A stretch of 52,692 nt of DNA from assembly GCA_016794365.1 (NCBI GenBank), contig JAEUKB010000025.1:1-52692 (forward strand), in the 5' to 3' direction. Source of the stretch: Myxococcales bacterium (GTDB lineage Bacteria > Myxococcota_A > Polyangia > Palsa-1104 > JAEUJZ01). Position numbers and translations under genes: made by a program. How positions within the stretch are numbered: the first letter of the stretch is position 1; each line of letters starts with the position of its first letter. This document shows positions 1 through 52,692 of this stretch, one piece after another. The notes under the pieces were generated by a model. It saw nothing but the letters and a program-made list of their open reading frames with translations, ran no database searches and was not told where the DNA came from.

Positions 1-151
1 CTAAACCCCGTCCATTCCCAAACCCGCATGTTTCGCGAGGGGCCCCGCTACCCTGCGAGACTTTTTTCCGTTCCGCAGGCGGCCCGAAAAAAAGCTCTCC
101 GGTCGCCCCCACGCTCTTTGCTCAAACTGTTGGTTTCGTAGTGGTCGCAGG

Positions 152-814
152 TTAGCCGCCGCCTTGGCCGAGCCACTCGGCACCGTCTGGGGAAAACTCT
201 TTCTTCCAGATCGGGACTTCGACCTTCAGGGCTTCGATGGCGGCGCGGCAGGCGGAAAACGCTTCGGCCCGGTGCGGAGCCGAGGCAGCCAGCACCACCG
301 CCAGGTCGCCAATGTGCAGCGATCCAATGCGGTGAACCATCGCCAGGCGGACGCCGGGCTGGGCCGACTCGATGCGGGTCACGATCTCGGCCATCTTGCG
401 CACGGCCATCTGGTCGTAGGCTTCGTAGTCGAGCCGCACCACCTGCTTGCCCTCGTTGTGATCGCGCACCATCCCGGCGAACAGCACCAGTCCGCCTTGG
501 CCGGGACCGCTGACGGCTGCGATCACCTCGTCGTACGACAGCGGATCGTGGCTCAGGCGAACGTGCGGCGAGCCCCCGGCGACCGGCGGAATCAAGGCCA
601 CTTCGTCTCCGTCTTTCAGCGGGGTGGACTGCGGCGCAAACTCTTCGTTCACCGCGACTTGCAGGCTGCGGCGACTGCGCGCGATGAGCGGCTCGGCTTC
701 GCCCAGGTGCAGAAGCAGGTCGCCGACTGTGGCTGGTTCGGCTAGCTCGATCGTTTCGGTGTGTTTGTGCAGGCGCTCACGCAGGTGAGCAAAGTAGCGG
801 ACCGAGATCTTCAT
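152..814 (-). CDS. Molybdopterin synthase, MoaD-MoaE fusion (sulfur-carrier domain fused to catalytic subunit)
   Basis: 220 aa. The N-terminal roughly 80 aa is ThiS/MoaD-like and ends in a Gly-Gly motif (IPPVAGG). It is followed by a MoaE-like domain. Assignment rests on recalled family features, not a database search. Confidence 0.65.
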
Positions 815-824
815 GCGCGCAGTC

Positions 825-2132
825 TTACAACCGAACGACGGGACAGGACTTGTCTTTTTCGACGCGCCGGGTGGCGTTGCGGGTGTCGAGGACGAGCTTG
901 GCCTTTTGGCACAGCGCGGCGTAGTCGATCGACGTGTGGTCGGTCAGGATCAGCACCGCGTCGTAGTCCGAAAGCCGGTTGAGCGGCACCGACTGAAGCT
1001 GGTGATGACCGATGCGGACGGCTGGGACGTAGGGATCGTGATACTCGACGGTCGCGCCTTTGCCCCATAGCAGCTCGATGACATCCAGGGCCGGGGACTC
1101 GCGCACGTCGTCGATGTCGCGCTTGTAGGCAACGCCCATGACGAGCAGCTTGGACCCGCGTACGGCCTGGCTGCGGTCGTTGAGCGCGTCTTGGAGCCGC
1201 GAGACGACGACTTCGGGCATGCCGGTGTTGATCTGATCGGCCAGGTCGATAAAGCGCGCTTCGTACTTGAGCGTGCGCAGCTTCCACGACAGGTAGAGCG
1301 GATCGACGGGGATGCAGTGTCCGCCGAGTCCGGGGCCGGGATAAAACGGCATAAAGCCAAAGGGCTTGGTGGCCGCCGCGTCGATGACTTCCCAGGTATC
1401 GAGCCCGAGCTTTTCGCACATGATGGCGACCTCGTTGACGAGCCCGATGTTGACCGCGCGGAAGGTGTTTTCGAGCAGCTTCACCATCTCGGCGGCGTCG
1501 GTGGAAGAGACGGGGACCAGGCGGTCCATGACCTCGCTGTAGAGCGCGCGGATCATGGTCAGACAGGCTGGGGTGGTGCCGCCGACGACCTTGGGGGTGT
1601 TCTTGGTCTGAAAGCGCTCGTTGCCGGGATCGACACGCTCGGGGGAAAACGACAGGAAGAAGTCTTGACCGACCTTGAGCCCCGATTCCGACAGGCGGGG
1701 CAGCAGCACCTCGCGGGTGAAGCCGGGAAAGGTCGTCGATTCCAGCACGATCAGCATGCCGGGATGCATGTGCGGCAGGAGCGCTTCGGCTGCGGCCACG
1801 ATGTAGCTGTTGTCGGGTGAGCGCGACTTGTTGAGCGGAGTCGGCACGCAGATGATCACGACATCGGCAGAAGCGAGGCACTGGGGATCGGTCGTGGCAT
1901 CGACTCGGCCTTGGGCGACCAGCTCCGAGAGCGCAGCATCGGGCACATCTTTGATGTAGCTTCTGCCAGCGCGGACGGCGGCGGCGCGCTCCTCGATCAG
2001 ATCGTAGCCGGTGACGTGAAAGCCTGCGCGGGCGACCTCTACGAGGAGAGGCAGGCCGACATAGCCGAGCCCAATCACGGTCACTTGTGCGGTGTGTTGC
2101 GACAGCTTGGCGAGGAGCGATGGGTGATGCAT
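825..2132 (-). CDS. Nucleotide-sugar dehydrogenase (UDP-glucose / UDP-N-acetyl-mannosamine dehydrogenase family)
   Basis: 435 aa. The N-terminal Rossmann motif [12 protein letters not shown] and the catalytic-cysteine motif GGHCIPVDP are hallmarks of the UDP-glucose/GDP-mannose dehydrogenase family. The overlapping track ORF 811..1881 is an alternate-frame artefact. Confidence 0.85.
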
Positions 2133-2176
2133 GGACTTTTCAGGCTTCTATCGTACGCCACCTGCGAACACAAGGC

Positions 2177-2929
2177 TTACCGCTGCTTGCGCCAGGAGAA
2201 CAGCCACGGCAAAAGCGCGGGCTCGGCAAAGGCGGCGGTCCAGGCATCGTGACCGACTTGGGGATACTCGGTGTAGCGACAGGGAGCGTTTTGGGCGCGC
2301 AGGGCGGCGATCATGTGGCGGGATCGCTCGACGGACACCACCGGATCGAGCGCGCCATGGAAGGCCCAGATGGGAACGTGCGCAAAACGGGAGGCTTGCT
2401 GCGCATCGCCGCCGCCGCAGATGGTGATGGCAGCGGCAAAGTCGTCGGGATGGCGGCTGAGCAGATCCCAGACCCCGAAACAGCCCATGGACAGGCCGAT
2501 CAGGTAGATGCGGCTGCGATCAATGCGCGGCGCGGCAGGATCGGCGGCGGGATCTTGCAAGAGAAGCTGGGTCAGGAGTTCATAAAGTGCAGCGAGGGGT
2601 GCAGACGGCGTGGCGGGCAAGGTGTGGGCAGGTGCGGACCAGTCCACTTCGACCCAGCGCCGGTCGTTTGGACACTGGGGCAGCAGCGCGTAGCAGGGAA
2701 AGCGGGCGCGGGCATCGTCGGAAGCGAGCAGCTCGGCGGCTCCGTTGCGAAGCTGGGCGCGGTTGTCATCGCCACGCTCTCCGGCTCCATGCAAAAACAC
2801 GACAAGGGGCAGCGGCGAAGACTCGGCCTGCGGGCGGAGGAAGCGATAGGGCAAGCGCAGTCCGCTGCGTGAGAGGGCGTGCTCGGCGGAAAAGCGGTCG
2901 ATCAGGTCGATGTCGGGCTGGGTCGGCAT
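2177..2929 (-). CDS. Esterase, phospholipase/carboxylesterase-type alpha/beta hydrolase
   Basis: Track ORF is 2177..3247. I trimmed the start to the Met of MPTQPDIDLIDRF at 2929 (a Met at 2974 is an alternative). The upstream Ser/Ala-rich stretch is the antisense reading of the acidic-linker gene on the + strand. Motifs present: VVFLHGAGERG, GLSMGC (nucleophile-elbow-like), and a C-terminal GHDAW. Confidence 0.6.
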   Translation of the reverse strand: MPTQPDIDLIDRFSAEHALSRSGLRLPYRFLRPQAESSPLPLVVFLHGAGERGDDNRAQLRNGAAELLASDDARARFPCYALLPQCPNDRRWVEVDWSAPAHTLPATPSAPLAALYELLTQLLLQDPAADPAAPRIDRSRIYLIGLSMGCFGVWDLLSRHPDDFAAAITICGGGDAQQASRFAHVPIWAFHGALDPVVSVERSRHMIAALRAQNAPCRYTEYPQVGHDAWTAAFAEPALLPWLFSWRKQR

Positions 2930-2972
2930 GCGAAAAGTGTAGCTCTTTGGCTGCCTCGGTATACTGCGCGCC

Positions 2973-4019
2973 ATGTGGACCTGGCTGGGCCTGGCGGTGG
3001 CTTGCGCCCTTGTGCTGATGTTGTTGATGGTGCTTGCGCGCAAGTCGCGTGGGGAAGCTGCGGCTGCGACGGAAGCTGCGGAGACGACGGAAGCTGGGGA
3101 GGCGACCGCTGCGGAGGTTGCTGCGACCGGACCGCGCGCTGTGGCGAAACAGGCTGCGGACGAAGAAGAAGAAGCGTCAGCGGACGACGAAGCGGACGAC
3201 GACGAAGCGGACGAAGACGCAGAAGTGAGCGAGGACGAAGCGCCCAAGAAGCGTCCGATCCTGCACAGCCGTCACTGGGCGATCTTGGTGGGGGAAAGCG
3301 AGCCGCATCGCTTCCTTTTGTCGGCGTTTGAGAAGCTGTTACAGCCGGGAAGTGGCTCGCGGGCTACCGGGGAAGGGCGCTACTGGCACTTGGTGGACAA
3401 CAGCGGGCGGCTCCAGCTGTCGGCGCTGGTACGCAAAGGGGACGTGCTGGAAGTGCTGGCGTTTTATCCGTACGCAGAGACGAGCAATAGCTGGCCGGTG
3501 CAGCTGGAGCGAGTCGAGGAGAGCCCGGACGGACTGCAAGCGCGGCTGTACGGGCAGGCGGGCGGGGCGCACGTTGCGGTGTTCGATACGCTGTACTTTA
3601 AGAACCACCCGCACTACGCGGTGGGCGAAACGTACGAGCTGCAAGTGAGCGCGATCGCGTATCAACTGGAGTTTGACGAGCCAGCGGAGGCGTCGGACGG
3701 ACAGAGCGGCTTTGGGACGCTGCCGGTGCTGACATCAGACCGGGATGCGGCGGACGATGAAGTGGTGTTTCACTCGACGGTGGAAGATGTGTTCGACTGC
3801 GAGTTTTGGGGCATCGAGCTTCAGGTCTATCAGCTCACGCTGCTGCACACCAAAGAGGGTCCGCTGCGGGTCGATCTGTATACGCATCCGTCCCTGACGA
3901 TGCGACGCTTTGCGGTCGGTGATCGCGTGCGCGGGGTGGCGTGGCTGTTTGGGCTGTGGCCGGATCCGCGTGCGACGGCGCTGGCAGAAGCCCTGAAGGC
4001 GGCGCGGCTACCGAACTAG
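2973..4019 (+). CDS. Hypothetical membrane-anchored protein with an acidic low-complexity linker
   Basis: 348 aa. An N-terminal hydrophobic helix (LAVACALVLMLLMVLA) is followed by an Ala/Glu/Asp-rich linker (EAAETTEAGE...DDEADDDEADEDAE) and a roughly 230-aa C-terminal domain with no family I recognise. Confidence 0.5.
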   Translation: MWTWLGLAVACALVLMLLMVLARKSRGEAAAATEAAETTEAGEATAAEVAATGPRAVAKQAADEEEEASADDEADDDEADEDAEVSEDEAPKKRPILHSRHWAILVGESEPHRFLLSAFEKLLQPGSGSRATGEGRYWHLVDNSGRLQLSALVRKGDVLEVLAFYPYAETSNSWPVQLERVEESPDGLQARLYGQAGGAHVAVFDTLYFKNHPHYAVGETYELQVSAIAYQLEFDEPAEASDGQSGFGTLPVLTSDRDAADDEVVFHSTVEDVFDCEFWGIELQVYQLTLLHTKEGPLRVDLYTHPSLTMRRFAVGDRVRGVAWLFGLWPDPRATALAEALKAARLPN

Positions 4020-4041
4020 CTTTTGCGTCGCGGCAAACTGC

Positions 4042-5220
4042 TCACGAGCACGCAGCGGCGGTGTTTGGAAAGTCGGTAAACAGGCCGTCGATGCCGAGGC
4101 GATAAAACTGTAGGTACTCGGCTTCGGGGTTGCCGCCGTAGCTCTGGGCCAGTCGGCGCGGCTCGCTGCGGAAGGTAAACGGATGCACAAACAGTCCCAG
4201 CTTGTGGGCGTCTTGTAAGAGCGCGGTGGGACGCTGGGTCTGGGCATCGCTCAGCGAGATCTTGCCGTCTCCAGTGAGGTCGGTCGGGTTGCCCGCGCCA
4301 TCGAGCTGCGCCTGGACGGGAATCAGGTACGGCTTCCAGGGTCCGATGCCGTCCGCGTAGGTCTTGATCTCGGCGAGTCCTTCGCGGCTTACCATGCTGT
4401 CAAAGCGCTTGGTGATTCCGGCGCGGGTCCAGTCGTAGGGACGATCAAACGGCGGGGCGTAGGTGATCGTGCCGGTGCGAAAGTCGTAGTCATCGCCATC
4501 GATGAGCTGAACCAGCTTGGTGGATAGTCCCAGCTGGCGCAGGAGTCGCAGGCTGCTCGGCTCAAAGCTCTGCACAAAGACCGGAGCGCTCGGGGCATCG
4601 AGTCGGGCGGCGCGCAGCTCACGCAGTAGCTCTGCTTCGAGCGGCAGGCCCAGCTCGCGGTGATAGGTCGGATTCTTCGTCTCGGGATACAGGATCAGGG
4701 GGCGTCCGAGCTTGGCGGACTGCGACGCTGCCAGCGCGAGGATCTCTGCAAACGTCGCGATGCGGAACTTGCCGTTGTGCTGCTGCGGGCGCTCGGCATC
4801 GGTGGCAATGGCTCCGAGCGACTTGATCTCTTCCAGCGTGAAGTCGTGCGCAAAAAAGCCGGTCTGCTTTTCGCCATCGACCAGCCAGTCCACGCGCTTA
4901 CGCGAGGCAAACTCTGGATGTTGCGCGACATCGGTGCTGTAGGACAGGTTCGGATCGTGACGCGCAATCAGCTTGCCGTCTTTGGTCGCGATGAGATCCA
5001 TTTCCAGGGCATCTGCACCTTGATCCACCGCGAGCTGATAGGCTTCCAGCGTCTGTTCCGGCAGATAGCCCGACGCGCCCCGGTGCGCGATCACCAGCGG
5101 CGCACTGCCATCGAGTGTCGGAAACGAAAACGGTGTGGGCGTCGCACAGCCAGCCAGCAGCAGCCAGCCAAGCAGGGTCTTTGTTCGCAGGTCATTGCGT
5201 ATCGCGTTCGTCGTATTCAT
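4042..5220 (-). CDS. glpQ: Glycerophosphodiester phosphodiesterase (lipoprotein)
   Basis: 392 aa. Signal peptide plus lipobox (LLLAGC). GDPD signature HRGASGYLPEQTLEAY and downstream motifs match the GlpQ/UgpQ family. Confidence 0.85.
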   Translation of the reverse strand: MNTTNAIRNDLRTKTLLGWLLLAGCATPTPFSFPTLDGSAPLVIAHRGASGYLPEQTLEAYQLAVDQGADALEMDLIATKDGKLIARHDPNLSYSTDVAQHPEFASRKRVDWLVDGEKQTGFFAHDFTLEEIKSLGAIATDAERPQQHNGKFRIATFAEILALAASQSAKLGRPLILYPETKNPTYHRELGLPLEAELLRELRAARLDAPSAPVFVQSFEPSSLRLLRQLGLSTKLVQLIDGDDYDFRTGTITYAPPFDRPYDWTRAGITKRFDSMVSREGLAEIKTYADGIGPWKPYLIPVQAQLDGAGNPTDLTGDGKISLSDAQTQRPTALLQDAHKLGLFVHPFTFRSEPRRLAQSYGGNPEAEYLQFYRLGIDGLFTDFPNTAAACS

Positions 5221-5268
5221 CTGCGTCCTTTGGCTCGTGCGTGATGCGTGCGTGCAGCGCCGGTTTTG

Positions 5269-6120
5269 TTAGGTCGCGCTGATGCTGAGTCGTCCGCTCA
5301 GCAGATCGCCGACGAGCTCACACAGGCCGAAGCCTTCGCTGTGGGTGGTGATGTGCTTGGGAACGGAATCGCCCAGCTCGGGGAGATAGCGCTCGATGTT
5401 GCGAACGCCGACGGACAGCGCAAAGCATCCGGGCGCAAACAAGCTGGCATCGTTGGCAGAGTCACCGACTGAAACGGCAGCGCGTGCAAGCTCTGCGTGG
5501 GCATCGGCGACGCCGCGTCGGGACAGCAGGGCTGCGGCGCCTTCCGCTTTGCTGCGTCGCGTGTCGCCATCGAGCATGAAGTGAATGTGAATCGAGCTGG
5601 CGAGGATGTGACCTTGGTGATCGCTCTCTTCGGCCACCAGCTGGGACAGCTCGTGCAGGAGCTGCGCGCCTTCGGTGCCGCCCGGAAGATCGCGCACCAC
5701 GGTGTAGTCACTGACGCGAAAAGCGTTGTCGGCAGTGGTCTGAAAGGTCCGTCCCAGGCGGCGCGCGACGCGCTTTTGCAAGGCAGCCAGGCGGGTGCGC
5801 AGGTCGGGGGCGAGGGGTCGAAAGTAGTGCAGGCCGTGCTCGTGGCTGGATGTGGCGACCGGGCTTCCACCGGGACTGTGGGCCGATGGTGCTGGCGTAC
5901 GTCGATCGAGCCACGCACCGCCGTTTTCGACGATCACGGCGCTGATGGACGGCAGATAGGAAAGCAGGGCTGCGCCATAGCCTGCGGGGCGTCCGGTGTT
6001 GAGGATGACTTCCATTCCAGCGCGCTCGGCGCGGGCGACGGCATCGAGCACATCGGCATGAATCCCGCCGCGAACCGTGAACGTGTCGTCAACGTCTGCG
6101 AACAGATAGCGAGGAAGCAT
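5269..6120 (-). CDS. HAD-superfamily hydrolase (Cof/IIB-like sugar-phosphatase family)
   Basis: 283 aa. Motif I DVDDTFT (DxDxT) sits at the N-terminus. ...LNTGRP... and a C-terminal GDSxND-like motif (VGDSANDASLF) are typical of HAD IIB phosphatases. Confidence 0.7.
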   Translation of the reverse strand: MLPRYLFADVDDTFTVRGGIHADVLDAVARAERAGMEVILNTGRPAGYGAALLSYLPSISAVIVENGGAWLDRRTPAPSAHSPGGSPVATSSHEHGLHYFRPLAPDLRTRLAALQKRVARRLGRTFQTTADNAFRVSDYTVVRDLPGGTEGAQLLHELSQLVAEESDHQGHILASSIHIHFMLDGDTRRSKAEGAAALLSRRGVADAHAELARAAVSVGDSANDASLFAPGCFALSVGVRNIERYLPELGDSVPKHITTHSEGFGLCELVGDLLSGRLSISAT

Positions 6121-6183
6121 GGCTGCGCACTGTAGCGCAGCGCGGATGGGTCTACGTGGGGTTTGTGGAAGGGCTAGCGGGGC

Positions 6184-7086
6184 TTACAGACCAGCGCCAG
6201 GCGCGCCAACGCGGTACGTCGGGCCTCCACCACCTGGGTGGGGCGGGGCGCTGGGGGCCGGAGCGGCGGGCGGCGGACGATAACCACCGGGAGCCGGAGC
6301 CGGAGCGGCAGGCGGCGGACGATAACCACCGGGAGCCGGAGCTGGAGCGGCAGGCGGCGGACGATAGCCTCCACCGGGCGGTGTGTACACAGGCGGAGCA
6401 CCGACCGCGCCACCACCGTAGACGGGAGCGGGACGATAGACCGGAGCCGGAGCCACGGGAGGCGGCGGAGCGACAACCGTGCCACCACCATAGACGGGAG
6501 CGGGACGATAGACCGGAGCCGGAGCCACGGGAGGCGGCGGAGCGACAACCGTGCCGCCACCGTAGACGGGAGCGGGACGATAGACCGGAGCCGGAGCCAC
6601 GGGAGGCGGAGGAGCGACGACCGTGCCGCCACCGTAGACGGGAGCGGGACGATAGACCGGGGCCGGAGGAGCGACGACCGTGCCGCCACCGTAGACGGGA
6701 GCGGGACGATAGACCGGGCTCGATGGATACGCTGGGGCACCATATCCCGACGGAGCCCAGTGCGCGCGATAGTAAGAGCCGCCGACAAAGCGCGGTCCCA
6801 CGTAGATGTAGCCCGGACGAACCGGCGAACAGTAGCCACGCGCCCAGAACCAGCGACCGGCCCAGTCCCAGCGGCCCGGCACGAAGATGGTTCCGTATCC
6901 GCAGGTCAGCACCGGCTCATAGCGCGGCGCGGGCGGAGCCATCGACACCGCAATCGGGGCCGGTGGGTTGTCTGGAATGTATTCCATCGTGGTCCCGTAC
7001 TGCGGAGCGGGGGTCTCTACGTACGTGGTGCCGTAGCAGCCGCTCGCTCCAGCCAGCGCACAGAGCGCCGCAAGAACTCGCTTCAT
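6184..7086 (-). CDS. Proline-rich tandem-repeat lipoprotein
   Basis: Track ORF is 6184..7221. I moved the start to the Met of MKRVLAALCALAGASGC (7086), which gives a signal peptide plus lipobox. The body has a W/Y/G-rich segment followed by repeated PAPVYRPAPVYGGGTVVAPPPPVA and GGYRPPPAAPAPAP units. The + strand ORF 6238.. covering the same DNA is an artefact that fuses into trpS. Confidence 0.6.
   Translation of the reverse strand: MKRVLAALCALAGASGCYGTTYVETPAPQYGTTMEYIPDNPPAPIAVSMAPPAPRYEPVLTCGYGTIFVPGRWDWAGRWFWARGYCSPVRPGYIYVGPRFVGGSYYRAHWAPSGYGAPAYPSSPVYRPAPVYGGGTVVAPPAPVYRPAPVYGGGTVVAPPPPVAPAPVYRPAPVYGGGTVVAPPPPVAPAPVYRPAPVYGGGTVVAPPPPVAPAPVYRPAPVYGGGAVGAPPVYTPPGGGYRPPPAAPAPAPGGYRPPPAAPAPAPGGYRPPPAAPAPSAPPHPGGGGPTYRVGAPGAGL
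6259..6718. repeat. In-frame tandem DNA repeats (about three 42-nt units, then about five 72-nt units) inside the proline-rich lipoprotein gene
   Basis: By eye: the unit ggagcggcaggcggcggacgataaccaccgggagccggagc recurs from about 6259, and the 72-nt unit gccaccaccgtagacgggagcgggacgatagaccggagccggagccacgggaggcggcggagcgacaaccgt recurs from about 6409 to 6718 with small variations. Confidence 0.7.
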
Positions 7087-7198
7087 GTGAGGTCTCCTGT
7101 ATGTCTGCGACATTTTACTTTCTCCGACGGGATCATCGCCAGAATTCTTCATGCCGTCGCTGAAGGAGCCCTTGGCTGTGTGCCCGCGCCTTCCACCG

Positions 7199-7250
7199 TT
7201 TGGCGCATCGGCTTGGCGCATCGGCTTGGCGCATCGGCTTGGCGCATCGG
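7199..7250. repeat. Four perfect tandem copies of the 13-mer TTGGCGCATCGGC in the divergent intergenic region upstream of trpS
   Basis: Read directly: ttggcgcatcggc occurs four times at 7199-7250. It lies 70-120 nt upstream of the trpS start and just upstream of a TTGACA hexamer at 7292-7297. Confidence 0.8.
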
Positions 7251-7320
7251 CTGCACCGGCACAAAACGAGCTGGCTCGTCTGGACGATTGTTTGACATCG
7301 ACGCTAACCGCACTGTATGC

Positions 7321-8400
7321 ATGTTCTGCGCCATGGACTCAAAGCAAGCTGTTTCGTCTCCCTCACCCGACGCTGGAACTGCAAAGACCGAAGGCCCAAA
7401 GGCCCCGCACCGTGAAGTGGTGTTCTCGGGGATGCAGCCGTCTGGTGGTTTTCACATTGGCAACTACTTGGGAGCGGTGCGCGACTGGGTCACGCTGCAA
7501 GACCAGCATCGCTGCTTTTACTGCGTCGTCGATCTCCACGCGATCACCCAGCCCTACGATCCGTTGGCGATGCGTGCGCGGGTGATGGACATGGCGGTGG
7601 AACTGCTCGCGTGTGGCATCGATCCGAACCGCGCGACGCTGTTTGTGCAGTCGCAGGTGCCCGAGCATGCAGAGCTGGCCTGGGTGCTGAGCACGTTGGC
7701 TCCCTACGGTGAGCTGTCGCGGATGACGCAGTTTAAGGAAAAAGGCGAGCGGGCCGAGTACATCAACTGCGGTCTGTTTACCTATCCGGTGCTGATGGCG
7801 GCGGACATCCTGCTTTACAAAGCGACGCGCGTTCCCGTCGGAGAAGATCAGATTCAGCACCTGGAGCTGACGCGCGAGATCGTGCGCCGCTTCAACGGTC
7901 GCTTCGGAGAGCCTGCGGTGTTTTCCGAGCCGCTGCCGATGCATCGCTCACCGCTGCGGATCATGGGGCTCGACGGCAAGCAGAAGATGTCGAAGTCGCT
8001 TGGCAACTATGTGGCGATTTCTGACGAGCCGGATGTGATTCGCAAGAAGATCAGCGGCGCATTTACCGACGAGCTTCGCCTGCGCAAAAAAGATCCCGGC
8101 CATCCCGAGAGCTGCTACGTCTGCGGTCTGGAGCCGTTCTTTATGTCCGCCGACAAGGTCGCGGAGTTTCACGAAGGCTGCCGGTCGGCCAAGATTGGCT
8201 GCATCGACAGCAAGCGCGCTCTCGCCGAAGCGATCATCAGCCATCTTCAGCCGATCCAGGAACGCAAGCGCGAGCTGCTCGCGAAGCCGGGCTTTGTCGA
8301 AGAGATCCTGCGAGACGGAGCCGCCCAGGCGCGCAAGGTCGCGGCGCAGACGATGGTGGAAGTTCGCGATCGACTGGGCTTTTTGCCGCTACCGGGGTAG
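7321..8400 (+). CDS. trpS: Tryptophan--tRNA ligase
   Basis: HIGH motif (GGFHIGNYLGA) and KMSKS motif are present with the class I TrpRS/TyrRS fold pattern. I trimmed the start to the ATG at 7321 (MFCAMDS; a Met at 7333 is also possible). The track ORF 6238..8400 carries a spurious 360-aa N-terminal extension. Confidence 0.9.
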   Translation: MFCAMDSKQAVSSPSPDAGTAKTEGPKAPHREVVFSGMQPSGGFHIGNYLGAVRDWVTLQDQHRCFYCVVDLHAITQPYDPLAMRARVMDMAVELLACGIDPNRATLFVQSQVPEHAELAWVLSTLAPYGELSRMTQFKEKGERAEYINCGLFTYPVLMAADILLYKATRVPVGEDQIQHLELTREIVRRFNGRFGEPAVFSEPLPMHRSPLRIMGLDGKQKMSKSLGNYVAISDEPDVIRKKISGAFTDELRLRKKDPGHPESCYVCGLEPFFMSADKVAEFHEGCRSAKIGCIDSKRALAEAIISHLQPIQERKRELLAKPGFVEEILRDGAAQARKVAAQTMVEVRDRLGFLPLPG

Positions 8401-8487
8401 CGTCGCGCAGCTCGTCGGTCAGTGCCTGTTTTTTGAGTGCGAACAGTTTGGACGCTGGGCGCGCGTGGGGCTCGGTATACTGCCGAC

Positions 8488-10053
<1,566 letters not shown>

Positions 10054-10077
10054 CGCTTCTTTCGTAGCGAGTCCCGC

Positions 10078-10797
10078 ATGTCCGACGCCATCAAACAAAA
10101 CGAACAGATCTACGATCGACTGTGGGCTCGTCTGCCGATTCCGTCGCACAGTGAGTGGCCGATCTGGCCCGAGCTGGAAAAGGAAATCCACGGCAGTGCG
10201 CGGCTGCTGGAAATGGGCGCGGGTGTGCTGCCTCGGATTCCCATCGACGGAGGCTTCTTTGTCGATCTGTCGCAGTCGGCGCTGCGCAAGCTGGATCTAA
10301 ACGGTGGTCATGGCGTTCGTGCCGCCGGTCCGCTGCCGTTTTGCGACGACGCCTTCGATGTCGTCTGTGCCTTTGAAGTCTTGGAACACATTCCCGACGA
10401 CCAAACAGTGCTGACCGAGCTGGCGCGCGTGCTGCGTCCTGGCGGTGCGCTGTTTTTTTCGGTTCCCGTCAATCCGGCGCTCTGGACCGGCTTCGACGAT
10501 GCCTGTGGACATGTCCGTCGCTACATCGCATCGGACCTGGCGGACAGACTGGCCAGCGTCGGTCTTGACATCGAGCGCTGGACCACCCAGCCGAACAAGT
10601 TCAAAAAGCCGATCGGCGATCTCACCGGCTCGTTTTTGCGCGTCTTGGCGCACTTTCCTCGTCTGACCATTTGGCTCAAGCAAAAAGCGCTAGAGACCGA
10701 GATGAGCCGCCACTTCACCTGGCAGACCGGCGACATCGATCAAAGCCACGAGATCGGCGGACTCATCGCCATCGCGCGCAAGGTTATCCGCAGCTAA
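10078..10797 (+). CDS. Class I SAM-dependent methyltransferase
   Basis: 239 aa. The glycine-rich motif LEMGAGVL and the acidic motif FEVLEHIPDD plus the LRPGG motif are typical of Methyltransf_11/25-type enzymes. Confidence 0.7.
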   Translation: MSDAIKQNEQIYDRLWARLPIPSHSEWPIWPELEKEIHGSARLLEMGAGVLPRIPIDGGFFVDLSQSALRKLDLNGGHGVRAAGPLPFCDDAFDVVCAFEVLEHIPDDQTVLTELARVLRPGGALFFSVPVNPALWTGFDDACGHVRRYIASDLADRLASVGLDIERWTTQPNKFKKPIGDLTGSFLRVLAHFPRLTIWLKQKALETEMSRHFTWQTGDIDQSHEIGGLIAIARKVIRS

Positions 10798-10827
10798 GCC
10801 CGCCGATTCGTCAGCCCTGCTTCGTTG

Positions 10828-12054
10828 TCACGCATGTTTCGGTCCGCAATGTGACACGCCGCTTGCTCGCGCCGGTGCTCCAGTCGGTCCGTGTCGGTGC
10901 GCTGTCGCCATTGCTGAAACTTGGAAGATGTCCCCGACGACGACATCGTCCGCTTTCGCCGTTGCGCCACCGGCAGACAGGCTCGCTGGGGCAGCAAAGG
11001 TGCCGTTGCCGTTGCCAGCGACGAAGCTGACCGTTCCTTGCGCACCATGAGAGATCGCCAGATCCAGCTTCCCATCGCCGTTGAGATCCGCTGCTGCGAT
11101 TCCCGTCGAGCCAACCGGGATCGTCAGCGAGCTTGGCGCTTTGAACGTTCCGTCGCCATTGCCGAGCGCGATCGTCAGCGAGCCCATGCCGGTGCCGCCG
11201 CCCGGATTGGCCACAACCATGTCCAGCTTGGTGTCTCCGTCGAAGTCACGCAGCACCACCGCGTTCGGAGAGTTGCCCGTCGCAACCGTCGGCTTCGCAG
11301 TAAACGTGCCCGTGCCCGTTCCAATCAGCACGCTCGCCGTGTTGCTTCCCGAGTTCGTCACCACCGCATCCAGCTTGGTGTCTCCGTCGAGGTTGGCAAA
11401 CGCGATCGCGCGCGGCTGCTGGCCCACATTCGTGGTCATCGCCGTCCCAAACGTGGAGCCGCCATTTCCCGGCAGCAGGCTCACCATGCCTGGCGTCAAA
11501 AGCGACACCAGCACATCGGGCTTGCCGTCGCCCGTAAAGTCAGCGACCACCAAGTTGCGCGGACCGTTGAGCGAGTTCGTCGCCGTGCTTGCGACGGGCA
11601 TAAAGCCGAAGGTGTTGCTGCGATAGCGCAGGATGTTGCTCGCGCTGCCCGACTTGCCGTCGGGATTGGTCACCACAACTTGCGTCGCTCCGCAGGTTCC
11701 CGCTTTGCCTGGAACCGTCAGCGTGATCGTCGTCGGAGAAGTCACCATCACATTGGTTGCAGCAGTGCCACCGATCGTCACCGTCGCGCCCTGGACGAAG
11801 TTCTGTCCGGTCAGCGTGATCGTCGTGCCGCCCGTGTTGCCGATCGCCTCAGGCGAAGCCTGCGTGACCACCGGCGCTGCAACCGTCGTCATATCGACAT
11901 CGCCGCCAGTCATCGTCATATCCGCAGTCGTTCCGCCTGCATCGGTACCCGACGTGGTTTCGTTGTTACAGCTGGCAACGTAGGAAAGCGCGAGCACAGT
12001 TCCCAGTCCCAGACCCAGCAGCGAGCGAGTAAAGCGAAGCGTCTTAACTTTCAT
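10828..12054 (-). CDS. Secreted lipoprotein with an IPT/TIG-like domain and FG-GAP/VCBS (integrin-alpha-like) repeats
   Basis: 408 aa. Signal peptide plus lipobox (VASC). Repeats such as DFTGDGKPDVLV, DGDTKLDAVV, DFDGDTKLDMVV and DLNGDGKLDLAI alternate with G-rich strands. The long + strand track ORF 10921..12165 is antisense to it. Confidence 0.7.
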   Translation of the reverse strand: MKVKTLRFTRSLLGLGLGTVLALSYVASCNNETTSGTDAGGTTADMTMTGGDVDMTTVAAPVVTQASPEAIGNTGGTTITLTGQNFVQGATVTIGGTAATNVMVTSPTTITLTVPGKAGTCGATQVVVTNPDGKSGSASNILRYRSNTFGFMPVASTATNSLNGPRNLVVADFTGDGKPDVLVSLLTPGMVSLLPGNGGSTFGTAMTTNVGQQPRAIAFANLDGDTKLDAVVTNSGSNTASVLIGTGTGTFTAKPTVATGNSPNAVVLRDFDGDTKLDMVVANPGGGTGMGSLTIALGNGDGTFKAPSSLTIPVGSTGIAAADLNGDGKLDLAISHGAQGTVSFVAGNGNGTFAAPASLSAGGATAKADDVVVGDIFQVSAMATAHRHGPTGAPARASGVSHCGPKHA

Positions 12055-12245
12055 ATCTGTGAACCTCCAGTAATCGGATCCAAGCCAAGAATTCCCCTCC
12101 TCGCCATGTTGGTTGCGTATGCGCTGAACCGCAAGACGAGAGGCCGTCTATTGGCCAATTCATAGCGCAGCCACTGTCTGCTTGCGATCTTCAATCAGTC
12201 AAAGCCGCGCAAGACCATGCCAAAAAGAAGGGGAATGCAGGTTGA

Positions 12246-12635
12246 TTAGTTACACTGGCTGAGCAGGACGCTGACGTTGCTTGTCCCACCGTTGGAGCTG
12301 ATCAGATCCGGCTGTAGATCTCCGTTCAGATCGCTCGTTGCGACAAAGAATGGACCCGTTCCGACGGTGTAGACTGTGCCGTTGCCGAACTTTCCGCCGG
12401 TTGCGCCGAGCATCACGCTTACGTTGGCACCGAGCTGGTTCGCCGTCACCAGATCGAGGAATCCGTCGCTGTTGAGATCCACGCTGATCAGGCTGTTCGG
12501 GCCCATGCCGCCGGTCGGCGTCGTCTGCGGCGGCGTCGAGAACGTGCCGTTACCCTGGTTAAAGATCACGCTGACGTTGTTCGTACCAGAGTTCGCTACC
12601 GCCAAATCAGGCTTCTGGTCCCCGTTAAAGTCCAC
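12246..12635 (-). pseudogene. N-terminally truncated FG-GAP repeat paralog, likely a gene remnant
   Basis: 129 aa of FG-GAP-like repeats (DFNGDQKPDLAVANSG..., DLNSDGFLDLV, DLNGDLQPDLI). It has no signal peptide, and an in-frame TGA lies 15 codons upstream of the first Met. It abuts the low-GC island 12636-13090 and is a paralog of the intact gene 10828..12054. Confidence 0.5.
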
Positions 12636-12912
12636 AATCCATGTTCTCGAAGTTCCGTCTGAAGATGATGAATTCTCTGCAATTGGCTCAGGTTTAAATC
12701 AGCACATGAATGACATGCTTGTGTATGTCTTCATCATGAAGATGAGTACAGTGGACTGGAGCAATCAGTCCGCAAAAGGACAGATACGTGATAACGATCG
12801 AAAATAAGCGTATAGATAGCGCTGTGTTGAAGATATGAAGCACGCCATATTCATCGCGGAAAGCGTCATGTGTGTCAGCGTACGCTGCGTGATTTCAGCA
12901 AACGATAGACTT

Positions 12913-13036
12913 AGAACACCTCACAAAACCGTCATGAGGAACCCCGAGTGCAAAGAGGAGGACCGGAGCGTACGCAAGTACGTGAGGACCGACGATGCAG
13001 CAAACGGGGTCCGCAATAGGTTTTGTGAGGTGTTCT
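12913..13036. repeat. 124-bp element bounded by an 18-bp perfect inverted repeat (AGAACACCTCACAAAACC ... GGTTTTGTGAGGTGTTCT) with nested internal palindromes
   Basis: Read directly: left arm 12913-12930, right arm 13019-13036. Inside are GGAACCCCG / CGGGGTCC and CGTAC-GCAA-GTACG sub-palindromes, so the whole unit can fold into a long hairpin. It lies within the low-GC island 12636-13090. Confidence 0.7.
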
Positions 13037-13049
13037 TACTGTGAGGGAA

Positions 13050-13090
13050 CAAAGAAGAAAGGCCGACGAAGACATCGGCCTTTGGAAACA
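13050..13090 (-). terminator. Rho-independent terminator downstream of the cysteine-rich lipoprotein gene
   Basis: On the minus strand a GC stem (AGGCCGA....TCGGCCT) is followed by a T-rich tract (TTCTTCTTTGTT). It sits 18-50 nt after the stop at 13108. Confidence 0.5.
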
Positions 13091-13107
13091 AGCGCGGACA
13101 AGCGGTG

Positions 13108-13794
13108 CTACTGCGGGAGACGGTTGCCTCGGCAGACGCCCTTGAGGCAGACCGAGCCACCCTGACACTGCTTGCTGTCGGTGCAGGTCGAAAGGCAGTA
13201 CGCATTGATGCAGCGGAATCCGCCAGAGCCACAGTCCACATCAAAGACGCACTGCTTGGTCGTCGGTGCTGGATCCTCGATGCACGAGCCAGAGACGCAG
13301 ATTTGACCGAGTGCGCACTTGGATCCCGTGACGGCACACGAGGAAGCACAGGCTCGGTTTACGCACTGGCTACCCGAAGCACACTGCGAGTCGGTGGTAC
13401 ACAGCGCGCCCGCGACGCCGCAGATGGCCGAATCCGACGGGCGACAGCGACCTGACATGCAGTTTTCACCGCTTTTGCAGGAAGAGCTGTCTTTGCAAGC
13501 ATCCACGCACTTGGCGAGGTTGCAGACGCGATTTGCTCCGCAGACGGCATCACTGTCACAGCTGGTGACGGTGCCAGAGGGCGGCGGATCCGCAGGCTTG
13601 GTCGGGTCGCCAGGGACCGGATAGCAGTTTTCGCCAAGACAGGCGTAACAGCCGCTCTGATCACAGTAGCGGCGCTCAGCCTGTTCAGGATCTTTTTCAC
13701 AGCCCGGCAGCGCCGACAGAAGCGCTAAAGCAAAGGGCACGACAACGGTTGAAAGGCGACTGGTTCCAGCTCGGGAGATCGCAGTGCGGAGCAT
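13108..13794 (-). CDS. Cysteine-rich secreted lipoprotein (Myxococcus-type cysteine-rich repeats)
   Basis: 228 aa. Signal peptide plus lipobox (LSALPGC). About 40 Cys are arranged in recurring C-x-D/N-x-x-x-C-x-S/G-G-x-x-C-x-x-x-x-C units, similar to the C-terminal repeats of the giant protein at 23268. Confidence 0.6.
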   Translation of the reverse strand: MLRTAISRAGTSRLSTVVVPFALALLSALPGCEKDPEQAERRYCDQSGCYACLGENCYPVPGDPTKPADPPPSGTVTSCDSDAVCGANRVCNLAKCVDACKDSSSCKSGENCMSGRCRPSDSAICGVAGALCTTDSQCASGSQCVNRACASSCAVTGSKCALGQICVSGSCIEDPAPTTKQCVFDVDCGSGGFRCINAYCLSTCTDSKQCQGGSVCLKGVCRGNRLPQ

Positions 13795-13990
13795 GTTTTT
13801 CCTCCAGCGACAGAGCTTTTCAAGCTTTTACAGTTCCATCCTACAAGCCCCGTGCCGCATTGCTAGCGCGTTTTCTGTGCTGACGCGCATTCGGGAAATC
13901 GGGGGCTCGGGCGGTTGATTGTGAACAATCGTTAACGAACCGATAGTGAACCATGCTTCGCGTCGCAGGGTGCGCTACCATGCCTGCGAT

Positions 13991-14668
13991 ATGCGAACGT
14001 CTGCTCTGAAACCTGGCGCAGTCACGGTGCTTGTGTGGTCTACGGTCGCAGCGTTGTGCAGTGCTGGCTGCGTGGGGCCTGCGGTGACAAGTCCATCTGC
14101 GACGCTGAAACGCTATGCAGAGGCGCTTGCCAAAGACGACTCTCATACGGCGTATCTGCTGCTGTCTCCGTCTTTGCGAAGCACGCTGCGCGAAGAAGAC
14201 TTTGACAAGCAGTGGCGAGACAGTCGCACAGAAAGAGACGAGCAGAGACAGCAAGTTCTGACGCTGCTTTCGATGGGAACTCGCGCGATGTCAGAGCGGG
14301 CCGAGCTGCGACTTGCGTACGGCTCTGTGGTCCATCTGTCTGCGGTTTCGAGCACGCTGGGGAAGAGCTGGCTGCTGTCTGATGCGAGCTTGCGGGCTGT
14401 GTCGGCGAGTACTCCAGCGGATGCGCTGCGACTGCTGCTGCTGGCGGCGGAGCAGCGTAACTTTCCAGCGCTGCTGCGGCTTTTGTCTTCGGAACAGCGT
14501 CGTGCGTTGGAAGCGCAGCTGAGCGAGCGAATCGAGCGTCTGCGGGCGGCGCTTTTGCGACCAAACTTCGAGGTGAGCGGCGATCACGCTCGCATTGAGT
14601 ACGATCCGCGCTTTTTCATTGAGCTGACACGCGAAGGCGACGGCTGGCGGATCACGGACTTGAACTGA
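13991..14668 (+). CDS. Hypothetical lipoprotein
   Basis: Track ORF is 13946..14668. I trimmed the start to the Met of MRTSALKPGAVTVLVWSTVAALCSAGC (signal plus lipobox). The remainder is Ala/Leu/Arg-rich with no family I recognise. Confidence 0.5.
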   Translation: MRTSALKPGAVTVLVWSTVAALCSAGCVGPAVTSPSATLKRYAEALAKDDSHTAYLLLSPSLRSTLREEDFDKQWRDSRTERDEQRQQVLTLLSMGTRAMSERAELRLAYGSVVHLSAVSSTLGKSWLLSDASLRAVSASTPADALRLLLLAAEQRNFPALLRLLSSEQRRALEAQLSERIERLRAALLRPNFEVSGDHARIEYDPRFFIELTREGDGWRITDLN

Positions 14669-14691
14669 TTGCTGTGCGCAGCGCTCCGTCA

Positions 14692-15726
14692 CTATGGACG
14701 ATGTAGCAAAGAAAACAGCAGCAGCAGGCTGACCAAAAAGAATCCGACGGCAGCACTCGCGAGCAGCGGTAGCCAAACACCACCTTGCGACGGCTGCGGT
14801 TCGGGCGCTTCCGGCTTGGCGACGGGCTGCGGTTCCAGGTTCAGCGGTGGATCGCTTCGATCGAGAGAGCGCAGCATCGCTTCGAGTCGCTGCTCGACCA
14901 TAGCCATCGTCGGTCGCTCGCTCGCGGTCTTGATCAGCATGTCTTCGATCAGCTTGATCAGTTCTTTGGGCGTCTCGGGTACTTTGTCCCCGAGCGGCGG
15001 CGGCGGTGTGTACAGATGCAGCGAGCGCAGTCGTGAGCCTTCACTCGACGGAAACGGCGGTCCTCCTGCGACGGTTTCGTACAGCACCACACCGAGTGAA
15101 TAGACATCGGCCTTGCCGTCTACTTTGCTCGCTCCGAGCCACTGCTCCGGTGCCATGTATTCCGGCGTGCCCAGCGCCACACCGTCGCGTGTCTTGACCG
15201 CTTCGGCGCCTTCTTGCTGATGTTCCGCCGCCAGCTTGGCCAGTCCAAAGTCGAGGATCTTGACGCGCTGACCGCCCGGCACCGTGTCGTCGCGCATCAC
15301 CATCACGTTGTCGGGCTTGAGATCTCGATGGACGATCTTTTTGGCATGCGCCGCGCGCAGTCCCGACGCAACCTGCCACGCGAGCCGCACCACTTGCAGC
15401 GGCGACAGCGTTCCGCGATAGCGACGCAAGGACTGACCTTCCAAAAACTCCATGATGAGAAACGGCATTCCGTCGGGAAACTTGCCGTGATCATGGATTT
15501 CGACCATCGCTGGATGACGAATCAGGTTCGTCGCCAGTGCCTCGTTGAAGAAGCGCTTCACCAAGTCTGGATTTTTGCACCAGTCGGGATGCAGCACTTT
15601 GATGGCAACTCGTCGCTGAAGCGAGACGTGCGCGGCTTCATAGACTTCGCCCATACCGCCATGTCCGATCCGCCGACCGATGCGGTGGTTGCGGACAATC
15701 TGGCCTTCGGTAAGAAGCGGCGGCAT
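14692..15726 (-). CDS. Serine/threonine protein kinase with a C-terminal transmembrane anchor
   Basis: Hanks kinase motifs are present: GxGxxG (IGHGGMGEV), VAIK, HRDLKPDN, DFGLA, GTPEYMAPE. A Pro-rich linker and a C-terminal hydrophobic helix follow. Start taken at Met11 (the track start at 15756 is also possible). Confidence 0.85.
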   Translation of the reverse strand: MPPLLTEGQIVRNHRIGRRIGHGGMGEVYEAAHVSLQRRVAIKVLHPDWCKNPDLVKRFFNEALATNLIRHPAMVEIHDHGKFPDGMPFLIMEFLEGQSLRRYRGTLSPLQVVRLAWQVASGLRAAHAKKIVHRDLKPDNVMVMRDDTVPGGQRVKILDFGLAKLAAEHQQEGAEAVKTRDGVALGTPEYMAPEQWLGASKVDGKADVYSLGVVLYETVAGGPPFPSSEGSRLRSLHLYTPPPPLGDKVPETPKELIKLIEDMLIKTASERPTMAMVEQRLEAMLRSLDRSDPPLNLEPQPVAKPEAPEPQPSQGGVWLPLLASAAVGFFLVSLLLLFSLLHRP

Positions 15727-15813
15727 GTCTACAGAGTACAATAAGCGCCGGAGCAAATTCAGTAGCCGATGCTGGCTCTTGCCAATCTGCTCGTCGGTCG
15801 CTAGGGTGCGCTC

Positions 15814-16551
15814 GTGCCGTGGATAGCGCGGCGTCTTCGCGACGCCAAGGTCTTTGCAGCGTGTCTGCCGAGTGGAGAGCTAGCAGCCGGTCCCGATCAG
15901 CGGGTCGATGTCCTGTATCGCTCGGGGGGAAAGCTGTATCGAGCGTCGGCCAAGAACCTGGCGGAAGACGAAGACACGCGCGTTTATAGCGACGAAGAAG
16001 TCCATCCCGCAGACGAATCGGCAGAGCCTGCGGCCAGCGCTCCGAGTGCAAAGACACCGAGTGCGGCCAAGTCGTCGTCGAGTGCATCAGGTGCTTCGGC
16101 TGCCAAAGAGCCACATCTTCGTCAGGCTGCTGCGGGGGACGCCGTTCATATCTACACCGACGGAGCGTGTACCGGAAATCCCGGTCCGATGGGACTTGGC
16201 GTCGTGCTTCTTGATCCAAGTGGCGAAAATGGCAAGCCAATCCGTCGAGAACTGAGCGAATACCTGGGCACTGGAACCAACAACATCGCCGAGCTGACCG
16301 CGATTTTGCGTGCGCTACAGATCGCCGATTCCCGTCGTCCGGTGGTGATTTACACCGACTCTAGCTACTCGATTGGCATCCTGTCACAAGGCTGGAAAGC
16401 CAAAGCCAACCAAGAGCTTGTCGCCGAGCTGCGCGCGCTGCTCAAGACGTTTGTGCGGGTACGCTTCGTCAAGGTCGCGGGTCATGCCGGTGTCCCAGAA
16501 AACGAGCGCTGCGACGAGCTGGCTCGTCAAGCGGTGGCACGGCGAGCCTGA
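15814..16551 (+). CDS. rnhA: Ribonuclease HI with an N-terminal extension and Ser/Ala-rich linker
   Basis: The C-terminal roughly 150 aa carries the RNase H catalytic motifs IYTDGACTGNPGPMGLG, TNNIAELTAIL, IYTDSSY and HAGVPENERCDELAR. The N-terminal roughly 90 aa plus linker is unassigned and may be a hybrid-binding domain. Confidence 0.8.
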   Translation: MPWIARRLRDAKVFAACLPSGELAAGPDQRVDVLYRSGGKLYRASAKNLAEDEDTRVYSDEEVHPADESAEPAASAPSAKTPSAAKSSSSASGASAAKEPHLRQAAAGDAVHIYTDGACTGNPGPMGLGVVLLDPSGENGKPIRRELSEYLGTGTNNIAELTAILRALQIADSRRPVVIYTDSSYSIGILSQGWKAKANQELVAELRALLKTFVRVRFVKVAGHAGVPENERCDELARQAVARRA

Positions 16552-16624
16552 CATGATGACAAAGTTTGCGACCCGGCGGCTGACATGATGACGCAGCGAG
16601 CGTGCAGTCTCGACGGTGACAGTC

Positions 16625-16640
16625 TGGCACCTGGCTTGCA
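16625..16640 (+). promoter_or_regulatory. Sigma-54 (RpoN) -24/-12 promoter: TGGCAC-N5-TTGCA
   Basis: Read directly: tggcac (16625-16630), ctggc, ttgca (16636-16640). This is a perfect match to the GG-N10-GC core and the extended TGGCAC-N5-TTGCW consensus. It sits about 60 nt upstream of the lipoprotein gene start at 16703. Confidence 0.6.
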
Positions 16641-16702
16641 CTTTTTCGCGGCTGGCGAACCACTTCCCGTAACATGTGCTGGCTTTGCCAAGGAAGACAG
16701 CG

Positions 16703-17227
16703 ATGAACCAGTTGATTTCGGACTCTGTGAAACTAGCTTTCCGTCGGACTGCGCGTAGCCGCTGGCTTGGGTTACTGTCGCTGTGTCTGTGGTTTGTGTC
16801 AGGTTGTGCGACGGCTCCGACCATTCCGGGCACCAAGATTGCTGACACGCCGCTGCATCGGGTACTGCTTCAGCGCGTCGAGGAATATCGGCTGGCGATG
16901 GAGCAGCGCGAAGCGGGCAAGCTGCTGACGCTGGCGCATCCGAACTACTACGAAGACTCGGGAACACCGACGGCGCAAGATGACTATGCGTTCGCTGGGC
17001 TCAAGCGCGTGCTGGAATCGCGGCTGTCGTCGGTGCGCTGGATGCGCTATCTCATCCGCTATCGCGATGTGAAGGTCAGCGGCGATCATGCCAGCGTCGA
17101 TATTCGCTACGACCTGAGCTTTCAGCTGATGACCGAGCTGGGCGAAAAGTGGGAGCGTCGTCAGAACGACAAGCGGCTGGAGCTCATCAAGGATGGCGAC
17201 CGCTGGCTGTTCATTTCCGGGTTTTAG
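16703..17227 (+). CDS. Hypothetical lipoprotein (NTF2/SnoaL-like fold suspected)
   Basis: Track ORF is 16676..17227 (GTG). I chose the ATG at 16703 because AAGGAAG lies 7 nt upstream. Signal peptide plus lipobox (WFVSGC). Downstream of the sigma-54 promoter. Confidence 0.55.
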   Translation: MNQLISDSVKLAFRRTARSRWLGLLSLCLWFVSGCATAPTIPGTKIADTPLHRVLLQRVEEYRLAMEQREAGKLLTLAHPNYYEDSGTPTAQDDYAFAGLKRVLESRLSSVRWMRYLIRYRDVKVSGDHASVDIRYDLSFQLMTELGEKWERRQNDKRLELIKDGDRWLFISGF

Positions 17228-18236
17228 CCGCCTTCACTGCCGTCGCAAGCTGGGTCAAAAGGGCTCGATCTTCAGGAAGCTGCGACGCGCGCAGACAGTC
17301 CACCGCGAGCAGCCGGACCGCAATCGGCAGCGTTCCCGCCGCAATCGCGCGTACTCGTGATAACACCACCGTCGGAACCACAGACTGCGCCGTCACACCC
17401 GGCTTGCTCGGCTTAGCGAGCGTCAGCGGCCAGCACAGCTCTTGCGACGCAGCCACCGCGAGCGCATCGTCGGGCTGGCTTACCAGCGTCAGAAGCTCTG
17501 CGCGAGACGCCTGCTGATGAAGCACCGACAGCGCTGCCAGCACCGTCGTACGGAGCGGAGCTGGTTCTCGCTGCGCCAGCGCCATCAGCCTGGGGGCCTG
17601 CGCTTGCCAGCCTGAAACCGGCAGCGAGAGCAGCGCCGACACCGCCACACTGCGCGTCAGGATGGGCAGGCTGCTCTTTTCCGCCATCGTCAGCAGGCGT
17701 AGTGGCAGCACCGTCACATCGGCACCACAGCCCGAGTCGTCGGCTTCCTCACAGCGCAGCGAGCGTCCGAGCACCGGGCTTAGGCGCAGCAGCGCGTCCG
17801 ACGCTGCCTGACGAATTCGCTCGTCGCTGGTTTGTTCGAGCAGCTCGCTCAGCGGAAGCACCGACTGCGCCGCCAGCTCGGGATTGTGCTCACCCGAGAG
17901 CGCCAGCGCCTTGAGCGCCAGCAGCGCCGTGCGTCCTTTGTCCGCCGTCGGTCGCGTCGCCAGCTTCAGCAGCCGCGTCGGGCCCAGCCGGGTCGCCAGT
18001 CGCTCTAGCTCGACCACATCGCTTGCGACGCTCGGCAGATCCGTCGGTCGAGGCATCACCACTTCAGGAAGCAGCAGCAGCACCAGGGTTTGCAGCGTCA
18101 GCATGATCGAAAGCGCGCCGGGCGGCGTCTTGTCCATCTTCGCACAAGCGAGCGCCACGTAAAGACAGCGATCCAGGCTTGATCTGCGTAGGTTCGGAAG
18201 CGGACTCGTGATCTCCACAATTGACGAGACCGGCAT
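17211..18236 (-). CDS. Hypothetical Leu/Ala-rich (HEAT/ARM-like helical repeat) protein
   Basis: 341 aa, strongly alpha-helical low-complexity composition with no recognisable catalytic motif. It is divergent from lexA, and coding is supported only by ORF length and position, so confidence is modest. Confidence 0.4.
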   Translation of the reverse strand: MPVSSIVEITSPLPNLRRSSLDRCLYVALACAKMDKTPPGALSIMLTLQTLVLLLLPEVVMPRPTDLPSVASDVVELERLATRLGPTRLLKLATRPTADKGRTALLALKALALSGEHNPELAAQSVLPLSELLEQTSDERIRQAASDALLRLSPVLGRSLRCEEADDSGCGADVTVLPLRLLTMAEKSSLPILTRSVAVSALLSLPVSGWQAQAPRLMALAQREPAPLRTTVLAALSVLHQQASRAELLTLVSQPDDALAVAASQELCWPLTLAKPSKPGVTAQSVVPTVVLSRVRAIAAGTLPIAVRLLAVDCLRASQLPEDRALLTQLATAVKAAKTRK

Positions 18237-18246
18237 GGGAAAGTAG

Positions 18247-18274
18247 CCTCACATTCGTTCAGTCTTTTGTGAGG
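18247..18274. promoter_or_regulatory. Candidate LexA operator (SOS box) overlapping the lexA ribosome-binding site
   Basis: CCTCACATTCGTTCAGT (18247-18263) matches 13 of 17 positions of the Myxococcus-type LexA box CTRHAMRYBYGTTCAGS, which I am recalling from memory, including the GTTCAG core. It is also embedded in an inverted repeat CCTCACA-N14-TGTGAGG (18247-18274), 6 nt upstream of the lexA ATG. Confidence 0.45.
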
Positions 18275-18279
18275 TCCGC

Positions 18280-18993
18280 ATGCCCCGCGTCAAAAACTCG
18301 TCCCACAGCGCTGCCGGAGGTGCCGCTCCGACTGCGGAGACCCGACGCCCGCTCACGTCTCGTCAAAAAGAAGTGCTGTCGCTGATCAGTGAGTCGATCG
18401 ATCGACGTGGCTATCCACCGACGCTGCGCGAGATTGGCGAGCGGCTCGGGATTCGATCCACCAACGGCGTCAACGATCACTTGGTTGCGCTGACCAAAAA
18501 AGGGTACTTGCAGCGTCAGGATCTGAAGTCGCGCGCGCTGCGGGTGATGACCGACGAGCACAGTGAGCCACCGCCGGAGCGCTCGGGCGATGTCGTCGAG
18601 GTTCCACTGCTCGGGCGCGTCGCAGCGGGTCAGCCGATCCTGGCGCAAGAGCAGCACGAAGACAGGCTGCGCGTCGATCGCTTGCTCATCGGCAACCACC
18701 GCGAAATCTTTGCGCTGCGCATCCAGGGCGACTCGATGATCGAAGCCGGAATCAACGACGGAGACTTCGTGTTCGTCCGCAAGCAAGCGACCGCCAATCC
18801 AGGCGACATCGTGGTCGCGATGATCAGCGACGAAGCAACCGTGAAGTACTTCTATCCCGAGCCCGATCGCATCGTCCTAAAGCCCGCCAACAGTCGCCTG
18901 GCTCCGATCTATGTCCGGCGCGATGAGTTCCGTCCGGTGAACCTGCTCGGAACCGTGGTCGGCCTGTATCGACGCTTTCAAAACAGCAACTAA
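18280..18993 (+). CDS. lexA: LexA repressor
   Basis: 237 aa. N-terminal winged-helix DNA-binding domain ([16 protein letters not shown]...[20 protein letters not shown]). The C-terminal S24 peptidase domain has the catalytic Ser (GDSMIEAG) and Lys (ATVKYFY). Confidence 0.9.
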
Positions 18994-19010
18994 GCGATCC
19001 AATTTCCGCT

Positions 19011-19150
19011 GACGAATAAGAGGCATATCAAAAGACTCTTATTTGTGAAGCGGAAGGAAGACGAATAAGAGGCATAAAAAACGCTTCTTATTGGTAGGCT
19101 GGAAGAACGACGAATAAGAGGCGTATCAAATGACTCTTATTGCGGTGCGC
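19011..19150. repeat. Three tandem 49-nt AT-rich direct repeats, each containing an AATAAGAG/CTCTTATT palindrome
   Basis: Read directly: units start at 19011, 19060 and 19109. Each begins GACGAATAAGAGGC, then a 13-15 nt loop, then CT(C/T)CTTATT. GC is far below the local average. The third unit overlaps the stop codon (19137-19139) of the molybdoenzyme gene. Confidence 0.75.
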
Positions 19151-21449
19151 TGGGTGTTACGGTGATCACCACGGACTTGGAGGTCGGCGTGCGGCTCTTG
19201 TCTGCGTGGCTGTGGAGCGGAACCAGGACGTTGGTTTCGGGAAAGTAGGTCGCGGTGCAGCCAATCGGAATTGGATAAGAGACTGCGACAAAGCGTCGCG
19301 CGGTTCGCAGCTCGTTTGCAAAGTGACTGTGTATGTCCACAAGCTGTTTGTCGCGGATGCTGCGCTGCTGCATGTCGGCTTCGTTCATCAGGATGACTCG
19401 CCTGCCGCCGAAGATTCCGCGATAGCGATCGTGCAGTCCATAGATCGTGGTGTTGAACTGATCGTGGGTGCGAATCGTCATCATCAGGAGCTGATCGGGC
19501 AACAGCTCGTGCTTGGGAAGCGGCGCGACGAGGAAGTTGGCGCGCTCGGTGTCGGTGACAAAGCTGCGCTCGCGGGCGGTGTTGGGCAGGATGAAGCCGT
19601 CGGTGCGGCGGACGCGCTCGTTGAAGTGGGCAAAGCCGGGAATCGTGGCTTCAATGTGGTCGCGGATGCGATCGTAGTTGTCGCGCAAGGACAGCCAGTC
19701 GATGGGGCTGCGCGAACCGAAGACGACGTTGGCCAGCTCGCAGATGATCGCGACTTCACTGCGTAGCTGCGACGATGCGGGCTGCAAGTGTCCTTGGGAT
19801 CGATGCACCACGCTCATCGAGTTTTCGACCGTGACAAACTGCGCGCCGCTGGCTTGGCGATCGATCTCGGTGCGTCCCAGACACGGCAAGATCAGCGAGC
19901 CACTGCGACTGACCAAGTGTCCGCGATGCAGCTTCGTCGAGACATGAACCTGAAGGCGGCTTCGTCGCAGCGCGGCGGCGGTCAGCTCGGTATCTGGCGT
20001 CGCGGACAGGAAGTTTCCACCCAGGGAAAACAGCAGCGACACGCTTCCGTCGCGCAAGGCTGAGATCGTCGCTACAGTATCGAGTCCCGGCTGTCGCGAT
20101 GCGACAAAGCCAAAGTGCTGCTCCAGACGGGTAAGCTGCGCTTCGTCCACCTTCGGCGTGATGCCCATCGTGCGGTCGCCTTGGACGTTCGAGTGACCAC
20201 GCACCGGACACAGACCCGCGCCCGGTCGTCCGATGTGCCCTCCGAGCAGCAGCAGGTTGACGACCTGCTGAATTGTCGCCACCGCTGCTTTGTGCTGCGT
20301 CAGACCCATCGCCCAGCAGGCAATGATCCGTCGAGAGCGCTTCCAGACCTCTGCGGCTTGACGAATCTGCTGCTGCGAAAGTCCCGAGTCCGTCGTCACT
20401 TCATCCCACGACACCGCGTCGAGATCCGCGATCAGCGCTCCGACGCCAGTGGTGTGCTCGTGGATAAAGTTCCAGTCGAAGATCTGTCCGGGATGCTGGC
20501 GCTCCGCTTCGAGCAGCGCCTTCATCATGCCTTTGCACAGCGCCGCGTCTCCGTCGATCTTGACTGGCAAAAACAGGCTGGTGATCTCCGTTCCGCCGAG
20601 CACTAGCTCCGTCGGATTCTGCGGATGCGCAAAGCGTTCTAGCGCAGCTTCCGGCAGCGGATTGACTGCGACGATGTGACAGCCTCGCTGCGCCGCTTTT
20701 TGCAGCACCGACATCATGCGCGGATGGTTCGTGCCGGGATTTTGTCCAAAGACAAAGATCGCGTCCGCTTGCGCAAAGTCTTCGAGCTGAACCGTGCCTT
20801 TGCTGACGCCGACCGACTCTTTGAGCGCGACGCCGCTTGATTCGTGACACAGGTTTGCGCAGTCCGGCAGGTTGTTCGTCCCGAGCATGCGCACAAACAG
20901 CTGATACAAAAAAGCCGCTTCGTTGCTGGTTCGTCCCGACGTGTAGAACGCTGCTTCATGCGGAGAAGCCAGCTTGGCCAGCTCGTCGGCGATCAGTCGG
21001 TAGGCTGCATCCCAGCCAATCGGCTGATAGTGCGTTCCGTCGGGCGGCAGATACACGGGCTCGGTCAGGCGACCATGCTGTCCGAGCGCATAGTCGCTTT
21101 CTTGCAAAAGCGCAGCGACGCTGTGACGGGCCCAAAACGCAGCATCGATTCGTCGTCGCGTGGTTTCCCAGGTGATCGCTTTGGCGCCGTTTTCGCAGAA
21201 CTCGATCTCGCCGCGCTCCTCGGGGGACTCGGGCCAGGCGCAGCCGGGACAGTCCACACCTTCGGGCTGGTTTAGCTTGAGCAGCGTCAGGGCACCGCGC
21301 ACGATCCCGGTGTCGTTGCGACGGATCTCGCGCAGCGTAGACAAGATCGCTGCGGGACCGCCAGCCTCGGTGGCGCGGCTGCGTACCGTTACTTGGCTGG
21401 AATCGTCGGGAGTCTGCGCCCCACAGGAGCGATCGCTGGAGTTTGGCAT
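19137..21449 (-). CDS. Molybdopterin-dependent oxidoreductase alpha subunit, YdeP/FdhF-like (formate dehydrogenase family)
   Basis: 770 aa. The N-terminal Cys cluster CPGCAWPESPEERGEIEFCENGAKA is typical of the YdeP/FdhF-like MopB family, and the length and motifs fit a molybdopterin oxidoreductase. The start may instead be the GTG at 21389, which abuts the fdhD stop. Confidence 0.8.
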   Translation of the reverse strand: MPNSSDRSCGAQTPDDSSQVTVRSRATEAGGPAAILSTLREIRRNDTGIVRGALTLLKLNQPEGVDCPGCAWPESPEERGEIEFCENGAKAITWETTRRRIDAAFWARHSVAALLQESDYALGQHGRLTEPVYLPPDGTHYQPIGWDAAYRLIADELAKLASPHEAAFYTSGRTSNEAAFLYQLFVRMLGTNNLPDCANLCHESSGVALKESVGVSKGTVQLEDFAQADAIFVFGQNPGTNHPRMMSVLQKAAQRGCHIVAVNPLPEAALERFAHPQNPTELVLGGTEITSLFLPVKIDGDAALCKGMMKALLEAERQHPGQIFDWNFIHEHTTGVGALIADLDAVSWDEVTTDSGLSQQQIRQAAEVWKRSRRIIACWAMGLTQHKAAVATIQQVVNLLLLGGHIGRPGAGLCPVRGHSNVQGDRTMGITPKVDEAQLTRLEQHFGFVASRQPGLDTVATISALRDGSVSLLFSLGGNFLSATPDTELTAAALRRSRLQVHVSTKLHRGHLVSRSGSLILPCLGRTEIDRQASGAQFVTVENSMSVVHRSQGHLQPASSQLRSEVAIICELANVVFGSRSPIDWLSLRDNYDRIRDHIEATIPGFAHFNERVRRTDGFILPNTARERSFVTDTERANFLVAPLPKHELLPDQLLMMTIRTHDQFNTTIYGLHDRYRGIFGGRRVILMNEADMQQRSIRDKQLVDIHSHFANELRTARRFVAVSYPIPIGCTATYFPETNVLVPLHSHADKSRTPTSKSVVITVTPSAPQ

Positions 21450-22348
21450 TGGAGCTCGTTCTTCACTTCGTCTACATCGTCGCCGAGATACAGCGGTCGG
21501 TGCTGGGTTTGGAGACGATCAAATCCACAGTAGACGTTCATGCGCTCCTCACGCAAAAAACCAATCAGGGTCATGGCTGCCGAGCGCGCGACCTGAAGGG
21601 CCAAGCTCGACGGAGCACCAATCGCCACGAACACCGGAATCGCCGCCATGCGGGCTTTTTGGACAAGCTCGAAGCTGGCTCGTCCCGAGACAAGCAAAAG
21701 GTGTCCGTGCAGCGGCAGCTTTCCTTGGCGCAAAAGCGATCCGATCAGCTTATCGACGGCATTGTGACGACCAACATCTTCGCGGAGCGCCAACAGCGAC
21801 AGGGTTTCATCAAACAGCGCCGCCGCGTGCAGTCCGCCGGTCTTGGCAAAGGTTGCTTGCGCTTGTCGGAGCTGCGACGGAAGCGTGCGGATCGCTTCCA
21901 CTTGCACAATCGGCAAGCCGGGCCGCAGCGGCTCACGCGGGGTGGCGGAAAGTCCTTCGACGGTGCTCTTGCCGCAGACTCCACAGGCGCTGGTCGAAAA
22001 GAAGCTGCGCGACAGGCGCTCCGGCGCAAGCGGAACATCTTCTGACAGCGTTACCACCACAGAGTTTCCGTCGGACAGCGGGCCATCGATCTGCAACACC
22101 TGCGACGGAGAGTGAATCAGTCCTTCGCTGTACAGAAAGCCCAGCGCCAGATCCGCGTCTTCTTCGTCGCGCTGATGCTGAAGCTCTGACGGAGTTCGCA
22201 TCGTAATGGTCAGCGGCTGCGCTTCGCCGTGTGCTCCGTGCTTCACCCAGATCTGTAACGGAGACTCGACGCACAGCGATTCGACGCGCTGGGACGGCAT
22301 GTCTCCGTCGAGGTGAAACACCGGAACGCTCTCTATTCGCCGTGGCAT
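21389..22348 (-). CDS. fdhD: Formate dehydrogenase accessory sulfurtransferase FdhD
   Basis: Motifs SACGVCGK and GRHNAVDK are characteristic of FdhD. I trimmed the start to Met20 (22348). The track start at 22405 is a GTG. Confidence 0.8.
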   Translation of the reverse strand: MPRRIESVPVFHLDGDMPSQRVESLCVESPLQIWVKHGAHGEAQPLTITMRTPSELQHQRDEEDADLALGFLYSEGLIHSPSQVLQIDGPLSDGNSVVVTLSEDVPLAPERLSRSFFSTSACGVCGKSTVEGLSATPREPLRPGLPIVQVEAIRTLPSQLRQAQATFAKTGGLHAAALFDETLSLLALREDVGRHNAVDKLIGSLLRQGKLPLHGHLLLVSGRASFELVQKARMAAIPVFVAIGAPSSLALQVARSAAMTLIGFLREERMNVYCGFDRLQTQHRPLYLGDDVDEVKNELQCQTPAIAPVGRRLPTIPAK

Positions 22349-22456
22349 GCGTCCCACAATAGCGGCCCAGGTACACAGCTTGCGGCAAAATCTCGTCTGC
22401 GGCACACAGCGAAGCGCACTCGGAATCGATCAGACGAGAACTTTTGATGCGTGCAG

Positions 22457-23074
22457 CTAGCCTTCGGGCAGATCGGACAGTCGCGGCAGGTTCTTGGTCT
22501 TGTCGTCAGACTTCTTGGCGCGCGGCTTGTCGCTCTTTGGCTTGGCCGGAGCCGCTTTTGCGTCAGCAGGCTTCGCGTCGGCAGATTTTGCGTCAGCGGA
22601 TTTAGCGTCAGCAGGCTTGGCATCAGCAGATTTAGCGTCGGCAGGCTTGGCATCAGCAGCTTTTGAATCCGTCGATTTTGCGTCAGCGGACTTTGCGTCA
22701 GCAGGCTTGGCTTCCGCTGGCGGCGGAGCGGGAGTCGGTGGCGCAGCAGCAGCGGCAGCTTCAGCGGCGCGCTGTTTGGCAGCGGCTTCGTCTTTGGCGA
22801 CCGCACGCAGGTGCAGCACATAAAACACCAGCGCAGTGACGGCAATCAGTCCGATCAGGATCGGCATCACCGGCAGACCGGCTTGCTTGCCTCGGCGATG
22901 ACGGCGCTCTTCCGCATCTAGATCGATGTGATCGTGGCGCAGCTGTCCGCTCGGCTCTGTGGGCGCTGCTGGTTTCGCTTCAGCCGTCGCTGGTTTTTCT
23001 GGCGGCGCGTCTCCCGTGCTGTCTGGGGATGGTTCCGCCGAAGAGGTCTGTGGTTTGGGCTCGTCGCTTGACAT
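22457..23074 (-). CDS. Hypothetical single-pass membrane protein with a C-terminal (P/S)ADAK pentapeptide repeat tail
   Basis: Track ORF is 22457..23191. I chose the Met of MSSDEPKPQ at 23074. Pro/Glu-rich N-terminus, one hydrophobic helix (LPVMPILIGLIAVTALVFYVL), then about 14 ADAKS/ADAKP repeats. Confidence 0.5.
   Translation of the reverse strand: MSSDEPKPQTSSAEPSPDSTGDAPPEKPATAEAKPAAPTEPSGQLRHDHIDLDAEERRHRRGKQAGLPVMPILIGLIAVTALVFYVLHLRAVAKDEAAAKQRAAEAAAAAAPPTPAPPPAEAKPADAKSADAKSTDSKAADAKPADAKSADAKPADAKSADAKSADAKPADAKAAPAKPKSDKPRAKKSDDKTKNLPRLSDLPEG
22560..22709. repeat. Ten tandem 15-nt units (gcgtcagcaggcttg / gcgtcagcggattta types) encoding the ADAK(S/P) repeats
   Basis: Read directly in the sequence. 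Confidence 0.75.
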
Positions 23075-23267
23075 CGTGCTCGGCCAGCATACCAGCGGCG
23101 GACCGATTCCAGCAAACCTCCAGACTGGGCCGGGAGTACCGCGTGACGCACTGCACGGCTCGGACCGCTGGTACGGAAAAGTCCCGAGCAAACCGCAGCC
23201 TGGCCAAGTCGCTCGGTTGGCGCTGTACTCACGACGGAAAGACGCGCTAACATAGCAAGGAAGTAGC

Positions 23268-26200
23268 TTGGGGGAGCCTATGACCGCTTACCTACTCACC
23301 GGCAACGATTTAGTGAAGACACCGTGCCATGAGTGCTTTGGTCCTGCGTGGCTGCGCCGATTGTTCAGACGAAAGACTTCGCTGGGCGGCTTGCTGCTGC
23401 TGCTGCTGTCGTTCTTTTCGGCCTGTAGCAGCGAAGATGCGATCGTCCTGCAGATTCGACCTCCGTCGGGCGTATCGATCAATGAATACGCTGTCACGGT
23501 CCAGGATCGCAGCAAGCGTGTGATCTTGTATCAGTCAGGCATTCAGCCGGTGGCGGCGGTCAGCAAAGGACGCGATCTGTTCGCGCAGCCGCTGCGACTG
23601 GGCCTGAAGCTGTCGCAGAAAGCGGAGTATCTGGTTCACGTTCGCGCTGCCGAAGACAAGCTGGTTCCCGACGGTGTGATTCCGAACTCGCGCAAGGCTG
23701 AATACTTCTTTGCGGAGATCGTGAACGTCTCGGGCACCCAGCAAGTGGACGCAGATTTGCTCGAAGTCGATCCGATGCTGGATCTTGACTTTGACCACTT
23801 TCCCGACGCGGTGAAGTGGACCGACGAGCTCAAAGAAGCCAAGGTCAAGTATCAGGCGAAGCTCAATGTGCTCGACTGCGTGGATCGCGATCCGGGTCCG
23901 ACGGAGATGAAGCTTCCGACGGGACTGTACGCGGTCGATATCAATCCGCTGGCCAAGCCGCGCTGTGGTCTGCCGTTTGATGTGTCGTGTGGTGACAGCG
24001 TTCCGCCGTGTCAGGATCGGGACGGCGACGGCGATCCCGAGAGCACGGACTGCGACGACAACGATCCGGCGCGCTTTCACGGAAATCCGCGTCCGCGCAA
24101 CTGCTGTGAGTGTACCGACAAAGCAAGCTGCACGCAGAACCACAACAAGCTCAAGGACATGTCGGCGTGTATGCCTGCGCGCTGCGATTCAGCGACGGAC
24201 TTCGACTGCTCTGGCAAGATCGTTCCGTGCTTTGTCGATGACGACTGCGACGGCTATTCGCCCAACGATCCGGTGGTGAGCCAGCGCGACTGCGACGACA
24301 CCAACCCGAACATTTATCCGGGTGCCAAGAAAAACTGTGCCGACACGAGCAAAGACTGGGCGTGCGACGGAAATCCGTCGGGCGGCTGCGTGGACTGCGA
24401 TCTCGATGGTGACGGTTATCAGCGTGACGACAAAGCGCAGGGCGGAATCTGTCCAACCGCGCAGTACACAGCGTCGGGAAAAAAGATTGACTGCGACGAC
24501 AACGATCGCGGTGTGTTCCCCAGTTCGACATCGTATAACGGTGCCAGCCAGATCATGGGCCTGATGGATCTGAAGGGCGTCGAGGGTGGCGGCTCGAAGC
24601 TGGCAGCGATGCGACAGCTCTGTGCGAACACCCAAGTGGACGGAGCGACGGCGCAGGACTCGGACTGTGACGGATCGGCGCGCAATGGCTGTCCGGCGAA
24701 CCCGACGACGTGCGATCGCGACATGGACGGCTTCCCGAATCCGACGGCGGGCTGCAACACGCTCGGGCTGCCGATCGACAACAACGACACCGACTATCAG
24801 AGCTTCCCTGGTGCGCCGGATCGCTGCGGCGACGGCAAAGCGCAAAACGGTGTCGCGGACATGCCTTGTAATAACGATGCCGACGGAGACAAGTACAACG
24901 CGGATGCCGACTGTGACGACAACGATCCGAACACGCATCCGTGGGCTACGGAATTGTGCGATGGAAAAGACAACGACTGCGACGGAATCATCGACGAGCT
25001 GAACCCGGACGACAAGGGCGCTCGGATGGTGGAAAAGAGCCCGGTCACCAACAAGAACGTGATCTTGTCGTGTACGGACTTCGCGCTCGGAGAGTGCAAT
25101 CGCACGGTGGCAGCGACGGGACTGAAGACGGGACGCTGCGTCTGTAGTGGGCTCAAGCCCGGTGCGCACGACAAGACTGGCATCAAGGCTTGTCCGGGCA
25201 CGCGCGACGACGCCATGACGGCTCCGAAGTGCTTTGGCGCGCAGCAGAAGGAAAAGCAGACGTGCGAGTCGGTTGTTGCGAACAGAAAAGATCAAGACTG
25301 CGACGGACGACTGGATGCGCCGGACGGCATGAACCTGCTTGAGTACGGTCAGGTCTGCGGCGTCAGCACCGGAACGTGCGTGGCGGGAACGGTGAACGGC
25401 TGTGACTACACCACGACCAATCCGTTTTCGATCTCGTCGGGATTTGCGGTTTCGCCCGCGTTTGATGAGACACGGAAGTATCTGACCTGCGCGGCTGCGA
25501 CCGGACCGAAAAAGCAGCTCTGCGACGGAAAAGATGAAAACTGTAACGGCGTAAACGATGACTGCTCGGACTACGGGGCGGCGAACTCAAGCTGCTGCAA
25601 GAACGTCGCAATGTGCGTAAACATCGGGACGGACTTTACGCACTGCGGAAACTGCTCGACGGCCTGCGATGCGATGACAGCCAACGCGTGCGTCAACAAG
25701 CAGTGCATGTGCGGCACCAATCCGGCGTGTAACGGCGCGCGCGACATGTGCAAAAACGGTACAAGCTGCGTCGAGTGTCTGGCCAATGGCGACTGTAACG
25801 ATCCAGCCAAGCCGGTCTGCAAAGGTCAGGACTCGTGCGTCGAGTGCGTGGCCAACGGAGACTGCCAAGATGCGGCCAAGCCTGCGTGCAACAGCGGAAC
25901 CGATAGCTGCGTTCCTTGCACGACTGGCTTTGGCTGCAACGGCGCGACGCCTGTTTGTAAGGTGAACGCGAACGCTGCGCTCAACCAGTGCGTGCAGTGT
26001 CTGGCCAATGCGGACTGCGCGGGCGTAGCCGGAAAGCCTGCGTGCGATACCACGACGAATCAGTGCGTGCCATGTCTGGCGGGCTTTGGCTGCACGGCTC
26101 CGAACGCGCAGTGCAAGGTGAACGCAGACTCTTCGCTGAATCAGTGCGTGCAGTGCCTTGGGGATGCCAACTGTCTGACGACTCCGGCGACTCCGGCATG

Positions 26201-26852
26201 TGACTTGGGAATCAACAAGTGCGTGGCATGTACGGCGCTGAATACGATGGCGTGCGTGGCTCCGCTTTCGAAGTGTCTGACCAACTTGGATGCGACGAAG
26301 AACAAGTGTGTGGAGTGTACGGCGAGTGCGCAGTGCGGAACCTCGAAGCCGCTGTGTGACACCGTGACCAGCAATCGCTGCACCGCGTGCTTGGTCAACA
26401 TGGACTGCACGAGCATGGCGACTCCCAAGTGCAAGGTGGACAACACCGATGTCACCAAGAACGCTTGCGTGGGCTGCTTGATGAATGCGGACTGCGCAAA
26501 CCCAACGCCGATCTGCGAAATGACCACCACCAACAAGTGCGTGGCGTGTCTTGTGGACATGGACTGCGGTGCTGGGAAGTTCTGCATCACCAACGCAAAT
26601 CCGCTGGCCAACAAGTGTGTCGAGTGTCGCAACGATACCGACTGCGGAACTGGCACTCCGGCGTGTGACACCACGACCAAGACCTGCGTTCCGTGCCGAG
26701 CGAGCGGTGCGGTTCCTCATGTGGGCTGCATGGATCCAACTCACGCTTGCTTGGTCAACGCAAACCCTGCGATGAACATGTGTGTGGAGTGTACGCAGAG
26801 CTCACACTGTAGCGGTGGGAAGACCTGCCAGGTAGACAACACCTGCGCCTAA
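23268..26852 (+). CDS. Giant secreted cysteine-rich repeat protein (MopE-like DCDD..PGA..E.CDG.DNDCDG motifs followed by Myxococcus-type CxxC...C repeats)
   Basis: 1194 aa. N-terminal hydrophobic signal (LGGLLLLLLSFFSAC). Residues roughly 250-600 carry many DCDDxDP..PGA.E.CDGxDNDCDG-like motifs. Residues roughly 800-1194 carry about 14 tandem 24-28-aa units of the form CVxCLxNxDCxxxxKPxCxxxxxx. The long antisense track ORFs 24189..25295 and 25587..26744 are artefacts. Confidence 0.75.
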   Translation: MGEPMTAYLLTGNDLVKTPCHECFGPAWLRRLFRRKTSLGGLLLLLLSFFSACSSEDAIVLQIRPPSGVSINEYAVTVQDRSKRVILYQSGIQPVAAVSKGRDLFAQPLRLGLKLSQKAEYLVHVRAAEDKLVPDGVIPNSRKAEYFFAEIVNVSGTQQVDADLLEVDPMLDLDFDHFPDAVKWTDELKEAKVKYQAKLNVLDCVDRDPGPTEMKLPTGLYAVDINPLAKPRCGLPFDVSCGDSVPPCQDRDGDGDPESTDCDDNDPARFHGNPRPRNCCECTDKASCTQNHNKLKDMSACMPARCDSATDFDCSGKIVPCFVDDDCDGYSPNDPVVSQRDCDDTNPNIYPGAKKNCADTSKDWACDGNPSGGCVDCDLDGDGYQRDDKAQGGICPTAQYTASGKKIDCDDNDRGVFPSSTSYNGASQIMGLMDLKGVEGGGSKLAAMRQLCANTQVDGATAQDSDCDGSARNGCPANPTTCDRDMDGFPNPTAGCNTLGLPIDNNDTDYQSFPGAPDRCGDGKAQNGVADMPCNNDADGDKYNADADCDDNDPNTHPWATELCDGKDNDCDGIIDELNPDDKGARMVEKSPVTNKNVILSCTDFALGECNRTVAATGLKTGRCVCSGLKPGAHDKTGIKACPGTRDDAMTAPKCFGAQQKEKQTCESVVANRKDQDCDGRLDAPDGMNLLEYGQVCGVSTGTCVAGTVNGCDYTTTNPFSISSGFAVSPAFDETRKYLTCAAATGPKKQLCDGKDENCNGVNDDCSDYGAANSSCCKNVAMCVNIGTDFTHCGNCSTACDAMTANACVNKQCMCGTNPACNGARDMCKNGTSCVECLANGDCNDPAKPVCKGQDSCVECVANGDCQDAAKPACNSGTDSCVPCTTGFGCNGATPVCKVNANAALNQCVQCLANADCAGVAGKPACDTTTNQCVPCLAGFGCTAPNAQCKVNADSSLNQCVQCLGDANCLTTPATPACDLGINKCVACTALNTMACVAPLSKCLTNLDATKNKCVECTASAQCGTSKPLCDTVTSNRCTACLVNMDCTSMATPKCKVDNTDVTKNACVGCLMNADCANPTPICEMTTTNKCVACLVDMDCGAGKFCITNANPLANKCVECRNDTDCGTGTPACDTTTKTCVPCRASGAVPHVGCMDPTHACLVNANPAMNMCVECTQSSHCSGGKTCQVDNTCA

Positions 26853-26950
26853 GCGGGACTCTGTCTTCGATTCGTTCGGAGGTGCGGATGCTGCATCCTC
26901 CGAGTCCCCCGAGTCCTTCCTGATCGATTCTGCGCTACGCTGATCTGCGC

Positions 26951-27760
26951 ATGATTCACAAGACGCTGCTTCATAAAGGCTGTCGGCTCAGCTACTACGT
27001 AGATGGAGAAGGGCCTTCTGTGGTGCTGATTCACGGAACCTCTGTCTCGGGAAACGCGTGGCGTCCGCAGATTGATGCGCTCCGTCCGCACTTTCGCTGC
27101 CTGTGGTTTGACAATCGCGGCTACGGGGAAAGCCTGCCGATTCCTTCGTCATTGACCGTCGAACAGATGGGTGAAGATGTGCTGGCGCTGATGGATGCAG
27201 AGTCCTTTGATCGCGCACACCTTGTCGGTCATTCCTTGGGCGGAGCCATCGCGCTCTGTGCCGCATCGCAAGCGCCAAGTCGGGTGCTCAGCTTGTCTCT
27301 GCTCAATACATTTGTGTCGGGTCGAGCGCCGCTGCGACTTCATCCACAGCTCCTTTGGAAGAACCTTCGATCGATGATCGGAACGGCTGCGATGCGTCGG
27401 CGCGCGCTCCTAGAGCTGATGATGCCTGCGGACTATCTGGCGCAGCACAACCTAGACAAGCTGGCTGCACAGGTGAGCGCGCTGTTTGGTCGTCCGCTGG
27501 AAACGATGCCGCCGATTGCGATGAAGCAGATTGTTGCGATGTCTCGCTTTGATGGATCGAGTCTGCTTGCGGCGCTACAAGGAACGCCTACGCTGGTGAT
27601 GAGCGCGCGCCATGATCTGCTGACTCCACCATCGGAAGGAAAGCGTCTTGCAGAGGGCCTGCGGGGTCGCTACGTAGAGCTTCCGAGCGCTTCCCATGCG
27701 GCTCCGATTCAGTGTCCTTCGGAAGTCAACGCGCTGCTGCTTTCGCACCTGCGTCAATAG
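26951..27760 (+). CDS. Alpha/beta-fold hydrolase
   Basis: 269 aa. HGTSVSG oxyanion region, nucleophile elbow GHSLGG, and a C-terminal His in SASHAAP. Confidence 0.8.
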   Translation: MIHKTLLHKGCRLSYYVDGEGPSVVLIHGTSVSGNAWRPQIDALRPHFRCLWFDNRGYGESLPIPSSLTVEQMGEDVLALMDAESFDRAHLVGHSLGGAIALCAASQAPSRVLSLSLLNTFVSGRAPLRLHPQLLWKNLRSMIGTAAMRRRALLELMMPADYLAQHNLDKLAAQVSALFGRPLETMPPIAMKQIVAMSRFDGSSLLAALQGTPTLVMSARHDLLTPPSEGKRLAEGLRGRYVELPSASHAAPIQCPSEVNALLLSHLRQ

Positions 27761-27772
27761 GAATCACCGTCG

Positions 27773-29593
27773 CTACTTCATTCCCATCGCAACTTGATAG
27801 TCAATCGCAGGCATGCGCAGCGTCTGTCCGATCGCAGGAAGCGGAAACGGAACGAAGCCGCGATCTTTCCAGATCACCCACAGATAAGAGGAGTCTTCTA
27901 GGACTCTTTGAAAGCGGAACGCAACGCGGGTAGGAATGCCGGTTGGACTGACTTCCAAGATGGTCGCCGTCATGTTGGACAGCGTGATCTGCTCTGCGAC
28001 GTGGAACGGAAGGGACGGACTCCGAAACACGCTGCTTAGTGGATCCTGAAGAAAGCCTTCGCTGGGCGCAAGGATGAGCGTGTGCTCGTCGGTCCGTGTG
28101 ATCTCTAGCTCTCCGCGCTGCACGATCGAAAGAAGACGAATGGCATCGCCCATCTTCTGGGCTTCTAGGAAGCGATAGCTGACGGAATAGACCGCAACCA
28201 GCGGATCGGGCGCGTTGACCATCACCAAGGTGCGACTCGGAAACAGCTCACTCGGCGGTAGCGTCGCTGCGGCACGCGGCACGGTGGTTCCCAGCGTCTT
28301 GGCCAAAAAGGAAATCCGCAGGGGCAGAAGCACGCTCGCCAGCACGATATGAATGAACACGATTCCGATGATCGTGAGCGTCCGTAGCCCGCGAGTCAGT
28401 CCGCTGTGCTGCGCGCGCGTAGTCCACAGCACGGACAGGAGCTGACTGAGCAGTCCAAAGGCACCAAGACCGCTGCACAGCAGCAGTCGATCGCTCGGCC
28501 ATACCGCACAGACCGGAAGCAGAGACAGCGTCATTCCTGTTGCAAAAAACGCGGCAGTCTTGGCGGTCTGTGACTGAGCAGACAGGATGCGAAAGGACAG
28601 AAAGGAACAGACTCCCACGATCAGCGTAGCAAGCAGCGCAGCGATAGGAAGCACAGTGGTCGGAGTCTGCATCCAGACATCCGCAGGAGGCAGTCCAAGC
28701 TGGGCCAGCAGCAGCAGCGGAAGACGGATCAACATCGTCGAAACGTAGTGCAGCGGCTCGCTCACCGGATCGATGTACATACCGCTTCCCGCACTGCCAT
28801 AGCCAAGCAGCTTGTAGGTCGCCGCCCACAGGATTCCGATCAGCACATACGGAATCAGACTGGCCAGTCGGGACAGCAGCGGACCTTGTTCCATCCACAG
28901 CACGTAGGCGAAAAGATACGCAGCCGTTCCGACGGCAGTTTCCCCGGATAGGAGTCCGAGTAGGAGACACAGCGGACCCAGAAATCTGCCGCTTGGAAAG
29001 GTTCCGTTTCGGTAGCGAATGAAGCACAGCAGCGCCAAAAATCCAAACAGGACGGCCCACAGCGCGTTGCGATTGGCGATCCACATCACCACCATGGAGT
29101 GTGCATCATCGACGGCAAACATCAGGACTGCGAGCCCCGCTGCCAGCGTGAACCCGAGCAGCGTTTGATACAGCGTTCCCAGCACGACAACGATCGCCAA
29201 AAACAGCAGCATGCTTTCCAAGTGCATCAGCCACGCCGCTTCGGGCCACAGTCGATAGTCCAGCGCATGATGCAGCGAGCTAATGGGACGAAAGAACGCA
29301 AGCCGCAGGTTGGGAGTCGTCCACCACGGCCACAGTCCTTGATTCAGATGATGCTGAAAGTAGCTGCGATCGGGGCCCTGAAAACGGAACAGATCCCAGT
29401 CTCCGAGCGGACCTCCAGGAATGCGAAACTGCGGCCAGAATGTCAGTCGGTGCGGATAGTCATCCAGCATAAATCCGGCGCTCAGCGCTGGCAGCATCAG
29501 CACAAGCGACAGAAGACCGATCCAAAGCAGCAGTCGCTTTGATGTAACCAGCGCATCCAGCCACGCAGACAGAGTCGTACAGAACCGCTTCAT
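27773..29593 (-). CDS. Polytopic integral membrane protein, possibly a GT-C-fold glycosyltransferase (ArnT/PMT-like)
   Basis: 606 aa with at least 10 predicted hydrophobic helices. A DD motif in the first extracytoplasmic loop (FMLDDYPH) is followed by a large soluble C-terminal domain, the architecture typical of GT-C enzymes. The family call is tentative. Confidence 0.55.
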   Translation of the reverse strand: MKRFCTTLSAWLDALVTSKRLLLWIGLLSLVLMLPALSAGFMLDDYPHRLTFWPQFRIPGGPLGDWDLFRFQGPDRSYFQHHLNQGLWPWWTTPNLRLAFFRPISSLHHALDYRLWPEAAWLMHLESMLLFLAIVVVLGTLYQTLLGFTLAAGLAVLMFAVDDAHSMVVMWIANRNALWAVLFGFLALLCFIRYRNGTFPSGRFLGPLCLLLGLLSGETAVGTAAYLFAYVLWMEQGPLLSRLASLIPYVLIGILWAATYKLLGYGSAGSGMYIDPVSEPLHYVSTMLIRLPLLLLAQLGLPPADVWMQTPTTVLPIAALLATLIVGVCSFLSFRILSAQSQTAKTAAFFATGMTLSLLPVCAVWPSDRLLLCSGLGAFGLLSQLLSVLWTTRAQHSGLTRGLRTLTIIGIVFIHIVLASVLLPLRISFLAKTLGTTVPRAAATLPPSELFPSRTLVMVNAPDPLVAVYSVSYRFLEAQKMGDAIRLLSIVQRGELEITRTDEHTLILAPSEGFLQDPLSSVFRSPSLPFHVAEQITLSNMTATILEVSPTGIPTRVAFRFQRVLEDSSYLWVIWKDRGFVPFPLPAIGQTLRMPAIDYQVAMGMK

Positions 29594-29740
29594 GGAGTCT
29601 TTCCTGCGGACACTTTAGCGGAAGGTGTGCGCGCTGTGGGAAACAGAATCTGGCCACCCTGCGCGCAATGCACTTACGGCGCATTCGCGGCGCATTCGCA
29701 GTGCATTTGATGACGCACCACGGGCGCGAAAAACTGTGCG

Positions 29741-32566
29741 ATGATGCGAAGATATGCACAGGTCTGGGGAGGGAGTCTGATGCAAGGACGTATGACGCAA
29801 GGCCGCTGGCTTTGGTCGCTGGGAATCGCGCTACTTGGCATTCCACCGTCGGGATGTATGACACGTAGCATCAGCTCGACAGATGACTCTGCGCTGCCTC
29901 GGGAAGGTCGCGATGCGCCGCAGCCGGTTCCGCTGAAGAACTTTCTGCAAGACAAGGAAGTGCGGACTACGCCGGGTCTGTTTGTCTCGTATTCCTACCG
30001 CAACAAGACCTACATGCTGGTGCAGGGCAAGCAGCTTGGGAAGCCGTTTATGCTGACCGCTGCGGTCAATCAGGGAACCGGACGACGTGGTCCTGAGGAT
30101 GTGCTGGGAACGCTGACCGGAACGCTGCTGCAAGATCGCGTGGTGATGTTTGTCCGTCATGGCAATCGCTTGTATCTGATGGAGCAGCCGCATGCGTACT
30201 TGGATCAAAAAGACGCATGGACGGCGGTTCAGCGGACGTTTTCTCCGACGGTGATTGCTTCGATTCCGATCTTGGCTGAAGACCGTTCCGAAGCGTCAAA
30301 GGAGTCCGGTAAGGAGTCCGGTAAGGAGTCCGGTAAGGAGTCCGGTAAGGAGCCCGGTAAGGAGCCCGGTAAGGAGTCCGGTAAGGAGCCCGGTAAGGAG
30401 TCAGCAAAAGACTCGGGTAAGCGTGCTCCCAAGAGCAGAGAGTCCACCCGCAGTGGCGATGTACTGGTTGGACTGGATGAACTACTTTTGGAAGATCTGT
30501 TCGCAAGTGCAACGATTGGACGCGATCATCAGAAAGCAGCGCGCAAGCTAAGCTTTGTGGAAGGAGTCAGCGGAACCACGCAGAGCACGTCGCTGCGCGT
30601 GCGTCTTGGCTATCAAGTTGCGACCGTGACAGAGTTGGGACACGCGGTCAACTCGATTGGGATTACCTATTCCTTTTTGCAGCTTCCCGCCATGACGATG
30701 CAGCGCCGGGCTGCGGATGATCGCATCGGGACGTTTGTGACGCACTTTCGTGACTTTCGTAGCAAAGATCCCAAGCAGCAGTCGCATGCAGTGACACGCT
30801 GGCGACTAGAGCCACATCATCGCGAAGGGAGCTTGCTGGTTCCGGTGCGACCGATTGTGTTCTATCTGGATCCGGCGACTCCCAAAGCGTATCAGCCGTA
30901 CATTCTCGACGGAATTCGTCAGTGGAATCGCGCATTTGAGGCCGCAGGCTGGAAGGATGCAGTGCGCGCGGCGCTTCTGCCCAGCAAGACCGCGCTGGAT
31001 GATCCGCGCCTCGCGGTGATTCACTGGGATGTGGGGGAACACTCGCTTGGGGGACGAGGATCTCCGATCGTGGATCCGCGCTCGGGAGAGATCTTGAGCG
31101 CAACCCTCATCCTGTCCCACAGTCCGGTGCGCGAAGGTCTGCGTCAGCGTCGGACGTTTTGGGGAACCAGCGACATCGAGTCACCGAGCACTGCGCTCGA
31201 TCAAGATGACGATGAGCTATCGGCGGTGCTGGGTCAGCAAGGAGACGTTCTGCGCGCGCTGCTTCTAAGCCAGAAAGTCATCCTTCCCAGCGACTCTCTG
31301 CCGGATCCGCTGATTGGACAGAAGCTGCGCTACATCGCGATGCATGAAGTCGGTCACGCACTGGGTCTACGTCACAACTTTCGCGCCAGTACACTGTGTC
31401 CTTCCGACAAGCTCGGCGATCCCAAGTGGCTGAAACAGAGTCCTTCGATCGCGTCGGTGATGGACTATCCCGCGATGAACCTTCCCAGTACACCAAGCGA
31501 TGCCGCTTCATCGGACTTTCCGTATTATCCGCTCAGCATTGGTCCTTCTGATCTGCTGAGCATTGCGTATGCATACTCTCCTGATCCGCTGTATGTTGCG
31601 GGTCTTGCAAGCCAAGCTGCGCAGTGGGGATATGTCTTTGGCAGCGACGAAGAAGCCAGCTTGGGAGCCGATCCTTCCGTGCAGCGCTGGGATCTGGGAA
31701 GTGAGCCCCTTTTGTGGGCCAAAGAGCGTACGCAGAAGATCAAAGAGCTGTGGCTTGCGCTGTCCCAAGGAACGCTTCGTCCCGGTGATCGTCCGACGGA
31801 TGTGACCCAAATTGCGCGATCGTTGCTGCATGACTATCGCGGCGCGGTGCAGGCCGTTCCTTCCTACATTGGGGGTCGCTACGGATCGCGTGATCACATC
31901 GGAGACGCAGCGTTTCGTCCGGCGATGCGTCCGGTGGAAAAGAGCAAACAGAGTGCCGCGCTTTCCTTTCTGCTCAGCGATGTCTTTGCGGAAAGTACGC
32001 TGCCGATCACTGCGCTGCTGGCGCAGCAGCTTGGCGAAGACTATCTGACTTCATCGAGGCTGACGGGACAGCGCCAAGCGGTGGTTCCGCTGTGGCGACA
32101 AGTGCTGGAGCTGCGGATTCAGGTTCTGAGCACGCTGCTTTCGCCGCTGCGCTTGCGCCGGATGGTCGATGGAGAGCAGGCCTTTGGACGCGATGCAGTG
32201 CTCTCTGTGGGAGAGCTGCTGACCCAGCTTACGCAGTCGCTGTGTTCCGAAGTGCTGAGTGCTTCGTCTGTGCCGATCTCCCCGCTGCGGCGAGAGCTTC
32301 AGCTTCGCTACATCGAGCGACTGAGCCAGCTGGTCCTGCACGCAGAGCCGGAAAGTCAGCACGCGCGTGCGCAAGCGCGATATCAGCTTCAGCTCTTGGA
32401 TGGGAAGCTGGACGAGCTAAAGTTCAAGCGGAGCCAGCTTGATGTCGATACCCGCGCACACCTAAGCGAGCTGGCAGATGCGATTTCATCGACGTTGAGT
32501 GGCTCACGCGTGATTCATCCGCTGCGCGAATCGCGGATGCAGGGTGGGGAATCGGACCCGATGTAG
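29741..32566 (+). CDS. Secreted zinc-dependent metalloprotease (DUF4953 / met-zincin family) lipoprotein
   Basis: 941 aa. Signal plus lipobox (LLGIPPSGC). HEVGHALGLRHNF zinc-binding motif and a downstream SVMDYP Met-turn. A (K/E)(E/S)(S/P)GK low-complexity insert is present. The true start could be one of the internal Met at residues 14-18. Confidence 0.8.
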   Translation: MMRRYAQVWGGSLMQGRMTQGRWLWSLGIALLGIPPSGCMTRSISSTDDSALPREGRDAPQPVPLKNFLQDKEVRTTPGLFVSYSYRNKTYMLVQGKQLGKPFMLTAAVNQGTGRRGPEDVLGTLTGTLLQDRVVMFVRHGNRLYLMEQPHAYLDQKDAWTAVQRTFSPTVIASIPILAEDRSEASKESGKESGKESGKESGKEPGKEPGKESGKEPGKESAKDSGKRAPKSRESTRSGDVLVGLDELLLEDLFASATIGRDHQKAARKLSFVEGVSGTTQSTSLRVRLGYQVATVTELGHAVNSIGITYSFLQLPAMTMQRRAADDRIGTFVTHFRDFRSKDPKQQSHAVTRWRLEPHHREGSLLVPVRPIVFYLDPATPKAYQPYILDGIRQWNRAFEAAGWKDAVRAALLPSKTALDDPRLAVIHWDVGEHSLGGRGSPIVDPRSGEILSATLILSHSPVREGLRQRRTFWGTSDIESPSTALDQDDDELSAVLGQQGDVLRALLLSQKVILPSDSLPDPLIGQKLRYIAMHEVGHALGLRHNFRASTLCPSDKLGDPKWLKQSPSIASVMDYPAMNLPSTPSDAASSDFPYYPLSIGPSDLLSIAYAYSPDPLYVAGLASQAAQWGYVFGSDEEASLGADPSVQRWDLGSEPLLWAKERTQKIKELWLALSQGTLRPGDRPTDVTQIARSLLHDYRGAVQAVPSYIGGRYGSRDHIGDAAFRPAMRPVEKSKQSAALSFLLSDVFAESTLPITALLAQQLGEDYLTSSRLTGQRQAVVPLWRQVLELRIQVLSTLLSPLRLRRMVDGEQAFGRDAVLSVGELLTQLTQSLCSEVLSASSVPISPLRRELQLRYIERLSQLVLHAEPESQHARAQARYQLQLLDGKLDELKFKRSQLDVDTRAHLSELADAISSTLSGSRVIHPLRESRMQGGESDPM
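30299..30418. repeat. Nine or ten tandem 12-nt units (aaggagtccggt) encoding the SGKE repeats inside the DUF4953 protease gene
   Basis: Read directly in the sequence. Confidence 0.8.
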
Positions 32567-32755
32567 CAAGCCGCACAGTGAGCGGTCTGCTTCGGATGAT
32601 GGAGAGTGGGGGAAAACTCCCATCCCCTGATGAGCGTTTTCCCACTTCCGCGACGGAAAGAGCCCGGTCATAACTCTGTACAGATGGTGGTCGCAGCGCG
32701 GCCAGAGCGAAATCCTTCGCTGATTCCCTCACCCTTTGTAGACAGAGGACTTCCC

Positions 32756-35104
32756 ATGACTCGTACTTGTACGCTTCGGTTTCTGTCCCATGTGGCGCTC
32801 TTTTCGTGCTCGGCGGCGATGTTTGCTTCCGGTTGCGCGCAGACTCAGCCTGATGCTGCTGCCACGGAAGAAGAGCTGCTTGCCGCTGCGGTGACAGAGA
32901 AGGGATCGTCTCTGCGCACGCTCGGCTTTGAGGAAGCATCTCTCGACGCTGTCAGCAAGCAGCCGGTGCTTCTGTCCGGTCGGGTGGCGGCCTCTGTTCG
33001 CAACCAACAGGAAGCGCGCGACTTTGTCATGAACACGCTGTCGCGCTCTCTGCGGCTTGCTCCGGAGTCGGACTTTGCGTTTGTGCGTGAGTCGCGCGAC
33101 ACCGACGGTTATCGCTACGTACGGCTGCGTCAGATGCACAGCGGACTTCCGGTGTGGGGCCAAGAGCTGACCCTGCAAGTTGCGGAAGATGGCGCGGTTC
33201 ATGCGGTCCTGGGACGCACACTGCCGGACCTGCGAATCGGAACTCGTCCGTCGCTGACGGGAGCCTCTGCGCTGGCTTCGGCGCTGGCGCAGCTTGTGAA
33301 AGGGGGCTCTGTGCTCACCCACAAGACGCCCGCGCTGATCATCTTTGGCGATGCAGAGTCCGGCAGCCTGGCGCTCGCGTATCACGCGGTGGTCGAATAC
33401 GAAGGAGCAGAAGGTCACGCGCTGGAAGATCTGTTTGTCGATGCGCACAGCGGACGCGTGCTTTCGCAGGTGTCGCGCATTCACACCGGACTTAACCGAT
33501 CGATCTATGACGGAAAGTCGGCGTGCCTCTCGACCGGCAGTGAGCTGCCCGGCACGCTCCTTTACAACGAGGGCGGAACCAGCAGCGACGCTGTCGCCAA
33601 CGCCGCGTACACCAACACTGGAGCGACCTACTGGTTCTATAAGAACTTCCTCGGACGCGACTCCTACGATGGTGCGGGCGCGCTGCTCAAGTCGTCGGTT
33701 CACTTCACGTTTTCAACGGGATTTTCATGCTCGGGAGCCAACGCAGCCTGGCTGAGCGATCCCTACAACCAGATGGTCTACGGCGACGGCGATGCTTCGA
33801 CGTTTAAGCCGCTGTCCCAAGCCATTGATGTCACCGCGCACGAGCTGACCCACGCTGTGACCGACAAGACCTCGGGACTGATTTACTCCAACGAGTCGGG
33901 CGCGCTCAACGAAGCGATGTCGGACATCTTCGGTGCCGCAGCCGAAGCGTGGGTTGCATCCGGTGGAACCGCAGCAGGAAATCCGGCCAGCATCAGCGCG
34001 ACCGCCAACACCTGGAAGATCGGTGAAGAGGTTGCCAAAGCCGGACTTCCCGGTGGTGCGCTGCGCTTTATGAACAACCCAACCGCCGATGCGTACAGCA
34101 AGGACTACTATCCTGAGCGGCTCACTGGCTCGTCCGACAACGGCGGAGTCCACGGCAACAGCGGCATCGCGAACCTGGCATTTTACCTTCTGTCGCAGGG
34201 CGGCACACACCCGCGCGCCAAGACCACCGTATCCGTCACCGGAATCGGCATCGAGAAAGCAGCCAAGATCTTCTACCAGGCCAACACCACCGCGATGCTG
34301 TTGCCCAGCGCGGCCAAGTTCCAAGATGCGCGCAATGCCACCGCGCAGGTTGCCAAGAATCTGTACGGCGCATGCTCGGCAGAGTGGGTCAGCACCCAAA
34401 AAGCGTGGGATGCCGTCGGAGTTCCGGGAACTTGGACGCCCTGCGGAACGGGTGACACGGTGGCTCCGACGGTGAGCGTGACCGCGCCAACCGCTGGATC
34501 GACGCTGACAGGAACGGTTGCGGTATCGGCCAATGCCAGCGACAACATTGGTGTTGCGAGCGTCGATTTCTACGCAGGCACCGCGCTGATTGGCAGCGAC
34601 ACGACGGCACCGTACTCGGTGAACTGGAACACCACGGCGGTCGCAAACGGAACCTACAGCATCACGGCCAAGGCCAAAGACGGAGCAGGCAACGTCGGAA
34701 CCTCGACGAGCGTTTCAGTGACAGTCTCGAACAGCGGCACCGGCACCACGCAGAACGAAGCCGAGTCCAACGGATCGTTTAACCAAGCCAACACGGTGCC
34801 GATCTCGGGAACCACAGTCACGGGCTTTATCTCTTCGACCACCGACAATGATTACTTCAAGGTCACACTCGGTGCGGGCAAGACGCTCCAGGCTGTGCTG
34901 ACGCCACCTTCGGCTTCGGACTTCGACCTGTACATCTACGATCAGAACAAGGCGCTCGTCGCCAAGAGCGAAAAAGACGTTGGCTTGGTGGAATCGATAA
35001 GCGCCGTCAACAAAGCGGCCAGCGCCGGAACCTTCTGGATTCACGTCAAGTACTACTCGGGCGCATCGAAGGTGAACCCGTACACGCTGAAGCTGACGTT
35101 CTAG
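32756..35104 (+). CDS. M4 (thermolysin-family) metalloprotease lipoprotein with C-terminal Ig-like and pre-peptidase C-terminal (PPC) domains
   Basis: Track ORF starts at 32606. I chose the Met of MTRTCTLRFLSHVALFSCSAAMFASGC (32756), which gives a signal peptide plus lipobox. HELTHAV (HExxH) and EAMSDIFG (third zinc ligand) are present. A propeptide-like N-terminus and two C-terminal beta-rich domains are also present. Confidence 0.85.
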   Translation: MTRTCTLRFLSHVALFSCSAAMFASGCAQTQPDAAATEEELLAAAVTEKGSSLRTLGFEEASLDAVSKQPVLLSGRVAASVRNQQEARDFVMNTLSRSLRLAPESDFAFVRESRDTDGYRYVRLRQMHSGLPVWGQELTLQVAEDGAVHAVLGRTLPDLRIGTRPSLTGASALASALAQLVKGGSVLTHKTPALIIFGDAESGSLALAYHAVVEYEGAEGHALEDLFVDAHSGRVLSQVSRIHTGLNRSIYDGKSACLSTGSELPGTLLYNEGGTSSDAVANAAYTNTGATYWFYKNFLGRDSYDGAGALLKSSVHFTFSTGFSCSGANAAWLSDPYNQMVYGDGDASTFKPLSQAIDVTAHELTHAVTDKTSGLIYSNESGALNEAMSDIFGAAAEAWVASGGTAAGNPASISATANTWKIGEEVAKAGLPGGALRFMNNPTADAYSKDYYPERLTGSSDNGGVHGNSGIANLAFYLLSQGGTHPRAKTTVSVTGIGIEKAAKIFYQANTTAMLLPSAAKFQDARNATAQVAKNLYGACSAEWVSTQKAWDAVGVPGTWTPCGTGDTVAPTVSVTAPTAGSTLTGTVAVSANASDNIGVASVDFYAGTALIGSDTTAPYSVNWNTTAVANGTYSITAKAKDGAGNVGTSTSVSVTVSNSGTGTTQNEAESNGSFNQANTVPISGTTVTGFISSTTDNDYFKVTLGAGKTLQAVLTPPSASDFDLYIYDQNKALVAKSEKDVGLVESISAVNKAASAGTFWIHVKYYSGASKVNPYTLKLTF

Positions 35105-35199
35105 TGTCAGTGCTCCGTCGGGATCTGTTCAGCCCGGCGGAGCGCTGCGCGTAGCTTGTCTCGTTTTGGCCTGCGTATCCCTTTTCGCTTCGCGCTACC

Positions 35200-35766
35200 G
35201 TGCGACCCATGGCTCAGAGCAACGCCACAACCGTTTCCGCGTATCTGGCAGAACTTCCCGACGATCGTCGCGCGATGATCTCAGCCCTCCGTGAGGTGAT
35301 CTTGCGTCACCTTCCGCCCGGCTTTTCCGAGGTCATGGCCTACGGAATGATCGGCTACGTGATTCCGCTGTCGGATTATCCGAACACCTACAACGGACAG
35401 CCGCTCATGCTGGCGGCACTCGCGTCGCAGAAAGGCTATGTGTCGCTGTACCTTCTGTCGATCTACGCCGATCCGCAGCTGTGCGCGTGGTTTGTCGATG
35501 CGCAGCGACAGCAGGGCAGGGTGCTCGATATGGGCAAGTCGTGTCTGCGCCTGCGGAAGCTCGACGACATTTCGCTACCGATCGTCGGTGAAGCGATCGC
35601 CAAGGTCAGCGCCGAGCAGTTTGTCGCAGCGTATGAAGCCTCGCGGTCCCAGACCCGCAAAGCCAAGTCCAGCCAATCCAAGACCAGCGCAGCCAAGTCC
35701 AGCGCAGCCAAGTCCAGCGCAGCCAAGTCCAGCGCAGCCAAGTCCAGTCGGGCGGCTCAGCCGTAA
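35200..35766 (+). CDS. DUF1801-family protein with a C-terminal (SAAKS)n tail
   Basis: The N-terminal roughly 130 aa matches the DUF1801 pattern (VSAYLAELPDDRRAMISALREVIL...YGMIGY). The tail is encoded by four 15-nt tandem units (35686-35745). Confidence 0.55.
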   Translation: MRPMAQSNATTVSAYLAELPDDRRAMISALREVILRHLPPGFSEVMAYGMIGYVIPLSDYPNTYNGQPLMLAALASQKGYVSLYLLSIYADPQLCAWFVDAQRQQGRVLDMGKSCLRLRKLDDISLPIVGEAIAKVSAEQFVAAYEASRSQTRKAKSSQSKTSAAKSSAAKSSAAKSSAAKSSRAAQP

Positions 35767-35829
35767 GGGCACCAAATCATGACGGTTTTTCGTCGTCAGA
35801 GTTGACAGATTGACCTGTCGCAGATCACA

Positions 35830-36765
35830 TTGAGCGTCCCCATGCACTTTTTGTTTCGCAGGCTCTCGGTCCCTCTGACGCTGCTGCGATGTTCGCTGGT
35901 TGTAGCTGTGCTGTATCTGGCTGGCTGTGCGGCCTTCGTCGAAAACTTTCGTCCGGTGATCTACGGCAAGACCGCCAAAGAGAACTACGAAAAAGGCATT
36001 CGCTCGATGAAGGGCGAAAGCAGTCTCGACGCAGCCAAGTATTTCAACTACGTGCGGCAGAACTGGCCGACCTCGCGCTGGGTGCCGTGGGCTGAGCTGG
36101 GCCTGGCTGATTCAGCCTTTTCGCGCGAGGCCTACATCGAGGCCATCGACGGATACAAGACCTTTATCGCCAGTCACCCGCGTCATCCCAAGACGGTGGA
36201 CGGCTACTGCGCGTTCAAGATCGGTGAGTCGTACTTTAAGCAGATTCCATCGGACTTTTTTGTGCTGCCGCCGTCGTACGAAAAGGATCAAGGGCCGGTC
36301 ATCGACGCACAGCGCGAGCTGACGAGCTTCCTCGATCGCTACGGACAGAGCGCGTATGCCGACTCGGGGCGCAAGCTGCTCGCCGACGTGATTCAGCGAC
36401 TTGCCGATCACGAGCTGTACGTCGCGCGCTACTACCTGGAGCGAGGCCGAACCAAGGCTGCCATCGGTCGGCTCGAGTACGTGGTGCGAGAGTATCCTCG
36501 GGCGCGTCGCGATGCCGAAGTGCTGATGATGCTCGGTCAGGTCTATCTCAAGCAGGGAGAGCCGAAGGATGCGCGCGATGCGTTCCGTCGCTTGGTGATC
36601 GAGCATCCCGACGACTATCGCATCGAGCAAGCGAAGATCTTCCTCGACTACATTGCCAATGCGTTCGGGGACTTGCCGCCGCCTGCGCCGCTTCCGCCTC
36701 GGAAGAGCCCAGGTGCCAGTCGATCTTCGGTTCCCGACGACAGCGAGCTGCTTCCGCCCGAGTAG
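35830..36765 (+). CDS. bamD: Outer membrane protein assembly factor BamD-like TPR lipoprotein
   Basis: Signal plus lipobox (LYLAGC). The TPR-like pattern aligns with BamD/YfiO (for example RYYLERGRTKAAIGRLEYVVREYP against E. coli [24 protein letters not shown]). Pro-rich C-terminal tail. Confidence 0.7.
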   Translation: MSVPMHFLFRRLSVPLTLLRCSLVVAVLYLAGCAAFVENFRPVIYGKTAKENYEKGIRSMKGESSLDAAKYFNYVRQNWPTSRWVPWAELGLADSAFSREAYIEAIDGYKTFIASHPRHPKTVDGYCAFKIGESYFKQIPSDFFVLPPSYEKDQGPVIDAQRELTSFLDRYGQSAYADSGRKLLADVIQRLADHELYVARYYLERGRTKAAIGRLEYVVREYPRARRDAEVLMMLGQVYLKQGEPKDARDAFRRLVIEHPDDYRIEQAKIFLDYIANAFGDLPPPAPLPPRKSPGASRSSVPDDSELLPPE

Positions 36766-36849
36766 CGCGTCACGGGCGACGCTTGACGTCTTCCGTGGGC
36801 AGAAACTACACTAGGACGCTTACTAACCTCTGAACAGCGGTTTGCTTTC

Positions 36850-39216
36850 GTGGCCAATTCGGGAAACAAAGAAAAGCTCATCGAAGCAGCGCAGCAACTG
36901 GCTGAAAAAGGCCAGTTTGACAAAGCGCTTCGTGAATATCTCAAGGTCGCCGCCGAGGATGAAAACGATGTCCTGGTCTGGGTGCGGATCGGCGACTTGT
37001 ACGTCAAGCTCGGTCAAAAGAGCGAAGCCATCGCCAATTATCAGCGTGTTGCTCAGCTCTATATCGCGAGCGGTCAACCCGATAATGCCATCTCGGTGTA
37101 TCAGCAAATCCTTCAGCTAGATCCGAAGTCCGCTGATACCTATATGTCACTCGGCGGATTATATCGTGATATAGGCAAAGCACCGCTGGCTATGCAGCAG
37201 TTCGAGCTGGCCGCGCAGCTCTATGCTCGGGCTGGCAAGAGCGCTCAGTCGCTGCGGGCCGAGCAGGCGGTTGTGGATCTGGCTCCAGAGAGCTTGCCGC
37301 GACGGATTCGCTTGGCGGAGCTGTACTCAAAGGAAAGTCTTCCGACGGAAGCAGCCCGAGAGTTTCGGCAGGCCAGCGCGCTCTTGAAGAGCCAGAATCG
37401 CATGGACGACTGGGCCAAGGTTGTGGAACGTCTGCTGTTCCACGCGCCGTCGGATGTTGCGATTTCCAATGAGCTAGCGCGTCACTATTTGTCCGTGAAC
37501 GATAGCCTGCGCGCACTGTCTCGGCTTCAGGCCAGCTTCAAAGAAAATCGCGCAGACAAAGAACAGCTTGAGCTACTCGCACAAGCATTTGTGAAGCTAC
37601 AAAAGCCCGACAAAGCGATTGCTGTGCTGAAAGAGCTGGCACGGCTTCATAACGATCGCAAAGCGGCTGAATCGATTTATCGCAGAGTGCTGGCCATTGA
37701 TCCCAACGACGCGGATGCTCAGAGCGCGCTGGGTGGTGGCTCGCTTCCATCTCCATCGGCAGTGCAGGCGCACTTTACGTCTGCGCTGATCCTCAATTCT
37801 CCCAGTCCTGGTCCGGTGCCGTCGTCGAAGTCGTCGCCGATTCCTGGTTCTGCGGTTTCGGCGGGGCGTCCGACGCCACTGGTGGTTCCAGCAATGCAAG
37901 CACGTACAAGCTCCGACATTACGCCGGTGGTGGGTGTGCGCCTGGATGGCACGTTGCCGCCGGTGAGTCGTCCCGTCGAGCCTCTGAGTGACGAAGAAGA
38001 GCAGGATCGCGTGCTCAGCGAGTCGGACTCGTTTGTGCGCTTCGGACTCAAAGGCAAAGCGCTGGAGTCCCTGCGTGCGACGCTGTCGCATCGGCCTCAC
38101 CTGCACAAGGTGCGCGAAAAGCTGGCCAAGGTCTACGAAGTGCTGGGGCAGTTTCGTCCCGCCATTGCAGAGCTGCGTACGCTGGCCGATCGCGCGGTCA
38201 GCCACGAAGAGCAAGCGCGCTATCTGCGTGAGATCCTGCGCCTGGACAATCGCGATGGAGCCGCGTCAGAGCGTCTGCGCCGCATCAGTGGTGAGTTTAA
38301 GCCGGTCTCGTCGCCAGCGATTGATGAAGATGAGCCAGTGATCGAGATGTCGGCTTCGGATGACGATGGTCCAACGTCGCCCAATCCAGCGGTGGTGACC
38401 CGTAGCGAGCCGCTGCCGCTGCCGCCTGCTCCGTCGGGACCATCGAGTCGTCCGCCCGTTTCAGAGCGGCCACCGTCGCGTCAGTCGGCTCCGTCGCAGC
38501 GCAGTGGCACCTTGCGGGAAGAGCTGGCCGAGGTCGAGTTCTTCATGCAGCAGCGGATGTTTGAAGATGCCAAGCGGCTGCTGCGCTCGCTGTCGTCGCG
38601 CTATCCACACAGTCAGACGGTCCAAAACAAGCTGGCCGAGCTGAGCGGAAATAGCTCGTCGTCCGACGAGAACTTGATCGAGCTAGAGCCCGAAGAGCTG
38701 GTGCCCGACAGCACGCCGCCGATTAGCAGTCCGGCGCTGCCGCCCGCGAGCAAAAAAGCGCCACCGCTTGCTTCCGCGCGCAGCATTCCGGTTCCTCCGT
38801 CGGGAACTACGCCGCAGCAGGCCGGGCAAGAAAAGAGCGGTCCGACGGAACCTCGCGATCCGAGTGAGGCGTATCAGCGCGGCATCGCGCATCGCAACCG
38901 AGGTCAGCACGCGCTCGCGATTGGTGAGTTCAAGATCGCGATGCAAGAGCGCAAGCTGGCGGGTCGGGCGGCGCTGATGCTCGGACAGTGCTATCGCGAT
39001 CTGTCGCAGCTTCGGGAAGCGGTCGAGGTCTTCAAAGAAGGTCTCTACATGCCGTCGGTGTCCGAGGCAGATCTGGCCGAGCTAAACTACCAGCTTGCGC
39101 AGTGCTACGAGCGTCAGCACAACAACAAAGAAGCGATTTACTTCTATCAGCAGGCGCAGCAGACGCAGCCGGGCTACAAAGACTCGGCGGTGAGAGTGAA
39201 CGCGCTTCGTCGGTAA
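36850..39216 (+). CDS. Large tetratricopeptide-repeat (TPR) protein
   Basis: 788 aa, GTG start. Multiple TPR-like units at the N-terminus (roughly residues 1-290) and the C-terminus (roughly residues 640-788), separated by a Pro/Ser-rich low-complexity linker. Confidence 0.7.
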   Translation: MANSGNKEKLIEAAQQLAEKGQFDKALREYLKVAAEDENDVLVWVRIGDLYVKLGQKSEAIANYQRVAQLYIASGQPDNAISVYQQILQLDPKSADTYMSLGGLYRDIGKAPLAMQQFELAAQLYARAGKSAQSLRAEQAVVDLAPESLPRRIRLAELYSKESLPTEAAREFRQASALLKSQNRMDDWAKVVERLLFHAPSDVAISNELARHYLSVNDSLRALSRLQASFKENRADKEQLELLAQAFVKLQKPDKAIAVLKELARLHNDRKAAESIYRRVLAIDPNDADAQSALGGGSLPSPSAVQAHFTSALILNSPSPGPVPSSKSSPIPGSAVSAGRPTPLVVPAMQARTSSDITPVVGVRLDGTLPPVSRPVEPLSDEEEQDRVLSESDSFVRFGLKGKALESLRATLSHRPHLHKVREKLAKVYEVLGQFRPAIAELRTLADRAVSHEEQARYLREILRLDNRDGAASERLRRISGEFKPVSSPAIDEDEPVIEMSASDDDGPTSPNPAVVTRSEPLPLPPAPSGPSSRPPVSERPPSRQSAPSQRSGTLREELAEVEFFMQQRMFEDAKRLLRSLSSRYPHSQTVQNKLAELSGNSSSSDENLIELEPEELVPDSTPPISSPALPPASKKAPPLASARSIPVPPSGTTPQQAGQEKSGPTEPRDPSEAYQRGIAHRNRGQHALAIGEFKIAMQERKLAGRAALMLGQCYRDLSQLREAVEVFKEGLYMPSVSEADLAELNYQLAQCYERQHNNKEAIYFYQQAQQTQPGYKDSAVRVNALRR

Positions 39217-39276
39217 GCTTGGGGTTTTGCGTCGCGCTGACGGACGAGCGCTTCCAACCAGCGCGATCGCATCAGG

Positions 39277-40275
39277 CTACGACGCTGATTCGTGGGATTT
39301 GGGCTGGATTCCGCGCTCTTTGCGCAGCTTTTCTTCGTCGAAGCCTGGCTCGACGTAGATGCGACGAAGATGCGGAAACTTGGTGCGCAGCGCGGCTTCG
39401 AGATCGTTGATCTTGCTCTCGAGCGCATCCATCGTCAGGTCGCGCGCGAAGCGAATCTTGATCGCGGCCAGCACTTCCTGCGGCGCAATGTGCATGGTTC
39501 GCAGGTGAATGACCTCGAGCACACCCGACTGACGAGACGCTAGCTCGACGATCTGTTCGTGCTCTTCTTTCGGAACCGCTTCGCCAATCAGCAGGCTCAT
39601 CGAGTCTCGTCCGAGGAAGATCGCCACCACCAGCAGCGCAATACCGACGACAATCGACGCGAGCGCATCCCACAGCGGATTGCCGGTCAGGTAGCTTCCG
39701 AGCACACCCGCGAGCGCCACCGCCAGTCCGAACAGCGCCGCCAGATCCTCAAACAGCACGGTCAGCACCGTTGGATCGCGCGCATCTTCGAGCGTCTTGC
39801 GCAGGCCTTTGCCCGCCGTCATGTGCAAAAACTCCTGCACGGCTGCGCGCAGCGACCAGCTTTCCAGCACCAGCGACACGCAGAGCACGATGATCGCCCA
39901 CTTCACGTCGCCATGCGCGTGTGCTTGTCCGTGCGCGATGTGCCACAGCTTCTCGCTGCCTTCCCAGATGCTGACCGCCGCACCGATGAGGAAGATGCTG
40001 CCCGCGACGATGAATGCCCAAAAATACGTCTCGGTGCCGTAGCCAAACGGGTGCAGCGCATCCGGAGGTCGCGAGCTGCGACGCATTCCGATGAGCAAAA
40101 ACGCCTGATTCGACGTATCCGCCAGCGAGTGAACCGCTTCAGCCAGCATCGCCGTCGATCCACTGATCGCTGCGGCTGCGAACTTGAACACTGCGATAAG
40201 CAGGTTGATAAAAAGCGCCACCATCACCACGCGGAGTCCTCCGCTGTGGCCGGTGGTCGGCTCTGCTGCGCTCAT
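39277..40275 (-). CDS. Cation diffusion facilitator (CDF) family metal efflux transporter
   Basis: Track ORF is 39277..40368. I chose the Met of MSAAEPTTGHSGG (40275). CDF signature HSLADTSNQAFLLIG, six TM helices, and a C-terminal cytoplasmic domain. Confidence 0.85.
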   Translation of the reverse strand: MSAAEPTTGHSGGLRVVMVALFINLLIAVFKFAAAAISGSTAMLAEAVHSLADTSNQAFLLIGMRRSSRPPDALHPFGYGTETYFWAFIVAGSIFLIGAAVSIWEGSEKLWHIAHGQAHAHGDVKWAIIVLCVSLVLESWSLRAAVQEFLHMTAGKGLRKTLEDARDPTVLTVLFEDLAALFGLAVALAGVLGSYLTGNPLWDALASIVVGIALLVVAIFLGRDSMSLLIGEAVPKEEHEQIVELASRQSGVLEVIHLRTMHIAPQEVLAAIKIRFARDLTMDALESKINDLEAALRTKFPHLRRIYVEPGFDEEKLRKERGIQPKSHESAS

Positions 40276-40288
40276 GACTTCCCCCTTG

Positions 40289-40957
40289 CTACACGCGATC
40301 TTCGAGCGATGCTCCTGACTCGGTTCCTCGGTCTTGCGCCGAAAGCAGCAGTCGCTGCCACAGCTCACCTATGCCTTCCCCTTGCTCGGCTGCACAGACG
40401 ATGGCTTTGCCGCCTAGCACGCGCGACAGGATCTGCGCCGCTGGCTTGCGCTCGGACTTGGCCAGCTTGTCGGCCTTGGTCAGCACCGGAATCACCTTGC
40501 GACCGAGCCCGCGTAGGTACAGAGCCAGCTCACTTTCGTCGAACAGCAGCTCTTCCACCCGAGCATCGATCACCCGGCGCGCGTCGCACAGCATCGCTAC
40601 GGCACGCAGGCTGTCCCGACCGCTCAGGTATTCTTCCATCATCTTTTGCCAGCTTGCGCGCTCGGTGCGGCTGACTTCGGCATAGCCGTAGCCCGGCAAG
40701 TCCGCGAGCATCACGTCGATGGGCTGCTCGGGACCGCTCACCGTCGTGCGGAAAAAGTTGATGAGTCGCGTTCGTCCCGGCGTCTTCGACACCCTGGCCA
40801 GACCCCGGCGACCGAGTAGCGCGTTGAGCAGCGTAGACTTGCCCACGTTGCTGCGACCACAGATGGCCACTTCCGCCATGGTGGGCGCGGGCCACTGCGC
40901 ACGGGTCGGAGCGCTGGCGACAAACTCGCTGCGAAGGATATGCATAGGCGGGCTCAT
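40289..40957 (-). CDS. engB: Ribosome biogenesis GTP-binding protein EngB/YihA
   Basis: G1 motif GRSNVGKSTLLNAL, G3 motif DLPGYG, G4 motif TKADK. The track ORF extends to 41203, and I trimmed the start to the Met of MSPPMHILRSEF (40957; the Met at 40945 is also possible). Confidence 0.85.
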   Translation of the reverse strand: MSPPMHILRSEFVASAPTRAQWPAPTMAEVAICGRSNVGKSTLLNALLGRRGLARVSKTPGRTRLINFFRTTVSGPEQPIDVMLADLPGYGYAEVSRTERASWQKMMEEYLSGRDSLRAVAMLCDARRVIDARVEELLFDESELALYLRGLGRKVIPVLTKADKLAKSERKPAAQILSRVLGGKAIVCAAEQGEGIGELWQRLLLSAQDRGTESGASLEDRV

Positions 40958-40973
40958 TGTACCTTGGGTTCGA

Positions 40974-42257
40974 CTAGGCTTTGCTAAGGACCAAGCTGAT
41001 GTTTGCGCCACCCTGCGAGAGCGTCGGAACCAGCGCATGACGAACCTGGGCCGCGCGCGACGTTCGGATGATTCCGGGCAGGCTGCGCAGCGGATCGGGT
41101 GTCTGACAGTGTACGGTTCCTGGCACCTTTTGTGCGCACAGGGACCACAGCGCGGCACCCAGGCGCACACCGGCAGAGGTCTGCCACTCGCCGCACTGAC
41201 CAATCACAGAGGAAATGGCCACGCGCTCAGCGGCTTGACCGAGTGCGTCTCGCAGCGCGGCGGCTTCCAGTTCATCGAGCGAGCTACCGTTTCCTGCACC
41301 CGCGACGTAATCGATCTGATCAGCGGACAGACTGGCCATTGCCAGGCTCTGGGTGATCGCAGCGCTGGCTCCCGCAGCGGGACCGCTTTTGTGGGACCAA
41401 CCGACGCGCGCGCGCTCGTCTCCGGCCCGACCCACGCCCGATAGATACGCCAGCGGAGGTGCGCTCAGCCCGCGATCGGCCCGCTCGAGCAGGACAACCA
41501 CCGCGCCTTCGCCCGGCACCACGCCTTGACCGCGCGCTTCGTAGGGATGAATCGGTGCTGTCTCGGCGGTCGCGAGATCCGGCGACAACAGCGACATCTG
41601 CCACAGGCCATGGATCAGCCACGAGGACAGCTCGTCGCAGCCACCACACAGCACGGCATCGGCGCGGTCGGTCGCGATGAGCTCTGCGCCCGTCGCAATC
41701 GCTTCGGGCAAAGACAGCTCGCGGTGGTTCACGGTGATGTTGGGCCCAGTCAGACCCAGCTCAATCGCCAGGATTCCCGACGAGGCATTCATAACCGTAT
41801 ACGGAAAGACAGCGGGCGACGCAGCGGCCACACCGGAAGCGATGATGCTGCGAACGAACTCGATGGTGGAATCCAGTCCGCCCAGTCCAGTTCCCAGGAC
41901 CACACCGATGCGCGCTGCACCATGTCTGCGCAGGGCTTCCGCTTCCGCCGGAGCAACCCCAGGCACAAGACCCAGGGCTTCACGCGCTGCGACGACGCAC
42001 ATCTGCGCAAGCCGTGGCATGCGACGACGTTTTCCCGCCTCAATGGCCGCTTGCGCACCGAAGTCTTCGACGCGACCGGTCCAAATGGGCTGACCACGCA
42101 GCTCCTCAGGAAGCTGAATCGATGGATCGACAGACCGGCTGAGCGCGGAACGACCTTCGGCCAGGCTTGCGAAAAACGCTTGCTGCGTTGCTCCGAGTGG
42201 TGTGACCAGCCCGAGTCCGGTGATGGCCACCTTCGGCAGAAGCGAGACGCTAGACAT
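40974..42257 (-). CDS. Beta-ketoacyl-ACP synthase (KAS I/II)-like protein lacking the Cys-His-His catalytic triad
   Basis: Thiolase/KAS fold pattern (VAITGLGLVTPLG, GPNITV, GGCDE). Aligned by eye to E. coli FabF, the catalytic residue positions read Glu in place of Cys163 (GPNITVNHRELS against GPSISIATACTS), Asn in place of His303 (AGNGSS against AHGTST), and Glu or Gln in place of His340 (GQCGEW against TGHLLG). Start trimmed to Met10 (42257). Confidence 0.7.
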   Translation of the reverse strand: MSSVSLLPKVAITGLGLVTPLGATQQAFFASLAEGRSALSRSVDPSIQLPEELRGQPIWTGRVEDFGAQAAIEAGKRRRMPRLAQMCVVAAREALGLVPGVAPAEAEALRRHGAARIGVVLGTGLGGLDSTIEFVRSIIASGVAAASPAVFPYTVMNASSGILAIELGLTGPNITVNHRELSLPEAIATGAELIATDRADAVLCGGCDELSSWLIHGLWQMSLLSPDLATAETAPIHPYEARGQGVVPGEGAVVVLLERADRGLSAPPLAYLSGVGRAGDERARVGWSHKSGPAAGASAAITQSLAMASLSADQIDYVAGAGNGSSLDELEAAALRDALGQAAERVAISSVIGQCGEWQTSAGVRLGAALWSLCAQKVPGTVHCQTPDPLRSLPGIIRTSRAAQVRHALVPTLSQGGANISLVLSKA

Positions 42258-42279
42258 GGCGCTATTTGCTATCATGGCA

Positions 42280-42957
42280 GCCATGGCGAAAACGAAAAAA
42301 ATGGCAAGCCTGCTTCGTGCGGCTGCTCCTGCGGTCGCCGGTGCAGTGCTCCTCGCTGCCCAGCCTGCCGATGCGAAGATCCTCGAAGGCTACGTCGATG
42401 TCTATGTCGGCGGCATGTACGGCACCCCGCCCAAGCTCAGCTCGATCGTCACCCAAAAGTCCGAGCAAGCGGGCACCACCAAAGGCGCTGACTTTTTCGA
42501 CTACAACTCGGGCGGCTTGCTGGGTCTGCGCGGCGGTATCGAGATTCTGCACACCGATGCGTACATCCAGTTCGATCAGTTCGTGACGATGCAGGGTTTT
42601 TCGGGCTCGACGCTCCAAGGCATGATCGGCTGGGACTTCGAGCTGGGCTCGGGCGCGTGGCGTGGCGTTCTCGGCGGCTACGGCGGGCTTATCTTCGGGC
42701 TTCCCTATCGCACGGAGTATCCGATCGATCGCAAGCAGATTGCGTGGTTCGGACTCGGCGCGGAAGGCCAGGCGGGCGTTGAGTATTACCTGAACCGCTT
42801 TTTCGTTCTCAACTTCACCGGAACCTTTGGCTACCACTACATGCTCGCCGGTGCAGAGCAGGTCATCATCGACATGGCGGGCAACACCGAACAGACCCGC
42901 ACCCACGGCTTCCATTTGCTCGGCAAGCTGGGTCTGCGCTTCCAACTCGGTATCTAA
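42280..42957 (+). CDS. Hypothetical secreted protein (Gly/aromatic-rich, possibly a beta-barrel)
   Basis: Track ORF is 42202..42957. I chose the Met of MAKTKKMASLLRAAAPAVAGAVLLAAQPADA, which gives a signal peptide; the Met at 42301 is an alternative. Alternating Gly/Tyr/Phe-rich segments. Confidence 0.45.
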   Translation, partial: AMAKTKKMASLLRAAAPAVAGAVLLAAQPADAKILEGYVDVYVGGMYGTPPKLSSIVTQKSEQAGTTKGADFFDYNSGGLLGLRGGIEILHTDAYIQFDQFVTMQGFSGSTLQGMIGWDFELGSGAWRGVLGGYGGLIFGLPYRTEYPIDRKQIAWFGLGAEGQAGVEYYLNRFFVLNFTGTFGYHYMLAGAEQVIIDMAGNTEQTRTHGFHLLGKLGLRFQLGI

Positions 42958-42999
42958 AACCAGTGCCGAGACGCCGGGTGGTTTTGCTATCGTCCCGAC

Positions 43000-43899
43000 A
43001 TGAGTGACCCAGGCAAGCCCGTTGTTATCACTTGTGCTCTCACCGGAGTCCTGACCGACCCAACCCAGCATCGCGTGCCGGTGACCGCTGCTGAGATGGC
43101 GCAAGCCGCAGCCGAAGCCAGAGACGCTGGTGCGACGGTTGTTCACTGTCACTATCGACAACAAACCCCTGGCATGGGTCGCTTTCCGACGTGGGAACCC
43201 GATGTCGTCGCAGAAATTGATTCAGCGATTCGTGCGCGCGTTCCCGACATCATCGTCAACATGTCCACGGGCGTCATCGGTCCCGATGTCAGTGCGCCGC
43301 TCGCTTGCCTTGCGCGGATTCGTCCCGAAATGGCTGCGCTCAATGCCGGATCGCTCAACTACTTGAGAGCACGCAGCGACGGACGCTGGGCATGGCCGCC
43401 GATGCTGTTCGACAATCCCGTCGATAAGGTTGAAAAGTTTCTGTCCGCGATGAACCAGATCGGCACCGTTCCCGAGTGTGAGTGCTTCGATACTGGCATC
43501 GTTCGCTCGATCGGGCTGTTCAAGCAAGTGGGTCTGCTCACGGGTCCGATCCATGTCTCGCTGGTGATGGGCGTCGCGTCCGGCATGCCGTGTAAGCCCG
43601 AGTGGCTGCCGTTGATCGTCGCAGAACTTCCCGAGGGTGCGCACTTTCAGACGATCGGCATCGGTCAAAAGGAAGTCTGGCCGGTTCATCGTCGCGCCGC
43701 CGAGCTGGGTGGTCACTTGCGTACCGGCATCGAGGACACCTTCTATCTTCCCGACGGAACCAAGACCGACTCCAACGGACGCCTGGTCGAAGCGCTGGTA
43801 AAGCTGGCGCGCGAAGTGGGCCGAGACATTGCGACAGCGACGCAAGCGCGCGAGATCCTCGGGGTGCTGCCGGTTCCGCACGGTCCCGTCGATCCGTGA
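43000..43899 (+). CDS. Beta-keto acid cleavage enzyme (BKACE/DUF849, 3-keto-5-aminohexanoate cleavage enzyme family)
   Basis: 299 aa. Family-typical N-terminus (KPVVITCALTGVLTD), HCHYRQ, and GIED motifs near the C-terminus. Confidence 0.75.
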   Translation: MSDPGKPVVITCALTGVLTDPTQHRVPVTAAEMAQAAAEARDAGATVVHCHYRQQTPGMGRFPTWEPDVVAEIDSAIRARVPDIIVNMSTGVIGPDVSAPLACLARIRPEMAALNAGSLNYLRARSDGRWAWPPMLFDNPVDKVEKFLSAMNQIGTVPECECFDTGIVRSIGLFKQVGLLTGPIHVSLVMGVASGMPCKPEWLPLIVAELPEGAHFQTIGIGQKEVWPVHRRAAELGGHLRTGIEDTFYLPDGTKTDSNGRLVEALVKLAREVGRDIATATQAREILGVLPVPHGPVDP

Positions 43900-45329
43900 T
43901 GGAAGCGACGACATCCGCGCCCGAGCGCTGCCTTTCGCTGTGCTGTCTTGATGCGGGACGCGGACGTCATCTGGCCGAAGGGCTGCGCGAAAGTGGCTAT
44001 TCCGTTCGCCTGGTTTCGTCGCTAAAAGCGCTCCTTGGTGGATCCGATGCGGCACCGATCGATCTGCTGGTGGTCGAGCTGCCTTCGCTCGATGAAGAGC
44101 TTGTGCGTGCGCTCTATCGACGCTGTCCGACGCTGATGGTTGCATTTGATCCATTGTCCGTCGGTGATGCATCGCGGTTGATTCGCGCTGGTGCCTACGA
44201 TGTCTTGCCGTCGCCGCTTCGTCTGTCCGAGCTACGTCTTGCGCTCGAAAAATCGGCGGCGCGTGAAGCCAGCTTGGGTGACCGTCGCGCAGAGCGCTTT
44301 TTGCCGATTCAAGGTCGTGTACCAGCTTCCGATGCTGTGCAGCTGCCGAAGTTCGTCATTGCCGAGTCAAAAGTGATGCGCGGACTGCTGGCTCAAGTGG
44401 CGCGCGTCGCTGTGCATCCGACCTCGGTGCTGCTGCTGGGAGAGTCGGGAACCGGCAAGGAAGTGCTGGCGCGAACGCTTCATCAGCTCTCGCCGCGTCG
44501 AGACGGACCTTTTGTTGCCATCAACTGCGGTGCGCTGCCCGAAGCGCTGCTCGAGAGCCTGCTGTTTGGTCACGTTCAAGGTGCGTTTACCGACGCTGTG
44601 CGTGATCAGCAAGGTGTCTTTGCGCGTGCGAGCGGCGGAACCTTGTTTCTCGACGAGATTGGCGAGCTACCGCTGGCGCTTCAGGTCAAGCTGCTGCGCG
44701 CGCTGCAAGAGCAAAAAATCCTGCCGCTCGGGGCCAAAGAGGAGCTGAGCGTCGATGTGCGCGTGATCGCCGCGACGCTGCGCAACCTAAGCCGCGAGGT
44801 CGATGCCAAGCGCTTTCGAGTCGATCTCTATTACCGTCTGAGCGTCGTCGAGCTGTTGGTTCCACCACTGCGAGAGCGTCGCGACGACATCTTACCGCTG
44901 GCGTTTCACTTCTTACAGCGGGCGGCGCAGCGTCTGGCTCGTCCGATCGTCGGGATCACCGAGCCTGCGCAGCGTGCGCTTCAGCGCTTCGACTTTCCGG
45001 GCAACGTCCGAGAGCTGGAAAACCTGGTCGAGCGCGCGGTGGTGCTGTGCGATCACACGCAGCTCGACGTGGCCGATCTGCCGTTTGCTGTGATCTCATC
45101 GTCGCTGGGTACGGCTCGCTCGGCTACGCTGACGCACTCGGAACCCGACGAGCTGGATCCGGCCAATCTCTCGGTCAAGCAAGCGACTGCTCGTCTGGAA
45201 CAGCGACTGATCGCGAAGGCCCTGCACAAGACGCGCGGCAACCGGACAGCGGCGGCCAAGCTGCTCGGGCTGTCGCATCGCGCGCTGCTCTACAAGCTGC
45301 GGGACTACGGCGGCGAAACCGATTCCTAG
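43899..45329 (+). CDS. Sigma-54-dependent transcriptional activator (NtrC-family enhancer-binding protein) with an atypical receiver domain
   Basis: The track ORF starts at 43602. I chose the ATG at 43899, which overlaps the TGA stop of the upstream gene (gtgATGg). AAA+ motifs GESGTGKE, GAFTDA (a GAFTGA variant) and ESLLFGH, plus a C-terminal Fis-type helix-turn-helix. In the receiver domain, Glu replaces the phospho-acceptor Asp (LLVVELPSLD). Confidence 0.85.
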   Translation: MEATTSAPERCLSLCCLDAGRGRHLAEGLRESGYSVRLVSSLKALLGGSDAAPIDLLVVELPSLDEELVRALYRRCPTLMVAFDPLSVGDASRLIRAGAYDVLPSPLRLSELRLALEKSAAREASLGDRRAERFLPIQGRVPASDAVQLPKFVIAESKVMRGLLAQVARVAVHPTSVLLLGESGTGKEVLARTLHQLSPRRDGPFVAINCGALPEALLESLLFGHVQGAFTDAVRDQQGVFARASGGTLFLDEIGELPLALQVKLLRALQEQKILPLGAKEELSVDVRVIAATLRNLSREVDAKRFRVDLYYRLSVVELLVPPLRERRDDILPLAFHFLQRAAQRLARPIVGITEPAQRALQRFDFPGNVRELENLVERAVVLCDHTQLDVADLPFAVISSSLGTARSATLTHSEPDELDPANLSVKQATARLEQRLIAKALHKTRGNRTAAAKLLGLSHRALLYKLRDYGGETDS

Positions 45330-45480
45330 CTGTTGCGTGCGACCGCCAGTGCCAGTGCGCCAGCACGCTTGTCGTTGCTTGGCGCTTGGAACGATAACGA
45401 TCGGCGAAGAATCCGTCGCTTGCTCACGCGGCAAGGACTGCGATTGACCAAAGGCCCCAAAAATATGTAAAAATGCATGT

Positions 45481-45837
45481 ATGTTCCGAGATAGCTTGCG
45501 CACCCTCGTAGAGAAGTCTGATGGCGCGGTCGCTGGACTGCTGATGGGCTTTGATGGCATCGCTGTGGAAAGCTATGCCAAGGACGCTCAGAAGCTCGAC
45601 ATCCAGACCGTCGGCATGGAGTTTTCGTTCATCCTGGCTCAGGTCAAGAAGGCTGCCGATATCATCGACGGTGGTGGTGTTGAAGAAGTCAGCATTCGCA
45701 CCGAGCGCCTGACCCTGCTGATTCGCGTCCTGTCGAAGGATTACTTCGTCGCGCTGGCTCTGCTGCCCAACGGCAACACCGGCAAAGGTCGCTATCTGCT
45801 TCGTGTGACGGCTCCGCAGATTCAAGCTGAGCTGTAA
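45481..45837 (+). CDS. Roadblock/LC7-domain protein
   Basis: 118 aa. Pattern GLLMGFDGIAVESY ... EEVSIRTERLTLLIRVL is typical of Roadblock/LC7/MglB-type small regulators. An AT-rich upstream region is present. Confidence 0.55.
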   Translation: MFRDSLRTLVEKSDGAVAGLLMGFDGIAVESYAKDAQKLDIQTVGMEFSFILAQVKKAADIIDGGGVEEVSIRTERLTLLIRVLSKDYFVALALLPNGNTGKGRYLLRVTAPQIQAEL

Positions 45838-45939
45838 TCGCGTCTCTTCGATACCGATATTGAGCTATGTACTGGATGTGCATGGCCAATATCTGTATAT
45901 CGCTTCGAGAAAATTCTCCGTTATGATATATTTCTCTGT

Positions 45940-46698
45940 ATGAGAAAATATCTAATCGAGAGTTTATCTTTCCTAAAGTCACGCTTCACTCGCTTGGTGT
46001 GCGCTGCTGCGCTGCTGGGCGCTTCTGTCGGTGGTTGTGGTTCCGTCACAGAGCAAGAGCTGACCCTCGCTGAGCAGACCCTTCACTACGATCTGACGCT
46101 GAACCTGAGCATCCCGCCTGCGTATCAAGGACTGAAGGTCACTTGTTCCAATGGTTTTATCCAGTGCTCGGCCTTGCCGGGCTTATTGGGATTGACCAGC
46201 AGCTATCAAGTGACTGGACTGTGCGATGAGCCAACCATGCTCTGCGCAGGCGATATCAAGCTGCTTGTACTGTTTGTGGTCGATTTCTCGCAAGATCCAG
46301 CGTTCACCACCGGCTTTGCGCAGTCCAATGCAGACAATATGCGAGATGTGCAGCTTTTCTATACAGCGCAAAATGGTGTCGATATCGATATCACCAAGAT
46401 TGAAACCTACATTGGTCCCGATGGCATTCGCAGCACAACCGATCCGCGTGCTGTGTACTTAGGAACCGTCGGACCGCTGCCGCGCAAAGGTCAGATTGGC
46501 GACAATGGCAACCCGCTGCCCGTGCCCGACGGCTCGCCTGCGCACAGTGTCTTCGTGAGCGCCATGCGAGATCCGTCCAAGCCGCTAAACGTGCTGATGG
46601 CTGTGACGGCGCGCTATATCTCCGGCGATCCGGTTCCGTCGAAAGGCACGATTGATGTCAAGCTCAAGCCCGTCGTGAAGATGCTCAAGAAAGACTAG
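45940..46698 (+). CDS. Hypothetical lipoprotein with noticeably lower GC than its neighbours
   Basis: 252 aa. Signal plus lipobox (LLGASVGGC). Preceded by about 100 nt of AT-rich DNA (45838-45939). Codon usage visibly favours A/T-ending codons more than neighbouring genes do. Confidence 0.5.
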   Translation: MRKYLIESLSFLKSRFTRLVCAAALLGASVGGCGSVTEQELTLAEQTLHYDLTLNLSIPPAYQGLKVTCSNGFIQCSALPGLLGLTSSYQVTGLCDEPTMLCAGDIKLLVLFVVDFSQDPAFTTGFAQSNADNMRDVQLFYTAQNGVDIDITKIETYIGPDGIRSTTDPRAVYLGTVGPLPRKGQIGDNGNPLPVPDGSPAHSVFVSAMRDPSKPLNVLMAVTARYISGDPVPSKGTIDVKLKPVVKMLKKD

Positions 46699-46713
46699 CG
46701 CACCGACGGGAAT

Positions 46714-47931
46714 CTACAGCGACTCGGGCAAGCTGTGCGCTCGATCGTGCGACGCATCCCGAGAGAGCTTGTCGCGCTGGCTCGTCGTGATCGAAAACAG
46801 ACCGACGCGCAGACCTCCGTTTCGTAGCCAGTATTCGTCGGAAATCACGCCAGCCGCCTGCGCAAGCTGTCGCTGCGTGGTCAGCACAGCCAGACGAAAG
46901 CCCGCTGATCGTCGCTGTAACATCCCAAGTGCTCGATACAGACCGACGAGCCGAGGCTCTTTCAGTCGCTTTCCATACGGCGGATTGCACAGGATCAAGC
47001 CCGATTCCACCGAGGGCAGCTTCAGCTTCTGGACCTCGACGCAGTGCAGCTCCAGATGTTGCAGCACGCCTGCTCGCTCGGCATTGCGACGGGCCAGCGC
47101 GATGACCTCGGGATCGCGATCGCTTGCGAAGATGGGTCGGGGCAGGGCGGTCTGTTCCTGCGACTTGGCCTCGTCGAGAAGCTTCTGCCACAGCGTCGCA
47201 TCGTGTCCCGGCCAGTCAAAGAATGCAAAGCGACGGTACAGCCCCGGCGCGCGTCCCAGCAAGATGTGTGCAGCCTCGATCGCCAGCGTCGCTGAGCCAC
47301 ACATTGGATCGCACAGCGTCTGATTCGGCTGAAAACCCGAAAGACGCAACAGCGCTGGAGCCAGCGTCTCTCGCAGCGGTGCGCCACCGTCTTGCTGACG
47401 ATACCCGCGTCGGTGAAGCAGCTCTCCCGACGAATCCACCGAGAGCGTGAAGCGATCCGATTCCCCACGAATCAGCACATGAAAAAGTGGTGCGCTTTCG
47501 TCGTGAGTGATGACGATTCCCGCGTCTTGCAGTGCGCCTTCGACACGCTCGGCGAGCGCGCCGGTATGAATCAGCCGACAGCGATGTGCCGTCGCTGAAA
47601 CCTTCAGACGAACCGGCTGCTTTACAAAATACGACCAGCGCAGCGCAGCCGTCTTCCGTCGCAGCTCCTCGAAGTGAACAGCCACGATAGAACCGACGCG
47701 CAGCAGCACTCGCGTCGCCAGCCGGGTCCACAAGCTCACGCGGTACAGCGTGCAGAGATCTCCACGCAGCGTCACACCACCCGGAACCAGCGTCGGCGAA
47801 GCCGCCGGAACCAGCGTCGATAACTCTTGATGTAGACACTGCTCTAGCGACGGTGGAGCAATCGCGAACAGCTCAAACTGCGTCGAGGATCGCAAAGAAG
47901 CGCTCCACTTCGCTCGGCAGATTGAAGGCAT
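46714..47931 (-). CDS. THUMP-domain class I SAM-dependent RNA methyltransferase (RlmL/RlmKL-like, m2G type)
   Basis: Motifs DPMCGSATLAIEAA (SAM binding) and ILCNPPYGKRL (NPPY catalytic) with an N-terminal THUMP-like region. Start chosen at the Met of MPSICRAKW (47931). This gives a 59-nt overlap with the upstream aminotransferase gene, so the real start may be a non-ATG codon further in. Confidence 0.7.
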   Translation of the reverse strand: MPSICRAKWSASLRSSTQFELFAIAPPSLEQCLHQELSTLVPAASPTLVPGGVTLRGDLCTLYRVSLWTRLATRVLLRVGSIVAVHFEELRRKTAALRWSYFVKQPVRLKVSATAHRCRLIHTGALAERVEGALQDAGIVITHDESAPLFHVLIRGESDRFTLSVDSSGELLHRRGYRQQDGGAPLRETLAPALLRLSGFQPNQTLCDPMCGSATLAIEAAHILLGRAPGLYRRFAFFDWPGHDATLWQKLLDEAKSQEQTALPRPIFASDRDPEVIALARRNAERAGVLQHLELHCVEVQKLKLPSVESGLILCNPPYGKRLKEPRLVGLYRALGMLQRRSAGFRLAVLTTQRQLAQAAGVISDEYWLRNGGLRVGLFSITTSQRDKLSRDASHDRAHSLPESL

Positions 47932-49015
47932 GGGGAGCCAATCGAATCCCGCCCGCTCGCCGAGCAAACGCAACCTTGTGGGCACTGAGTCGCGCAGCCA
48001 CCGACGCCAGATCCTGTCGCGGCACAAACGTCACGATCGGTGATCGCAACGCGCTTCCCACCGGCAGCAGCAGCTTTGCTCCTCGCGTCGCCAGCCCCGT
48101 GATCAGCCGATCCGAGATCGCCAGCGCGGCCTGATGAAGCTGATCGATGCCAAACGAAAGCAGCCAATCGATCGCAGCTCCCGTAGCGACGGCAGAAAGC
48201 AGCGGTGGTGAGCCCGGTTCAAACCTCTTTGCGTCGGGCCGTGGCGTTTTTCGTGGGTCCACGGCTTCTTCCGGCGTTCCGTACGTCATCGCACCGTGAA
48301 GCAGCGGCTGTAGCTCTGCGGCTCGTCCCGGCGCGAGCGCCAGCACACCTTGACCGAGCGGACCACACAGCCACTTGTGCGCTCCACCGCAGACCGCATC
48401 GACGCCCATCGTCAGCAGATCGAAGGGCAGCACGCCGAGTCCCTGGATCGCATCGACGACCAGCCATGCTCCGTAGCGACGACACGCCTGGCTGAGCGCC
48501 GCCAGATCGAGCACAGCACCCGTCTGAAACTGCACCCACGAAACAGCGACCACGCGCGTCTGCGGACCGATTGCAGCCAGTACACTTTCCGTCGGAAGAC
48601 TCAAGTCGGGTTGTGACTGGACCACGCGCAAAAGTGCATTCGATCGCTGCGCAGCGACGTACCATGGATACGCGTTCGACGGATATTCTTGATCCGTGGT
48701 GACGATCTCGTCGCCGGGCCGAAGGTGAAGCCCGAGCGCCACTTGCGAGATCGCCGCTGCGCAGGTCTGCATCAGCGATACATCTTCGGTTCGCGCTCCG
48801 ATCAGACGAGAAAACGATACGCGGGCTTGTTCATACTGACGGAAGGCATTGTCCAAATCGAACCAGCCGTGTCGCAGATGCTGGCTCATTCGCTGGATCG
48901 CAGCCTCGGCAGACAGACACATCGGAGCGACGCCTGCGTTATTGAACAACAACACTTCGCGCTCAATCGCAAAGCCGGAACGGAACTGCTCACCGACGGA
49001 CTGTGCTGTGCTCAT
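47873..49015 (-). CDS. Class V aminotransferase (cysteine desulfurase/SufS-like fold)
   Basis: 380 aa. The PLP-lysine motif GGAHKWLCGPLGQG and the overall AAT class V pattern are present. Confidence 0.75.
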   Translation of the reverse strand: MSTAQSVGEQFRSGFAIEREVLLFNNAGVAPMCLSAEAAIQRMSQHLRHGWFDLDNAFRQYEQARVSFSRLIGARTEDVSLMQTCAAAISQVALGLHLRPGDEIVTTDQEYPSNAYPWYVAAQRSNALLRVVQSQPDLSLPTESVLAAIGPQTRVVAVSWVQFQTGAVLDLAALSQACRRYGAWLVVDAIQGLGVLPFDLLTMGVDAVCGGAHKWLCGPLGQGVLALAPGRAAELQPLLHGAMTYGTPEEAVDPRKTPRPDAKRFEPGSPPLLSAVATGAAIDWLLSFGIDQLHQAALAISDRLITGLATRGAKLLLPVGSALRSPIVTFVPRQDLASVAARLSAHKVAFARRAGGIRLAPHAFNLPSEVERFFAILDAV

Positions 49016-49021
49016 CTGGGG

Positions 49022-50129
49022 TTATCCTGCGGCCTGAATCAGGTAGGCTTTGATAAACTCGTCCAAGTCTCCGTCGAGCACCGCATCCACATTGCCCAGC
49101 TTTAGCTCGCTGCGGTGATCGGTCACCAGTCGATATGGTGCCAGCACGTACGAACGAATCTGGCTGCCCCACTCGATCGACTTTTTGTGGCTGTTCGCTT
49201 CGTCGAGCTTGGCTTCTTGCTCGCGTAGCTTTTGGGCATAGAGCATCGCGCGCAGCATCTTCATCGCCGTCGAGCGGTTCTTGTGCTGCGATCGCTCGGA
49301 CTGACATTTTGCGACGAGCCCCGACGGCTTGTGAATGATCCGGACCGCGCTCTCGGTCTTGTTGACGTGCTGACCACCGGCACCGCCCGAGCGCATCGTC
49401 TGCACTTCCAGGTCATCGTCTTTGATATCGATCTCGATCGAGTCGTCGATTTCGGGATAGACATACACCGCCGCAAACGCTGTATGTCGTCGTGCATTCG
49501 AGTCAAACGGCGAGATCCGCACCAGTCGATGCACTCCGCTTTCCGCCTTCAGATACCCGAATGAGTTGAGCCCACGCACCGCGAAGCTTACCGACTTGAT
49601 GCCCGCTTCTTCGCCATCTTGCAGATCCAGCTCTTCGATCGCGAAGCCACGTCGCTCGGCCCAGCGATAATACATCCGACGGAGCATATCGGCCCAGTCT
49701 TGCGCATCGACGCCACCGGCTCCGGCATTGATCGATACGAGCGCGTCGGTGTGATCCTGTTCGCCCGACAGCATCCGTCGCAGCTCCATCGCAGCTACGC
49801 CCTCTTCGATGCGCGAAGCGTTGGTCTGCGCTTCCGTCGCTGAGCCTTCATCCTGCGCTTCTTCCGCTAGCTCCAGCAGCACGGACGCATCTTGTAGCTC
49901 GCGCTGAAGACGATTCCATTCTCCGACGACTTGCTTGTGTCCGGCTTGCTCTCGCAGGACCGTCTGCGCTTTGTCCTGCTGATTCCAGAACGCCGGATCC
50001 GACGAGATCTGTTCGATTTCGAGCAGCCGCTCTTCCAGCTTCTCGATGTCAAAGATGCCCTCGAAGAGCAGTCAGTCGCTCCCCGAGGGACTCTAGAAGT
50101 TGATGGGTCTTTTGAGTCTCAATCGCCAT
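49022..50129 (-). CDS. prfB: Peptide chain release factor 2, requires a programmed +1 ribosomal frameshift
   Basis: Frame 0 runs from the ATG at 50129..50127 through MAIETQKTHQLLESLGERLTALRGHL to CTT (50054..50052) followed by TGA (50051..50049). The +1 frame is open from GAC (50050..50048) to the stop at 49022 and contains the SPFDSNARRHT and RSGGAGGQHVNKTESAVR motifs. The site CTT-TGA-C, with GAGGG 3 nt upstream, matches the canonical prfB shift site. The track only shows the 286-aa tail (49022..49882). Confidence 0.9.
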
Positions 50130-50376
50130 GTGGAGGCAAGGAACTAGCACAAAAGGAAGCCTGCGCGGTGTGAATCGGACCGGCTGCGCAAACCCTCGAA
50201 CTGAGCAGCTAAGATCGCAACTCGTAGCATGGTCGGACCAAAAAGCGGGCTGATTTTGAGGTGTTATCTACGGCTTTTGGCTCGGTCAGATGCTCGTCGC
50301 TGTGGAGCTTGACCCTTGCGCAAACGGCGCAGGTGGTGGTATAGGCGGAGATACATTTTGGTAGGAATCCACGGAA

Positions 50377-50407
50377 GGTGGGCCCGCCCGGACCCGCCTT
50401 TTTTTTT
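50377..50407 (+). terminator. GC-rich hairpin followed by T9 in the rimP leader (candidate intrinsic terminator or attenuator)
   Basis: GGUGGG (50377-50382) can pair with CCCGCC (50393-50398) around a 10-nt loop. This is followed immediately by TTTTTTTTT (50399-50407), 12 nt before the rimP ATG. Confidence 0.4.
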
Positions 50408-50418
50408 CGAAAGAAGCC

Positions 50419-50934
50419 ATGCGACCCGTTGACCTCAAAGCCCTTACCAAGCTGATCGAGCCCGCCGTAGACGGCCAAGGCTACGAGCTTGTCGATCTGG
50501 AATGGACCAGCGCCCCAAGTGGCACGGTGCTGCGCGTGACCATCGATCGGCTGCCAGGACAAGGACACGTTTCGCATCAAGACTGCGTGGCGATCTCTCG
50601 CGAGGTATCGGCGCTGCTTGATGTGCATGATCCGCTGCCCGGTGCGTACAGCTTGGAAGTGAGCTCGCCTGGGGTCGATCGTCCGCTCAAGAAGTCGTCG
50701 GACTTTGCGCGCTTTGTTGGAAAAAAGGCCAAGGTTCGACTTCGTCCTGACGCGGAGCAGTCTTTCGCGCTGCAAGGCCCGCGAGCGACAGACTCGGTGC
50801 CGCGCCGTAATTTTTCGGGAACCATTGAGTCGGTCGAAAACGATCGGGTCAAGATCTCGGTCGAGGGTGCTGGCACGTTTGAACTTGTCGTCGGTGAAAT
50901 CGAAAAAGCAAACGCGGTATTTGAGTTCGTCTGA
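50419..50934 (+). CDS. rimP: Ribosome maturation factor RimP
   Basis: 171 aa. The LEVSSPGVDRPL motif and its position directly upstream of nusA are as expected for rimP. Confidence 0.85.
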   Translation: MRPVDLKALTKLIEPAVDGQGYELVDLEWTSAPSGTVLRVTIDRLPGQGHVSHQDCVAISREVSALLDVHDPLPGAYSLEVSSPGVDRPLKKSSDFARFVGKKAKVRLRPDAEQSFALQGPRATDSVPRRNFSGTIESVENDRVKISVEGAGTFELVVGEIEKANAVFEFV

Positions 50935-51005
50935 CAGCAGCTAGAAACGCACAGGCCAAGACGAATCGGCCAGGACGCACAGGCCAGGAAGCAAGGTAAT
51001 ACGCG

Positions 51006-52628
51006 ATGCAACCCAACCTCTCGATGGTGCTTGAGCAAGTAGGCAAGGACAAAGGGATCGATAAAAAGGTCCTGGTCCAGACGCTCGAGCAGGCCATCAT
51101 GACCGCCGCAAAAAAGGTCTTTGGTCTCGAGCGTGAGCTGGAAGCACAGTTCAACGAAGAGACCGGACAAGTAGACCTGTTTCAGGTCTGCATTGTTACC
51201 GAAACGGCGGGCATCAAGGGTCGTGACATTGCCAAGGTAGATGCCGACCGTCAGGGTCTGCGCGCCGAGGTAGGCGACGAGCTGCTGTTCCAGATCTTCT
51301 ACACCGACGGTGATGCCGACAAAGCCTCGGAGCAAGAGCGCAAGTACGGCGACATCCTGGATCTGCACGACACCATCAAGCGCTTTGGTCGCATCGCGGC
51401 TCAGACGGCCAAGCAGGTGATCATCCAGCGCATTCGCGAGGCCGAGCGCGAAAACACCTTCAACGAATATCGCGATCGCAAAGGCGAGCTGATCAACGGC
51501 ACCGTGCGTCGTTTTGAGCGCGGCAACATCATCGTCGAGCTGGGCAAGACCGAGGCCATTTTGCCCGCCCGTGAGCAAGTTCCGCGTGAAAACTATCGAA
51601 TCGGCGATCGCATCATGGCCTACGTCGTCGATATCGAAAAAAATGCGCGCGGTCCGCAGATTGTGCTGTCGCGTGCCTCGAAGGGCCTGCTCGAAAAGCT
51701 GTTCGAGCAAGAGGTCAGCGAGATCTACGAAAAGATCGTGCGCATCGAGTCATCGGCTCGGGAGCCCGGCTCTCGCAGCAAGATCGCGGTCAGCAGTCGC
51801 GATCGCGATGTCGATCCGGTCGGTGCTTGCGTCGGTATCAAAGGCTCGCGCGTCCAAGCCGTTGTCCAAGAGCTGCGCGGCGAAAAGATCGACATTGTTC
51901 CGTACAGCGAAGATCCAGCGCGATTTGTTTGTAATGCGATTGCTCCGGCGGAAGTGTCTCGCGTCGTGATTGATGCCGAAAATCACACGATGGAGCTGAT
52001 CGTTCCCGACGACAAGCTAAGCTTGGCCATCGGCAAAAAAGGTCAGAATGTCCGTCTTGCGTCGCAGCTGACTGGCTGGCGCATCGACATCCATGCCGAA
52101 AGCCGTGTGCGCGAGATGGAACAGGTCGAGCGTCAGGTTCTGGCTGGACTCGATGGCTCGTCGGAAGAGATGTCGAGCACGCTGTTCCGGCTGGGCTGGC
52201 GATCGGTGTCGGATCTGGCGGAAGCGCGAATTGATGATCTGCGCAACGTGCCCGGCGTCGGTGGTGAGGCTGGTGCGATTCGCCTAAAAGATGCCGCGCT
52301 TCAGTTTGTGAACGAAGAGCGTCGCAAGCGTGGTGAGCCGCCGCTTCAGCCGTCGGAGCGTCCTGCCCGTTCAGAGCTTGCTGCGAGTGGTCCAGCTCGT
52401 CATGAGCCGGCGCAGAGCCGAGGTTCGTCGCGGGGCGGATCGTCGAATCCACTGCCCGGCATCGATCCAGACATTGTCTCTCGACTGATGGATGCTGGAT
52501 ACACGACGCTGGAATCGATGGAAGAAGAGGATGAAGAGCGGCTGGCTCAGGCTGCCGATCTCACCCTCGATGAAGCACGAGATGTGAAGCGTCGTGTGAC
52601 GCGACTTTTAACGCGGGGTAACCGCTAA
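51006..52628 (+). CDS. nusA: Transcription termination/antitermination factor NusA
   Basis: 540 aa. N-terminal domain, S1 domain, two KH domains (including [10 protein letters not shown] and [18 protein letters not shown]), and an acidic C-terminal repeat region. Confidence 0.9.
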
Positions 52629-52682
52629 ACAGGGCGGAACGAGGAACACCAGTCGTGGAAGCCTTCACAGCAGCTCCAAGTG

Positions 52683-52692
52683 ATGAGCAAAC
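52683..52692 (+). CDS. infB: Possible 5' end of infB (translation initiation factor IF-2), truncated by the window edge
   Basis: ATG-AGC-AAA (MSK) begins at 52683, and infB conventionally follows rimP-nusA. Only 10 nt are available. An alternative GTG at 52655 has a better SD (GAGGAA). Confidence 0.25.

What the first reader, a model, noticed from the sequence alone, without database searches (positions are those of the whole stretch)
12636..13090. Low-GC island of about 450 bp carrying a 124-bp element bounded by 18-bp perfect inverted repeats, next to a decayed gene
Between the truncated FG-GAP ORF (ends at 12635) and the terminator of the Cys-rich lipoprotein gene (13050-13090), the composition drops sharply to roughly mid-40s %GC by eye, with no convincing coding frame. 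Inside it, AGAACACCTCACAAAACC (12913-12930) and its exact reverse complement GGTTTTGTGAGGTGTTCT (13019-13036) flank 88 nt. Those 88 nt themselves contain GGAACCCCG/CGGGGTCC and CGTAC-GCAA-GTACG palindromes, so the whole 124 nt can fold into one long imperfect hairpin. Perfect 18-bp terminal inverted repeats around a short AT-rich core fit a miniature inverted-repeat transposable element or a structured small RNA. Its position next to an N-terminally truncated paralog suggests an old insertion or deletion event.
Basis: seen in the sequence. Interest (0 to 1): 0.55.

Follow-up and report, generated by a model that had tools for sequence, protein, structure and literature searches.

The report
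Hairpin mini-transposon of an IS5-type family
The 124-bp inverted-repeat element is a miniature, non-coding transposon (MITE) whose ends match those of IS5-family insertion sequences; it is an ordinary kind of mobile DNA, and its long hairpin is kept intact between copies by paired compensating mutations.

Summary
The 18-bp perfect inverted repeat sits at exactly the stated coordinates. The 124 nt fold into one long hairpin (-67.5 kcal/mol, z = -8.7). The 275 bp to its left are the lowest-GC stretch of the whole window (43.6% against 60.8%).

The element (12914-13035, flanked by TTA on both sides) is a MITE. Its 17-bp ends are identical to, or one base from, the terminal repeats of two real IS5-family (IS427-type) insertion sequences, in Xanthobacter and Paracoccus. 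Both of those are also flanked by TTA.

At least six further copies (66-92% identical at the DNA or peptide level) lie in unrelated contexts in metagenomes. Some come from the same samples as this locus. Independent k=31 assemblies break 29-30 nt inside each end, as expected at a repeat boundary.

Between copies, six base pairs of the hairpin changed on both sides, so pairing is preserved. A 76%-identity relative lacks the whole 2.3-kb segment that holds the FG-GAP genes, the low-GC DNA and the MITE.

This is a new member of a known kind, of modest interest. One oddity remains unexplained: the 28-nt tip of the hairpin is 27/28 identical to an unannotated palindromic repeat in E. coli.

The parts
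12914..13035 (.). MITE body, 122 bp (124 bp if the 18-bp perfect repeat 12913-13036 is counted). It is non-coding and folds into one long imperfect hairpin.
   Evidence: Copies in other contexts.
12914..12930 (+). Left terminal inverted repeat, GAACACCTCACAAAACC.
   Evidence: 16/17 identical to the left end of the Paracoccus IS5-family IS (L034). 17/17 identical to the right end of the Xanthobacter IS (L005).
13019..13035 (+). Right terminal inverted repeat, GGTTTTGTGAGGTGTTC.
12911..12913 (.). Left copy of the flanking direct repeat TTA (or TA, 12912-12913): putative target-site duplication.
   Evidence: The same TTA flanks both autonomous ISs. TAA/TAA flanks the L028 element.
13036..13038 (.). 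Right copy of the flanking direct repeat TTA (or TA, 13037-13038).
12961..12988 (+). Apical 28-nt core GACCGGAGCGTACGCAAGTACGTGAGGA. It contains the stem CGTAC/GTACG (12969-12973 / 12978-12982) and the GCAA loop (12974-12977). It is nearly invariant between MITE copies.
   Evidence: Alignment A1. 27/28 identical to E. coli intergenic palindromes.
12657..12910 (.). Low-GC non-coding stretch (about 44% GC), the lowest GC in the window. It carries 7 of the 11 SNPs that separate two strains over 12201-13900.
   Evidence: No match in plasmids or phages. No excess folding.
12856..12910 (+). Possible decayed partial copy of a related element. Three colinear 9-11-mers are shared with the MITE.
   Evidence: shuffle P 0.001-0.008. 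Not detected by nhmmer, so this is weak.
12246..12656 (-). N-terminally truncated FG-GAP gene fragment. The ORF is 12246-12635 and the similarity to the paralogue runs on to 12656.
13058..13083 (-). Intrinsic terminator of the Cys-rich putative lipoprotein gene (13108-13794, - strand), 22 nt from the MITE.
10782..13108 (.). Lineage-specific 2.3-kb segment: TIG/FG-GAP gene 10828-12054, FG-GAP fragment, low-GC DNA, MITE and terminator. It is absent from the closest syntenic relative.
   Evidence: In L039 the Cys-rich gene and the methyltransferase gene are 24 bp apart.

Best explanation

Inferred mechanism. A transposase (DUF4096 + DDE_Tnp_1) supplied in trans by a full-length IS binds the two 17-bp terminal repeats. 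It cuts the element out or copies it, and inserts it at a TA-containing target (T-W-A). This duplicates 2-3 bp, here TTA.

The element is a multi-copy dispersed repeat in this organism's community. Its whole length is a hairpin whose pairing is maintained between copies by compensating changes on both arms. The cause could be selection on an RNA or single-stranded-DNA hairpin, or the need for both ends to fit the same transposase.

At this locus it sits in non-coding DNA, 22 nt past a terminator. It lies at one edge of a 2.3-kb lineage-specific segment that also holds a truncated FG-GAP gene and a stretch of anomalous low-GC DNA.

Shown: end identity with real ISs, flanking repeats, dispersed copies, the repeat signature in assemblies, and compensatory changes.

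Inferred: trans-mobilisation, the exact length of the duplication, and any effect on neighbouring transcripts.
For: 1. Ends match real ISs. An exact-18-mer scan of 185,579 species' genomes gave 9 hits. One lies exactly at the terminus of an 860-bp IS in Xanthobacter sp. V4C-4 (L005 5239-6098): TTA|GAGCGCCTCACAAAAC...GGTTTTGTGAGGTGTTC|TTA. A BLAST of the element against plasmids hit the terminus of an annotated 'IS5 family transposase' IS in Paracoccus sp. MC1862: TTA|GAACACCTAACAAAACC...GGTTTTGTTAGGCACTC|TTA.

2. Those ISs are IS5 family. Both encode DUF4096 + DDE_Tnp_1 and match NCBIfam NF033580 transpos_IS5_3. Their size (848-860 bp) and split reading frame fit the IS427 group as described for Paracoccus (PMC3281130).

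3. The window element is flanked by TTA on both sides.

4. Dispersed copies. Using the element's six-frame translation as a protein query found copies between a HipA-type locus and a response regulator (L035/L036, 92% identical). These come from the same samples as contigs of the window locus. Another copy lies between a class II ribonucleotide reductase and a 481-aa gene (L037/L061, 90% identical). A search of 1.84 billion representative proteins found four more ORFs that run through copies with different flanks (P0052-P0055).

5. Repeat signature in assemblies. Logan contigs are k=31 de Bruijn assemblies (PMC12424806). From four samples they end at 12939/12940 and start at 13009/13010. That is 29-30 nt inside ends at 12911 and 13038, as expected at the border of an exact repeat that includes the TTA. 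These positions do not coincide with the strain SNPs at 12933 and 13004.

6. Other short hairpin elements carry the same end but different interiors (L001, L025, L028, L029).

7. Pairing is preserved. Of 43 pairs, 99.4% of cells are paired and 6 pairs changed on both sides (4 in the terminal helix, 2 in the inner helix). 0 of 500 shuffles reach the observed paired fraction or covariation score, and 2 of 500 reach six doubly changed pairs.

8. No Rfam family matches.
Against: - No empty site (the same locus without the element) was found. Every contig of this species that spans the site carries the element. The only syntenic relative lacks the whole 2.3-kb segment, not just the MITE.
- Multiple copies inside one closed genome were not shown. 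The source genome is not in the species-representative collection.
- No full-length IS with these ends was found in the window or in the same organism.
- The flanking repeats of older copies are imperfect: L035 has TCA/TTA, L037 has TGA/TAC and L025 has ATA/TTA.
- It is not resolved whether the duplication is 2 bp (TA, as published for Paracoccus IS427-group elements) or 3 bp (TTA).
Confidence: 0.85

Rival explanations
1. It is a structured small RNA or cis-regulatory RNA hairpin, such as an mRNA stabiliser, a processing site or a terminator-like element. On this reading it is maintained for its RNA function and not as mobile DNA.
For: The fold is very stable. Six compensatory pairs preserve it, and the apical loop changes from GCAA to GTAA, staying GNRA-type. 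The tip is nearly invariant and resembles palindromic repeats of E. coli that lie inside operons.
Against: There is no Rfam match even at E<=10. Copies lie in unrelated contexts and in both orientations relative to neighbouring genes. The ends equal IS terminal repeats and carry the same flanking TTA. In the window it lies downstream of a terminator. The one mismatch and the one wobble pair favour opposite strands, so no transcribed strand stands out. This reading can coexist with the MITE reading as a secondary role, as published for ERIC and Correia elements (from my own knowledge).
Confidence: 0.07
2. It is an in-situ remnant of a full-length IS that lost its interior at this locus. That would make it a one-off deletion derivative and not a propagating miniature element.
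For: The ends equal IS ends and a flanking TTA is present.
Against: The same 88-nt interior occurs at at least two other loci with different flanks (L035, L037), and in four more ORF contexts. The deleted form itself therefore spread. The interior shows no similarity to the interiors of the two ISs.
Confidence: 0.03
3. It is an invertible DNA switch: the 18-bp inverted repeats would be recombination sites that flank an 88-bp flippable segment.
For: Perfect inverted repeats flank a short segment in a promoter-proximal intergenic region. Assemblies break inside it.
Against: No recombinase gene is adjacent. All spanning contigs show one orientation. The break points lie 10 nt inside the repeats (12940, 13009). 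An inversion polymorphism would put them at the inner edges of the repeats (12930, 13019).
Confidence: 0.01
4. It is a chance palindrome in ordinary intergenic DNA.
For: None beyond its being single-copy in the window.
Against: The expected number of such repeats is far below 1. The fold z-score is -8.7. Homologous copies exist elsewhere.
Confidence: 0.01

Closest known systems
IS5-family insertion sequences of the IS427 group. Examples are the unnamed copies in Xanthobacter sp. V4C-4 (NZ_JBAFWM010000019.1) and Paracoccus sp. MC1862 plasmid NZ_CP067228.1, and the Paracoccus elements IS1248 and ISPpa2 described in PMC3281130.
   Same: The 17-bp terminal repeats are 16-17/17 identical. The same TTA flanks are present. 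The published size class is 832-865 bp with 13-21-bp repeats and a 2-bp duplication.
   Different: The window element is 122 bp and encodes no transposase. Its interior is unrelated to the IS interiors and is itself a hairpin.
Bacterial hairpin MITEs: ERIC/IRU (127 bp, enterobacteria), Correia/NEMIS (Neisseria) and RUP (Streptococcus pneumoniae).
   Same: The size is similar (about 100-170 bp). They have terminal inverted repeats, whole-element stem-loops, TA-containing target duplications and an intergenic location (PMC2759123). The ERIC core GGAGCTTACATAAGTAAGTGA matches the window's tip at 17/21 positions.
   Different: The terminal repeats are unrelated: ERIC has TATACTC...GAGTATA. The core similarity to ERIC is only marginal (25 of 1000 shuffles reach it). 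The host lineage differs. Here a cognate IS family can be named, whereas to my knowledge none is established for ERIC or Correia.
An unannotated palindromic repeat of about 120 nt in E. coli (pyrH-frr, rlmKL-ycbX and pheM-pheS intergenic regions) and a similar element on Allorhizobium ampelinum (Agrobacterium vitis) S4 plasmid pAtS4e.
   Same: The apical 28 nt are 27/28 identical (local alignment score 51, against 15.8 +/- 2.2 for shuffles). The same stem with an NNAA loop sits at the centre of a long palindrome.
   Different: The outer arms and ends are completely different (AAAGYCTGT...ACAGRCTTT type). E. coli has only 1-4 copies per genome. No link to an IS is known.

Membership tests
MITE (non-autonomous DNA transposon) of the IS5 family / IS427 group | Terminal inverted repeats that match those of an autonomous IS of the family. 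| tested here: met
   17/17 identical to the right end of the Xanthobacter IS and 16/17 to the left end of the Paracoccus IS. Both ISs encode DUF4096 + DDE_Tnp_1 / NF033580.
MITE (non-autonomous DNA transposon) of the IS5 family / IS427 group | Small size and no transposase gene. | tested here: met
   122 bp. The frames that are open across it are only 34-41 codons long. A search of 1.84 billion representative proteins with the ORF that spans it found only ORFs read through other copies. The element's peptides were not scanned against a protein-family library.
MITE (non-autonomous DNA transposon) of the IS5 family / IS427 group | Short target-site duplication like that of the parent IS. | tested here: met
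   TTA at 12911-12913 and 13036-13038. TTA/TTA flanks both ISs and TAA/TAA flanks L028. The flanks are imperfect in L025, L035 and L037. A 2-bp against a 3-bp duplication is not resolved.
MITE (non-autonomous DNA transposon) of the IS5 family / IS427 group | Several copies at different sites. | tested here: met
   L035/L036, L037/L061 and P0052-P0055 have different flanks. The k=31 contig ends give a repeat signature. Copies within one closed genome could not be counted.
MITE (non-autonomous DNA transposon) of the IS5 family / IS427 group | Presence/absence polymorphism, meaning an empty site with a single copy of the target. | tested here: inconclusive
   No empty site was found. The relative L039 lacks the whole 2.3-kb segment. 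Relatives of the L037 locus have a different neighbour gene.
MITE (non-autonomous DNA transposon) of the IS5 family / IS427 group | A cognate transposase in the same genome, and mobilisation by it. | not testable with these tools
   No transposase homologue was found in the window. The source genome is not available.
ERIC / IRU repeats | 127-bp consensus with TATAC...GTATA-type ends. | tested here: not met
   The ends are unrelated. Only a 17/21 core match was found, reached by 25 of 1000 shuffles.
Described structured RNA family (Rfam 15) | A covariance-model match at or near the gathering score. | tested here: not met
   There are no gathering-level hits in the window. The best hit over the element has E = 9.2, to a plant microRNA model.
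Invertible promoter / phase-variation switch | Both orientations present, with an adjacent recombinase. | tested here: not met
   All contigs show a single orientation and no recombinase gene is nearby.

The most novel reading that the evidence does not exclude
The 28-nt tip of the hairpin (GACCGGAGCGTAC-NNAA-GTACGTGAGGA) could be a sequence-specific functional module. It might be a binding or processing site for a conserved host factor, acting on RNA or on hairpin DNA.

The module is shared by palindromic repeat families that have unrelated ends, in distant bacteria: this IS427-type MITE, three E. coli intergenic palindromes that lie next to translation-related genes, an Agrobacterium vitis plasmid element and, more loosely, ERIC.

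If this is right, this MITE family would also be the first link between ERIC-like palindromes and an identifiable transposase family.
Probability: 0.15. Interest if true: 0.6.

Novelty: new member of a known kind. Interest (0 to 1): 0.3.

Why it matters
MITEs are common, so the main result mostly explains away an odd-looking sequence. It also has practical uses.

- It marks a repeat that breaks short-read assemblies of this organism at a predictable place.
- It flags the 2.3-kb FG-GAP segment as variable DNA.
- It provides a clean case in which a bacterial MITE can be tied to a named IS group.

Two features go beyond the routine. First, every stem substitution between copies but one is compensated or forms a wobble pair. 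This points to a constraint on the hairpin itself and not only on the transposase-binding ends. Second, the hairpin tip is almost identical to palindromic repeats in E. coli and Agrobacterium that nobody has annotated. If that is not coincidence, it points to a widely shared functional hairpin.

Tried and rejected
- Rfam, at gathering and at permissive thresholds, gave nothing relevant.
- Exact 18-mer scans of species-representative genomes and JGI metagenomes mostly gave single chance hits. No genome had both arms, and the source genome is absent.
- A degenerate two-arm pattern in viral contigs gave no hits.
- The phage collection gave no match to the element.
- The low-GC stretch has no meaningful match in plasmids or phages and no excess secondary structure. 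Its origin remains unknown.
- nhmmer with a profile of the copies found no further or degenerate copies in the window.
- The search for an empty site failed. All same-species contigs carry the element or break in it. Relatives of the L037 locus are rearranged there.
- The third protein search, with three concatenated neighbour proteins, returned only homologues of the 481-aa protein because of the candidate limit. The L035 locus could therefore not be compared.
- An inversion switch and SNP bubbles were considered as causes of the assembly breaks. Both were rejected because the break positions do not fit.
- Printed-sequence searches of the literature found nothing relevant.
- The organism could not be named. 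NCBIfam gave no lineage-specific family. Gene content (Ser/Thr kinases, Cys-rich repeat lipoproteins, FG-GAP/TIG proteins) resembles Myxococcota, but that is only an impression.

Full report
**1. The observation**

The sequence is as described. AGAACACCTCACAAAACC lies at 12913-12930 and its exact reverse complement at 13019-13036, separated by 88 nt. It is the only perfect inverted repeat of this length in the 52.7-kb window. With up to three mismatches, shuffled sequence gives 0.03 matches against the two observed.

The whole unit folds into a single long hairpin: -67.5 kcal/mol with z = -8.7 on the + strand, and -60.8 kcal/mol with z = -7.1 on the - strand.

The GC drop is real and extreme for this window. 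12636-12910 is 43.6% GC, the lowest of all 275-bp windows (mean 60.8%, sd 3.8). One correction is needed. The element itself is 53% GC, so the low-GC DNA is its left neighbour, not its core.

The FG-GAP ORF (12246-12635, - strand) is a true fragment. It matches only residues 221-356 of the adjacent 408-aa TIG/FG-GAP paralogue. The similarity continues to 12656, beyond any start codon. The terminator of the Cys-rich gene is at 13058-13083.

**2. What the element is: the ends**

No Rfam family matches.

An exact-18-mer scan of one genome per bacterial species gave nine single hits, about the number expected by chance. One of them is not chance. It lies exactly at the right terminus of an 860-bp insertion sequence in Xanthobacter sp. 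V4C-4 (L005 5239-6098). That IS reads TTA|GAGCGCCTCACAAAAC...GGTTTTGTGAGGTGTTC|TTA and contains degenerate transposase ORFs.

Independently, a BLAST of the element against plasmids hit the left terminus of an annotated IS5-family IS on a Paracoccus sp. MC1862 plasmid. It reads TTA|GAACACCTAACAAAACC...GGTTTTGTTAGGCACTC|TTA.

Both ISs encode DUF4096 plus DDE_Tnp_1 and match NCBIfam NF033580, 'IS5 family transposase'. Their size (848-860 bp) and split reading frame fit the IS427 group as characterised experimentally in Paracoccus: 832-865 bp, 13-21-bp repeats, two ORFs with a frameshift, and a 2-bp duplication (PMC3281130).

The window element has the same 17-bp ends (17/17 and 16/17 identical). 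It is flanked by TTA at 12911-12913 and 13036-13038, like both ISs.

**3. What the element is: the copies**

I therefore used the element's six-frame translation as a protein query, to catch spurious ORFs called through other copies.

This found two more loci:

- L035/L036, 92% identical, between a HipA-type locus and a response-regulator gene. These contigs come from the same two samples that also hold contigs of the window locus.
- L037 (and L061 from another sample), 90% identical, lying exactly between the stop codons of a class II ribonucleotide reductase gene and a convergent 481-aa gene.

A search of 1.84 billion representative proteins with the ORF that spans the element found four further ORFs (P0052-P0055). 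They contain the element's peptide with different N- and C-terminal flanks.

Shorter relatives with the same left end but other hairpin interiors occur in a Pyrinomonadaceae MAG (L001) and three metagenome contigs (L025, L028, L029).

**4. Assembly breaks as a repeat signature**

Logan contigs are k=31 de Bruijn assemblies in which every 31-mer is unique (PMC12424806). Contigs from four different runs end at 12939/12940 coming from the left, and start at 13009/13010 coming from the right.

A contig that runs into an exact repeat stops k-2 = 29 nt after the first shared base. This places the repeat boundaries at 12910/12911 and 13038/13039. That is exactly the element plus its TTA flanks.

The breaks do not coincide with the two strain SNPs in the element (12933 and 13004). 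They also do not coincide with the inner edges of the inverted repeats, which is where an inversion polymorphism would break the graph.

Other assemblers also stumble here. One MEGAHIT contig becomes chimeric at 13008/13009 (L015). Another ends at 13023, and an ENA contig ends about 100 nt past the Cys-rich gene.

**5. The hairpin is maintained**

The alignment comprises the window copy, a strain variant, L035 and L037. All 43 pairs of the predicted structure are kept, with 99.4% of cells paired. Six pairs changed on both sides: four in the terminal helix and two in the inner helix (GGAACCCCG/CGGGGTCC becomes GGAACCTTG/CAAGGTCC). 0 of 500 shuffles reach the observed paired fraction or covariation score, 2 of 500 reach six doubly changed pairs, and slid controls collapse to 30-41% paired.

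By my count on the alignment, 23 substitutions separate L035 and L037 from the window copy. Fourteen form compensated pairs, one gives a G-U pair, one gives a mismatch and seven lie in loops. The apical loop changes from GCAA to GTAA.

Co-variation of the terminal helix could simply reflect both ends tracking the same transposase. The two autonomous ISs show the same CCTCAC/CCTAAC co-variation between their ends. The inner helix is harder to explain that way. It suggests a constraint on the hairpin itself, either as RNA or single-stranded DNA, or through repair within the palindrome.

No transcribed strand can be inferred. The one mismatch and the one wobble pair favour opposite strands, and copies lie in both orientations relative to their neighbours.

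**6. The surroundings**

The closest syntenic relative has a Cys-rich protein 76% identical to the window's (L039, activated sludge). There the Cys-rich gene is followed after 24 bp by the convergent methyltransferase gene, then the GH77 and TrpRS genes, in the same order as the window.

So window 10782-13108 is a lineage-specific indel. It holds the 408-aa TIG/FG-GAP gene, the FG-GAP fragment, the low-GC DNA, the MITE and the terminator.

The FG-GAP truncation abuts the low-GC DNA at about 12656, some 255 bp from the MITE, so the MITE did not cause it.

The low-GC stretch behaves as unconstrained DNA. It carries 7 of the 11 SNPs between two strains over 1.7 kb, against none in the FG-GAP fragment. 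It matches nothing in plasmids or phages and does not fold unusually.

The last 55 nt of the low-GC stretch share three colinear 9-11-mers with the MITE (shuffle P 0.001-0.008). This could be a decayed older copy, but a profile search does not see it.

At the L037 locus the MITE also coincides with a synteny break. Relatives at 80-82% identity have a GST-like gene there, and the MITE's first G completes the TAG stop codon of the 481-aa gene.

**7. Comparison with known elements**

In kind, this is a bacterial hairpin MITE like ERIC, Correia or RUP. It is small, has terminal inverted repeats and a whole-element stem-loop, has TA-containing target duplications and sits in intergenic DNA (PMC2759123).

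It is not a member of those families. ERIC's ends are unrelated, and only the 21-nt centre resembles it (17/21; 25 of 1000 shuffles do as well).

Unlike those families, a cognate IS group can be named here.

Membership in 'IS5/IS427-type MITE' passes four tests: ends, size, flanking repeat and dispersed copies. The empty-site test was inconclusive. The test for a cognate transposase in the same genome could not be run.

**8. An unexplained side observation**

The central 28 nt (12961-12988, GACCGGAGCGTACGCAAGTACGTGAGGA) are 27/28 identical to a sequence at the centre of an unannotated palindromic repeat of about 120 nt. That repeat is present in 4,691 of 5,426 complete E. coli genomes, at the pyrH-frr, rlmKL-ycbX and pheM-pheS intergenic regions. 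The local alignment score is 51, against 15.8 +/- 2.2 for shuffles.

A similar element lies on plasmid pAtS4e of Allorhizobium ampelinum (Agrobacterium vitis) S4. The outer arms of those elements are unrelated to the window's.

The stem sequence does not vary, while the first two loop bases do (GC, GT, AC, AT, TC, each followed by AA). That pattern looks more like sequence-specific recognition than a mere requirement for structure. I could not find it described in the literature, and Rfam has nothing at the one E. coli locus scanned, pyrH-frr.

**9. Verdict**

It is a previously undescribed member of a well-known class, so interest is modest (0.3).

The most novel reading still open is that the conserved hairpin tip is a functional module shared across unrelated palindromic repeats in distant bacteria (probability about 0.15).

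Noticed in passing
window 12961-12988; L038 ~545-690 (E. coli pyrH-frr); L058/L059 ~200-440 (rlmKL-ycbX); L060 ~200-440 (pheM-pheS); L057 ~347-485 (A. vitis pAtS4e): The 28-nt tip of the MITE hairpin is 27/28 identical to the centre of an unannotated palindromic repeat of about 120 nt. That repeat occurs at up to 4 places per genome (three distinct loci were inspected) in most E. coli genomes. The tip is about 29/32 identical to an element on an Agrobacterium vitis plasmid. The outer arms are unrelated. No Rfam family or annotation covers the one E. coli copy checked (pyrH-frr).
   Followed up: partly
window 12856-12910: The 55 nt just left of the MITE share three colinear 9-11-mers with the MITE interior (AAAsCGTCATG, AGCGTACGC, CAGCAAACG). 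This may be a decayed older copy. Shuffle P is 0.001-0.008, but nhmmer does not detect it.
   Followed up: partly
window 10782-13108 compared with L039 2252-2277: The whole 2.3-kb block is missing in the closest syntenic relative, where the flanking genes are 24 bp apart. The block holds the TIG/FG-GAP gene, the FG-GAP fragment, the low-GC DNA, the MITE and the terminator.
   Followed up: yes
L037 5715-5841 (also L061): This MITE copy sits exactly between two convergent genes. The TGA stop of the ribonucleotide reductase gene abuts one end. The first G of the other end completes the TAG stop of the 481-aa gene. Relatives have a different neighbour gene there, so synteny breaks at the MITE, and the flanks are not a direct repeat.
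   Followed up: partly
L035 3753-3961: Five tandem copies of a 42-bp unit (86% matches) lie about 130 bp from the L035 MITE copy, inside a 720-bp intergenic region that a gene caller turned into a 182-aa ORF (P0001).
   Followed up: no
L015 1-142: This MEGAHIT contig is chimeric. It follows the window up to 13008 and then continues into unrelated low-GC coding sequence. It is a mis-join inside the MITE.
   Followed up: yes
window 10828-10960 (3' end of the 408-aa TIG/FG-GAP gene): The last ~40 residues (…DIFQVSAMATAHRHGPTGAPARASGVSHCGPKHA) do not look like FG-GAP sequence. The gene may carry a frameshift near its 3' end.
   Followed up: no
window 6257-6718: Near-perfect tandem repeats of 42, 72 and 57 bp (95-100% matches) lie inside a Pro/Gly/Val-rich ORF (6184-7221, - strand). 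They encode repeated APVYRPAPVYGGGTVVAPPPPV units.
   Followed up: no
L043-L048 (contigs carrying P0005): Five Logan contigs from different runs, and one JGI contig, all start 44-57 nt upstream of this Cys-rich gene homologue. This suggests another repeat boundary there.
   Followed up: no
window 12744-12890 compared with 12201-12635: Between two strains (window and L013), 7 of 11 SNPs fall in the low-GC non-coding stretch and none in the 435-bp FG-GAP fragment. The fragment may therefore still be under constraint despite its truncation.
   Followed up: partly

What the first reader, a model, noticed from the sequence alone, without database searches (positions are those of the whole stretch)
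23268..35104. Contiguous secreted/cell-surface block: giant Cys-rich repeat protein, hydrolase, GT-C-like membrane protein and two different zinc metalloproteases
Within 12 kb, every product is predicted to be exported. There is a 1194-aa protein with two kinds of cysteine repeats, an alpha/beta hydrolase, a 606-aa polytopic protein with a GT-C-like DD loop, a DUF4953 met-zincin lipoprotein (HEVGHALGLRHNF) and an M4 thermolysin-like lipoprotein with Ig-like plus PPC domains (HELTH ... EAMSDIFG). Two unrelated protease families in tandem, together with a giant disulfide-rich adhesin-like protein, resembles the predatory or exoproteome loci of myxobacteria. A possible glycosyltransferase between them raises the question of whether the giant protein is glycosylated. 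Regulatory palindromes occur in two of the leaders; see the separate findings below.
Basis: partly seen in the sequence, partly recalled or inferred. Interest (0 to 1): 0.5.

Follow-up and report, generated by a model that had tools for sequence, protein, structure and literature searches.

The report
Neighbouring envelope genes, not one module
Four neighbouring genes for cell-envelope or secreted proteins (a giant cysteine-rich lipoprotein, a membrane glycosyltransferase and two zinc proteases) plus one cytoplasmic hydrolase lie together in the core chromosome of an uncultured myxobacterium, but nothing shows they work as one system, so the block is largely ordinary.

Summary

Corrections:
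- The hydrolase has no signal peptide and aligns from about residue 10 to PcaD/RutD-type enzymes (soluble by my knowledge), so "every product exported" is wrong.
- The likely starts are 23280, 29780 and 32756.
- PPC is below the Pfam threshold.
- The genes are not an operon. GT-C is on the opposite strand and the gaps are 98-189 bp.

The gene order is conserved only in a narrow clade of uncultured Polyangia MAGs. There the housekeeping neighbours BamD, TPR and CDF are equally syntenic.

Adjacency is lost in 22 more distant GT-C loci, 4 giant loci and 2 DUF4953 loci. The GT-C family is very large (3,457 50%-identity clusters at E<=1e-30) and spans several phyla.

Glycosylation of the giant protein by this enzyme is therefore unsupported. 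The block consists of new members of known kinds and is of low to moderate interest.

The parts
22457..23074 (-). 205-aa protein with one TM helix and low-complexity (AKPAD/AKSAD)n repeats. It is transcribed divergently from the giant gene and has no Pfam family.
   Evidence: A homologue (40-49% id) sits next to the giant gene in L002, L007 and L008. It is absent near the 39-51% giant homologues.
23225..23279 (+). Nearly invariant upstream DNA of the giant gene, promoter-like, followed by the Shine-Dalgarno sequence GGGGGAG.
   Evidence: Alignment A4 of 4 relatives; start-codon scan.
23280..26852 (+). Giant lipoprotein precursor of 1190 aa (the ORF from TTG 23268 gives 1194 aa). It has a long signal region with a conserved MTAY.LTGND extension and lipobox FFSAC (Cys49, 23424-23426). 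An N-terminal beta-sandwich spans about aa 50-200, and acidic MopE-type Cys modules span about aa 200-775.
25767..26828 (+). 14 tandem C-x2-C-x(4-10)-C-x(5-9)-C units (TIGR04201-type Cys-rich repeat) at the C-terminal end of the giant protein. There is no MYXO-CTERM.
26951..27760 (+). Alpha/beta hydrolase of 269 aa with GHSLGG nucleophile elbow (27227-27244). It is cytoplasmic and present in only some relatives.
27773..29593 (-). GT-C-fold membrane glycosyltransferase of 606 aa, with about 12 TM helices and a C-terminal beta-sandwich of about 150 aa. The invariant D44-D45 lies at 29459-29464, in the first extracytoplasmic loop.
29780..32566 (+). Lipoprotein met-zincin of 928 aa with weak DUF5118, DUF5117 and DUF4953. 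Lipobox PPSGC is at 29843-29857, HEVGHALGLRH at 31343-31375 and Met-turn SVMDY at 31454-31468.
30299..30402 (+). In-frame 12-bp tandem repeat x8.7 encoding (KESG/KEPG)n, inside the DUF5117 region.
   Evidence: A near-identical variant, P0241, lacks exactly 24 aa at this position.
32605..32690 (+). Nearly invariant 85-nt leader element upstream of M4. It contains the GTGGGGAAAA / TTTTCCCAC inverted repeat.
   Evidence: No Rfam match and no covariation.
32756..35104 (+). Lipoprotein M4 (thermolysin-like) preproenzyme of 782 aa. Features: lipobox FASGC 32822-32836; FTP propeptide 33071-33217; catalytic domains 33578-34423 (HELTH 33839-33853, EAMSDIFG 33911-33934); Big_7 34466-34669; PPC-like 34844-35047 (below threshold).

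Best explanation
This is a stretch of core chromosome from an uncultured Polyangia (Myxococcota) bacterium. Four independently transcribed genes for envelope or extracellular proteins lie side by side there, with a cytoplasmic hydrolase gene inserted among them.

(1) The giant protein is Sec/Lsp-exported and N-terminally lipidated. It probably sits in the outer membrane or on the cell surface. It carries a beta-sandwich next to the anchor, then acidic MopE-type modules that probably bind Ca2+ or another metal. A rigid disulfide-bonded stalk of 14 TraA-type Cys repeats follows. Its likely role is structural or adhesive. It evolves slowly, so it is not a polymorphic recognition receptor.

(2) The 606-aa protein is a GT-C glycosyltransferase. 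By analogy with the superfamily, it should transfer a sugar from a polyprenyl-phosphate carrier to an acceptor on the periplasmic side, using the invariant DD loop. The acceptor is unknown. It is most likely a general envelope glycoconjugate rather than the neighbouring protein.

(3) and (4) The DUF4953 met-zincin and the M4 thermolysin-like enzyme are lipoprotein-type zinc proteases for extracellular or periplasmic proteolysis. In M4 the lipid anchor precedes the FTP propeptide. Autoprocessing would therefore release the mature enzyme from the anchor.

Shown: the families, the fold, the motifs, the conserved lipobox cysteines and the synteny pattern. Inferred: localisation, metal binding, donor type, protease maturation, and the absence of functional coupling.
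For: - Families and motifs.
- Lipobox cysteines are conserved across orthologues.
- The hydrolase lacks a signal peptide.
- Each gene has its own conserved upstream region, and the strands are mixed.
- tblastn of the window proteins against 34 loci shows the block only in L002, L003, L007, L008, L010 and the fragments L009 and L011. In those loci BamD (86-87% id), TPR and CDF are also syntenic. None of 22 loci with GT-C at 28-49% id carries the other genes.
- No neighbour family recurs around GT-C across lineages.
- Distant giant homologues and DUF4953 homologues have unrelated neighbours.
- The GT-C family has 3,457 50%-identity clusters at E<=1e-30. Full-length giant homologues were found only in Polyangia/'Myxococcales' MAGs.
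- The junction between the giant gene and GT-C varies. It holds the hydrolase, nothing, or a 736-aa FG-GAP-like lipoprotein.
- The window otherwise carries housekeeping genes.
Against: - Within the clade, the order hyp205/giant/GT-C/DUF4953/M4 persists even where the left flank is rearranged (L002, L007, L008). It persists down to 55% GT-C identity, which is compatible with some selective linkage.
- No expression data exist.
- No dedicated signal-peptide predictor was available.
- The GT-C acceptor is unknown, so modification of the giant protein cannot be excluded.
Confidence: 0.68

Rival explanations
1. The block is a dedicated surface or exoproteome module. The GT-C enzyme glycosylates the giant Cys-rich lipoprotein, and the two proteases process it or act with it in predation.
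For: - Adjacency of the giant gene, GT-C, DUF4953 and M4 is conserved in at least 5 MAGs, including those with a rearranged left flank.
- The giant protein has S+T-rich repeat regions and 7 N-x-S/T sequons.
Against: - The genes lie on different strands and each has its own upstream region.
- Adjacency is absent in all 22 more distant GT-C loci, 4 giant loci and 2 DUF4953 loci.
- The GT-C family spans several phyla and is vastly larger than the giant family.
- The junction is prone to insertions and deletions.
- The OST-type WWDYG motif was not seen.
- The structural matches do not discriminate protein, lipid and glycan acceptors.
Confidence: 0.1
2. The two proteases form a functional pair with co-regulated extracellular proteolysis. 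The giant gene and GT-C are unrelated neighbours.
For: - The two genes are on the same strand and adjacent in every clade member that has both.
- Both are lipoprotein zinc proteases.
- The M4 leader carries a strongly conserved element that could be a regulatory site.
Against: - A 189-bp gap separates them, and M4 has its own conserved leader.
- DUF4953 homologues at 48% and 37% identity have no M4 neighbour.
- The two differ markedly in conservation: 57-65% for DUF4953 and 73-80% for M4.
Confidence: 0.17
3. The block is a horizontally acquired island carrying secreted virulence or predation factors.
For: - GC content is slightly lower in 26-32 kb (0.578-0.586) than in parts of the flanks.
- The closest DUF4953 relatives outside the clade are from Gemmatimonadota (33-38% id).
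Against: - There are no integrase, transposase or tRNA landmarks.
- GC content is within the window's range of 0.56-0.65.
- The block is embedded between FdhD/Mo-oxidoreductase/LexA on one side and BamD/TPR/CDF on the other, with the right flank syntenic across relatives.
Confidence: 0.04

Closest known systems
TraA / TIGR04201 Cys-rich repeat proteins of Myxococcus xanthus (PMC3325183)
   Same: Both are Sec-exported myxobacterial envelope proteins with tandem TIGR04201 Cys repeats. In TraA these repeats are proposed to form a rigid disulfide-bonded stalk.
   Different: The giant protein has no PA14 domain and no MYXO-CTERM. It is anchored by an N-terminal lipobox, and its repeats are at the C-terminal end. 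It scores 33 bits on the TraA model against a cut-off of 750. It is slowly evolving (66-81% id among relatives), not polymorphic.
MopE-related / PF11617 'putative metal-binding motif' proteins
   Same: The PF11617 motif scores E 2.7e-11, and the protein contains several DCDDxD and DxDxDG acidic Cys modules. Database names of the orthologues are 'MopE-related protein' and 'putative metal-binding motif-containing protein'.
   Different: Only the short motif is shared. The N-terminal beta-sandwich and the overall architecture have no solved relative (Foldseek PDB gives no hit at E<=1e-3). Metal binding was not tested.
GT-C glycosyltransferases (ALG12, PMT, STT3/AglB/PglB, AftA/B/D, ArnT)
   Different: Sequence identity is only 8-13%. 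There is no PDB sequence hit. The protein matches no Pfam or NCBIfam model, and only 1 of 44 relatives touches PMT_2. Donor and acceptor are unknown.
Thermolysin (MEROPS M4)
   Same: It has the HExxH motif, the downstream Glu zinc ligand, the catalytic His region and the FTP propeptide. It scores E 3.5e-67 to thermolysin.
   Different: It has a lipoprotein signal instead of a type-I signal peptide, and C-terminal Big_7 plus a PPC-like domain. It scores far below the NCBIfam equivalog cut-offs.
DUF5118-DUF5117-DUF4953 'zinc-dependent metalloprotease' family (PF16313)
   Same: It shares the full architecture and the HExxHxxGxxH motif with a Met-turn.
   Different: It carries a strain-variable (KESG)n insertion. 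The family has no solved structure by sequence search and is mentioned in no paper of the searched library.
3-oxoadipate enol-lactonase / RutD-type alpha/beta hydrolases
   Same: It has the fold and the GxSxG elbow, and the best PDB match is 2xua (PcaD) at E 1.7e-23.
   Different: It is far below every equivalog cut-off, so its substrate is unknown. It is not exported, contrary to the finding.

Membership tests
Peptidase M4 (thermolysin family) | Pfam Peptidase_M4 and Peptidase_M4_C above the gathering score | tested here: met
   77.1 and 172.8 bits against cut-offs of 22.4 and 24.4.
Peptidase M4 (thermolysin family) | HExxH plus a downstream Glu zinc ligand and the catalytic His region | tested here: met
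   HELTH at aa 362-366, EAMSDIFG at 386-393 and GGVHGNSG at 463-470, numbered from ATG 32756. Aligned to thermolysin at E 3.5e-67.
   PF04151 at E 1.3e-4 and 23.1 bits, below the 25.9 cut-off, but covering positions 1-68 of the 70-position model.
Metzincin / DUF4953 (PF16313) | HExxHxxGxxH zinc site, Met-turn and a Pfam match above the cut-off | tested here: met
   204 bits against a cut-off of 24.2. HEVGHALGLRH and SVMDY are present. Catalytic activity was not tested.
GT-C glycosyltransferase superfamily | Polytopic GT-C fold | tested here: met
GT-C glycosyltransferase superfamily | Conserved acidic catalytic motif in the first extracytoplasmic loop | tested here: met
   D44-D45 follow TM1 directly and are invariant in 44 homologues. 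The orientation is inferred from the positive-inside rule.
GT-C glycosyltransferase superfamily | Use of a polyprenyl-phosphate-linked sugar donor | not testable with these tools
   No adjacent polyprenyl-phosphate glycosyltransferase gene was found.
PMT_2 / ArnT-RgtA-D-like family (PF13231) | Match to the family model | tested here: not met
   No Pfam hit for the window protein even at E<=1. Only 1 of 44 relatives hits PMT_2, at E 3.8e-6.
TraA outer-membrane-exchange receptor | PA14-like N-terminal domain | tested here: not met
   No PA14 hit. The N-terminal domain is a generic beta-sandwich with no significant PDB match.
TraA outer-membrane-exchange receptor | MYXO-CTERM sorting tag | tested here: not met
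   The protein ends ...CQVDNTCA without a TM segment or basic tail, and so do all orthologues. NF033759 scores 33 bits against a cut-off of 750.
TraA outer-membrane-exchange receptor | TIGR04201 Cys-rich repeats | tested here: met
   27.1 bits against a cut-off of 25. 14 tandem units were found by pattern.
Bacterial lipoproteins (giant, DUF4953, M4) | Signal peptide ending in a lipobox with an invariant Cys | tested here: met
   FFSAC, PPSGC and FASGC each follow a hydrophobic stretch. The Cys is conserved in all orthologues. No SignalP or LipoP was available. The DUF4953 lipobox has Pro at position -3, which is atypical.
Exported protein (alpha/beta hydrolase) | N-terminal signal peptide | tested here: not met
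   The sequence MIHKTLLHKGCRLSYYVDGEGPS... runs straight into the fold and aligns from residue 9-12 to PcaD, RutD and esterase-type enzymes.
Operon / conserved functional gene cluster | Co-directional, tightly spaced genes whose linkage persists across distant genomes | tested here: not met
   The strands run + + - + + and the gaps are 98-189 bp. Linkage is found only in one clade.

The most novel reading that the evidence does not exclude
The giant, slowly evolving, N-terminally lipidated Cys-rich protein is a previously unrecognised core surface-structure protein of an uncultured Polyangia lineage. In this clade the adjacent, unmodelled GT-C enzyme is its dedicated protein glycosyltransferase. 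The two lipoprotein metalloproteases would then act in its maturation or turnover. Together they would form a self-contained surface-glycoprotein assembly module.
Probability: 0.07. Interest if true: 0.55.

Novelty: new member of a known kind. Interest (0 to 1): 0.25.

Why it matters
As a block it matters little. It is a correct annotation of neighbouring envelope genes with no demonstrated joint function.

Two components have some standalone value:
- The 606-aa protein represents a very large GT-C glycosyltransferase family found in several phyla. It comprises thousands of 50%-identity clusters. No Pfam or NCBIfam model captures it, and its acceptor is unknown.
- The giant protein defines a conserved family of lipid-anchored, MopE/TraA-repeat proteins. 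The family is so far seen only in uncultured Polyangia, and no relative has a solved structure.

Either could be a target for structural or functional work on myxobacterial envelopes.

Tried and rejected
- **Recurrent neighbours of GT-C.** I clustered all ORFs from 32 loci around GT-C homologues. Only shadow ORFs and clade-restricted families recur.
- **PDB sequence searches.** The GT-C profile and the DUF4953 protein gave nothing useful.
- **Foldseek (PDB) of the giant model.** No hit at E<=1e-3. There were only generic beta-sandwich or adhesin matches to the N-terminal domain.
- **Literature.** DUF4953, DUF5117, DUF5118, PF16313 and PF17148 returned zero papers.
- **Consensus promoter and terminator scan.** Results were at or below chance.
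- **Hammerhead ribozyme.** The CTGATGAG in the M4 leader made me consider one. I rejected it because stem II and GAAA do not fit and Rfam finds nothing even at E<=10. RNAalifold shows no covariation.
- **Shared regulatory motif.** CGCGACGG.AA occurs upstream of both the giant gene and M4. With one mismatch allowed it gives 18 matches in the window against 9.7 expected, mostly inside genes, so it is not convincing.
- **First search for related loci attempt.** The 44-sequence alignment failed because it has no conserved 7-mer. I repeated the search with 10 sequences.
- **dN/dS.** Not attempted, because synonymous sites are expected to be saturated at these divergences.

Full report
**Observation**

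The five ORFs exist as described.

Pfam and NCBIfam confirm most assignments:
- Giant protein: PF11617 MopE motif (E 2.7e-11) and TIGR04201 Myxo_Cys_RPT (27.1 bits against a cut-off of 25).
- Hydrolase: Abhydrolase_1 (E 1e-28).
- DUF4953 (E 4e-60) with DUF5117 (E 7e-17), plus a weak DUF5118.
- M4: FTP, Peptidase_M4, Peptidase_M4_C and Big_7, all above their cut-offs.
- PPC at the M4 C-terminus covers the whole model but is below threshold (23.1 against 25.9 bits).

The catalytic motifs are present. In M4 they are HELTH, EAMSDIFG and GGVHGNSG. In the met-zincin they are HEVGHALGLRH and SVMDY. In the hydrolase it is GHSLGG. Thermolysin is the closest solved relative of the M4 enzyme (E 3.5e-67).

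The giant protein has 117 Cys (9.8%). It contains four DCDDxD...P cores and seven DxDxDG-type loops in its acidic middle part. Fourteen tandem C-x2-C units lie at aa 830-1183.

**The membrane protein**

This protein matches no Pfam or NCBIfam model.

A search found 483 homologues, mostly in Polyangia such as Sorangium, Polyangium and Chondromyces at 41-46% identity. Some are named 'Glycosyltransferase RgtA/B/C/D-like' by UniRef.

D44-D45 lie directly after TM1 and are invariant. This is the expected position of the GT-C catalytic acidic motif.

Only 1 of 44 relatives touches PMT_2. A profile search finds 3,457 50%-identity clusters at E<=1e-30 and 8,414 at E<=1e-10. This is a large GT-C family that current models do not cover.

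**Export signals and starts**

Ortholog alignments support these starts:
- Giant gene: ATG 23280, preceded by the Shine-Dalgarno sequence GGGGGAG.
- DUF4953: ATG 29780.
- M4: ATG 32756.

In each of these three proteins a hydrophobic stretch ends in a lipobox whose Cys is conserved in all orthologues. The lipobox variants are:
- Giant: FFSAC/LLSAC.
- DUF4953: PSGC/LPGC/VPGC/QPAC.
- M4: ASGC/AAGC/VSGC/LSGC.

The hydrolase starts MIHKTLLHKGCRLSYYVDGEG..., and this sequence is already part of the fold. It aligns from residue 9-12 with PcaD, RutD and esterase-type enzymes, which I take to be soluble enzymes (my knowledge). The hydrolase is therefore not exported. The claim that every product is exported fails for one of the five.

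**Organisation**

The strands run + + - + +. The gaps are:
- 98 bp between the giant gene and the hydrolase.
- 12 bp between the hydrolase and GT-C, which converge.
- 186 bp between GT-C and DUF4953, which diverge.
- 189 bp between DUF4953 and M4.

The giant gene, DUF4953 and M4 each have their own conserved upstream region. Consensus promoter and terminator scans give nothing above chance.

The rest of the window is housekeeping. It includes an aminoacyl-tRNA synthetase, MalQ, RNase H, LexA, a Mo-oxidoreductase with FdhD, BamD, a TPR protein, a CDF transporter, RF and NusA. This is core chromosome, not an island.

**Synteny test**

I fetched 28 genome loci around GT-C homologues and several metagenome contigs. 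I then ran tblastn with 13 window proteins against all of them.

The order hyp205 / giant / (hydrolase) / GT-C / DUF4953 / M4 recurs in L002, L003, L007, L008 and L010, and in the fragments L009 and L011. All are uncultured Polyangia/'Myxococcales' MAGs with GT-C at 55-64% identity.

In the same loci BamD, the TPR protein and the CDF transporter follow in the same order. Their presence means the conserved order reflects general synteny of close relatives.

The left flank breaks just beyond hyp205.

The hydrolase is present only in the two closest relatives. L008 has a 736-aa FG-GAP-like lipoprotein at that position instead.

The other genes of the block are missing near more distant homologues:
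- None of the 22 loci with GT-C at 28-49% identity carries any of them within 10 kb. These loci come from Polyangium, Sorangium, Chondromyces, Planctomycetota, Gammaproteobacteria, Bacteroidota and Anaerolineae.
- No other neighbour family recurs around GT-C.
- Full-length giant homologues at 39-51% identity have no GT-C or protease neighbour.
- DUF4953 homologues at 48% and 37% identity have no M4 neighbour.

**The giant protein**

Orthologues are unusually well conserved for a surface protein. They share 66-81% identity, against 55-64% for GT-C and 86-87% for BamD. Such slow divergence is unlike a polymorphic TraA-like recognition receptor.

It shares only the TIGR04201 repeat with TraA. In TraA that repeat is proposed to act as a rigid stalk (PMC3325183). 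PA14 and MYXO-CTERM are absent.

The AF2 model has pLDDT 75.6. It shows a confident N-terminal beta-sandwich, loop-rich acidic modules and a beta-hairpin repeat stalk. No solved structure matches significantly.

Full-length family members were found only in MAGs.

**Mechanistic reading**

Shown:
- The families, the fold and the motifs.
- The conserved lipobox cysteines.
- The synteny pattern.

Inferred:
- The giant protein is a lipid-anchored, disulfide-rich and probably metal-binding structural or adhesive envelope protein.
- The GT-C enzyme transfers a sugar from a polyprenyl-phosphate donor at the periplasmic face to an unknown acceptor.
- Both proteases are lipoprotein-type secreted zinc enzymes.
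- In M4 the lipid anchor is on the propeptide side. Maturation should therefore free the catalytic domain with its Big_7 and PPC-like domains.

Glycosylation of the giant protein by the neighbouring GT-C is possible. It is unsupported because the two families have very different distributions and are linked in only one clade. I put it at about 0.1.

**Verdict**

The components are new members of known kinds. I found no evidence for a joint system. Interest is 0.25.

Noticed in passing
window 30299-30402: An in-frame 12-bp tandem repeat (AAGGAGTCCGGT x8.7, 95% match) encodes (KESG/KEPG)n inside the DUF4953 protease gene. A variant protein, P0241, is about 99% identical elsewhere and lacks exactly 24 aa (6 units) here. 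This is either a strain-level copy-number polymorphism or an assembly collapse.
   Followed up: partly
window 32605-32690: An 85-nt element upstream of the M4 gene is almost invariant in 6 relatives, while the surrounding intergenic DNA is not. Its sequence is GTGGGGAAAAA.TCCCACCCCCTGATGAG..TTTTCCCACTT.CGCGACGGAAA...CATAACTCTGTAC.ATGATGG. It contains alternative inverted repeats. It has no Rfam match and no covariation, so its function as an operator or an RNA leader is unresolved.
   Followed up: partly
window 23225-23330: The upstream DNA and the first ~17 codons of the giant gene are nearly invariant across relatives. The precursor has an unusually long n-region of about 35-60 aa, with a conserved M(T/L)AY.L... 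extension ahead of the lipoprotein signal. The extension is kept in homologues down to about 50% identity and absent in the 39-45% homologues. The differences within it are mostly synonymous, so it is probably translated.
   Followed up: partly
L037 1-16400 and L038 1-21200: Distant full-length homologues of the giant protein (39-40% id) lie directly downstream of a T6SS gene cluster (VipA/B, Hcp, TssE/F/G, VgrG) and an HTH_3 protein. A PEGA-domain protein and a Ser/Thr kinase follow. The same arrangement occurs in two different MAGs.
   Followed up: no
window 22457-23074 (- strand): A 205-aa protein with a single TM helix and (AKPAD/AKSAD)n low-complexity repeats is the constant divergent neighbour of the giant gene within the clade (40-49% id). 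It has no Pfam family.
   Followed up: partly
window 27773-29593 and homologues P0001-P0500: The GT-C protein belongs to a very large family of full-length ~600-aa proteins. The family has 3,457 50%-identity clusters at E<=1e-30 and occurs in Myxococcota, Planctomycetota, Gammaproteobacteria, Bacteroidota and Chloroflexota. Pfam and NCBIfam do not model it. It has invariant DD, R, E and H residues and a C-terminal beta-sandwich.
   Followed up: partly
window 29677-29707: An 11-bp direct repeat (CGGCGCATTCG x2.8) and an 8-nt inverted repeat (AATGCACT/AGTGCATT) lie in the divergent GT-C/DUF4953 intergenic region. The repeat region itself is not conserved in relatives. The proximal 60 nt before the DUF4953 start are conserved.
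   Followed up: partly
L008 11797-14007; L007 and L010 between GT-C and DUF4953: The junctions of the block are prone to insertions and deletions. L008 carries a 736-aa Cys-rich FG-GAP-like lipoprotein where the window has the hydrolase. L007 and L010 carry about 600 bp of extra DNA between GT-C and DUF4953.
   Followed up: no
window 10828-12054 (- strand): A further probable exported protein (TIG/IPT plus FG-GAP repeats) lies about 11 kb upstream of the block. Genes for surface proteins are therefore common in this chromosome region.
   Followed up: no

What the first reader, a model, noticed from the sequence alone, without database searches (positions are those of the whole stretch)
40974..42257. 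KAS-like condensing-enzyme pseudoenzyme (Cys, His, His all substituted) heading an operon with engB and a CDF transporter
The protein has the FabF/FabB fold signature and length, but by-eye alignment to E. coli FabF puts Glu at the nucleophilic Cys163 position, Asn at His303 and Glu/Gln at His340. It therefore cannot perform Claisen condensation. It is followed after 16 nt by engB (essential ribosome-assembly GTPase) and after another 13 nt by a CDF metal exporter, all co-directional. A catalytically dead KAS co-transcribed with engB is unusual. It could be a structural or ACP-binding regulator, a chain-length-factor-like partner for a KS encoded elsewhere, or a decarboxylase-type variant.
Basis: partly seen in the sequence, partly recalled or inferred. 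Interest (0 to 1): 0.5.

Follow-up and report, generated by a model that had tools for sequence, protein, structure and literature searches.

The report
Orphan dead ketosynthase paired with porin-like gene
This gene encodes a well-conserved but catalytically dead copy of the fatty-acid chain-extending enzyme FabF, descended from the silent partner subunit of two-subunit pigment- and lipid-building enzymes; its lasting neighbour is a small outer-membrane barrel gene, not engB.

Summary
Window 40974..42257 (-) encodes a FabF-fold protein (Pfam PF00109 and PF02801; AF2 pLDDT 89; TM 0.82-0.89 to solved FabFs). engB follows after 16 nt and a CDF transporter after 13 nt.

It is not a decaying gene. 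dN/dS is 0.15, like engB. About 50 relatives, all from uncultured Myxococcota/Polyangia, keep an invariant N-H-R-(D/E) motif at the former Cys site.

The nearest outside relatives carry the same motif. They are the second gene of adjacent KS-alpha/KS-beta pairs in Desulfobacterales, some inside aryl-polyene-like or ladderane-like clusters. A related KS-alpha/KS-beta fusion lies in an aryl-polyene-like cluster. So this is an orphaned KS-beta (chain-length-factor-like) subunit.

The engB/CDF linkage exists only in relatives at least 55% identical (8 loci) and in 0 of 12 more distant ones. The conserved neighbour, in 22 of 22 loci, is a divergent, uncharacterised 8-stranded outer-membrane barrel gene. 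Its start codon lies about 25 nt away, across a conserved 21-nt motif.

The partner KS and the function remain untested. I rate it a new variant of a known kind, of moderate interest.

The parts
40974..42257 (-). KAS-like (FabF-fold) pseudo-ketosynthase, an orphan KS-beta/CLF-like protein of 427 aa from MSSVSLL. The longest ORF extends to 42284.
   Evidence: Pfam PF00109 and PF02801. fabF TIGR03150 scores 188 bits, below the 494 cut-off. AF2 pLDDT is 89. Foldseek best hits are FabF structures at TM 0.82-0.89. dN/dS is 0.15 against L088.
41718..41729 (-). N186-H187-R188-E189 motif replacing FabF A-T-A-Cys163. N, H and R are invariant in the 30-sequence family alignment (one K at the R position in wider sets). 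The fourth position is D or E, and A in one lineage.
41286..41300 (-). G-A-G-N-G replacing FabF A-His303-G-Thr305-S (His303->Ala330, Thr305->Asn332).
41187..41204 (-). I361...G365-E366 replacing FabF Lys335...Gly-His340.
41013..41015 (-). Gln424 replacing the gatekeeper Phe400. It is Gln in 19 of 19 Myxococcota family members aligned.
41397..41420 (-). D-E-R-A-R-V-G-W loop replacing FabF gating loop 2 (D-A-Y-H-M-T-S-P). Two clade-specific near-invariant Arg residues, plus a Trp shared with the Desulfobacterales KS-beta proteins.
42021..42026 (-). R87-R88, aligned with FabF Arg68-Lys69 (ACP-docking patch) and invariant in the family.
   Evidence: The ACP-docking role of these FabF residues is from my own knowledge of FabF-AcpP structures and was not tested here.
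42255..42275 (-). Conserved 21-nt DNA motif ATGATAGCAAATAGCGCCATG ending in the KAS-like start codon. It fills most of the roughly 25-nt spacer to the divergent OMP start codon.
   Evidence: One match in the window against 0 expected. Exact in 15 orthologous loci, one mismatch in 4, and absent elsewhere in 167 loci. Alignment.
42283..42957 (+). Divergently transcribed small outer-membrane beta-barrel protein (224 aa, signal peptide MAKTKKMASLL...AQPADA) with no Pfam family. It is the conserved partner gene.
40289..40957 (-). engB/ysxC ribosome-biogenesis GTPase, 16 nt downstream. The linkage holds only in a subclade.
   Evidence: TIGR03598 at 172 bits, above the 124 cut-off. Spacing. Synteny.
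39277..40275 (-). CDF-family cation efflux transporter, 13 nt downstream of engB.
   Evidence: PF01545 and PF16916. TIGR01297 at 148 bits, above the 82 cut-off. Spacing.

Best explanation
The gene encodes a catalytically inactive FabF-fold protein of the KS-beta (chain-length-factor-like) kind. It belongs to a distinct clade marked by an N-H-R-(D/E) motif at the former Cys site.

The clade arose as the silent partner in adjacent KS-alpha/KS-beta gene pairs of aryl-polyene-like or ladderane-like type II PKS/FAS systems. In a Polyangia (Myxococcota) lineage the KS-beta gene became a stand-alone gene.

Shown here:
- It cannot carry out acyl transfer, decarboxylation or condensation by the canonical mechanism.
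- It is under purifying selection.
- It is co-inherited with a divergent small outer-membrane barrel gene across a conserved, nearly zero-length intergenic spacer.

Inferred:
- It still works non-catalytically. It would dimerise with an active FabF-type ketosynthase encoded elsewhere in the genome, dock acyl- or malonyl-ACP through its retained Arg-Arg patch, and shape the partner's substrate tunnel.
- It would thereby tune a specialised envelope or outer-membrane lipid pathway.
- The downstream engB and CDF genes are a lineage-specific operon addition with no mechanistic link.
For: - Catalytic residues are all replaced, and the fold is FabF.
- Selection is purifying. There are 49 invariant columns in 30 sequences at a mean 54% identity. 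dN/dS is 0.15, against 0.17 for engB.
- The Desulfobacterales relatives (32-37% identity) share N160, H161, R162, E163, S165, R68, R69, W272, N305, G306 and E340 (E. coli FabF numbering). They lie directly downstream of a canonical KS carrying TACSSG, HGTA and KSMxGH.
- In the NJ tree the Myxococcota clade has 100/100 support and Myxococcota plus Desulfobacterales KS-beta 71/100. All dead KS-beta proteins group apart from their KS-alpha partners.
- Some of these pairs sit with a KR, ApeI-like and ApeP-like dehydratases, two ACPs and B12-radical-SAM genes.
- The fusion protein P0334 joins a canonical KS to a beta half carrying T-H-R-D, RRRRLNRL and CGEY (33% identity over 352 aa). It lies in an aryl-polyene-like cluster.
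- Basal Myxococcota orphans keep an AAT-family neighbour that is a full-length homolog (E about 1e-80) of the AAT gene in such a cluster.
- Precedents exist. Anammox amxFabF-mut, probably the second-best PDB sequence hit 9s5h_C, is active only as a heterodimer with amxFabF2. ApeO-ApeC is a KS-CLF heterodimer.
- R87 and R88 align with FabF Arg68 and Lys69 and are invariant.
Against: - No KS or ACP gene lies in the 52-kb window, and none is adjacent in any Myxococcota locus. The proposed partner is therefore hypothetical.
- The Myxococcota clade has its own invariant residues that the paired Desulfobacterales KS-beta proteins lack: R267, R269, Q400 and Leu/Ile in place of Lys335. This suggests a functional shift after orphaning.
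- amxFabF-mut crystallises as a homodimer on its own, so a homodimeric life is possible.
- Heterodimer formation, ACP binding and the lipid product could not be tested with these tools.
Confidence: 0.5

Rival explanations
1. Neo-functionalised stand-alone protein. After losing its KS-alpha partner, the Myxococcota clade rebuilt the old active-site pocket into a new charged site made of N-H-R-D/E, R267, R269, W272, N305, E340 and Q400 (E. coli FabF numbering). This site binds or acts on a different ligand as a homodimer. Examples would be sequestering a charged acyl- or malonyl-ACP, or a novel hydrolase or transferase. Its function would be tied to the outer-membrane barrel partner.
For: - The clade-specific invariant residues cluster at the former active site and its entrance loop.
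- The gene is always orphaned in Myxococcota.
- It is tightly co-inherited with the OMP gene, which has the stronger constraint (dN/dS 0.03).
- amxFabF-mut can homodimerise.
Against: - One lineage (P0010, L081, L082, L090) has Ala instead of Asp/Glu at the Cys position while keeping the same synteny, so that residue is not an essential catalytic group.
- The His303 position varies among Ala, Ser and Gly.
- No known enzyme chemistry matches the residue set.
- I could not inspect the pocket in model coordinates.
Confidence: 0.3
2. Functional coupling with engB and the CDF transporter. The dead KS would act as a regulator or adaptor linking lipid synthesis to ribosome assembly or metal efflux, which would explain why it heads that operon.
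For: - The gaps are 16 nt and 13 nt with no terminator.
- The arrangement persists down to 55% identity, in a locus whose outer flanks differ (L081).
Against: - The arrangement is absent in 12 of 12 orthologous loci at 43-54% identity, where the gene is followed by convergent or unrelated genes.
- The basal clade and the Desulfobacterales relatives never have engB nearby.
Confidence: 0.05
3. Non-functional relic: a decaying FabF paralogue with no role.
For: It has lost every catalytic residue, and it scores far below the fabF cut-off.
Against: - The ORF is intact in about 50 clusters and dN/dS is 0.15-0.23, similar to engB.
- There are 49 invariant columns, including the replaced active-site positions.
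- The AF2 model is confident.
Confidence: 0.02
4. Alignment artefact: the protein is an active ketosynthase and the catalytic residues are merely shifted.
For: None found.
Against: Three independent alignments agree. The flanking motifs (GPN..., GxGNG, GQxGE, QGG) align without gaps. No Cys or His occurs within 4 residues of the C163, H303 or H340 positions, except His187, which sits two residues before the Cys position.
Confidence: 0.01

Closest known systems
Anammox amxFabF-mut (KustE3606 and orthologs) with its partner amxFabF2; bioRxiv 10.64898/2026.05.19.726425. PDB 9s5h chains C and B are probably this heterodimer. That is my inference, from Val at the Cys position in the alignment.
   Same: Both are full-length, FabF-derived and FabF-fold, with the whole Cys-His-His triad replaced. 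9s5h_C is the second-best PDB sequence hit (E 1e-35). The solved FabFs are the closest folds for both proteins. The Desulfobacterales relatives of the window protein also sit in clusters with radical-SAM and FAS-like genes.
   Different: - amxFabF-mut has Val or Thr at the Cys site and variable Asn, Glu or Cys at the His sites. It lacks the N-H-R-(D/E) motif.
- It is encoded next to its partner, whereas the window gene has no KS neighbour.
- The organism and cluster context differ.
Type II PKS chain length factor (KS-beta), for example actinorhodin ActI-ORF2 (PDB 1TQY) and ishigamide Iga12 (PDB 6KXD-F).
   Same: Both are a KS-fold subunit without the nucleophilic Cys, whose family ancestrally pairs with an active KS-alpha.
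   Different: - Classical CLFs carry Gln at the Cys position (my own knowledge); here it is Asp, Glu or Ala.
- Classical CLFs are always adjacent to KS-alpha.
- By sequence the window protein is closer to FabF (136 bits to 1e5m) than to the actinorhodin KS (59 bits). All of the top 50 Foldseek hits are FabF-type synthases.
ApeO-ApeC KS-CLF of aryl-polyene clusters (PDB 6QSP; PMC8358021).
   Same: Relatives of the window protein lie in clusters with ApeI-like and ApeP-like dehydratases, LolA-like, Lip_A_acyltrans, AAT and MMPL genes typical of aryl-polyene-type pathways. The products of those pathways are outer-membrane lipids.
   Different: [quoted passage not shown] The window protein is full length. 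The short ApeC-like CLF in L168 is only weakly similar to family members (E about 1e-8).
Uncharacterised Desulfobacterales KS-alpha/KS-beta(NHRE) pairs, for example Desulfosarcina variabilis NZ_CP159846 (L024).
   Same: They are the nearest relatives (32-37% identity). They share N-H-R-E, the R68/R69 patch, W272, N305 and E340.
   Different: They are always paired with a canonical KS immediately upstream. They keep Lys335. They lack the Myxococcota-specific R267, R269 and Q400, and they have no OMP neighbour.
FabF / KASII (TIGR03150).
   Same: Fold, length, domain order and overall 28% identity.
   Different: All catalytic and gating residues are replaced, and the score is far below the family cut-off.

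Membership tests
FabF / beta-ketoacyl-ACP synthase II (TIGR03150) | Scores above the curated equivalog cut-off. | tested here: not met
   188 bits against a cut-off of 493.75.
FabF / beta-ketoacyl-ACP synthase II (TIGR03150) | Cys163-His303-His340 catalytic triad, plus Lys335 and the Phe400 gate. | tested here: not met
   The positions hold Glu, Ala, Glu, Ile and Gln respectively.
FabF / beta-ketoacyl-ACP synthase II (TIGR03150) | Thiolase-type KS fold with N- and C-terminal KS domains. | tested here: met
   PF00109 and PF02801. The AF2 model matches FabF structures at TM 0.82-0.89.
KS-beta / chain-length-factor-like subunit | KS fold lacking the nucleophilic Cys. | tested here: met
KS-beta / chain-length-factor-like subunit | Encoded adjacent to its active KS-alpha partner. 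| tested here: not met
   No KS lies in the window or next to any Myxococcota ortholog. The feature is met in the Desulfobacterales sister clade.
KS-beta / chain-length-factor-like subunit | Forms a heterodimer with KS-alpha and shapes its acyl tunnel. | not testable with these tools
   No multimer prediction or biochemistry was available. Indirect support comes from the fused KS-alpha/KS-beta relative P0334.
KS-beta / chain-length-factor-like subunit | Gln at the Cys position (aromatic type II PKS CLF, KS-Q). | tested here: not met
   The position holds Glu here, and Asp, Glu or Ala across the family.
N-H-R-(D/E) KS-beta clade (defined here) | N-H-(R/K)-(D/E/A)-x-S at the Cys site, R-R at FabF positions 68-69, Trp at 272, Asn at 305 and Glu/Asp at 340. 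| tested here: met
EngB/YsxC GTPase (TIGR03598), downstream gene | Scores above the curated cut-off. | tested here: met
   172.3 bits against 124.45.
Cation diffusion facilitator (TIGR01297), second downstream gene | Scores above the curated cut-off, with Cation_efflux and ZT_dimer domains. | tested here: met
   147.9 bits against 82.35. PF01545 and PF16916.

The most novel reading that the evidence does not exclude
The Polyangia clade is no longer a ketosynthase partner at all. It would be a stand-alone protein whose former active site was rebuilt into a conserved charged pocket (N-H-R-D/E, two extra Arg, Trp, Asn, Glu, Gln) with a new ligand or chemistry. It would work together with the co-inherited, equally uncharacterised 8-stranded outer-membrane barrel, forming a previously undescribed two-gene envelope-lipid module derived from an aryl-polyene-type pathway.
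Probability: 0.25. Interest if true: 0.7.

Novelty: new variant of a known kind. Interest (0 to 1): 0.42.

Why it matters
Dead ketosynthase partners (CLFs, ApeC, anammox FabF-mut) set chain length and initiation in polyketide and unusual-lipid synthesis, and every characterised one is encoded beside its active partner. This clade differs in three ways:
- It is a full-length FabF-derived KS-beta.
- Its replacement residues are themselves strictly conserved.
- In one bacterial lineage it has been cut loose from any KS gene, yet it stays under strong selection and is locked to an outer-membrane barrel gene.

It gives a concrete test case for whether a CLF-type protein can act in trans on a KS encoded elsewhere, or can take on a new role.

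It also flags a practical annotation problem. JGI names these proteins '3-oxoacyl-ACP synthase II', which overstates the fatty-acid synthesis capacity of these MAGs.

The widespread Desulfobacterales KS-alpha/KS-beta(NHRE) pair found along the way is itself uncharacterised. It is probably what antiSMASH calls 'ladderane' clusters in non-anammox bacteria. That last link is my inference.

Tried and rejected
- Partner KS in the window. tblastn with E. coli FabF, the Desulfosarcina KS-alpha and KS-beta, and E. coli AcpP found nothing besides the gene itself.
- Partner KS in Myxococcota genomes. The third homolog search, using the Desulfosarcina KS-alpha, returned only Desulfobacterales orthologs at 65-89% identity and gave no information on Myxococcota.
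- Sphingolipid link. An aminotransferase near the basal orphans looked like a possible serine palmitoyltransferase. In L087 it sits in an aromatic amino-acid operon (CM_2/PDT, PDH, EPSP synthase), so I rejected the idea. A PAP2_C gene convergent to the gene in L006-L010 is not conserved elsewhere.
- engB coupling was rejected on synteny.
- RNA element in the spacer. Rfam gave only a sub-threshold raiA-hairpin hit inside the OMP gene (23 bits against 43.7, E 0.5), which I treat as chance.
- The sigma-70 promoter scan found nothing in 39000-43100.
- A literature search for the PDB code 9S5H found nothing. Linking 9s5h to the anammox preprint is therefore my inference.
- I could not read the AF2 model coordinates, so I made no pocket or tunnel analysis.
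Full report
**1. What is at the coordinates**

The ORF at 40974..42284 (-) gives 436 aa from the first ATG. Many orthologs are called from that Met. The 27 nt upstream are a conserved DNA motif rather than protein-coding conservation.

The protein matches the ketosynthase N- and C-terminal domains, PF00109 at 7e-26 and PF02801 at 3e-11. It reaches only 188 bits on the fabF equivalog model, whose cut-off is 494. An AlphaFold2 model built on 30 family sequences is confident (pLDDT 89, pTM 0.90). Its best Foldseek matches in the PDB are all FabF/KASII structures, with TM 0.82-0.89 and 23-29% identity.

**2. Catalytic positions**

Three independent alignments give the same result: HMMER against solved FabFs, MAFFT with E. 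coli FabF, and a 110-sequence alignment.

| E. coli FabF | Window protein |
|---|---|
| Cys163 | Glu189 |
| His303 | Ala330 |
| Thr305 | Asn332 |
| Lys335 | Ile361 |
| His340 | Glu366 |
| Phe400 | Gln424 |

The conclusion that the triad is gone is right. By established KS chemistry, the protein cannot form the acyl-enzyme, cannot decarboxylate malonyl-ACP through the His pair, and cannot condense.

**3. Operon geometry**

Read from the sequence, the layout is stop TAG, 16 nt, engB ATG at 40957, then engB stop, 13 nt, CDF ATG at 40275. No terminator-like hairpin lies in either gap. engB passes TIGR03598 and the transporter passes TIGR01297. Co-transcription is plausible but untested.

**4. It is a conserved family, not a wreck**

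- A search of 5.8 billion proteins gave a sharply bounded family of about 50 clusters (915 down to 185 bits). There is then a gap to generic FabFs at about 130 bits.
- The named members and all genome hits are uncultured Myxococcota/Polyangia MAGs.
- Thirty members at a mean 54% identity share 49 invariant columns.
- The substituted active-site positions are themselves conserved: T-(V/I)-N-H-R-(D/E)-x-S at the Cys site, G-x-G-N-G at the His303 site, G-(E/D) at the His340 site and Q-G-G at the Phe400 site. A clade-specific D-x-R-x-R-x-G-W replaces gating loop 2.
- R87 and R88, aligned with FabF Arg68 and Lys69 of the ACP-docking patch, are invariant.
- dN/dS against an 83%-identical ortholog is 0.15, compared with 0.17 for engB and for the CDF.
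- One lineage (P0010, L081, L082, L090) has Ala at the Cys position. The acidic residue is therefore not indispensable.

**5. Where it comes from**

*Desulfobacterales sister clade.* A pattern scan of 185,579 species genomes, with residue-level comparison, shows the nearest outside relatives at 32-37% identity. They are in Desulfobacterales, including the cultured Desulfosarcina variabilis (L024).
- They share N-H-R-E, the R-R patch, Trp272, Asn305, Gly306 and Glu340.
- In every locus with enough upstream sequence they lie directly downstream of a canonical KS carrying TACSSG, INAHGTA and KSMxGHTLG.
- That arrangement is a KS-alpha/KS-beta gene pair.

*Phylogeny.* In an NJ tree the Myxococcota family is monophyletic (100/100). 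It groups with the Desulfobacterales KS-beta proteins in 71 of 100 bootstraps. All dead KS-beta proteins (Planctomycetota, Omnitrophota, Acidobacteriota, Desulfobacterales and Myxococcota) cluster apart from their KS-alpha partners.

*Cluster context of the pair.*
- In D. variabilis the pair stands alone between mutM and efp.
- In another subgroup it is embedded with a FabG-like KR, ApeP-like and ApeI-like dehydratases, two ACPs and three B12-radical-SAM genes.
- In a third subgroup it is followed by an AMP-binding enzyme.

*Fusion proteins.* An exhaustive HMM search of 1.84 billion representatives found only about 12 fifty-percent clusters of the Myxococcota type, and many roughly 800-aa KS-alpha/KS-beta fusions.
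- One fusion, P0334, has a beta half with T-H-R-D, RRRRLNRL and CGEY, 33% identical over 352 aa. It sits in an aryl-polyene-like cluster with Lip_A_acyltrans, a 4HBT thioesterase, KS, ACP, polysaccharide deacetylase, LolA and AAT genes.
- A related fusion, P0051, sits in a complete aryl-polyene/xanthomonadin-type cluster with an aromatic ammonia lyase, a halogenase, a KR, ApeP-like and ApeI-like genes, LolA, AAT and MMPL.

*Basal orphans.* The basal Myxococcota orphans (L011-L016, L087) are still followed by an AAT-family gene. It is a full-length homolog (31-36% identity, E about 1e-80) of that cluster's AAT.

The most economical history is that a KS-beta subunit of an aryl-polyene-like type II PKS/FAS system was left behind as the cluster was reduced.

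**6. The conserved neighbour is not engB**

I combined genome, metagenome and exact-protein look-ups.

| Neighbour | Where it is found |
|---|---|
| engB + CDF downstream | 8 loci, all at least 55% identical to the window protein (83, 73, 72, 68, 61 and 56% ×3, the last three being copies of one lineage) |
| engB + CDF downstream | 0 of 12 loci at 43-54% identity with enough downstream sequence; there the gene is followed by convergent or unrelated genes |
| Divergent upstream gene 42283..42957 (+) | 22 of 22 loci with at least 1.3 kb of upstream sequence (roughly 15 distinct lineages), while every other flank changes |

The upstream protein:
- has a signal peptide and no Pfam family;
- has only 31 unnamed homolog clusters, several on the same contigs as the KAS-like family;
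- gives a confident model (pLDDT 84.5);
- is the most constrained gene of the locus (dN/dS 0.03).

The two start codons are about 25 nt apart. The spacer is dominated by a 21-nt motif, ATGATAGCAAATAGCGCCATG. It is exact in 15 orthologous loci, has one mismatch in 4, and is absent from the other loci. None is expected by chance in the window. On the OMP strand it reads TGcTATCAT, 7 nt before the ATG. That would fit an extended -10 and a leaderless mRNA, which is my inference and is untested.

**7. Mechanism**

*Shown.* The protein has the FabF fold with no condensation machinery. It is under purifying selection, has KS-beta ancestry, and is co-inherited with an outer-membrane barrel gene.

*Inferred, as the best-supported reading (confidence about 0.5).* It still acts as a non-catalytic KS-beta. 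It would dimerise with an active KS encoded elsewhere, use its retained Arg-Arg patch to dock ACP, and contribute to the partner's tunnel, in a pathway for a specialised envelope lipid. Two precedents support this:
- anammox amxFabF-mut, which is inactive alone and confers malonyl-ACP decarboxylation only as a heterodimer with amxFabF2;
- ApeO-ApeC.

*Main rival (about 0.3).* This is neo-functionalisation as a stand-alone protein.
- For it: the Myxococcota clade has its own invariant residues that the paired Desulfobacterales proteins lack, namely two Arg in loop 2, Gln400 and loss of Lys335.
- For it: no partner is ever adjacent, and amxFabF-mut can homodimerise.
- Against a new catalytic centre: Ala at the Cys position in one lineage and the variable His303 position.

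A soft hint comes from the model. Its least confident internal stretch (residues 131-170, pLDDT 66-82) corresponds to the helix-loop-helix lid that is disordered in the amxFabF-mut homodimer and ordered in the heterodimer.

A functional tie to engB or the CDF is unlikely (about 0.05). A dead relic or an alignment artefact is excluded.

**8. Comparison with what is known, and novelty**

- It works like, and descends from, KS-beta/CLF-type subunits.
- It fails two CLF membership features that I tested: adjacency to KS-alpha, and Gln at the Cys site.
- It fails FabF membership on both score and catalytic residues.
- Databases call it '3-oxoacyl-ACP synthase II' (JGI) or 'beta-ketoacyl synthase N-terminal-like domain-containing protein' (NCBI). 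My literature searches found no description of the N-H-R-(D/E) clade or of the OMP family.

I file it as a new variant of a known kind. Interest is moderate. The dead-KS idea is established. The strictly conserved replacement motif, the orphan state and the obligate pairing with an uncharacterised outer-membrane barrel are new and testable.

Noticed in passing
window 42255-42300 (both strands): The start codons of the KAS-like gene and the divergent OMP gene are only about 25 nt apart. The spacer holds a 21-nt motif (ATGATAGCAAATAGCGCCATG on the - strand) that is conserved in loci whose proteins are only 43-55% identical. On the + strand it reads TGcTATCAT, 7 nt before the OMP ATG, which could be an extended -10 and a leaderless mRNA. 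The motif also explains the spurious N-terminal extensions 'MIANSAM' and 'MALFAIM' in database gene calls.
   Followed up: partly
window 42283-42957 (+): An uncharacterised 8-stranded outer-membrane barrel family of 31 clusters with no Pfam model. It has many invariant polar residues (QFDQ, GYHY and HGFH motifs, plus several Glu and Arg) and very strong constraint (dN/dS 0.03). It may be an outer-membrane enzyme or a specific binding protein rather than a plain porin.
   Followed up: partly
L018-L036, L040, L094-L104 (for example L024:6760-9227, Desulfosarcina variabilis NZ_CP159846): A widespread, highly conserved KS-alpha + KS-beta(N-H-R-E) two-gene unit in Desulfobacterales. KS-alpha is 65-89% identical across more than 120 clusters. 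It stands alone between mutM and efp in Desulfosarcina. In other MAGs it lies inside clusters with a KR, ApeI-like and ApeP-like dehydratases, two ACPs and three B12-radical-SAM genes. These are probably the 'ladderane-like' BGCs reported in non-anammox bacteria. The unit is uncharacterised.
   Followed up: partly
L011-L016, L087 (for example L013:9973-11700): The basal Myxococcota orphans are flanked by a DsbD-like gene upstream. Downstream lie a double-zinc-ribbon protein and an AAT-family (PF03417) gene homologous to the AAT of aryl-polyene-like clusters (L168:15019-16707). The role of AAT-family proteins in those clusters is unclear to me.
   Followed up: partly
P0276-P0334 and P0051/P0052 (for example L168:10001-12217): There are many covalent KS-alpha/KS-beta fusion proteins of about 730-870 aa in metagenomes, with diverse residues at the dead Cys site. 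Some lie in full aryl-polyene/xanthomonadin-type clusters that also encode a separate KS plus a short ApeC-like CLF.
   Followed up: partly
L081, L082, L090 (protein P0010): One lineage of the family has N-H-R-Ala instead of N-H-R-Asp/Glu at the former Cys site, while keeping the OMP, engB and CDF synteny.
   Followed up: yes
window 49022-50130 (-), site at about 50054: The prfB (release factor 2) gene shows the classical programmed +1 frameshift. The short ORF MAIETQKTHQLLESLGERLTALRGHL ends at CTT TGA C, and the PCRF/RF-1 domains continue in the +1 frame. This is a known feature.
   Followed up: yes
window 43000-45329 (+): A BKACE (beta-keto acid cleavage enzyme, PF05853) gene and a sigma-54-dependent activator follow the OMP gene on the same strand. 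This is also seen in L001, L002 and L084. It may be an OMP-BKACE-activator operon in this sublineage only.
   Followed up: no
window 35830-39216 (+): A BamD/YfiO lipoprotein gene and a 788-aa TPR protein converge on the CDF gene. This synteny is conserved in the closest relatives (L001, L002, L084).
   Followed up: no
protein clusters of P0003 and P0004: JGI/IMG annotates members of this dead family as '3-oxoacyl-[acyl-carrier-protein] synthase II'. This is an over-annotation that could mislead metabolic reconstructions of these MAGs.
   Followed up: yes
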